Source: a virus
Length of the DNA stretch: 6,035 nt
Direction: 5' to 3' (one strand)
IMG/VR virus record: IMGVR_UViG_3300045988_002477
Shown here: positions 1 through 6,035 of the stretch, in pieces
Layout of the letters: each line of letters opens with the position of its first letter
Position numbering within the stretch: the first letter of the stretch is position 1
Notes under the pieces: model-generated
What the model saw: the letters and a program-made list of their open reading frames with translations, nothing else
Told to the model about the DNA's origin: nothing
Databases searched by the model: none
Translations under genes and position numbers: made by a program

Positions 1-119
1 AGTTCGCCTTCGTTGATGGTCGTCAAGAGCTGGTGACTTCGGTCAAATTTGCTTCGTGGTCGTTGCATTCGCGGTACTTGTGCGAAATGGTTTTCACTGT
101 TTCGGTTCGTTTTCCTTCA
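1..119. repeat. Left copy of the exact 119-nt terminal redundancy (circular-assembly overlap). It contains a duplicate of the VP1 start (ATG at 68, minus strand) and the last codons of the 143-aa ORF.
   Basis: A base-by-base comparison shows 1-119 (agttcgccttcgttgatgg...ttcgttttccttca) is identical to 5917-6035. Confidence 0.97.
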
Positions 120-525
120 CCTCTTCCTTCACCTCTTCCTTCTCCTCTTTCTGTTTCGGCTGTTCTGTCTGCTGTCCCTTTTTCAGTTGCTCCAGCGCTT
201 TGGCTGCTGCTTCTGCTTTTTCGTGCATCGTCACGATGTCCTTCGGCAGATTTTCGAGGTCTGTTCCCTCGGTGTATGCTACGCTTTTCGCCTTGATACT
301 CGTGTCTCCCGCTTCCAGTCGTGCGATTGCGCTTGCAAGGTCGTAGCCTTCTCCGGCTCGCTGGATTTTTTCGTATGTGTTCTCTTCCGGCTGCTCGATG
401 TATTCGGTAGTGCCATTCGGTCGCTTGACTGCTTTCCACGTTGGCGCGGTCTTGCTGCCCGGATTGTTTTTTACTCTTTCGGTCGGCAGTCCGTAGTATC
501 TTACCAGTGTATTAGGATTTAACAT
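94..525 (-). CDS. 143-aa protein with an acidic/lysine-rich C-terminal tail; putative internal scaffolding (VP3-like) protein
   Basis: ATG at 525 is preceded by GAAGGAGA with 6-nt spacing. The stop lies 25 nt upstream of the VP1 ATG across the junction, and the ORF overlaps the upstream gene by 14 nt. The central segment YTEGTDLENLPKDIVTMHEKAEAAAKAL loosely resembles the aromatic-x-D-x-T...LP...A...F pattern I recall in gokushovirus VP3. The functional call rests on size, position and composition only. Confidence 0.7.
   Translation of the reverse strand: MLNPNTLVRYYGLPTERVKNNPGSKTAPTWKAVKRPNGTTEYIEQPEENTYEKIQRAGEGYDLASAIARLEAGDTSIKAKSVAYTEGTDLENLPKDIVTMHEKAEAAAKALEQLKKGQQTEQPKQKEEKEEVKEEVKENEPKQ
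114..149. repeat. Three tandem copies of a 12-nt unit (ccttcacctctt x2, ccttctcctctt), encoding the (K/V)-containing EE repeat KEEKEEVKEEVKE at the C-terminus of the 143-aa protein
   Basis: Direct reading gives 114-125 = 126-137, and 138-149 differs at one base. On the coding strand the tract is purine-rich (AAGAGGTGAAGG). Confidence 0.9.
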
Positions 526-766
526 TGGCCGTCTCCTTCAGGTCGATGAGCCGTGCGATGTGTTCGGGCGCCGCTTCGCTCATGTAGCCGGTTTCGGTGT
601 CGAACTCGCCAAGCTCAACCAGACTGATATCTTCGATTTCACTCGGCTTGCTTTCGTTGGCTTTCCATCGTGCCGTTCGGATTGCCTGTGCTCGGTTGTT
701 CTGCAGAAACGGCTGAGAGTAGCCGTTGGTCAGTGCATCGTGGAATGAGTAGAATTTCAGTTTCAT
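512..766 (-). CDS. 84-aa conserved small microvirus non-structural protein (VP5/ORF5-like, the proposed analogue of phiX174 protein C)
   Basis: ATG at 766 is preceded by AAGGAG with 7-nt spacing, and the SD overlaps the stop of the upstream 34-aa ORF. The pattern F.D......QPF...N...A.R ... D..L.E.GE.D..TG matches my recollection of a small protein family common in gokushovirus genomes. The function is not verifiable here. Confidence 0.75.
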   Translation of the reverse strand: MKLKFYSFHDALTNGYSQPFLQNNRAQAIRTARWKANESKPSEIEDISLVELGEFDTETGYMSEAAPEHIARLIDLKETANVKS

Positions 767-778
767 GTTTTTTCTCCT

Positions 779-883
779 TTACTCTTCGTTGTTGTCGTCA
801 TTTTCTTTAACCACTGCATGGTAGATTTTGTCTACCATTGCAAGGATTTTCAAGAGGATATCCATGCTTTCCTTAAAATTCAT
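779..883 (-). CDS. 34-aa hypothetical protein MNFKESMDILLKILAMVDKIYHAVVKENDDNNEE (found by hand, below the ORF-track cutoff)
   Basis: ATG at 883 is preceded by AAAGGAGGTGA with about 7-nt spacing. The TAA stop (779-781) is embedded in the SD of the next gene. The ORF exactly fills an otherwise unexplained gap in a tightly packed operon. It is predicted to be an amphipathic helix plus an acidic tail, with no recognisable family. Confidence 0.5.
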   Translation of the reverse strand: MNFKESMDILLKILAMVDKIYHAVVKENDDNNEE

Positions 884-913
884 CGCTTCACCTCCTTTCT
901 TAGCTTTGCGCAA

Positions 914-1030
914 TTACAGTCGGATGCCGCCCCGTGAGACCTTCGGTCGGACGTTGATGTTTTTCACGCGTTTTGCGGTCTGGGTAAAACGTTTCTGGTC
1001 TCCTCGGCCAGCTCCGCTTCTGTGTGCCAT
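914..1030 (-). CDS. 38-aa arginine/lysine-rich DNA-binding (packaging) peptide, J/ORF8-like: MAHRSGAGRGDQKRFTQTAKRVKNINVRPKVSRGGIRL (found by hand)
   Basis: ATG at 1030 is preceded by AAAGGGGGT with 6-nt spacing and starts 2 nt after the peptidase stop codon. The peptide has about 30% basic residues. The C-terminal RGGIRL resembles the ...MRGGIRF ending I recall for Chlamydia-phage ORF8, the analogue of phiX174 J. Confidence 0.7.
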   Translation of the reverse strand: MAHRSGAGRGDQKRFTQTAKRVKNINVRPKVSRGGIRL

Positions 1031-1032
1031 TT

Positions 1033-1425
1033 TTATACCCCCTTTCTGTATTTGTTAATGCGCGTATCAAAATGCACCCAACTGCTTTCTACGATGATTC
1101 CGCAGGAATCGCTTGGTACTATTTTGTTTAGCGTTTTTGCAATTTCTTTTGGTGTCATGTCTTTTACTATGATGTCTACAGCGCATCCCCTCATGTGGTA
1201 GCTGTACTTTGCACCGTTGACTTTTTTGTTGTGTTCTGGCGTCCGGTATCCGCTTGTTATGATTATCGGTTTATCAATTGTCTTTCGCAGAATTTCCAGT
1301 AGGCCTACCAGATAGTTATCCACGAATACTATTGGACTGCCGTCTTTGCAGGCAAACTCTTTTACCTTGAAGTGTTTTGTTATTTCTATGTTTCCTTGTT
1401 CTGGTACGACGTATGATTTAATCAT
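1033..1425 (-). CDS. Peptidase M15 family (M15A / Peptidase_M15_3-like, zinc D-Ala-D-Ala carboxypeptidase fold) peptidoglycan hydrolase; putative endolysin
   Basis: ATG at 1425 is preceded by AAGGAG with 6-nt spacing. The family motifs are present: FKVKEFACKDG near the N-terminus, SGYRTPEHN, the zinc ligands H77 and D84 in SYHMRGCAVD, and H118 in WVHFD. No N-terminal signal peptide or TM segment is visible. Confidence 0.88.
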   Translation of the reverse strand: MIKSYVVPEQGNIEITKHFKVKEFACKDGSPIVFVDNYLVGLLEILRKTIDKPIIITSGYRTPEHNKKVNGAKYSYHMRGCAVDIIVKDMTPKEIAKTLNKIVPSDSCGIIVESSWVHFDTRINKYRKGV

Positions 1426-1444
1426 GGTTTACTCCTTTTCTTTT

Positions 1445-1474
1445 ATTGTATCATAGATTGTAGCTTTTTTTCAA
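1445..1474 (-). promoter_or_regulatory. Candidate internal sigma70/sigmaA promoter upstream of the peptidase gene: TTGAAA-N18-TGaTACAAT
   Basis: On the minus strand, TTGAAA (1474->1469) overlaps the TGA stop of the 73-aa gene. It is followed by an 18-nt spacer and then TACAAT (1450->1445) preceded by an extended -10 TG. Confidence 0.35.
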
Positions 1475-1692
1475 TCATTTTTTAATTTTTTTTCAAACGC
1501 CCAAATACCTTCTGGAGGAATTTCCCATTCTTTGTAATTGTTGTCTTCATCCCATCTTGTTAGGTTTTCTACATAATTGTTGTACTTGTCGCTCCAGTCT
1601 CTAGTTATTTCGTACTCGTACTTTCCGCTGTACGCTTTTCCTTCGTTGTACAGCGTTTCGATTGTTCTTTTGCTAAGTCTTGGTTTTCTCAT
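1471..1692 (-). CDS. 73-aa hypothetical protein, rich in W/Y/E/K/N (MRKPRLSKRTIETLYNEGKAYSGKYEYEITRDWSDKYNNYVENLTRWDEDNNYKEWEIPPEGIWAFEKKLKND)
   Basis: The ORF track gives 86 aa starting at 1731, but that ATG lies between the -35 and -10 of a near-consensus promoter. The internal ATG at 1692 has GGAAGGTG at 6-nt spacing. No family is recognised and there is no TM segment. Confidence 0.65.
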   Translation of the reverse strand: MRKPRLSKRTIETLYNEGKAYSGKYEYEITRDWSDKYNNYVENLTRWDEDNNYKEWEIPPEGIWAFEKKLKND

Positions 1693-1714
1693 TTTGAGCA
1701 CCTTCCTTTCTTTG

Positions 1715-1747
1715 ATTATATTATACCACATTTTTTATATTTGTCAA
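1715..1747 (-). promoter_or_regulatory. Near-consensus sigma70/sigmaA promoter: TTGACA-N16-TGgTATAAT (a second overlapping TATAAT follows)
   Basis: On the minus strand, TTGACA is at 1747->1742. A 16-nt A-rich spacer follows, then the extended -10 TGG at 1728->1726 and TATAAT at 1725->1720, which overlaps a second TATAAT at 1720->1715. It faces the operon 73-aa gene -> peptidase -> J-like -> ... -> VP1. Confidence 0.7.
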
Positions 1748-1870
1748 TACCTTAAATTGATATATCACTTTGGAGCTTTGCTCCTTTGTTTTGATTGGCG
1801 CTTTAGCGCCCTGCCGTGTGGAGCGCACGCGGAACTCGGCTAAATCCATTCCTTTCTAGCGCTGTGCGCG

Positions 1871-2860
1871 TCAAACTTTCGGTTCACGCCACTTTTGCCT
1901 TAACTTGTCTTTTTCTTTCTGAATGTTGAGGTATGTTTCATAATCCACGCTGGTGCTTTGTTCGAGGTTGATTAAACTTTGTACTGCGCTCCGTCTGCGT
2001 CTGGCTCTAACCTCTCTCAGCTCGTCAGAATGTGCCTTAAAATAGCTTTCAGTGTCTTGGTTGGTATCTTTATCGATGATTTTGTCAAAATAGCGTGGTG
2101 GCCTTTTCTCGCGGCCTCCTGCACAGATGATGCTGTCTGTTTTTAAGATTTCATCTTTGTGCTCGTTCAGATACTTTTCTCCGATGCCTTTTGACATGAT
2201 TCTGAACTCTGGCTCTCTGCCCTGCATCCAGTATTTTACGCTTTCTTCTGCACCAATTGCTTTTTTGTTCACGTATTGTGCTACGTATGCATAGCTGCCT
2301 GGTTGTGCTGGTGAAAAGTCAATCATGCCTTTCCCCCAGATTTTTTCTAGCCATTCGCTTTTAAAATAGCTGTTGCCCTTTTGGTTCTTATACCATTGAG
2401 CATCCGGTGGCTTTAGCCCGAAAATAATCGCATGGTAGTGCGGCCTTTTTGTTCTGTCCCCATATTCAGCAGCTAGGAAATATTTTATTGGTTTCTTGTA
2501 TGCTTTTCGTAGACGTTTTAAAAATAGCTGCACGTCTCGCTTGCTTACTGTCTGACTTTGAATGCTTCTGTAGCCTTTGAGGATTTCTCCGTATGGAATA
2601 TGCTCATCGTCATACGTTAGTGTCAGAAAGATTACATCTTCCCATTCTTTTGCTTCTAGCTCAATTCTGGTTGCCCATTGGTCAGCCATTTGTTTTCGGC
2701 AATACTCGCATTTACCGCATGGTAATAGCGCGAATTTTCCTTTTTTGACACCGTCCATGATGTCCGTTTGCAGCCCTTGCTTTGATAGGTTTTCCAGACT
2801 TCCCCATAACTGTGGTTTTTTCGTGTCCATCTGAAATACTAATGGTTTTGTACATGGCAT
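1871..2860 (-). CDS. Rolling-circle replication initiation protein (Microviridae VP4 / phiX174 protein A analogue, HUH endonuclease)
   Basis: The 329-aa protein has an N-terminal MPCTKPL and the LPCGKCEYCR cysteine cluster typical of gokushovirus VP4. RCR motif I is FLTLTY (78-83), motif II is PHYHAIIFG (140-148), and motif III is the tyrosine pair in YAYVAQYVNKK (190-200). Confidence 0.95.
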   Translation of the reverse strand: MPCTKPLVFQMDTKKPQLWGSLENLSKQGLQTDIMDGVKKGKFALLPCGKCEYCRKQMADQWATRIELEAKEWEDVIFLTLTYDDEHIPYGEILKGYRSIQSQTVSKRDVQLFLKRLRKAYKKPIKYFLAAEYGDRTKRPHYHAIIFGLKPPDAQWYKNQKGNSYFKSEWLEKIWGKGMIDFSPAQPGSYAYVAQYVNKKAIGAEESVKYWMQGREPEFRIMSKGIGEKYLNEHKDEILKTDSIICAGGREKRPPRYFDKIIDKDTNQDTESYFKAHSDELREVRARRRRSAVQSLINLEQSTSVDYETYLNIQKEKDKLRQKWREPKV

Positions 2861-2867
2861 TTTGTTC

Positions 2868-2900
2868 CCGGCACAAGCTTCCTTGTCTATCTTGTGCCGG
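2868..2900 (-). promoter_or_regulatory. Perfect 10-bp inverted repeat (CCGGCACAAG / CTTGTGCCGG) with a 13-nt loop, ending 7 nt upstream of the rep ATG
   Basis: 2868-2877 is the exact reverse complement of 2891-2900. On the mRNA strand the loop AUAGACAAGGAAG holds the only SD-like sequence, about 17 nt from the AUG. A TATAAT (2923->2918, minus strand) lies just upstream. Confidence 0.7.
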
Positions 2901-2934
2901 TTGACACCTCGCTTTCTATTATATTAACTTGTTG

Positions 2935-2952
2935 TAGTAGTAGTAGTAGTAG
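2935..2952. repeat. (TAG)6 trinucleotide microsatellite, (CTA)6 on the coding strand
   Basis: Direct reading shows tagtagtagtagtagtag immediately abutting the first TGTTGAA repeat. It occupies the position where a -35 element for the TATAAT at 2918-2923 would lie. Confidence 0.95.
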
Positions 2953-3119
2953 TGTTGAAACTGTTGAAAACTCGTTTTTTTAACGTTGCTATGTTTATTT
3001 ATTGCTTTTTTGCCTGTTGAAAATTTTGTTGAAAACTTGTTGAATTGTTGAAAGTTCGTCATTATGACGGATTTTGTTGTGCACTTTTGTGTTGAAAACC
3101 TGTTGAAAGTGTTGAAAAC
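2953..3119 (+). repeat. Iteron-like array of nine same-orientation copies of TGTTGAA(A)(A)(C) in three clusters
   Basis: The copies are at 2953-2961 TGTTGAAAC, 2962-2971 TGTTGAAAAC, 3015-3024 TGTTGAAAAT, 3027-3036 TGTTGAAAAC, 3038-3045 TGTTGAAT, 3046-3054 TGTTGAAAG, 3090-3099 TGTTGAAAAC, 3101-3109 TGTTGAAAG and 3110-3119 TGTTGAAAAC. A degenerate TGTTGTG lies at 3075-3081. Spacing within a cluster is 8-12 nt, about one helical turn. Confidence 0.9.
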
Positions 3120-3133
3120 TTAAGTTTTCCACA
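3114..3133. promoter_or_regulatory. 16-nt perfect palindrome GAAAACTTAAGTTTTC (3114-3129) overlapping a DnaA-box match TTTTCCACA (3125-3133)
   Basis: The palindrome was read directly and is formed by the last iteron plus an inverted half-copy. TTTTCCACA fits the relaxed DnaA-box consensus TT(A/T)TNCACA at 9/9 positions. Confidence 0.6.
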
Positions 3134-3191
3134 TAGGATGCTCCTGACATAAATGTCGTGAGCATCTGACCACAGTATATATTTTGAGCTA

Positions 3192-3226
3192 GCACGCGCG
3201 CGCGCGCTTCGCGTGCGTGCGTGCAC
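3192..3226. repeat. Alternating purine-pyrimidine tract: GCAC(GC)6 - TTC - (GCGT)3GCAC; an imperfect palindrome with Z-DNA potential
   Basis: There are two 16-nt perfectly alternating R-Y runs (3192-3207 and 3211-3226). On the displayed strand they fold into 13 pairs, including three G-T wobbles, with a 3-nt loop. On the complementary strand those wobbles become A-C mismatches. Confidence 0.8.
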
Positions 3227-3259
3227 TTTGCCTTATATGCTGTTTGCACTTTAGCCACA

Positions 3260-3294
3260 GCGACAGTCCCCCCGCGTAGGGGGGGCGTTGTCGC
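3260..3294. repeat. Hairpin A: GCGACAG-T-CCCCCC / loop GCGTA / GGGGGG(G)-C-(GT bulge)-TGTCGC
   Basis: C6 (3268-3273) pairs with G6-7 (3279-3285), and 3260-3266 pairs with 3286 plus 3289-3294 around a 2-nt bulge. The left arm 3259-3268 can alternatively pair with 3359-3368 (GACTGTCGCT) as a perfect 10-bp long-range helix. Confidence 0.75.
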
Positions 3295-3340
3295 AAGGGG
3301 GGGACGAAAAACAGCGGCAATGTTTTTCGTCCCCCCTTGC
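3293..3340. repeat. Hairpin B: 16-bp perfect stem (GGGGGGACGAAAAACA / TGTTTTTCGTCCCCCC) with the 7-nt loop GCGGCAA; extendable to 20 bp with one bulged G
   Basis: 3298-3313 is the exact reverse complement of 3321-3336. With G3297 bulged, 3293-3296 also pairs with 3337-3340. Confidence 0.9.
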
Positions 3341-3417
3341 TTTATATGATTATGTTTTGACTGTCGCTTGTCTGGTGCCCCTGTGTTGGGGAACCTTAGC
3401 TTTGCGCGGAGGGGTTT

Positions 3418-4254
3418 TTAATTTCCTCTGTATGCGTTGAATGCGTCCATGTTTGGCATGATTGGCACTCTTTGGTTGTATTTTTTGAAGTTTCCTGCTG
3501 TTTCTTTGGTTGCTTTTTTGGCTTTTTCACCCGCTTTTGCAAGTCCTGAGCCTAACTTGTTAGCTGCATAGCTGTATTGTTGTACCTGTTTTGCGCTTGA
3601 GCTTGCTAGCTCGCTTGCTGACTGTTCCCAGGTTTTTGCAGCCTTATATTGTTTTGCGCTGGTACTCTGCTTTGCTAGCTGTAAGTATTTGTCCGCTAGT
3701 TCTGCCGTGTTGTTGCCGTATTCGTACATTGCCGATACACTTGCTGCTTGTGCGCTCTGTTGGTTATAACTTTGGCTTCCGATGTTTGCAGATGCTCCGC
3801 TTGTTGAGCTTGTCGCTCCGTTGGTTGCCGCTAGAATAGGGTTGATGCCAGCTGCAATCATGTCTTTTACAGTATCTTGATAGGCTGTTCCCCGCATTTC
3901 TTTTTGGAAAGCTCTTTCAGCTGCTGCTTCTGCGCTGTTGTATTTCTTGGCGCTTGCTTGGCTTCCTGCGTTTGCGAGGTTGCTTAATAGTCCGCTCATC
4001 ATTTGCAGTGCGTTTGCGGTGTTTACGCTGTTTTGATTTCCGAACATTGTGACGCCTGTTGGTGTACTAATTTGCGTTGCACCAATCTGCTGCGGTGCCG
4101 TTAAGCTTCCGGTTGTGCTCTCGCTACCTGTGCTGGTCTCGTTGCCTGATCCTTGGCTGTTTTTGGCGCTGCTCTGGTTGCTGCTTGTTGCGATGTTGGT
4201 TAACATGCCTAGTCCTTGCATGATGTACGGTAGTAACTGTAACAATGTCTCCAT
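3418..4254 (-). CDS. DNA pilot / minor capsid protein (Microviridae VP2, phiX174 protein H analogue)
   Basis: The 278-aa protein has S/T/Q/N/A-rich low-complexity flanks around the conserved core YNSAEAAAERAFQKEMRGTAYQDTVKDMIAAGINPILA, which is characteristic of microvirus VP2. It lies directly downstream of VP1. Confidence 0.9.
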   Translation of the reverse strand: METLLQLLPYIMQGLGMLTNIATSSNQSSAKNSQGSGNETSTGSESTTGSLTAPQQIGATQISTPTGVTMFGNQNSVNTANALQMMSGLLSNLANAGSQASAKKYNSAEAAAERAFQKEMRGTAYQDTVKDMIAAGINPILAATNGATSSTSGASANIGSQSYNQQSAQAASVSAMYEYGNNTAELADKYLQLAKQSTSAKQYKAAKTWEQSASELASSSAKQVQQYSYAANKLGSGLAKAGEKAKKATKETAGNFKKYNQRVPIMPNMDAFNAYRGN

Positions 4255-4282
4255 TTAAAAATAGCCCCGCTTTTGCGGGGCT
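4255..4282 (-). terminator. Intrinsic-terminator-like hairpin between VP1 and VP2: AGCCCCGC-AAAA-GCGGGGCT followed by ATTTTTAA, abutting the VP2 ATG
   Basis: The 8-bp GC-rich perfect stem (4275-4282 / 4263-4270) has a 4-nt loop and is followed by a T5 run on the minus strand. The element sits between the strong SD AAGGAGGA (4290->4283) and the VP2 ATG (4254). Confidence 0.6.
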
Positions 4283-4292
4283 TCCTCCTTTC

Positions 4293-5984
4293 TTAGATTC
4301 TCTCGATGCCGGGAATACTGTAGATAGGCATCTCCCGGAACCACTCTTCGCTGAAATAGAAATCACACAAGAACTGATGTGATACGTTGCTTGTTACTGC
4401 AATCGTCCTGTCGATGTTCTCTGTTCCTTCTTGAATCCATTCCGCCGATAGTCGCGGCAGAGTGGTATAGTGGTCCGCATAGTGCCATGCGTCCAGACTT
4501 GTTGCGAAGTTTGACCTCATTTCTCCGGTTACGTAAGAAGGCTTGTAGCGGTAGTCCGCCCACGCCTCTTGGTACCCAAAGATTTCGTTATCTTCTGACG
4601 TGCCTTGTGCATAGATTTCACGGTTGTATACCGGCTGTTCGCCCAGTGCTGCCAATCGCGGGTCGTAGTATGTGAATCGCCCGCCTCGTGTCCACTTGGT
4701 CGCAAGTCCCTGCTGGTAGCTGTGTTCTACTCGTACCACTGCCAGACCGATGATGTAGCCGTATTCGGTCGCTGCATAGTCAACCATCTGTTTGCTGCAC
4801 GTGGTCAGGCTGTACGCTGCGGTATTGCCCAGTGCCTGCCCGGTTGTCGTGTCCGTCTGGCTTGTCTGTACGACCTGATTAACGTTGATGGCGATACGCT
4901 GTCCGCCGATGTACTCGGGAATCTGCAGACGGCTGTCCGGACTTGTTACGCCCCACGTACCACTCAGGAATTCACGGTATCGCGTGCCGTTTCGTGCATC
5001 AGCCTCGAAGATGTGCTGCAGTGCAATGCTCATTCGGAGGTCTGCAATGCTGATTGCCGTTACGTTGTTCAGGTTGGCGTATAGGTTGCCTGTTAGGATG
5101 TTGCCGCCGTCTGGCTGAGTTGTTGCTCCGTTGGTGTCTAAGCCTGCCAGTTCTACCGCCGGGTATCCTGGTTGTGTATTCTGGTAATGCCGGTTGAAGG
5201 CTCGCCCTGCTCCTGCTCCCTTGCCGTTTAACCAGATGTCGGTGTCCATGTCGAATGCTTCTACTTTGCCGGTAACTTCGTTGTAGTTTCCCATGACGAC
5301 TGGTGCGTCACCTGTCAGGTTGATTTCCACAGGGTCAGATTTCAACGGCGACGGCATACAGGACGTGAAGTAGTCGTGGAACTTTCCCGCCTTTGCCGGT
5401 TTCATTGCGTATAACCACGCTGAATCGTTTGCCGTGGTATTTTCTGGTGCGTTTACTACCTTTCCGGCAATGGATGCCGGATTCGTAGATGATCCCCCTT
5501 TATCCGTTTTGTTATAGCCCAGCATCAACGGTGCTTCTAGGTTTTCGTCTCGAAACCATTCGTTGTAAATCATTGCGTATGCGCGTGCTGGCAGTGCGTT
5601 GACTTTGATTTTGTTTTTCACCTCGGTCGGCAGTCCAAAATAGTCGCCGATGCTGCCATTAGCTAGACCGCTTGTGCCGCCGATTTCACAACTTGGCGTG
5701 CTGTATTCAGTCTTTTCCGCCCAGTAATTGGTGTCATTCTCACCGAACATATTTTCGAAATGTTCCCACAGCAGACGTGTGGGCACAAAGAAGAAATATG
5801 TGTCCATATAGCAGTTATCCATGATAGGATAGATAGGAGTGCTCATGCGGATAAGCCCGTTCAAGCGCACCCGTGCCGTATCACCCGGAAGTACCTCGTC
5901 GAGGTAGATAGGTACCAGTTCGCCTTCGTTGATGGTCGTCAAGAGCTGGTGACTTCGGTCAAATTTGCTTCGTGGTCGTTGCAT
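4293..5984 (-). CDS. Major capsid protein (Microviridae VP1 / phiX174 protein F family)
   Basis: The 563-aa protein begins MQRPRSKFDRSHQLLTTINEGELVPIYLDEVLPGDT...FFFVPTRLLW, the hallmark N-terminal signature of microvirus major capsid proteins. Its size is typical for gokushovirus-like VP1. The start codon lies inside the terminal repeat (5984 = 68). No SD is visible within 25 nt of the ATG. Confidence 0.97.
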   Translation of the reverse strand: MQRPRSKFDRSHQLLTTINEGELVPIYLDEVLPGDTARVRLNGLIRMSTPIYPIMDNCYMDTYFFFVPTRLLWEHFENMFGENDTNYWAEKTEYSTPSCEIGGTSGLANGSIGDYFGLPTEVKNKIKVNALPARAYAMIYNEWFRDENLEAPLMLGYNKTDKGGSSTNPASIAGKVVNAPENTTANDSAWLYAMKPAKAGKFHDYFTSCMPSPLKSDPVEINLTGDAPVVMGNYNEVTGKVEAFDMDTDIWLNGKGAGAGRAFNRHYQNTQPGYPAVELAGLDTNGATTQPDGGNILTGNLYANLNNVTAISIADLRMSIALQHIFEADARNGTRYREFLSGTWGVTSPDSRLQIPEYIGGQRIAINVNQVVQTSQTDTTTGQALGNTAAYSLTTCSKQMVDYAATEYGYIIGLAVVRVEHSYQQGLATKWTRGGRFTYYDPRLAALGEQPVYNREIYAQGTSEDNEIFGYQEAWADYRYKPSYVTGEMRSNFATSLDAWHYADHYTTLPRLSAEWIQEGTENIDRTIAVTSNVSHQFLCDFYFSEEWFREMPIYSIPGIERI

Positions 5985-6035
5985 TCGCGGTACTTGTGCG
6001 AAATGGTTTTCACTGTTTCGGTTCGTTTTCCTTCA
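5917..6035. repeat. Right copy of the exact 119-nt terminal redundancy
   Basis: Identical to 1-119. The window ends exactly where the identity would continue, as expected for a linearised circle. Confidence 0.97.

What the first reader, a model, noticed from the sequence alone, without database searches (positions are those of the whole stretch)
1033..1425. Peptidase M15 cell-wall hydrolase in a 5.9-kb microvirus, with no holin, signal peptide or TM partner visible
Canonical microviruses lyse with a single-gene amurin (phiX174 E, an MraY inhibitor). For gokushoviruses no lysis gene is established. This genome instead spends about 7% of its length on a complete zinc M15-family peptidoglycan peptidase, with H77/D84/H118 and the SGYR and KEFACKDG motifs intact. 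I recall that M15 peptidase genes have been noted sporadically in metagenome-assembled microviruses, but their role has not been tested. None of the neighbouring small proteins (73, 38, 34 and 84 aa) has a hydrophobic segment long enough for a TM helix, and the enzyme has no secretion signal. How it reaches the murein is therefore unexplained. Candidates include an overlapping-frame membrane peptide, a virion-associated entry enzyme, or host-dependent export. A candidate dedicated promoter (1445-1474) sits directly upstream.
Basis: partly seen in the sequence, partly recalled or inferred. Interest (0 to 1): 0.65.

Follow-up and report, generated by a model that had tools for sequence, protein, structure and literature searches.

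The report
Wall-cutting enzyme in tiny gut phage
A 5.9-kb single-stranded-DNA gut phage carries an intact zinc enzyme that cuts bacterial cell wall, taken from larger phages without their membrane-hole partner; the gene has been known in such phages since 2012, but how the enzyme reaches the wall is still open.

Summary
Window 1033-1425 (- strand) encodes a 130-aa Peptidase_M15_3 protein (Pfam E 3.6e-21; PHROG 894 'endolysin' E 3e-41). H77, D84 and H118 are invariant, and the gene is under purifying selection. The window is a complete circular 5,916-nt gokushovirus.

It is not new. Roux et al. 2012 described M15_3 peptidases in human-gut gokushoviruses and proposed an endolysin role. The nearest GenBank genome (KX513876, 84.6% nt identity) already annotates 'peptidase M15'. 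Every sampled genome with VP1 at least 69% identical carries it.

The 'no holin' remark holds and applies to the whole clade. The coding strand of the window has no TM-grade segment in any frame. Of 172 related complete genomes, only one (L197) has a convincing 46-aa TM gene; it overlaps the M15 start. Cellular and tailed-phage homologues, mostly from Clostridia, usually sit next to small TM or holin genes.

Best reading: an endolysin captured without its holin, transcribed from the genome's strongest promoter and used for release. Membrane passage depends on an unidentified factor that M15-less sister genomes probably also use.

Interest is low to moderate. I also noticed a highly conserved, structured 90-nt non-coding element and an iteron array.

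The parts
1033..1425 (-). M15 peptidase gene (130 aa), a single-domain zinc peptidoglycan peptidase and candidate endolysin
   Evidence: Pfam PF08291 E 3.6e-21. PHROG 894 endolysin E 3e-41. H77, D84, H118, D120 and R61 are invariant in 48 homologues. A profile hits 1LBU at E 2.6e-5. AF2 mean pLDDT 84. BFVD phage peptidases TM 0.82-0.85. dN/dS about 0.06-0.2.
1432..1437 (-). Shine-Dalgarno AAGGAG, 6 nt before the M15 ATG
   Evidence: Read from the sequence. An SD-like GGAG/GAGG/AGGA lies upstream of 157 of 175 M15 genes in related genomes.
1445..1474 (-).
   Evidence: It is a pattern match only: 13 sites were found in the window against 6.5 expected.
1720..1747 (-). Perfect sigma70/sigmaA-type promoter TTGACA-16-(TG)TATAAT, the likely main promoter of the ORF73-M15-structural gene unit
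   Evidence: 12 of 12. In 151 of 186 related genomes, promoters matching at least 11 of 12 on the coding strand cluster 0-400 nt upstream of M15.
1471..1692 (-). ORF73, a hydrophilic accessory ORF between the promoter and M15. The ATG at 1731 lies inside the promoter, so the real start is probably 1692.
   Evidence: It is poorly conserved, found in 4 of 82 loci, with no Pfam, PHROG or NCBIfam hit.
914..1030 (-). 38-aa Arg/Lys-rich protein (VP8/J-like DNA-binding protein); its start lies 2 nt after the M15 stop
   Evidence: phrog_10695 E 4e-6. Found in all 82 loci.
779..883 (-). 34-aa amphipathic helix peptide with an acidic tail (family core ILxxxDxIYHA). It is conserved near M15 but is not specific to M15.
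   Evidence: It is present in 9 of 87 genomes that lack M15. Maximum KD19 is 1.35 with 4 charges, so it is not a TM helix.
3418..4254 (-). VP2 pilot protein. Its N-terminus is one of the more hydrophobic segments on the window's coding strand (KD19 1.18); several segments score higher, the highest 1.47.
   Evidence: phrog_18604 and pilot-protein PHROGs. In 88 of 172 related genomes the most hydrophobic 19-mer lies at the N-terminus of a 200-400-aa protein, which I take to be VP2.
1777..1871 (-). Conserved, structured non-coding element directly downstream of VP4 and upstream of the main promoter
   Evidence: About 87% nt identity in 152 of 196 genomes whose VP1 and VP4 are only about 40% identical. 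No codon periodicity. Two hairpins carry compensatory changes. No Rfam hit.

Best explanation
The gene encodes a functional single-domain zinc peptidoglycan peptidase (Pfam Peptidase_M15_3, MEROPS M15A-like, LAS fold). An ancestor of this gut gokushovirus lineage captured it from tailed (pro)phages of gut Clostridia, but without the neighbouring holin. It is transcribed from the strongest promoter of the genome together with the DNA-binding, scaffolding and capsid genes. It accumulates in the cytoplasm and serves as the wall-degrading effector at progeny release, that is, as an endolysin. Because it has no signal, SAR or TM segment and almost no genome of the clade has a holin, it must cross the membrane by a non-canonical route. 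The most likely route is the same still-unidentified gokushovirus function that lets M15-less sister genomes (and, by general knowledge, cultured gokushoviruses) exit their hosts. One candidate is membrane damage by the pilot protein VP2, whose weakly hydrophobic N-terminus is the most hydrophobic segment in about half of these genomes. Another is host-dependent, holin-independent export as known for some Firmicute phage lysins. Shown: enzyme family, intact active site, purifying selection, origin, expression signals, and absence of a holin. Inferred: the role in lysis and the route across the membrane.
For: Family and active site:
-. H77 and D84 align with H154 and D161 of the S. albus Zn DD-peptidase 1LBU.
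- AF2 model pLDDT 84.
- Foldseek gives TM 0.82-0.85 to phage peptidases, and finds 1lbu, hedgehog, VanY, ChiX and LdcB in the PDB.

Selection and expression:
- dN/dS is 0.06-0.2, and an SD is present in 157 of 175 genes.
- Near-consensus promoters cluster 0-400 nt upstream of M15 in 151 of 186 genomes.
- The window has a perfect promoter at 1747-1720.

Endolysin ancestry:
- Homologues of the same size (35-49% identical) are annotated endolysins in Faecalibacterium, Vibrio, Proteus, Salmonella and E. coli K1 phages.
- FP_oengus has a holin two genes downstream.
- The Vibrio phage homologue is flanked by 'TMhelix' proteins.
- The closest cellular homologues (37-48%) are almost all Clostridia, and 34 of 41 have a small TM ORF within 1.5 kb.

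The holin-less state is clade-wide:
-.
- The one exception, L197, has a 46-aa TM gene with an ATG and an SD. It lies just after the promoter and overlaps the M15 start by 22 nt, which is the classic holin-endolysin layout.

M15-less sister genomes also lack TM ORFs, so a separate exit function must exist.

Literature: Roux 2012 reached the endolysin hypothesis. Kirchberger 2020 and 2022 treat these genes as lysis-associated.
Against: - No activity has been shown for any microviral M15 in the literature I could search.
- An endolysin with no way across the membrane is inert in classical systems, and no partner was identified here.
- The AF2 model is poor exactly around H77 (residues 71-78, pLDDT below 50).
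- PDB structural matches are weak (TM about 0.48, E 4e-3).
- M15A domains also occur in virion-associated hydrolases of tailed phages, so homology alone does not separate exit from entry.
- The host is unknown.
Confidence: 0.6

Rival explanations
1. Virion-associated entry enzyme. M15 is packaged in or on the capsid and opens the (possibly thick, Gram-positive) wall locally at infection, so it never needs to cross the membrane from inside.
For: M15A domains are found as modules of large tail or baseplate proteins (Gp5 OB-fold proteins, 500-1,190-aa 'cell wall hydrolases') in tailed phages. The gene is co-transcribed with structural genes. The M15 ancestry, SD use and sigmaA-type promoters fit a Clostridial host with a thick wall.
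Against: The closest homologues are free-standing endolysins of the same size next to holins. There is no extra domain or fusion to VP1 or VP2 in any of the 120 best homologues; their lengths are 117-172 aa and the N-terminal extensions are hydrophilic read-through of upstream sequence. L197 pairs the gene with a holin-like TM gene. From general knowledge, no T=1 microvirus is known to package an enzyme.
Confidence: 0.1
2. Enzymatic amurin. M15 acts in the cytoplasm on soluble or lipid-linked wall precursors (UDP-MurNAc-pentapeptide or lipid II peptide stems, as VanX/VanY-type M15 enzymes do). This starves wall synthesis so that growing cells lyse, with no export needed.
For: It would explain the lack of a holin or signal across about 170 genomes. 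It also matches the microvirus habit of lysing by blocking wall synthesis (phiX174 E). The M15 clan includes precursor-cleaving enzymes (VanY appears among the PDB matches).
Against: The sequence matches only M15_3 and M15_2 (the secreted DD-peptidase and the periplasmic MepK type). It does not match the VanX or VanY Pfam families, and the NCBIfam match to MepK is weak. Its closest relatives work with holins on mature wall. From general knowledge, tailed-phage endolysins sit in the cytoplasm for minutes without causing lysis. L197 has a holin-like partner.
Confidence: 0.07
3. A hidden membrane partner exists in the window: an overprinted or antisense TM peptide, or the conserved 34-44-aa amphipathic peptide next to M15 acting as a holin substitute or chaperone.
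For: An 88-aa antisense ORF with 2-3 hydrophobic stretches (1577-1843, + strand) lies just upstream of M15 and gives tblastn hits in 58 loci. Roux 2012 noted one complementary-strand ORF beside a peptidase. The amphipathic peptide is adjacent to, or one gene from, M15 in three different gene orders.
Against: The antisense strand yields 61 hydrophobic segments purely from T-richness. The antisense 'conservation' is explained by a non-coding element conserved at all codon positions, with hairpin covariation. On the coding strand the best overprinted segment (5666-5842, KD 1.47) has no start codon and is not hydrophobic in relatives. The peptide is not TM-grade. It occurs in 9 of 87 genomes that lack M15 and is absent from bacterial M15 loci.
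Confidence: 0.08
4. The gene is not a lysis or entry gene. It could be a wall-remodelling or other accessory function (for example superinfection exclusion), or selfish cargo that spreads by recombination.
For: Two M15 alleles only about 44% identical to each other occur in genomes with 75-90% identical VP1. Conversely, 62-79% identical M15 occurs in genomes with about 40% identical VP1, showing frequent exchange. Complete sister genomes do without it.
Against: The gene is under strong purifying selection with an invariant active site. It is fixed in every sampled genome with at least 69% VP1 identity. It sits behind the strongest promoter. A 6.6% genome cost in a size-limited capsid argues for an important function.
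Confidence: 0.05

Closest known systems
M15_3 peptidases of human-gut Gokushovirinae (Roux et al. 2012, PMC3394797; GenBank KX513876 ARQ16041.1 and KX513868 ARQ16010.1 'peptidase M15')
   Same: Same gene in the same virus lineage. KX513876 is 84.6% identical in nucleotides over 81% of the window, with the peptidase in the same place. The same Firmicute (Faecalibacterium/Clostridiales) affinity and the same endolysin hypothesis were already stated.
   Different: Only sequence divergence. This study adds the clade-wide absence of holins, the position behind the main promoter, allele replacement, and M15-less sister genomes.
Single-domain M15 endolysins of tailed phages (PHROG 894; e.g. Faecalibacterium phage FP_oengus AUV56575, Vibrio phage 1.047.O AUR84035, SP6/K1E-like podoviruses)
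   Same: Same fold and size (113-140 aa), 35-49% identity, and no signal peptide.
   Different: They lie in lysis cassettes with a holin or small TM proteins. The microvirus copy has none, except in L197.
Streptomyces albus G zinc D-Ala-D-Ala carboxypeptidase (PDB 1LBU; type enzyme of MEROPS M15A)
   Same: Only solved structure matched by sequence at E below 0.01 (profile E 2.6e-5). The SxHxxGxAxD metal-binding motif is shared, and H77 and D84 align with H154 and D161. It is the best true PDB structural neighbour.
   Different: It is a secreted 213-aa enzyme with an extra N-terminal wall-binding domain. Identity is only about 23%. Its bond specificity cannot be transferred.
phiX174 protein E (amurin, single-gene lysis)
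   Same: A lysis function in a microvirus, expressed from the structural-gene transcript.
   Different: E is a 91-aa TM peptide overprinted in gene D that inhibits MraY. Here there is no overprinted TM peptide, and instead there is a free-standing enzyme of foreign origin.
Holin-independent endolysins (SAR endolysins such as P1 Lyz; Sec-exported Lys44 of fOg44; pneumococcal SV1 lysin Svl; mycobacteriophage Ms6 LysA with chaperone Gp1). These are recalled from general knowledge and were not tested here.
   Same: Precedents for a lysin reaching the wall without a holin, mostly in Gram-positive hosts. This is how the microvirus enzyme may work.
   Different: No SAR or signal sequence is present. 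No choline-binding or other targeting domain is present. No Gp1-like partner could be tied to M15.

Membership tests
Pfam Peptidase_M15_3 (PF08291) / MEROPS M15A-like zinc peptidases | Profile match above the curated gathering score over the whole domain | tested here: met
   75.7 bits against a cut-off of 23.2, E 3.6e-21, model positions 1-108 of 108.
Pfam Peptidase_M15_3 (PF08291) / MEROPS M15A-like zinc peptidases | Zinc ligands H-x6-D plus a C-terminal H, and the substrate-binding Arg of the SGYR motif | tested here: met
   H77, D84, H118 (with D120) and R61 are invariant in 48 homologues of 65-85% identity. H77 and D84 align with H154 and D161 of 1LBU.
Pfam Peptidase_M15_3 (PF08291) / MEROPS M15A-like zinc peptidases | LAS / hedgehog-DD-peptidase fold | tested here: met
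   AF2 pLDDT 84, pTM 0.79. BFVD M15 and M15A peptidases TM 0.82-0.85, E 1e-14. PDB 1lbu, hedgehog N-domains, VanY, ChiX and LdcB match with probability 0.9-1.0 but TM only about 0.45-0.49, and the loop 71-78 is modelled poorly.
Pfam Peptidase_M15_3 (PF08291) / MEROPS M15A-like zinc peptidases | Zinc-dependent cleavage of a peptidoglycan peptide bond | not testable with these tools
   Needs purified protein, a zymogram and muropeptide analysis.
Canonical holin-endolysin lysis cassette | Endolysin homologous to known phage endolysins | tested here: met
   PHROG 894. Annotated endolysins in 715 phage records.
Canonical holin-endolysin lysis cassette | Small TM protein (holin) encoded next to the endolysin | tested here: not met
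   No coding-strand segment reaches KD19 of 1.6 in the window. Only 1 convincing case (L197) exists in 172 related genomes. As a positive control, 34 of 41 cellular homologues have one.
Secreted or SAR endolysins | N-terminal signal peptide or signal-anchor-release segment | tested here: not met
   The N-terminus MIKSYVVPEQGNIEITKH is hydrophilic. The maximum KD19 of the protein is 1.20, with 4 charges in that window. Longer database variants carry only basic, hydrophilic extensions.
Amurin / single-gene lysis peptide (phiX174 E type) | TM peptide, often overprinted in another gene | tested here: not met
   All stop-to-stop segments of 20 aa or more in the three coding-strand frames score below 1.6. 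The best (5666-5842) lacks a start codon and is not conserved as hydrophobic.
Gokushovirinae (Microviridae) | Circular genome of about 4.5-6.5 kb with VP1 (Phage_F), VP2 pilot, VP4 Rep, VP5 and VP3 scaffold on one strand | tested here: met
   Circular, 5,916 nt. PF02305 E 3e-147, PF23343, PF20577, and PF09675 weak (21.9 bits against a cut-off of 25). PHROGs. The nearest records are classified as Gokushovirinae.

The most novel reading that the evidence does not exclude
The enzyme never leaves the cytoplasm. It lyses the host by cleaving wall precursors (UDP-MurNAc-pentapeptide or lipid II stems). That would make it an 'enzymatic amurin': a microvirus blocking wall synthesis with a catalytic protein rather than an inhibitor peptide. 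It would explain why about 170 genomes carry M15 with no holin.
Probability: 0.07. Interest if true: 0.8.

Novelty: already known. Interest (0 to 1): 0.3.

Why it matters
How gokushoviruses leave their hosts is still unknown, and these are among the most abundant ssDNA phages of the human gut. This clade offers a handle on that question. It has a conserved, highly expressed wall hydrolase with no visible way across the membrane. There are natural controls: complete sister genomes without M15, and one genome (L197) with a holin-like gene fused to the M15 start. The Clostridial ancestry of the enzyme, the strong Shine-Dalgarno sites and the sigmaA-type promoters also point to Gram-positive Clostridia as hosts. 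Those would be hosts for which microviruses are barely documented. None of this changes the fact that the gene itself is a published, annotated feature.

Tried and rejected
- **Antisense 88-aa hydrophobic ORF (1577-1843, + strand) as a hidden holin: rejected.** The + strand gives 61 such segments from composition alone. Its apparent conservation comes from a non-coding element conserved at every position, with hairpin covariation.
- **Overprinted hydrophobic segment inside VP1 (5666-5842): rejected.** It has no start codon, and the same alternative frame is not hydrophobic in relatives.
- **Conserved 34-44-aa amphipathic peptide as an M15-specific partner: rejected as specific.** It is present in 9 of 87 peptide-bearing genomes that lack M15 and absent from bacterial M15 loci. 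It has no family match.
- **Longer M15 variants (139-172 aa) as carriers of signal peptides: rejected.** Their extensions are hydrophilic.
- **Search for integrated microvirus copies in 185,579 reference genomes through M15: none found.** Only tailed-prophage-type homologues of at most 48% identity turned up, so there is no direct host link.
- **Homologues of the L197 TM peptide: none found,** in 5.8 billion proteins, in IMG/VR or in the loci held. Other short TM-like ORFs in relatives have GTG or TTG starts, or no SD and odd positions.
- **Rfam search of the window:** no hit.
- **Bochtler 2004,** wanted to confirm the 1LBU ligand numbering, is not held in the library.

Full report
**What the window is.** Bases 1-119 repeat exactly at 5917-6035, so the window is a complete circular genome of 5,916 nt. 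All recognisable genes lie on the - strand:
- VP1 5984-4293 (Phage_F, E 3e-147)
- VP2 pilot protein 4254-3418
- a 557-nt non-coding region
- VP4 Rep 2860-1871
- a small ORF 1692-1471
- the M15 gene 1425-1033
- a 38-aa Arg-rich protein 1030-914
- a 34-44-aa peptide 913/883-779
- VP5 766-512
- VP3 525-94

The nearest GenBank record is Human gut gokushovirus KX513876, at 84.6% identity over 81% of the window. Its annotation already contains 'peptidase M15' at the same position. A second record, KX513868, has the same annotation.

**Checking the observation.** The 130-aa ORF matches Pfam Peptidase_M15_3 end to end (75.7 bits against a cut-off of 23.2, E 3.6e-21). It also matches PHROG 894 'endolysin' (E 3e-41). 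In an alignment of 48 homologues at 65-85% identity, H77, D84, H118, D120 and R61 of SGYR never vary. A profile of that alignment finds the zinc DD-peptidase 1LBU at E 2.6e-5, with H77 and D84 on H154 and D161 (single sequence).

An AlphaFold model has mean pLDDT 84. It superposes on predicted phage M15 and M15A peptidases with TM 0.82-0.85. In the PDB it finds 1lbu, hedgehog N-domains, VanY, ChiX and LdcB, which are the LAS fold, but only weakly (TM about 0.45-0.49). The loop around H77 is poorly modelled.

Against relatives, dN/dS is about 0.06-0.2.

**It is a known feature.** Roux et al. 2012 reported M15_3 peptidases in five gut gokushoviruses and six alpaviruses. They traced the gokushovirus copies to Faecalibacterium-like Firmicutes, noted that bacterial and prophage homologues sit beside holins, and proposed an endolysin role (PMC3394797). 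Later work treats such peptidases as lysis-associated accessory genes that are exchanged between microviruses (PMC9239249; PMC7062461; PMC11499846; PMC9865509). I found no paper in the searchable library that tests the activity of a microviral M15 or discusses the missing holin.

**How common it is here.** A search of 5.8 billion proteins gave 1,213 homologues at E of 1e-5 or better. The best 120 all lie on contigs no longer than about 8.6 kb, mostly of microvirus size. IMG/VR holds at least 232 loci. Every sampled locus with VP1 at least 69% identical to the window's carries M15, and all 63 complete-size genomes with more than 50% VP1 identity have it.

Two M15 alleles occur within this VP1 group, at about 60-68% and 40-48% identity to the window's. 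Conversely, genomes with only about 40% identical VP1 share 62-79% identical M15. The gene is therefore exchanged by recombination, as Kirchberger et al. saw elsewhere.

**The missing holin.** In the window, no stop-to-stop segment of 20 aa or more in any coding-strand frame reaches the classical Kyte-Doolittle threshold of 1.6. The best scores are:
- 1.47, for a start-less alternative frame inside VP1
- 1.35, for the amphipathic small peptide
- 1.18, for the VP2 N-terminus

The T-rich antisense strand gives 61 such segments by composition.

The scan has positive controls. Among the closest cellular homologues (37-48% identical, almost all Clostridia: Oscillospiraceae, Acutalibacteraceae, Lachnospiraceae, Lacrimispora, Faecalibacterium), 34 of 41 have a small TM ORF within 1.5 kb on the same strand. 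Faecalibacterium phage FP_oengus and a Vibrio phage have annotated holin or TM-helix neighbours.

Across 172 complete related microvirus genomes, only 10 have any coding-strand ORF at or above 1.6. Two of these are VP2 N-termini. Most of the rest are short ORFs with GTG or TTG starts or no ribosome-binding site, or artefacts of upstream extension.

The single convincing case is L197. It has a 46-aa ORF, METLAAVGIIIAIIGMTAATASLIILMVQMVKDMKGESKKWKSNHM, with an ATG and a GAGG Shine-Dalgarno. It lies directly after the promoter and overlaps the M15 start by 22 nt, which is the classic holin-endolysin layout. It has no homologue anywhere I could search. It shows what a partner would look like, and that the other genomes lack one.

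**Candidates for a partner that I tested.**
- The conserved 33-46-aa amphipathic peptide (core ILxxxDxIYHA with an acidic tail) lies next to M15, or one gene away, in three different gene orders. However, nine of 87 genomes that carry the peptide have no M15, among them complete circles such as L200 and L274. It is a lineage gene, not an M15-specific partner. Those M15-less genomes also lack TM ORFs.
- The antisense 88-aa ORF upstream of M15 is explained by a conserved non-coding element (see the last section).
- The longer M15 variants in the databases carry only hydrophilic N-terminal read-through.

**Expression.** The window's best promoter match is a perfect TTGACA-16-TGgTATAAT at 1747-1720. 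It overlaps the ATG at 1731, so the upstream ORF probably starts at 1692. In 151 of 186 related genomes, promoters matching at least 11 of 12 on the coding strand fall almost entirely within 0-400 nt upstream of M15.

M15 has an AAGGAG site 6 nt before its ATG, and 157 of 175 relatives have an SD there. The 38-aa gene starts 2 nt after the M15 stop. M15 is thus the first or second gene of the main transcription unit, which runs on into the structural genes. This resembles phiX174 E in the D-E-J-F-G-H unit (general knowledge).

**Likely host.** Three features fit Clostridia (Bacillota): the Clostridial ancestry of M15, the strong SD sites and the sigma70/sigmaA promoters with extended -10. They argue against Bacteroidota, which by general knowledge use neither. 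No integrated copy was found in reference genomes, so this remains an inference. Microviruses of Gram-positive bacteria are barely documented (PMC9239249).

**Mechanism.** I commit to the endolysin reading, with confidence about 0.6. A captured single-domain wall peptidase is made abundantly with the structural proteins and degrades the sacculus at release.

The step across the membrane is unexplained. M15-less sister genomes also encode no TM, holin or amurin-like gene, and by general knowledge cultured gokushoviruses still lyse their hosts. The clade must therefore possess another, unidentified membrane- or wall-compromising function, and M15 most plausibly depends on it. One candidate is the VP2 pilot protein, whose N-terminus is the most hydrophobic stretch in 88 of 172 genomes. 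Another is host-dependent, holin-independent export of the kind known for some Firmicute phage lysins (general knowledge).

The rivals are:
- a packaged entry enzyme (0.10)
- cytoplasmic cleavage of precursors, an 'enzymatic amurin' (0.07)
- a hidden partner (0.08)
- a non-lysis role (0.05)

The sequence resembles secreted or periplasmic M15_3, M15_2 and MepK-type enzymes rather than VanX or VanY, which weighs against the precursor idea.

**Verdict.** It is an incremental question about a known gene. Interest 0.3.

**Seen in passing.** A roughly 90-nt element just downstream of VP4 (1871-1777, - strand) is about 87% identical in 152 of 196 genomes whose proteins are only about 40% identical. 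It shows no codon periodicity. It folds into two hairpins with compensatory changes: G-C/A-T in 77/42 sequences, T-A/C-G in 71/47, and G-C/A-T/G-T in 80/18/16. It has no Rfam match.

The VP2-VP4 spacer holds eight exact TTTCAACA repeats (0.28 expected), three GC-rich hairpins, a (TAC)6 run, and a hairpin just before the VP4 start. In many relatives the repeat block lies inverted and fused to the 90-nt element between VP4 and M15. These look like replication or packaging signals and may deserve their own study.

Noticed in passing
window 1777-1871 (- strand), directly after the VP4 stop and before the promoter at 1747-1720: A roughly 90-nt non-coding element is conserved at about 87% nt identity in 152 of 196 related genomes whose VP1 and VP4 are only about 40% identical. 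It has no codon periodicity. Two hairpins (GCCG..CGGC and GGCGC-TAAA-GCGCC) carry compensatory changes: GC/AT in 77/42 sequences, TA/CG in 71/47. There is no Rfam hit. It could be a replication origin, a complementary-strand priming signal or a packaging signal.
   Followed up: partly
window 2950-3120 (- strand), in the VP2-VP4 intergenic region 2861-3417: An iteron-like array holds 8 exact copies of TTTCAACA (0.28 expected by chance), usually as GTTTTCAACA. A (TAC)6 run follows at about 2934-2951. The block is conserved at DNA level in distant gokushoviruses (88.5% to KT264791) and is found in either orientation: 22 same and 47 inverted among 69 loci. In the other common gene order it lies between VP4 and M15, fused to the 90-nt element.
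   Followed up: partly
window 3192-3338 and 2868-2899: Three GC-rich hairpins stand out in an otherwise AT-rich genome. They are a perfect 16-18-bp stem at 3296-3338, a C7/G6 stem near 3266-3284, and an alternating GC stretch at 3192-3226. A further hairpin, ccggcacaag..cttgtgccgg, ends 8 nt before the VP4 ATG and may control VP4 translation.
   Followed up: no
L197:2802-2942 (+), IMGVR_UViG_3300045988_062519: This is the only related genome with a convincing TM gene. The 46-aa ORF, METLAAVGIIIAIIGMTAATASLIILMVQMVKDMKGESKKWKSNHM, has KD19 of 2.5, an ATG and a GAGG SD. It lies just after a TTGAAA-17-TATAAT promoter and overlaps the M15 start by 22 nt. It is a candidate holin or single-gene-lysis peptide with no homologue in any searched collection.
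   Followed up: yes
L200, L204, L208, L213, L215, L274, L279 (whole loci): This sister lineage (VP1 about 47% identical, genomes 5.3-5.55 kb, some with terminal repeats and therefore complete) lacks M15. It keeps the amphipathic peptide, the Arg-rich protein and VP5, and it has no TM ORF either. These genomes are natural M15-minus controls.
   Followed up: partly
window 779-883 (- strand) and homologues in 123 loci: A family of 33-46-aa peptides has an invariant I-L...D-x-I-Y-H core and an acidic tail, and is predicted to form an amphipathic helix. There is no Pfam or PHROG match. Its position shuffles relative to M15 and the Arg-rich gene (three gene orders). Function unknown.
   Followed up: partly
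window 4263-4282 (- strand), between the VP1 stop and the VP2 start: An intrinsic-terminator-like hairpin, AGCCCCGC-AAAA-GCGGGGCT followed by ATTTTT, lies right after the major capsid gene. This is consistent with attenuation of transcription after VP1.
   Followed up: no
window 512-766 (VP5) and 1871-2860 (VP4) compared with loci L085-L134: Conservation is mosaic. In genomes with 74-91% identical VP1, VP4 falls into classes of about 94% and about 80%, VP5 into about 95% and about 75%, and M15 into about 62% and about 42%. This indicates module exchange among closely related gut gokushoviruses.
   Followed up: no

Follow-up and report, generated by a model that had tools for sequence, protein, structure and literature searches.

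The non-coding region upstream of the replication gene of this gokushovirus carries a cassette of ~220 bp (about 2912-3133) that is co-linear with the dnaA-dnaN origin region of Ruminococcus and Oscillospiraceae. Judged by its architecture, the cassette is very probably a DnaA-binding, oriC-like element, and it probably acts as a module which, on the replicative form, binds the DnaA of the host and opens the DNA for host-driven replication or maintenance. The original prediction, made from the window (the whole 6,035-nt stretch of viral DNA analyzed here), had noted an array of short repeats and offered several readings of it: a binding platform for a host initiator of the DnaA type, Rep-binding iterons of a viral origin, or a platform for Spo0A. 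The first reading is strongly supported, as the repeats turn out to be part of the oriC-like module; the iterons and the Spo0A sites did not hold up.

The repeat array and its surroundings

The window is a complete microvirus of the gokushovirus type, with every gene on the minus strand (Table 1), and its nearest GenBank relatives are human-gut gokushoviruses with ~84% nucleotide identity. A motif count confirmed nine copies of TGTTGAA, four of them extended to the full 10-mer TGTTGAAAAC (2962, 3027, 3090 and 3110), at the positions and with the roughly helical-turn spacing originally described. Start to start, the repeats are 9 nt apart in the first cluster, 12, 11 and 8 nt apart in the second, and 11 and 9 nt apart in the third. 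All nine copies are on the plus strand inside 2953-3116, and the heptamer is absent from the rest of the 6035 nt; because the genes are on the minus strand, the sense strand of the repeats reads TTCAACA. The array had also been called non-random, and shuffling agrees: dinucleotide shuffles contained the heptamer 1.09 times on average and 6 times at most, and 0/200 reached nine.

Table 1. Parts of the cassette and genes of the window, with positions counted from the first nucleotide of the window.
Feature	Position	Strand	Remarks
AT-rich low-stability segment, DUE-like	2912..2934		separated from the boxes by the trios
-10-like TATAAT	2918-2923	- (sense)	inside the AT-rich stretch
AACTTGTTG 9-mer	2926..2934	+	most conserved 9-mer of the cassette in phages
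Six TAG triplets (putative DnaA-trios)	2935..2952	+	abut the first repeat
Cluster I, tandem co-oriented box pair TGTTGAAAC + TGTTGAAAA	2953..2970	+	starts 2953, 2962; 9 bp start to start
Cluster II, four boxes	3015..3054	+	starts 3015, 3027, 3038, 3046
Cluster III, three boxes	3090..3118	+	starts 3090, 3101, 3110
Inverted relaxed canonical DnaA box TTTTCCACA	3125..3133	-	fits TTWTNCACA
M15 peptidase/endolysin	1425..1033	-	
VP4 replication initiation protein (HUH Rep)	1871..2860	-	Pfam REP_ORF2-G2P 2e-20; PHROG 942 3e-106
Non-coding gap, 557 nt	between VP2 and VP4/Rep, upstream of rep		houses the repeats
VP2 pilot protein	4254..3418	-	
VP1 capsid	5984..4293	-	Pfam Phage_F 3e-147
86-aa ORF		-	among the minus-strand genes
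VP5 and VP3		-	

The TAG triplets, the AT-rich stretch, the inverted TTTTCCACA and the minus-strand orientation of the genes were context absent from the original prediction. Taken together with the repeats, they give a cassette in the order AT-rich stretch, TAG trios, tandem box pair, two box clusters and inverted box, with the VP4 gene flanking its AT-rich end. By nearest-neighbour calculation, the 40-nt segment 2912-2951 is the second least stable duplex of the genome (dG of -41.4 vs a mean of -54.2, sd 4.3). By shuffling, TAGTAGTAG has an expected mean of 0.01. The box variant used by the repeats, TGTTGAAAA (= TTTTCAACA), is a putative DnaA box with 1 mismatch, at a conserved position, to the relaxed E. 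coli consensus TTWTNCACA, and the last repeat and the inverted TTTTCCACA together make a 12-nt palindrome (3110-3121 / 3122-3133). Nothing in the window matched Rfam at E<=1.

Resemblance to the basal unwinding system

The order of these parts resembles the basal unwinding system (BUS) known from Firmicutes, exemplified by incC of B. subtilis and oriC2 of C. difficile (Richardson 2016/2019; Pelliciari 2021, 2023; PMC8287927, PMC10721633, PMC7561715). A BUS consists of a DnaA box, usually in a co-oriented tandem pair, with a spacer of 0-16 bp that is often G/C-rich (PMC8287927, PMC10721633, PMC7561715), at least three trios with a central A, 3'-GAT-5' (= TAG), on the 5' tail (PMC8287927, PMC10721633), and an AT-rich region past the trios (PMC8287927, PMC10721633, PMC7561715). 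Its boxes are judged against a species-specific motif, with at most 2 mismatches allowed in the better box and at most 4 in the second (PMC8287927). Strand separation in a BUS depends on DnaA-ATP and needs both the boxes and the trios.

Each of these elements has a counterpart in the window. TGTTGAAAA has 1 mismatch to TTWTNCACA and 2 to TTATCCACA; the boxes at 2953-2961 and 2962-2970 form a tandem pair in the same orientation; the six TAG triplets directly adjoin the proximal box (0 bp) and lie 9 bp away from the better one; and the AT-rich region (2912-2934) lies beyond the trios. In B. subtilis, incC reads TTATCCACA-AATCCACA-GGCC-CTACTATTACTTCTACTA-AT-rich, with the same polarity as the window. 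What differs is the location, as a BUS sits in a chromosomal origin beside dnaA/dnaN and the cassette sits between VP2 and VP4 of a microvirus; thus, the cassette would work like, or mimic, an oriC BUS and is not a chromosomal origin.

Trio and box polarity and spacing are like those in the origins of the inferred host clade described below, yet here they occur in a module of a 6-kb single-stranded DNA genome and not beside dnaA. In the hosts and in the other phage group, GGGG or GGGAG separates the trios from the boxes; the window has no such G-rich spacer. Origins of the Bacillus type usually depend on a second box cluster, upstream of dnaA, and on DnaD and DnaB as well; the phage cassettes have no such second cluster, and they have the invariant AACTTGTTG in addition. 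This 9-mer, the most conserved in the cassette and specific to the phages, is not accounted for by the oriC-like model.

Co-linearity with the origins of Ruminococcus and Oscillospiraceae

One genome per species, for 185,579 species, was scanned with a pattern of three adjacent heptamers. The scan returned many unrelated tandem repeats and, in addition, loci of Oscillospiraceae, Ruminococcus and Clostridiales with mixed clusters of TGTTGAAAA and TGTGGAAAA; tblastn with the phage proteins gave no match to phage genes in these bacterial loci. In four of them (L318, L367, L335 and L340), the cluster lies between dnaA and dnaN (Pfam Bac_DnaA and DNA_pol3_beta), with rnpA and yidC nearby, and a dnaA-dnaN spacer in such a neighbourhood is the classical Firmicute origin region. 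Smaller clusters in further Ruminococcaceae/Oscillospiraceae loci (L332, L333, L306, L319, L363, L327 and L368) do not adjoin dnaA. A locus with canonical boxes, L427, encodes merely a short DnaA-domain-IV-like fragment. The host genomes are metagenome-assembled.

The origin regions repeat the order of the phage cassette. In L318 it is an AT-rich stretch, TAGTAGTAGTAGTAG, GGGG and TGTTGAAAC TGTTGAAAAC, and in L367 it is ctatataatataaatatataatataaatacag, TAGTAGTAATAG, GGGG and TGTTGAAAC TGTTGAAAAC. The 19-mer box pair of both loci, TGTTGAAACTGTTGAAAAC, is identical to window positions 2953-2971, and the corresponding pair in L335 and in L521, a locus of Ruminococcus sp., is TGTTGAAACTGTGGAAAA. 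An AT-rich stretch stands at the matching position in the host oriC loci. In L318, L367, L335, L309 and L521, the sequence preceding the trios lacks AACTTGTTG. Counted from the first box, the phage boxes start at 0, 9, 62, 74, 85, 93, 137, 148 and 157, with the inverted TTTTCCACA at 172; those of L318 start at 0, 9, 73, 84, 131, 142 and 153, and its inverted boxes are at 57 and at 171, where the sequence is again TTTTCCACA.

A profile HMM built from 28 phage cassettes had dnaA-dnaN spacers as its three best matches, with E-values of 3.6e-16, 8e-15 and 9.6e-13. The space searched, to which these E-values refer, had been selected beforehand and comprised 843 kb of genome loci containing the motif. 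All three alignments begin at the trios and remain co-linear over ~180-190 model positions.

Because the first four host loci had been picked out by the motif, the argument from them is circular. Three loci (L521, L522 and L523) lessen this concern: they were chosen solely by the similarity of their DnaA protein to that of L318 (85%, 68% and 63% identity), and the dnaA-dnaN spacer of each has a run of trios, a run of G and a pair of boxes. In L521 (Ruminococcus sp.), the sequence is TAGTAGTAGTAG GGGG TGTTGAAAC TGTGGAAAAC, and the motif occurs 13 times in 620 nt vs 5 times in the other 6734 nt. TGTTGAAAA dominates the dnaA-dnaN origin regions of uncultured Ruminococcus/Oscillospiraceae.

The DnaA proteins of this clade have a signature of their own. 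Where DnaA of E. coli, B. subtilis and Aquifex has DHTT..H, all four host proteins and 118 of their 120 closest relatives (Ruminococcus sp., Oscillospiraceae or Clostridiales, where named) have DHST..Y; the substitutions are T435 to S and H439 to Y, and the position equivalent to P423 is variable. P423, T435 and H439 are among the residues of DnaA that make base-specific contacts (PMC7561715). We consider these changes consistent with a shifted box preference in the host clade. The match between cassette and origins suggests that Ruminococcus-like Oscillospiraceae are the hosts of these phages. The M15 endolysin gives no host information, since its 120 best homologues are all on contigs of at most 8.6 kb.

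Conservation and distribution of the cassette among phages

The array region (~2917-3117) matches 34 gut gokushoviruses in GenBank at 71-93% identity, which come from independent studies and from human, pig, mink, raccoon, monkey and dog faeces. In many array-bearing relatives, the proteins VP1 and VP4 share only 35-45% identity with their counterparts in the window. Viral contigs were scanned with the three-heptamer pattern (a two-heptamer pattern was unspecific and gave mostly chance matches), and about 90 microvirus-sized genomes from IMG/VR and GenBank carry 5-12 strand-specific copies of TGTTGAA. A search of related Microviridae for co-varying arrays had been suggested with the original prediction; the array is indeed kept, in these about 90 genomes, but it does not co-vary with Rep. 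The core spacing common to array-bearing phages is 12, 11, 8, ~44-56, 11, 9, (9), and the 12, 11, 8 of cluster II is kept in both phage groups.

The relatives align as one cassette of ~220-250 nt. Its first half consists of the AT-rich stretch, AACTTGTTG, (TAG)3-6, an optional G-rich spacer and the box pair; its second half consists of a ~45-nt spacer, four boxes, a ~44-nt spacer and three or four boxes. Across 28 non-redundant cassettes, majority-base conservation is 97% in AACTTGTTG, 93% in the boxes and 86% in the trios, compared with 68% in the other columns. In 88 of 97 arrays, the box pair is flanked by three or more trios; the three nearest the boxes are invariably TAG, and variation (TCG, GAG) is seen in those farther away. 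Some relatives have TGTGGAAAA in equivalent slots, such as the first of cluster III. The palindrome of TTTTCCACA with the last repeat is confined to some members of the phage group to which the window belongs.

The cassette occurs in both orientations. In 55 genomes it lies, as in the window, between VP2 and VP4, upstream of VP4, with its boxes antisense; in 33 it lies downstream of VP4 with its boxes on the sense strand; and one further genome is exceptional. The AT-rich end faces VP4 in 88/89 genomes, a rule that rests on just two or three independent rearrangements. Composition at 4-fold sites of the sense strand is the same in both orientation classes (A 0.43, C 0.21, G 0.23, T 0.125); therefore, the strand asymmetry tracks the genes and not the cassette. 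A switch of the packaged strand along with cassette inversion was considered, and finds no support in this composition. Because the cassette is non-coding, and because both its orientation and its side of the gene vary, it most simply acts on duplex DNA.

Not all gokushoviruses have the cassette. Among 66 gokushovirus loci chosen by VP1 similarity, 52 contained no TGTTGAA array, and these 52 had neither another clustered 7-mer nor a cluster of canonical DnaA boxes. The array-less phages include some whose VP1 resembles that of the window more (51-55% identity) than does the VP1 of the group with the downstream cassette. With so many gokushoviruses lacking it, the cassette is accessory and not a universal rolling-circle origin or an essential viral origin. 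Cassette and M15 endolysin were both present in 77 genomes, both absent from 52 and discordant in 15 and 4, counts drawn from a biased sample of phylogenetically non-independent genomes. Since phage-specific spacers and AACTTGTTG are common to the cassettes and absent from the hosts, the cassette appears to have been acquired once and to have moved between phage lineages. A search of viral contigs for the canonical module TAGTAGTAG-N0-8-TGTGGATAA found modules resembling an origin in several large contigs, and no convincing microvirus.

Proposed function and alternative explanations

We propose that host DnaA-ATP would bind the boxes on the double-stranded replicative form and that the bound DnaA would oligomerise onto the trio strand, melting the adjacent AT-rich DNA. 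The opened DNA would then let the host helicase and replisome load. The outcome could be a theta-type amplification independent of Rep, or plasmid-like maintenance, in either case tied to the initiation potential of the host, and the single strands to be packaged would still come from the VP4 Rep. Host DnaA would inevitably be titrated as a side effect. We infer the binding of DnaA, the unwinding and the firing of the origin from sequence, and we are less confident of firing than of binding: with regard to the claim that the cassette fires as, or assists, a replication origin, we are evenly divided. More tentatively, and with the balance somewhat against it, these phages may be dual-origin elements, in which the replicative form replicates or persists as a DnaA-dependent mini-chromosome in the Gram-positive-type Ruminococcus/Oscillospiraceae by means of an unwinding module captured from the host oriC, and Rep serves only for packaging strands.

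The best of the alternatives, though in our view an unlikely one, is that the cassette binds host DnaA without firing as an origin. It could be a sink, with the many copies of the replicative form, each with about ten boxes, titrating DnaA-ATP and stopping host initiation, or it could be a regulator, with bound DnaA controlling phage transcription, for example from the -10-like element pointing at VP4. The evidence for DnaA binding is shared between this explanation and ours, and an accessory, patchily distributed cassette is what would be expected of a host-manipulation module. However, titration needs boxes only, and the trios, the juxtaposition of boxes and trios, and the AT-rich stretch are conserved too. 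The conservation of the trios, of their contact with the box pair and of the neighbouring low-stability stretch suggests that the selected activity includes DNA opening and not binding alone. As to a regulator, TATAAT does stand on the sense strand within the AT-rich stretch, but a scan for sigma-70 promoters found 1 site vs 0.8 expected, so none above chance, and the placement of the cassette in 33 genomes, downstream and inverted, is incompatible with a fixed operator at the VP4 promoter.

A second alternative, to which we give a slim chance, is DnaA-assisted initiation of rolling-circle replication, in which melting would make a nick site accessible to the HUH Rep in single-stranded form. 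AACTTGTTG is the candidate for this site: it is the most conserved part of the cassette (97%), is missing from host origins, and has AACTTG in common with the cleavage decamer of phiX174, CAACTTG|ATA. The catalytic motif of the window's Rep, YVAQYVNKK, is close to the phiX174 motif, and the AT-rich end is directed toward VP4 in 88/89 genomes. Against this explanation, an inverted cassette implies opposite packaged strands, yet the strong bias at 4-fold sites is identical in the two groups. Many gokushoviruses with related Reps have no cassette, and the phiX-like origin 17-mer was not found in the window when up to 3 mismatches were allowed.

We think it very improbable that the array is a platform of 0A boxes through which Spo0A silences the phage in sporulating hosts, as in phi29, a function that could coexist with the oriC-like module. 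TGTTGAA differs from TGTCGAA at a single position, many of the Oscillospiraceae form spores, and 0A boxes overlap the DnaA boxes of oriC in Bacillus; if the host origin were regulated in this way, its mimic would be too. Among the one-substitution variants accompanying 630 exact boxes in 80 arrays, however, TGTCGAA was never seen (0 cases), and the commonest true variant was TGTGGAA, the canonical DnaA core (22 cases). Spo0A binding also leaves the trios and the AT-rich stretch unexplained.

The reading of the repeats as Rep-binding iterons of a viral origin, like those of CRESS-DNA viruses, RCR plasmids and theta plasmids, which headed the original prediction, drew on their being direct repeats with roughly helical spacing beside the rep gene, and it now has very little to commend it. 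Iterons co-vary with their Rep, but in these phages Reps that are 35-40% identical go with one heptamer, one spacing and even shared spacers, and the same array is found in bacterial chromosomal origins that have no phage genes. Beside the array there is no stem-loop with a nick site. Iterons would be expected in a fixed orientation, whereas the cassette occurs both ways (55 vs 33 genomes) with the strand bias following the genes.

Finally, the window has an 87-aa ORF (2995..3258, minus strand) that extends over most of the array, but the ideas that the repeats are coding repeats of this ORF, or a product of chance or assembly, can practically be set aside. Of 80 arrays, 29 have no open frame at all, and no frame stays open consistently; in 33 genomes the array runs the other way relative to the genes; and the ORF has no Pfam or PHROG match. 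The conserved 87-aa ORF that would have counted against the original prediction is thus not seen. The array recurs in 34 GenBank genomes of independent studies and about 90 IMG/VR contigs.

Implications and comparison with known systems

If host DnaA does act on the cassette as proposed, microviruses of this kind would have a different mode of replication or persistence, in gokushoviruses that are abundant in the human and animal gut, and a direct line would run from the cell-cycle initiator of the host to the phage. The dual-origin reading, if true, would make this the first oriC-type origin in a single-stranded DNA phage, would offer a non-integrative route to a carrier or pseudolysogenic state, and would be sequence-based evidence of microviruses infecting a major, poorly cultured gut clade. 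For phages that had no host prediction at all, there is now a concrete one, Ruminococcus-like Oscillospiraceae, and we suggest that origin mimicry may be a general signal for host prediction. The comparison also flags a bacterial clade in which a non-canonical DnaA box, TTTTCAACA, goes with a DnaA that has DHST..Y instead of DHTT..H; the use of TGTTGAAAA rather than TGTGGATAA alongside this signature bears on the evolution of DnaA-box specificity. In a full-text literature that includes few subscription journals, we found no description of a DnaA box or oriC in Microviridae or of such a module in gokushoviruses; among the papers listed, none on Microviridae and DnaA dealt with it, as judged by titles and the openings of abstracts, and none described a phage-borne DnaA-trio module.

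Among known systems, the clusters that titrate or inactivate DnaA, namely datA of E. coli and the DnaA-box clusters and inc regions of B. subtilis, are similar in having many close DnaA boxes outside the chromosomal origin, and the cassette would be present in high copy in infected cells. Clusters of the datA type are without trios or an unwinding element, however, and both are conserved in the cassette.

The origin of phiX174 belongs to the same virus family, and the active-site motif of its Rep is closely related. In the textbook account of microvirus replication, which is drawn from phiX174, it is a site of ~30 bp inside gene A that is nicked by Rep, with no role for DnaA. In contrast, the cassette is non-coding, is ~220 bp long, occurs in either orientation and is built from sites of the host-initiator type.

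The A site of the ABC primosome (plasmid R6K; Masai and Arai) is a hairpin in single-stranded DNA whose stem contains a DnaA box. In the window, a 12-bp hairpin with a DnaA box can likewise form between the last repeat and the inverted TTTTCCACA, but the direct repeats of the cassette cannot form duplex boxes in single-stranded DNA.

Theta origins of plasmids and phages, such as P1 oriR, pSC101, F and RK2, have accessory DnaA boxes, and they resemble the cassette in that a mobile element recruits host DnaA through boxes at its origin. In those systems, an initiator encoded by the element acts on its own iterons and DnaA is a helper. The phage of the window, in contrast, encodes no theta-type initiator, and its cassette copies the entire layout of a host origin.

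Results

The M15 endolysin gene and the oriC-like cassette (a DnaA-box module with TAG trios and an AT-rich stretch) co-occur. At a cut-off of E≤1e-10, searching with the endolysin retrieved no fewer than 1200 relatives. None of the contigs bearing the best 120 of these (P0001-P0120) exceeds 8.6 kb and no copy among them is integrated in a long bacterial contig, so the family looks microvirus-specific. Gokushovirus loci fetched by VP1 similarity (L456-L464) carry neither the cassette nor the M15 gene, despite a capsid (VP1 51–55% identical to that of the window) nearer to the window's than is that of the downstream-cassette group, the relatives in which the cassette lies inverted downstream of VP4. 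This implies that the cassette and M15 modules were exchanged or lost along host lines.

In one Ruminococcus/Oscillospiraceae clade, DnaA has DHST..Y in place of DHTT..H, and the residue equivalent to P423 is variable. The comparison covered dnaA-dnaN loci found by motif scan (L318, L367, L335 and L340), loci chosen by DnaA similarity (L521-L523) and DnaA relatives P0121-P0240; among the 120 closest relatives, 118 have the replacement. At the dnaA-dnaN origins of this clade, TTTTCAACA boxes predominate over TTATCCACA boxes. Judged from these sequences, the combination looks like a natural change of DnaA-box specificity.

Features of the window and of other contigs
Feature	Location	Description
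M15 peptidase (endolysin)	window 1033-1425	
Conserved 9-mer	window 2926-2934	AACTTGTTG
Structured block	window 3180-3400	remainder of non-coding gap
Alternating CG palindrome	window 3191-3225	within structured block
Nested G-run/C-run hairpins	window 3259-3368	within structured block
Modules of large IMG/VR contigs		AT-rich, TAGTAGTAG, GGGG, TGTGGATAA TGTGGATAA, then more boxes
BUS-like module, L309	7190-7600	TAATAGTAG-GGG-TGTTGAAAAG-TGTTGAAAAC + additional boxes
Small clusters, L306	1554-1671	TGTTGAAAA/TGTGGAA
Small clusters, L319	4479-4596	TGTTGAAAA/TGTGGAA

Several large "viral" IMG/VR contigs of 16–162 kb (L410/L423/L443, L421, L433, L440, L450 and L451) hold canonical textbook modules, with no dnaA within the stretch examined; the modules might serve as origins of phage-plasmids, or the contigs might be misclassified and contain DNA from host origins. 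The module of L309, a MAG labelled Anaerolineae, resembles the basal unwinding system (BUS) of oriC and is the fourth-best match of the phage-cassette profile (3.8e-10). Its contig ends close by, dnaA was not found within the stretch examined, and the Anaerolineae label may be a binning error. The smaller clusters of the Oscillospiraceae MAGs L306 and L319 lie away from dnaA, adjoining a large ORF and a small ORF (MNKVKVTICGK...). They might represent secondary clusters of DnaA boxes in the host clade, or else promoters under DnaA control.

As single-stranded DNA, the remainder of the window's non-coding gap is very highly structured: its sense (minus) strand folds with a dG of -59.5 kcal/mol, versus -33.7 for shuffles (z = -8.0). 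This block of ~230 nt is missing from most close relatives; it might act as an origin for the complementary strand, as a terminator or as an unwinding barrier. In the downstream-cassette group, an alternating CG/CA tract immediately precedes the AT-rich end of the cassette.

Comparison with phiX174

The top-conserved 9-mer of the cassette (97%) recurs at the equivalent site of some 90 related genomes and was not found in the origins of the inferred hosts. It has the hexamer AACTTG in common with the cleavage decamer of phiX174. At 4-fold degenerate sites of the VP1 and VP4 coding regions, in the window and 90 related genomes, the sense strand shows a strong excess of A (43%) over T (12.5%), identical in both cassette orientations. 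In contrast, the sense strand of phiX174 is T-rich, the opposite skew.

Follow-up and report, generated by a model that had tools for sequence, protein, structure and literature searches.

A DnaA-box cassette in a gut gokushovirus genome that appears to mimic a Firmicute chromosome origin

We analysed the 6,035-nt window IMGVR_UViG_3300045988_002477, that is, the whole stretch of DNA, which is a complete gokushovirus genome. A 16-nt palindrome that an earlier note had read as a priming hairpin is, with a probability of about 0.7, the distal edge of a cassette, about 215 bp long, that would copy the module at which DnaA unwinds the chromosome origin of a Firmicute, with DnaA acting on the double-stranded form. 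The phage probably recruits the host initiator DnaA to that form and not to a single-stranded hairpin, and DnaA-primed complementary-strand synthesis, as the note had it, is unlikely. On sequence grounds the DnaA link of the box array is strongly supported, and it is wider than the note proposed. An oriC mimic in a microvirus appears to be undescribed and to point to the host; within the literature searched, we found no description of an oriC-like DnaA element in microviruses or gokushoviruses.

The cassette and its parts

Domain matches placed the Phage_F capsid, REP_ORF2-G2P Rep, M15 peptidase and ORF5 domains all on the - strand; a scaffold match on the same strand was weak and below threshold (Chlamy_scaf, 21.9 bits vs the 25-bit cut-off). 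Gut gokushoviruses were the nearest records to this genome. The cassette was found between VP2 and VP4 of a 6-kb microvirus and not beside dnaA/dnaN, the place of a BUS (basal unwinding system), and we therefore class it with mimics or captured copies of a chromosome origin and do not call it an origin itself. Its parts and two elements outside it are listed here.

2868-2909, - strand: strand-locked element outside the cassette, GGTGTCAA together with a covarying 10-bp hairpin whose loop is ATAGACAAGGAAG (sense strand)
2917-3133: the whole cassette, about 215 bp, with the layout of a bacterial oriC BUS
2917-2934, + strand: AT-rich stretch and phage-specific motif TATTATATTAACTTGTTG, the unwinding side of the cassette
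2935-2952, + strand: six tandem TAG, predicted DnaA-trios (3'-GAT-5'), from the sequence
2953-2970, + strand: trio-proximal box pair TGTTGAAAC and TGTTGAAAA, from the box scan
2971-3014, no strand assigned: AT-rich spacer between clusters A and B, conserved in relatives and spanned by the alignments
3015-3054, + strand: box cluster B, TGTTGAAAA, TGTTGAAAA, TGTTGAAT (degenerate) and TGTTGAAAG, from the box scan
3057-3069, no strand assigned: small palindrome CGTCATTATGACG between clusters B and C, from the inverted-repeat scan
3090-3118, + strand: box cluster C, TGTTGAAAA, TGTTGAAAG and TGTTGAAAA, the last being the left arm of the palindrome
3114-3129, no strand assigned: perfect 16-nt palindrome GAAAACTTAAGTTTTC, at the junction of the abutting 12-nt extended boxes TGTTGAAAACTT and AAGTTTTCCACA
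3125-3133, + strand: predicted DnaA box TTTTCCACA, inverted and of consensus type, which serves as the cassette's distal box
3134-3417, - strand: GC-rich multi-hairpin module outside the cassette, the strongest ssDNA structure in the genome

The unwinding side begins with TATTATATTAA (2917-2927), which is AT-rich yet short (the AT-rich stretch is about 13 nt) and is followed by the conserved non-host motif CTTGTTG. ACTTGTTGTAG, starting at 2927, was present in all ten relatives found by BLAST and in 59 of the 63 genomes pulled by an unrelated pattern. It lies outside the match to host oriC, with nhmmer alignments beginning at model position 35, where the trios start. A pure host-origin mimic leaves the highly conserved phage-specific ACTTGTTG beside the trios unaccounted for.

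The published rules for a BUS place a DnaA box with two mismatches or fewer against TTATCCACA, or against the motif of the species, 0-16 bp from the trios, which number at least three NAN trinucleotides with the consensus 3'-GAT-5' (PMC8287927). Here the six TAG form such a tandem run, and the second proximal box, read as TTTTCAACA on the - strand (2962-2970), starts 9 bp from the last trio with two mismatches against TTATCCACA. TTTTCAACA matches the host-origin box type exactly and deviates from the E. coli consensus at position 6, the affinity of host DnaA for it being assumed. Polarity, taken from the "5'-tail" statement (PMC8287927) and from host origins themselves, is fixed, with the trios 5' on the TGTGGATAA-like strand as in host origins L143, L152, L227, L147 and L157. 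The GC spacer of about 4 bp between trios and box has its modal length of 4 bp in relatives vs 0 in the window. At least five uninterrupted NAG trios were found in 125 of 179 relatives, where the proximal box is most often TGTGGAAAA. The complement of the trios, (CTA)6, gives repeated 5'-TnnT-3', as in the DnaD recognition element, which is the complement of DnaA-trios (PMC10201434).

The boxes are dense: TGTKGAAA occurs ten times in the window vs 0.42 expected, and nine of these copies fall within the 181 nt of 2953-3133, eight direct and one inverted. Sequences of the form cgtcaNNNtgac(g), resembling the palindrome at 3057-3069, occur in both group A and group B relatives, and conservation of the cassette among relatives stops exactly past the last GTTGAAAAC.

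Two other candidates for the region were rejected. Scanned over its full length with Rfam (E<=1), the window returned no family, and the direct repeats are unable to form RNA helices, which disposed of a structured RNA. A scan for sigma-70 promoters and terminators gave one weak promoter-like site on the + strand (TTGAAA-16-TAGGAT, 3112-3139; 1 found vs 0.7 expected, thus at chance level) and no sigma-70-like promoter on the gene strand inside the cassette, and the promoter reading was dropped.

Box arrays and trios in host chromosome origins

We found that the repeats which the earlier note called iterons are of the box type of Oscillospiraceae/Ruminococcus dnaA-dnaN origins (TGTTGAAAA/TGTGGAAAA). 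Its link of this region to DnaA stood and now takes in all the iterons, with trios and an AT-rich element; its hairpin mechanism did not. Identical boxes, (TAG)4-5, a GGGC/GGGGT spacer and AT-rich DNA were found between dnaA and dnaN in L143, L152, L227 and L157, and (TAG)4-5 stands in the corresponding place in these four origins and in L147. DnaA and DnaN of the host origin loci were confirmed by Pfam. The proximal pair GTTGAAACTGTTGAAAAC follows the trios in L143 and L157, a spacer of about 40 nt occupies the cluster A/B position in host origins too, and L152 and L227 have further box clusters upstream of dnaA.

Box logos were equal between 80 host and 1107 phage sites (T.89/.90; T/G.81/.19 vs.86/.14), with TGTTGAAAAC as the top decamer in both sets. 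An nhmmer profile built from 121 phage cassettes matched host origins from the trios onward (E 4e-17 to 2e-13). In the host MAGs the boxes were called DnaA boxes by position and architecture. The 120 genome_contigs matches were mostly single chance matches and only loci with arrays were used; box arrays resembling the cassette were also matched in Thermotogota and Anaerolineae contigs. A distant BLAST search of PLSDB plasmids for a plasmid source of the cassette gave no match. From these comparisons, we infer that the host is a Firmicute of the Oscillospiraceae/Ruminococcus type.

In Firmicute chromosomes the BUS/incC region lies between dnaA and dnaN and consists of DnaA boxes, a short GC spacer, DnaA-trios, an AT-rich element and a DnaD recognition element (PMC8287927, PMC6669920, PMC10201434). 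The cassette shares the order and polarity of this system (a short AT-rich stretch, (TAG)n, a spacer of 0-4 bp and TGTKGAAAA boxes), its five to six trios, and its proximal and distal box subregions with distal boxes in either orientation; in box variant and logo it is like the Oscillospiraceae/Ruminococcus origins. Unlike the BUS, it sits in a 6-kb ssDNA phage and is mobile and invertible. It also differs from host origins in being compact (about 215 bp vs 344-833 bp for four host intergenic regions), in having the phage-specific ACTTGTTG on its unwinding side and in lacking an inverted box between clusters A and B.

Orientation among relatives and the inverted box

Relatives were collected in two ways: a set of 184 related gut gokushovirus genomes was gathered via cassette DNA motifs, and a second, separate sample was picked by VP4, independently of those motifs. 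A search with the GTTGAAAACTTGTTGAAWTGTTGAA pattern retrieved at least 120 microvirus contigs. The generic pattern TAGTAGTAG-N4-TGTGGAWAA gave 111 matches across all IMG/VR; of the 80 listed, 67 were contigs of 4-6 kb, the size of this microvirus group, and many matches fell within cassette-bearing loci already collected. The first IMG/VR pattern also returned ten non-microvirus contigs, which were left out of the relatives set; these carried Thr/Ser-rich coding repeats without box arrays and were rejected as chance matches.

The cassette was present once per genome in all 184 motif-retrieved relatives and in nearly all of the VP4-selected sample. Its strand is not fixed (sense in 124 genomes, antisense in 59), nor is its position, which is upstream or downstream of VP4. 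In L332, whose VP4 is 94% identical, the cassette has been shifted downstream of VP4 and flipped. The neighbouring GTGTCA-hairpin (2868-2909), 7 nt upstream of the VP4 ATG and with compensatory changes in L003 and L004, was sense in 178 of 183 genomes and antisense in two. Because the cassette flips while this neighbour stays strand-locked, we argue that the cassette acts on double-stranded DNA. Four-fold-site skews were the same between the two orientation classes and thus gave no sign that the packaged strand flips with the cassette, a signal that codon usage could mask. A search of phiMH2K and SpV4 for a CTTGATA/TATCAAG hairpin with which to orient the strand-locked hairpin yielded nothing convincing.

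Another reading takes the repeats as classical iterons for the phage Rep (VP4), of the sort known from rolling-circle plasmids and CRESS viruses; the palindrome would then be a hairpin that Rep binds or nicks at the plus-strand origin. The cassette usually adjoins VP4, and its repeats flank the conserved phage-specific ACTTGTTGTAG, whose ACTTG we take to resemble the phiX174/pC194 nick-site core CTTGATA (nicked between CTTG and ATA). However, the repeat does not change with the phage's own initiator, being the same alongside VP4 proteins 33-100% identical, those at just 33-40% included, and it recurs in host chromosomal origins without phage genes. A plus-strand origin should also be strand-locked, whereas the cassette flips and the strand bias and GTGTCA-hairpin do not. 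We regard Rep iterons as extremely improbable.

The earlier description of the palindrome was confirmed. GAAAACTTAAGTTTTC is perfect and is the only palindrome of its kind in the window, and the last direct repeat is indeed fused to an inverted copy, TGTTGAAAACTT abutting AAGTTTTCCACA; with one mismatch the arms lengthen to 12 nt (3110-3133). The sequence of 3114-3133 is GAAAACTTAAGTTTTCCACA, and the 9/9 match to TTWTNCACA claimed for its right side was recovered as TTTTCCACA, the one exact match in the window. Since at least one such match turned up in 80 of 200 shuffles, TTTTCCACA alone is not significant; unlike a lone match, its context of a box array is significant. When the whole window was shuffled under a first-order Markov model, 5.2% of the shuffles held a perfect 16-nt palindrome; for the intergenic region the figure was 0.7%.

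In the 184 relatives the inverted unit AAGTTTTCCACA, head-to-head behind a direct box, was found in about 56 (~30%); the inverted box is missing from the other ~128 (~70%) of these cassette-bearing genomes, so it is not essential to cassette function. It is retained in ~78% of group A and carried by at least 43 of 56 VP4-selected relatives. Within the first set, ten of 30 group A genomes lack it, e.g. L004, in which the last direct box passes directly into the VP2 stop codon. The perfect form of the palindrome, with central CTTAAG, occurs only in the window and in one near-identical contig (L121); in 37 relatives the same place reads GAAAACTCAAGTTTTC, one base (T vs C) from perfect. Neither the sequence nor the length (6-7 nt) of the gap separating the boxes is constant (CTCAAG, CTAAAG, GCATGAG and others), which argues that the boxes are conserved and the stem is not selected.

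These observations touch on whether the inverted copy lacks any function of its own and is a neutral local duplication and inversion at the array edge, its perfect palindrome a chance single-base state. The restriction of the perfect form to two contigs, the single base separating it from the 37 relatives, its frequency in shuffled windows and the many cassettes without an inverted box would all fit. On the other side, AAGTTTTCCACA is almost invariant where present, always the consensus-like GTGGAA variant and always 6-7 bp off the direct box, and distinct lineages have it, namely group A, L006, L008 and group B of the L010/L083/L252 type. Host origins use the extended form AAGTTTTC(A/C)ACA as inverted boxes too and contain similar head-to-head pairs, e.g. 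GTTGAAAACTCGAGTTTTAAAC in L152. A neutral copy is accordingly quite unlikely.

The palindrome hairpin is predicted to be weak. Folding predicts it for either strand, the stem taking in the entire box; its energy is -4.3/-5.0 kcal/mol (z -1.4/-2.6), and the stem consists of six A/T-rich bp, a mismatch at box position 6 and three more bp. With 76 nt of context the frequency of the MFE structure drops to about 0.02, since other boxes offer alternative partners for the right arm. By comparison, the adjoining module at 3134-3417 folds at -68.4 kcal/mol (z -6.98; none of 200 shuffles as good); its homologues recur in group B and lie on the opposite side of the cassette in L003 and L004.

The hairpin proposal was that the palindrome folds once the ssDNA circle has entered the cell and so restores a DnaA box in duplex form, at which DnaA seeds helicase and primase loading for the complementary strand, by way of an ABC primosome. 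The box is a perfect match to the relaxed consensus, the palindrome could fold no matter which strand the virion packages, the region as a whole is now firmly tied to DnaA, and the inverted box is well kept in group A and in the VP4-selected sample. The stem, however, is weak and mismatched, it shows no sign of selection, and far stronger ssDNA structures adjoin it. Nor is palindrome plus box conserved among relatives, given the numbers above, and the cassette is found either way round and at two places in the gene order, beside a hairpin that is strand-locked. Genomes whose packaged (sense) strand would bear (CTA)n and not trios are those in which the inverted box is most frequent, and it lies about 170 nt from the trios. 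In the B. subtilis paradigm, the inferred Firmicute host would load its helicase via DnaD (PMC10201434). We judge single-stranded priming at the palindrome very unlikely, and read the palindrome as two abutting head-to-head DnaA boxes, with the array as the element and the hairpin potential as an incidental by-product.

Proposed role and known systems

The cassette runs in the order AT-rich stretch, six TAG trios, proximal box pair, two clusters of direct boxes and inverted consensus-type box. In the origin-mimic model, host DnaA-ATP would fill the boxes on the double-stranded replicative form and polymerise from the proximal boxes onto the trios, opening the AT-rich/ACTTGTTG region beside them. 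Host helicase-loading proteins, possibly with the phage Rep VP4, would enter the opened region. The replicative form may thereby be amplified under DnaA control or carried like a plasmid, and DnaA would be titrated as a side effect. The distal boxes of B. subtilis incC work whichever way they point, at 132-462 bp (PMC6669920). The inverted TTTTCCACA, about 155-170 bp from the trio-proximal boxes, may be a comparable distal, higher-affinity anchor box on dsDNA, independent of orientation via looping. Against this model, microviruses already own a Rep-driven rolling-circle system and would have no obvious need for a DnaA-driven origin.

A high density of boxes would also suit a DnaA sink or sensor. 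Some ten boxes per copy of the replicative form would titrate DnaA and block host initiation, or their occupancy would regulate phage promoters such as that of VP4, with no real unwinding or helicase loading. Such a function would not depend on orientation or position, and in group A the cassette immediately precedes VP4, while in group B it precedes the next promoter. Yet boxes alone suffice for titration or repression, whereas conservation extends to the trios, the 4-bp spacer, AT-rich DNA and the constant direction of the proximal box, the pattern of an unwinding module that works; the cassette also has no sigma-70-like promoter on the gene strand. A main role as sink or sensor is therefore unlikely. 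datA is a DnaA-box cluster outside oriC that sequesters DnaA and is without DnaA-trios or an unwinding element; the cassette is like it in its place outside oriC and its capacity to sequester DnaA, and unlike it in keeping trios and a candidate unwinding element.

Extrachromosomal replicons bearing host DnaA boxes include oriC plasmids (minichromosomes), P1 oriR, pSC101, F and RK2, and the cassette resembles them in using such boxes to exploit the host initiator. P1 oriR, pSC101, F and RK2 combine a few DnaA boxes with their own Rep iterons, whereas here the whole array, trios included, is host-type, and the phage's own initiator, unlike theirs, is a rolling-circle HUH nuclease.

For the single-stranded stage, the A-site of the ABC primosome, reportedly described by Masai and Arai, is said to hold a DnaA box in an ssDNA hairpin stem and to assemble DnaA-DnaB-DnaC. 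Here too a single-stranded replicon carries a consensus DnaA box that might fall within a hairpin stem; unlike the A-site, the stem is weak and mismatched, and the feature is neither conserved among relatives with the cassette nor strand-locked. Firmicute helicase loading also involves DnaB and DnaI, and the ABC primosome uses an E. coli-type DnaC; the probable host of this phage would have a loader of the DnaD/DnaB/DnaI type. The complementary-strand origin of phiX174 is a PriA assembly site and that of G4 consists of DnaG-recognised hairpins. This genome has the same need to turn ssDNA into the replicative form, and it has the folded GC-rich module at 3134-3417; unlike the phiX174 and G4 origins, the palindrome is not such a structure. 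We hold as a tentative possibility a broader version in which this large, abundant group of gut gokushoviruses captured the DnaA-box/trio module of an Oscillospiraceae/Ruminococcus host and loads the host replisome on the replicative form, and in which the head-to-head pair of the window's lineage could also let DnaA engage folded ssDNA.

Gokushoviruses are among the commonest human and animal gut phages, yet little is known about which bacteria they infect or which signals drive their replication. Up to 2022, the only known microviruses of Gram-positive bacteria were binned sequences and two prophage types (PMC9239249). If the origin-mimic reading is true, hundreds of genomes could be assigned from sequence to Oscillospiraceae/Ruminococcus hosts, naming Gram-positive hosts otherwise unknown. 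The compact, portable DnaA-box/trio module would help in testing models of origin unwinding in anaerobes that are hard to study. The picture of iterons plus a DnaA-box hairpin would give way to one in which the array is the element and the hairpin is incidental. An ssDNA phage would be seen to hijack the master initiator DnaA, which would bear on amplification or on persistence without integration, the latter observed for an E. coli gokushovirus (PMC7062461). A family thought to use rolling-circle Rep only would then have a DnaA-dependent, theta-like or plasmid-like mode of replication or persistence.

Palindrome and repeat context

The window (6035 nt) is a complete gokushovirus genome with all genes on the - strand. 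Its nearest records are human-gut gokushoviruses (KX513876, 85% identity over 81% of the query).

Genes of the window
4293-5984, - strand: VP1 capsid (Phage_F, E 3e-147)
3418-4254, - strand: VP2-like protein, 278 aa
1871-2860, - strand: VP4 Rep (REP_ORF2-G2P)
1033-1425, - strand: M15 peptidase
512-766, - strand: ORF5
94-525, - strand: weak, sub-threshold scaffold match

In all clades the sense strand shows a strong excess of A over T at VP1 four-fold degenerate sites (AT skew +0.47 to +0.56), with a genome-wide AT skew of +0.33 to +0.37. phiMH2K is skewed in a similar direction (+0.29), whereas the phiX174 viral strand is T-rich. An 87-aa GTG-start ORF (2995-3258, - strand) crosses the box array and GC hairpins; since it had no Pfam match and overlaps a conserved non-coding cassette, it is almost certainly not a gene.

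The site at 3114-3133, GAAAACTTAAGTTTTCCACA, lies inside the non-coding stretch of 557 nt that separates VP2 from VP4 (2861-3417). We confirmed the earlier note's description of a palindrome joined to a DnaA box: the palindrome is perfect over 16 nt and has no counterpart elsewhere in the window, and TTTTCCACA is the window's sole exact match to TTWTNCACA. A 16-nt palindrome arose in 5.2% of Markov shuffles of the window and 0.7% of those of the intergenic region, while 40% of shuffles yielded a TTWTNCACA match by chance. TGTKGAAA was found in 10 copies against 0.42 expected, nine of them within 2953-3133 (eight direct, one inverted). The non-random feature is this repeat context, not the lone TTWTNCACA match. 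The right arm of the palindrome is itself an inverted repeat copy with one change (TGTTGAAAACTT / AAGTTTTCCACA).

Conservation and match to chromosome origins of putative hosts

We assembled 184 microvirus genomes with the module: 10 GenBank records, 110 IMG/VR contigs gathered by motif ACTTGTTGTAGNAGTAGTAG, 63 further contigs from the matches listed for an unrelated pattern in box cluster B, and the window. An additional sample of 56 relatives was based on the VP4 protein. In distant BLAST with the intergenic region, 2917-3117 was conserved in at least 34 gokushoviruses from gut, pig, mink and monkey, which share little DNA similarity elsewhere. Conservation stops exactly past the last GTTGAAAAC, and lineages diverge beyond. 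Upstream of the repeats, relatives carry an AT-rich stretch, TTG(TAG)5-6, a spacer (usually 4 bp, GC-containing) and the first box, most often TGTGGAAAA. The generic signature TAGTAGTAG-N4-TGTGGAWAA gave 111 matches in the whole of IMG/VR; among the 80 of these listed, 67 were on contigs of 4-6 kb, matching this microvirus group in size, and many matches fell within cassette-bearing loci collected earlier.

The order of trios, spacer and boxes, next to a short AT-rich stretch, is the same as in the published layout of the basal unwinding system (BUS) of bacterial oriC, where TAG trios lie on the 5' tail and the GC spacer is ~4 bp (PMC8287927). We scanned 185,579 bacterial genomes for GTKGAAAACYTGTTGAA and found mostly chance singletons, with dense arrays in Oscillospiraceae and Ruminococcus MAGs. 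In four bacterial contigs (L143, L152, L227 and L157) the array lay between Pfam-identified dnaA and dnaN, the classical Firmicute oriC position, and L152 and L227 had extra box clusters immediately upstream of dnaA. The host arrays comprise an AT-rich stretch, (TAG)4-5, GGGC/GGGGT, TGTTGAAAC-TGTTGAAAAC and more clusters in both orientations. Box logos were the same for 80 host sites and 1107 phage sites, with TGTTGAAAAC the top decamer in each, and the phage-cassette profile aligned to these host origins over the whole span between the trios and the last cluster (E 4e-17 to 2e-13). The shared logo and alignment thus identify the so-called iterons as candidate host-type DnaA boxes and, at the sequence level, 2917-3133 as a compact oriC copy or mimic.

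Box arrays of the same type, some with TAG repeats, were also seen in contigs of Mesoaciditoga (L172), Athalassotoga (L239) and Anaerolineae (L182, L138), the Thermotogota and Anaerolineae arrays scoring nhmmer E 1e-13 to 1e-9. Oscillospiraceae may thus not be the only bearers of the TGTTGAAAA box type. Three relatives (L007 1545-1600, L009 1605-1665, L010 3895-3960) carry canonical TTGACA-17-TATAAT or extended -10 promoters and strong GGAGG-type ribosome-binding sites. Together with the origin match, these fit a Firmicute host (Oscillospiraceae/Ruminococcus). A 2022 account (PMC9239249) describes microviruses of Gram-positive hosts as hardly known.

Cassette orientation, inverted box and hairpin

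Non-coding elements beside or within the cassette
2868-2909, - strand: GGTGTCA plus covarying 10-11 bp hairpin, with compensatory stem changes
3057-3069: small palindrome CGTCATTATGACG, between box clusters B and C
3134-3417: GC-rich multi-hairpin module (fold -68.4 kcal/mol, z -7)
3137-3166: hairpin in the GC-rich module
3192-3224: alternating GC hairpin in the GC-rich module
3259-3340: C6/G6-7 hairpins in the GC-rich module

Of 183 genomes, 178 have the GGTGTCA-hairpin on the sense strand (equivalents: L003 1-50, L004 2485-2530, L007 1020-1062). This hairpin precedes the VP4 ATG by 7 nt in the window and, in the other clade, directly follows the stop codon of VP4. Its loops are conserved: the window's clade has ATAGACAAGGAAG, others TATCAAGTAA. 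The loop complement ACTTGATA resembles the phiX174/pC194 nick core, CTTG|ATA. We consider it a candidate plus-strand origin or terminator.

The cassette is sense in 124 genomes and antisense in 59; the window's clade has it upstream of VP4, most other genomes downstream. A relative whose VP4 is 94% identical to that of the window (L332, IMGVR_UViG_3300045988_015275) has a VP2-VP4 region without the cassette; it carries it at 1600-1812 (window 2917-3133), ~30 nt past the VP4 stop codon, flipped and with flanks of the other clade's type. We conclude that the cassette moves as one unit by recombination. L005 and L007 resemble in-place inversions, and four-fold-site base skews are equal across all orientation classes. 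A strand-specific ssDNA signal should behave like the strand-locked hairpin; as the cassette flips, it most likely acts on the double-stranded replicative form.

The earlier note had proposed that the palindrome folds in ssDNA into a DnaA-dependent site for complementary-strand priming. The inverted box occurs in ~56/184 genomes (~78% of the window's clade, ~10% of others), nearly always as AAGTTTTCCACA and facing a direct box head-to-head. Between the two 9-mers lie 6-7 nt of variable sequence (37 genomes have CTCAAG; CTAAAG, GCATGAG and GCATAAG also occur), CTTAAG being confined to the window and near-identical L121, so that it is the box and its placement that are conserved, and not a stem. 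In the predicted DNA hairpin, six A/T-rich pairs on one side and three further pairs on the other flank a mismatch at box position 6; the energy is -4.3 kcal/mol on the + strand (z -1.4) and -5.0 kcal/mol on the - strand (z -2.6). Within 76 nt of context, other boxes compete for the right arm (MFE frequency ~0.02). Involvement of DnaA is upheld by the match of the boxes to host origins, but with a weak hairpin and an unconserved stem the priming role is very improbable. The GC-rich module 3134-3417, judged by its predicted fold, is the obvious candidate for ssDNA-specific functions and the strongest one for a complementary-strand origin or for terminators. Homologous modules occur in the other clade, and on the cassette's opposite side in L003 and L004, so the non-coding modules are shuffled.

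Host origins have comparable head-to-head pairs (e.g. GTTGAAAACTCGAGTTTTAAAC in L152) and inverted AAGTTTTCAACA boxes. In B. subtilis incC, trio-proximal boxes must keep their orientation; a distal box subregion, likewise needed, works in either orientation at 132-462 bp, apparently via looping (PMC6669920). The inverted consensus-type box of the window is ~155-170 bp from the proximal pair and, by analogy, fits this distal role.

Proposed action on the replicative form

The evidence above establishes the cassette's sequence architecture, its likeness to host origins, its conservation and how its orientation varies; DnaA binding, unwinding, helicase loading and the gain for the phage are inferred, as follows. 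Host DnaA-ATP would fill the boxes on the replicative form, with the inverted box as distal anchor on dsDNA, and polymerise from the proximal boxes onto the TAG trios, opening the AT-rich/ACTTGTTG side. The (CTA)n complement of the trios provides repeated 5'-TnnT-3', the form of the DnaD recognition element (PMC10201434). The cassette therefore has, as predicted signals, all those known in cis for Firmicute helicase loading.

The phage-specific motif ACTTGTTGTAG, at the AT-rich/trio boundary (2927-2937), is present in 59/63 genomes of the unrelated-pattern sample, was absent from host origins in the comparison with the phage-cassette profile, and has ACTTG in common with the loop complement ACTTGATA of the strand-locked hairpin. 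It may couple DnaA-mediated opening to VP4, perhaps as a site recognised by VP4 at the point where the duplex would be melted by DnaA. The palindrome CGTCATTATGACG, which both phage clades retain as cgtcaNNNtgac(g) (L001 ~2714-2726, L007 ~1311-1323) and not seen at the corresponding place in host origins, may bind another factor.

In the literature searched, neither DnaA boxes nor trios had been described for microviruses; an oriC-like cassette thus appears new for them, the layout itself following the known bacterial BUS. Another gokushovirus has been shown to persist without integrating (PMC7062461). For the phage, the likely pay-off would be DnaA-driven amplification of the replicative form, or its carriage in the manner of a plasmid; DnaA titration would be a side effect.

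Follow-up and report, generated by a model that had tools for sequence, protein, structure and literature searches.

A modular hairpin cassette in human-gut gokushoviruses carries a motif found in two unrelated families of single-stranded DNA phages

Microviruses and inoviruses both need a host-dependent conversion of their single-stranded DNA (ssDNA) into double-stranded DNA, and the initiation of the complementary strand has been described in detail for only a few coliphages (M13, G4 and phiX174). In the ssoA elements of rolling-circle plasmids, the conserved parts are the RSB and CS-6, a TAGCGT sequence located in a loop. The ssiA and ssiB elements of IncQ plasmids (RSF1010) are priming signals for the RepB' primase; ssiA is 40 nt long, with a 5' CCTTTC tail that is bound by RepB', a hairpin at nt 7–27 and a 3' tail that is single-stranded and holds a GTG start; its primer starts at T32 (PMC8567376). 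Among microviruses, hairpin I of the origin of G4, St-1 and alpha3 holds the mini-hairpins GCGAAAGC and GCGTTAGC (PMC13037366). Xanthomonas inoviruses, in turn, have a hairpin as packaging signal, which tolerates inversion, lies near or within gII, and is made up of a GGN(A/-)CCG(C/T)G stem and a loop in which a T and a C are essential (bioRxiv 10.1101/2023.12.30.573655). Here we describe a hairpin cluster from a gokushovirus of the human gut, where such phages are very abundant; it resembles these systems in some respects and differs from them in others. The cluster is genuine and goes beyond an ordinary set of hairpins, and the function that we discuss for it is a candidate only.

The window analysed here, the whole 6,035 nt of IMG/VR record IMGVR_UViG_3300045988_002477, is the genome of a human-gut gokushovirus (Microviridae), and the nearest GenBank records come from human-gut gokushoviruses as well. 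Every gene lies on the minus strand: VP1 (5984–4293; Phage_F match, E = 3e-147), VP2 (4254–3418, with its stop codon at 3418–3420), VP4/Rep (2860–1871; PF23343) and, listed after VP4/Rep, an M15 peptidase, VP5 and VP3. VP2 and VP4 are separated by an intergenic region of 557 nt (3417–2861). The packaged strand of Microviridae is the coding strand, which we take to be the minus strand of the window. This strand is rich in A (36.5%, as against 16.8% T), and a doubt over the identity of the packaged strand was dropped because the skew resembles that of the isolated gokushovirus phiMH2K (A 34.8%, T 19.1%), an A-rich coding strand being normal in gokushoviruses. No primase gene or domain was found among the window's proteins, and a scan of 5,426 complete E. 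coli genomes for E. coli as the host gave zero DNA matches.

The original prediction, made from the letters of the window, had placed a cluster of stable hairpins in this intergenic region, and all of the repeats and pairings that it described are present at the coordinates it gave. The cluster exists as part of a discrete, accessory, non-coding cassette of 283 nt (3135–3417), which runs from a GTTGAAA repeat block to the VP2 stop codon and contains five hairpins, two of which (3137–3166 and 3192–3224) the prediction had omitted. The 93% identity between the window and its closest genomes, L001 and L002, ends at position 3134, and in these genomes about 62 nt with a terminator hairpin replace the cassette. 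The hairpin, AAAAAAGGGGGATG-TTTTGC-CATCCCCC followed by a T-rich stretch, is an intrinsic terminator directly after VP2 on the coding strand. In an allele survey of 56 relatives retrieved via VP4, a terminator with a covarying stem was found at the cassette site in 36, and the cassette itself at the window's position in nine, in addition to L046, which carries an internally deleted cassette there. Relatives with 80–82% VP4 (the L003, L004, L012 and L022 types) have the cassette across the repeat block, adjoining VP4, with unchanged orientation. Presence or absence of the cassette varies among relatives that are 93–95% identical; there are two insertion sites and one orientation, and sub-modules can be deleted, as seen in L046 and in L014, which is 99% identical to the window and has its CG hairpin (described below) deleted. 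Given the allele survey, the placement on the alternate side of the repeat block and the loss of the CG hairpin from L014, we conclude that the cassette is modular, mobile inside the intergenic region, and dispensable. The cassette ends in a conserved tail, TTAGCTTTGCGCGGAGGGG (3396–3417), with 91–96% identity across cassette types. This tail accompanies hairpin C even where the cassette lies on the opposite side of the repeat block: it is kept in L003 and L004, distant from the VP2 stop, and also in the internally deleted L046. Small ORFs over the cassette (3288–3440 on the plus strand, 3189–3320 on the minus strand) were rejected, as they are unconserved and the hairpin B stem is rewritten among relatives. 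Rfam and tRNA scans of the entire window, the former at E up to 1 on either strand, returned nothing, and membership of an Rfam RNA family was rejected since no covariance model matched at this threshold.

As DNA, the region 3130–3420 folds far beyond its shuffled controls on both strands (z = -8.05 for the minus and -7.98 for the plus strand; -8.96 for the minus strand as RNA), with 0/200 shuffles equalling the native folding energy, and its structures are kept among relatives with compensatory changes, so that the prediction withstood the refuting condition that it had named, a lack of structural conservation or covariation in relatives. The sequence-conserved core of the cassette is hairpin A with its flank, which reads GCGAC-AG-(N)Cn-loop-Gn(N)-CG-NN-GTCGC-AA-Gn on the plus strand (3258–3303). 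The two arms of hairpin A, 3260–3273 and 3281–3294, are 79% complementary and fold into a GCGAC/GTCGC stem and a C6/G6 stem, the latter capped by a C-GTA-G triloop, with an internal loop and its bulged CG in between. On the window, a covariance model of hairpin A (R1) gives 52.8 bits for the plus strand (E = 4.5e-9) and 11.5 bits for the minus strand, and in an alignment of 19 variants (A1) 88.6% of the cells are paired, compared with 39–50% when the partners are slid. The sequence GTCCCCCC is present twice (3266–3273 and 3329–3336), each copy being able to pair with GGGGGGAC at 3298–3305; this predicted alternative pairing is possible in the window, but it is unconserved past the general layout of C-runs and G-runs.

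A second predicted alternative is a three-way junction. The arm 3259–3268 is perfectly complementary to GACTGTCGCT at 3359–3368. The long-range helix formed by these arms competes with hairpin A's own local stem, and the junction that it closes holds the hairpin A apex and hairpin B. This conformer, an alternative in the original prediction, is the predicted minimum-energy structure: at -35.3 kcal/mol against -33.8 kcal/mol for tandem A and B (plus-strand DNA) the two are nearly iso-energetic, with the junction slightly favoured, by 1.5–3 kcal/mol (DNA). In 11 cassettes 100% of the cells of the long-range helix are paired, and one compensatory pair backs it, being A-T in the window and L014, G-C in seven cassettes and G.T in two. 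In L049-type cassettes, a G.A mismatch breaks the competing local stem in 8/10 sequences.

Hairpin B (3293–3340) consists of a G-run/C-run clamp, a variable upper stem and a 7-nt loop (3314–3320). Its perfect 16-bp stem (3298–3313 with 3321–3336) had been predicted together with an extension to 20 bp; the latter is present as GCAA/TTGC (3293–3296 with 3337–3340) and needs one bulged G in the G7 run. The upper stem is fully rewritten in each cassette type and yet complementary, the clamp being retained; examples are ACGAAAAACA, CCGCAAA, CGCAAA, TCGCAA, CCGTCAA, CCGTTAAC and TTGAC, and nine gut-lineage variants with differing upper stems all have z between -5.7 and -7.3. The loop reads GCGGCAA in the window and TTGCCGC in L014, an exact reverse complement, and because of this reversal the pair of genomes shows that the inverted repeat undergoes hairpin-mediated or recombinational flipping in nature. 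Hairpin C (3374–3395), the weaker third hairpin of the prediction, pairs GGTGCCCC at 3374–3381 with GGGGAACC at 3388–3395, with one G.A mismatch. Its counterpart in L003 is a perfect GGTTCCCC/GGGGAACC, and that in L004 is GGTGTCCC/GGGAAACC, with a compensatory change of C-G to T-A. The junction hairpin, GATGCTCCTGACAT/ATGTCGTGAGCATC (3137–3166; 14 nt, 86% complementary), is present in the window and L014 only, and has a C-G pair in L014 versus T.G in the window. Lastly, the alternating purine-pyrimidine (CG/TG) hairpin at 3192–3224 is an optional sub-module that is present in seven sequence variants. Read on the plus strand (T 36.5%, A 16.8%), its non-Watson-Crick cells are G.T in 23/23 cases, with zero A.C. 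Three variable positions of the long-range helix are G.T on this T-rich strand too, whereas wobble pairs in hairpins A, B and C are seen on either strand.

Outside the window, too, the hairpin A motif reads GCGAC-AG-(N)C4-6-loop-G4-6(N)-CG-NN-GTCGC-AA-G4-7. Pattern scans of IMG/VR yielded it in 17 contigs, all of them ssDNA phages (Microviridae or Inoviridae): nine gut gokushoviruses, three other microviruses and five inovirus prophages with Zot and Rep_trans. Among 185,579 species genomes there were six matches, two of them chance-like and four convincing, namely a microvirus prophage of Sinirhodobacter ferrireducens, an inovirus prophage of Xanthomonas translucens and two Nitrospirae contigs, for which Pfam and PHROGs of the context were uninformative. 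With so few matches, two in prophages and two chance-like, host genomic palindromes of the REP/BIME type were rejected. Additional metagenomic microviruses carry the motif and Xanthomonas phage Xf109 has a variant form of it; the motif recurs in five microvirus lineages beyond the gut gokushoviruses and in several Xanthomonas-type filamentous phages. The search patterns did not specify AG, the CG bulge or the AA-G-run, and these positions are conserved nonetheless: AG and the CG bulge are found in 8/8 metagenome matches, and AA with a G-run follows the motif in 4/4 genome-scan matches deemed genuine, a feature that itself helped to define them as genuine. R1 searches of terminator-allele genomes, G4 (L041) and phiX174 (L042) found no copy, for G4 at E up to 10, and a text search of the literature for the motif sequence gave unrelated results only. 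The Rep proteins of microviruses (PF23343) differ from those of inoviruses (Rep_trans), and so do the capsids. The confinement of the motif to ssDNA phages of two such unrelated families is what would be expected of a signal used in the single-stranded stage, and points to a signal of this kind.

The coding (packaged) strand carries the motif in five lineages of microviruses, in three divergent ones of inoviruses and in Xf109; in inoviruses the motif is invariably located 450–1100 nt downstream of zot, at the end of the long structural operon. The gut gokushovirus lineage alone is inverted, with the motif on the complement of the packaged strand, consistently over five cassette subtypes and two insertion sites. 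Since 9/10 lineages agree on the packaged strand (two-sided binomial p about 0.02), orientation matters in general, and the gut lineage is an exception. The hairpin stems are identical on either strand; inversion puts the CG bulge on the opposite side, reverses the order of A and B, and changes the flanking AA-G-run. Along the packaged strand of the gut lineage the hairpins run C', B', A', with the CG bulge on the 5' arm. The motif strand of the window thus complements the packaged strand, and simple sequence-specific recognition on virion DNA fails for this genome.

A signal of the single-stranded stage would best explain the restriction to ssDNA phages, the preference for the packaged strand and the sso/ssi-like behaviour of the cassette. 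Our best reading, which we put forward tentatively on these comparative grounds, is that the cassette may be an exchangeable single-strand initiation or structural element of ssDNA phages. As an optional, horizontally exchanged and non-coding element, it would fold into G/C-clamped hairpins whenever the DNA is single-stranded. Hairpin A, with its bulged CG followed by the AA-G-run, would be recognised by its sequence in a step that is unique to the single-stranded stage, the likeliest such step being the start of complementary-strand synthesis, such that the cassette would act as a single-strand initiation signal akin to the sso/ssi cassettes. SSB would be held off the site by the CG hairpin and by hairpins B and C, acting as structural clamps. 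The data establish the cassette nature, the structures, their covariation, the restriction to ssDNA phages and the strand preference of the other carriers; priming as the recognised step, and any enzyme that would recognise the motif, are inferred. In the inverted gut lineage, the cassette may act by structure alone, perhaps with the invariant 5'-CTG-3' that adjoins the G-run (3266–3264, minus strand); alternatively, it may act on the other strand or as RNA. A more specific proposal, possible but doubtful in our judgement, is that hairpin A and its AA-G-run are an undescribed single-stranded-stage signal that is widespread in ssDNA phages, has been exchanged horizontally between Microviridae and Inoviridae, is read by a conserved bacterial factor (e.g. 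a priming enzyme), and was captured in inverted form, together with clamp hairpins, in the gut lineage. The original prediction had likened the hairpins to the complementary-strand origins of M13, G4 and phiX174. This origin hypothesis is partly supported: the folds are conserved and the motif is limited to ssDNA phages, but the cassette is dispensable, its motif is inverted here, neither G4 nor phiX174 has an R1 match, and the hairpins lack sigma-70-like promoter elements. Moreover, 36/56 close relatives are without the cassette and therefore start the complementary strand without it; other candidate origin elements, a hairpin-bearing block of DnaA-box-like repeats and a hairpin that directly precedes VP4, are found in all relatives.

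Other roles have to be weighed against this reading. The location of the cassette at the 3' end of the VP1-VP2 mRNA would suit a non-canonical terminator or a block to 3' exonucleases that replaces the intrinsic terminator of the relatives: 36/56 of these have a bidirectional terminator with a covarying stem at the same locus (A-run-GGGGGATG-loop-CATCCCCC-T-run), cassette genomes have no other terminator between VP2 and VP4, and the inovirus motif, too, stands at the end of a long structural operon, 450–1100 nt past zot. The sister-genome terminator likewise lies right after the VP2 stop and has a G/C-rich stem, but it is a single 8-bp hairpin between an A-run and a T-run, whereas the cassette has 283 nt, five hairpins and no T-run on the coding strand. 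Indeed, none of the hairpins is followed by a U-tract on the minus strand, in line with the original prediction that this is not a canonical terminator, and a scan of the minus strand from 2700 to 3600 gave no terminator-like site; the cassette was rejected as an intrinsic terminator, for which the sister allele qualifies. A role in termination would also leave unexplained why the hairpin A sequence, the bulge and the AA-G-run are kept across phages of unrelated hosts and why the motif occurs solely in ssDNA phages, and the RNA of the gut lineage would bear the reverse complement of the other carriers' transcript. We regard this explanation as unlikely. The orientation paradox would disappear if the motif were a structured RNA with its own promoter, which tolerates inversion; most carriers would then have it as part of an mRNA, and gut gokushoviruses as an antisense non-coding RNA, with a conserved RNA-binding factor to recognise it. 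Non-Watson-Crick positions on the motif strand are G.T (the 23/23 cells of the CG hairpin and three positions of the long-range helix), this strand folds slightly better as RNA (-64.4 versus -61.9 kcal/mol), and a sigma-70-like promoter lies upstream on the plus strand (3112–3139). That promoter, however, is peculiar to the window's junction and missing in other cassette arrangements, the G.T excess is explicable by a T-rich, A-poor plus strand, and the wobble pairs of hairpins A, B and C fall on both strands. As there is, in addition, no Rfam family at E up to 1 and an RNA role leaves the restriction to ssDNA phages unexplained, we find a structured RNA improbable.

An idea that we rate as hardly more probable than an RNA is that of a recombination-prone palindromic passenger, selfish or structural (cruciform or Z-DNA), which spreads without benefit to the phage and owes its complementarity to template switching. 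Its variability would fit, including presence and absence, translocation, inversion of the whole cassette relative to other carriers, the flip of the hairpin B loop and the deletions in L014 and L046, and so would the alternating CG/TG tracts, which are prone to form Z-DNA. Template switching cannot, however, explain why AG, the CG bulge and the AA-G-run, which are unpaired in hairpin A, are conserved in very distant phages; orientation across lineages is non-random, and transposase, terminal repeats or target duplications were not seen. Finally, the prediction had included a G-quadruplex formed by the two G7 runs, with an i-motif on the other strand, and a switch of this kind now deserves very little credence. 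The extended pattern (G3-N1-G3-N11-G3-N1-G3) is present in the window, but the standard one (loops up to 7 nt) is absent, and of nine gut-lineage variants the window alone fits when loops of as many as 12 nt are allowed: the other eight, including the 99%-identical L014, score 0/8, so this part of the prediction is unconserved. G-run lengths range from 4 to 7 among the gut-lineage variants, two distant carriers fit the pattern solely via extra G-runs, and both G-runs are locked in hairpins that total about -34 kcal/mol.

If the proposal of an undescribed single-stranded-stage signal were true, the motif would be the first sequence-defined handle on the start of the complementary strand in non-model ssDNA phages. 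A motif of about 45 nt that is common to two unrelated ssDNA phage families, is missing from other viruses and resides on a swappable cassette is a clonable candidate, and can also serve to trace recombination among the genomes of ssDNA phages. The terminator/cassette polymorphism among genomes that are 93–95% identical amounts to a ready natural experiment.

The cassette was also compared with known systems. To our knowledge, it has no sequence likeness to, or partner elements of, a dif/XerCD site, an integron attC, IS200/IS605 ends or a CRISPR-repeat mimic. An RNA-polymerase origin of the Ff (M13) type was rejected because the hairpins contain no sigma-70-like -35/-10 elements, the sole promoter-like site in a scan of 2700–3600 being 3112–3139, outside them; stem 1 (GCGACA) agrees with TTGACA at 4/6 positions, and the full TTGACA is found in Xf109 only. 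Similarity to a phiX174-type PriA primosome assembly site was likewise rejected, given the missing R1 match in phiX174 and a comparison by eye with its F-G intergenic site; as PriA sites have no known consensus, there may still be a functional analogy. The primase-dependent origin of G4, St-1, alpha3 and phiK resembles the cassette in being a GC-rich hairpin cluster in a microvirus intergenic region. On the motif strand, the hairpin A apices (C-GTA-G, C-GTTA-G and C-GCTA-G) are of the GNA/GNNA type, as in hairpin I of G4, St-1 and alpha3 (PMC13037366). In the gut lineage, however, the mini-hairpin apex is on the non-packaged strand, and the loops are unconserved across the wider family. The packaged strand does have a CTG (3266–3264) directly after the G-run, but this lies inside the internal-loop/stem region, and the conserved motif reads on the other strand. 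With the oric sequence read directly and R1 finding nothing in G4, a G4-type origin defined by similarity to oric hairpins I–III was rejected. The packaging signal of Xanthomonas filamentous phages is, like hairpin A, a short GC-rich DNA hairpin in inovirus genomes; the experimentally mapped signal is a different hairpin, with a stem and loop unlike the motif, and microviruses, unlike these phages, use no such signal.

Further likenesses are to plasmid elements. Both ssiA and hairpin A have a C-run in the 5' arm, a G-run in the 3' arm and then CG and a GT-containing stretch, and the inovirus form of this hairpin, CCCCC-ACCCGAA-TGGGGGCGC, agrees with ssiA over three blocks that total 21 nt (PMC8567376). 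We treat this resemblance, like that of the apex loops to the G4-type origins, as a lead and not as membership. The CCTTTC tail is absent from hairpin A, and its 3' stretch is paired (GTCGC with GCGAC), whereas that of ssiA is single-stranded. Membership of the IncQ ssiA/ssiB group was rejected, as only the hairpin clamp and CG are common to both, R1 scores 6.1 bits on ssiA, and the window has no RepB'-like primase. With the sso elements (ssoA, ssoU and others) of rolling-circle plasmids there is no sequence match, the sole likeness being that some loops resemble CS-6 in part, as does TAGCGC in L003 when read on the packaged strand; the gut lineage is oriented opposite to the other carriers. 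In behaviour, sso and plasmid ssi elements are like the cassette: they are non-coding, strongly folded, exchangeable, orientation-sensitive, losable without killing the replicon, and common to otherwise unrelated replicons.

Hairpin B and its neighbours in the cassette, the optional non-coding hairpin cluster next to the VP2 stop codon, vary even between very close genomes. The loop of hairpin B (3314–3320) reads GCGGCAA in the window versus TTGCCGC, its exact reverse complement, in the gut relative L014 (IMGVR_UViG_3300045988_000136). These two genomes are 99% identical and share identical hairpin B stems; the loop has undergone flip-flop inversion between the two arms of the 16-bp inverted repeat. 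L014 has also undergone deletion of the CG hairpin between CCACAG direct repeats. In the window this hairpin (3192–3224) is built from two 16-nt tracts of alternating purines and pyrimidines and so has the potential to adopt Z-DNA. In another relative, L046 (IMGVR_UViG_3300003146_000076), an internal deletion in the cassette joins the hairpin A loop to that of hairpin B; it removes both G-runs but leaves the long-range helix, hairpin C and the tail in place.

In other genomes, namely L001 (300–335) and 36 other relatives, the place of the cassette is taken by a bidirectional intrinsic terminator, an 8-bp G/C stem flanked by an A-run and a T-run. The stem covaries among the relatives, occurring as GGGGGATG, GGGGGGTG and GGGAGATG. 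The 10.7-kb contig L057 (IMGVR_UViG_3300045988_004182) proved to be two different gokushovirus genomes concatenated, one of which has the terminator allele and the other a fifth subtype of the cassette.

The conserved hairpin A motif has its own neighbours outside the gokushoviruses. In inoviruses, hairpin A is adjoined by a second hairpin, GGGGTGTAGGGGCAGCGCCCCTAC (8735–8760 in L010 and 1213–1236 in L023), which is also found in many filamentous phages of Xanthomonas and Stenotrophomonas; at least 54 Xanthomonas plasmids carry it too. In L026, the sole plasmid examined, it is located at 2501–2525, within an extended non-coding region on the upstream side of an antirestriction gene. Three further sequences (L005, L019 and L032) each contain two different inovirus prophages in convergent orientation, with the motif in the second prophage each time. 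Lastly, the motif is accompanied by a B-like hairpin in two contigs from Nitrospirae metagenome-assembled genomes (L028, 1541–1581; L031, 2201–2241), and no recognisable phage genes were found on these two contigs.

The remainder of the intergenic region contains additional candidate elements. The plus strand carries eight copies of GTTGAAA within 2954–3117, against an expectation of 1.2 for the whole window. On the coding strand, five of the eight take the form TTTTCAACA, which differs from the DnaA-box consensus TTWTNCACA at a single position. At 3125–3133 there is a perfect TTTTCCACA, which forms a hairpin (3110–3121/3122–3133). The repeat block was found in all relatives, though L004, a relative that keeps it, is missing the DnaA-box hairpin. 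The block as a whole (2954–3133) could be either a DnaA-box hairpin priming site of the ABC-primosome type or a set of Rep iterons, and under either reading it is an alternative candidate for the universal complementary-strand origin.

Closer to VP4, the coding strand has a perfect 10-bp hairpin (2868–2900) that separates GAGGTG, which resembles a Shine-Dalgarno sequence, from the ATG of VP4. Covariation is seen here among the relatives, with CCGGCACAAG, CTGGCCCAAG and TTGGCGCAAG in one arm and the matching sequence in the other. The hairpin may regulate VP4 or represent a split ribosome-binding site. An origin-like sequence at 2916–2934, directly adjoined by a (GTA)6–7 trinucleotide repeat (2931–2953) whose length differs among relatives, is conserved in all relatives and forms one boundary of the second insertion site of the cassette. 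We consider it a candidate nick site for VP4. On the minus (coding) strand it reads CAACAAG-TTAATATAATAG, a layout resembling that of the phiX174 viral-strand origin, CAACTTG|ATATTAATAAC.
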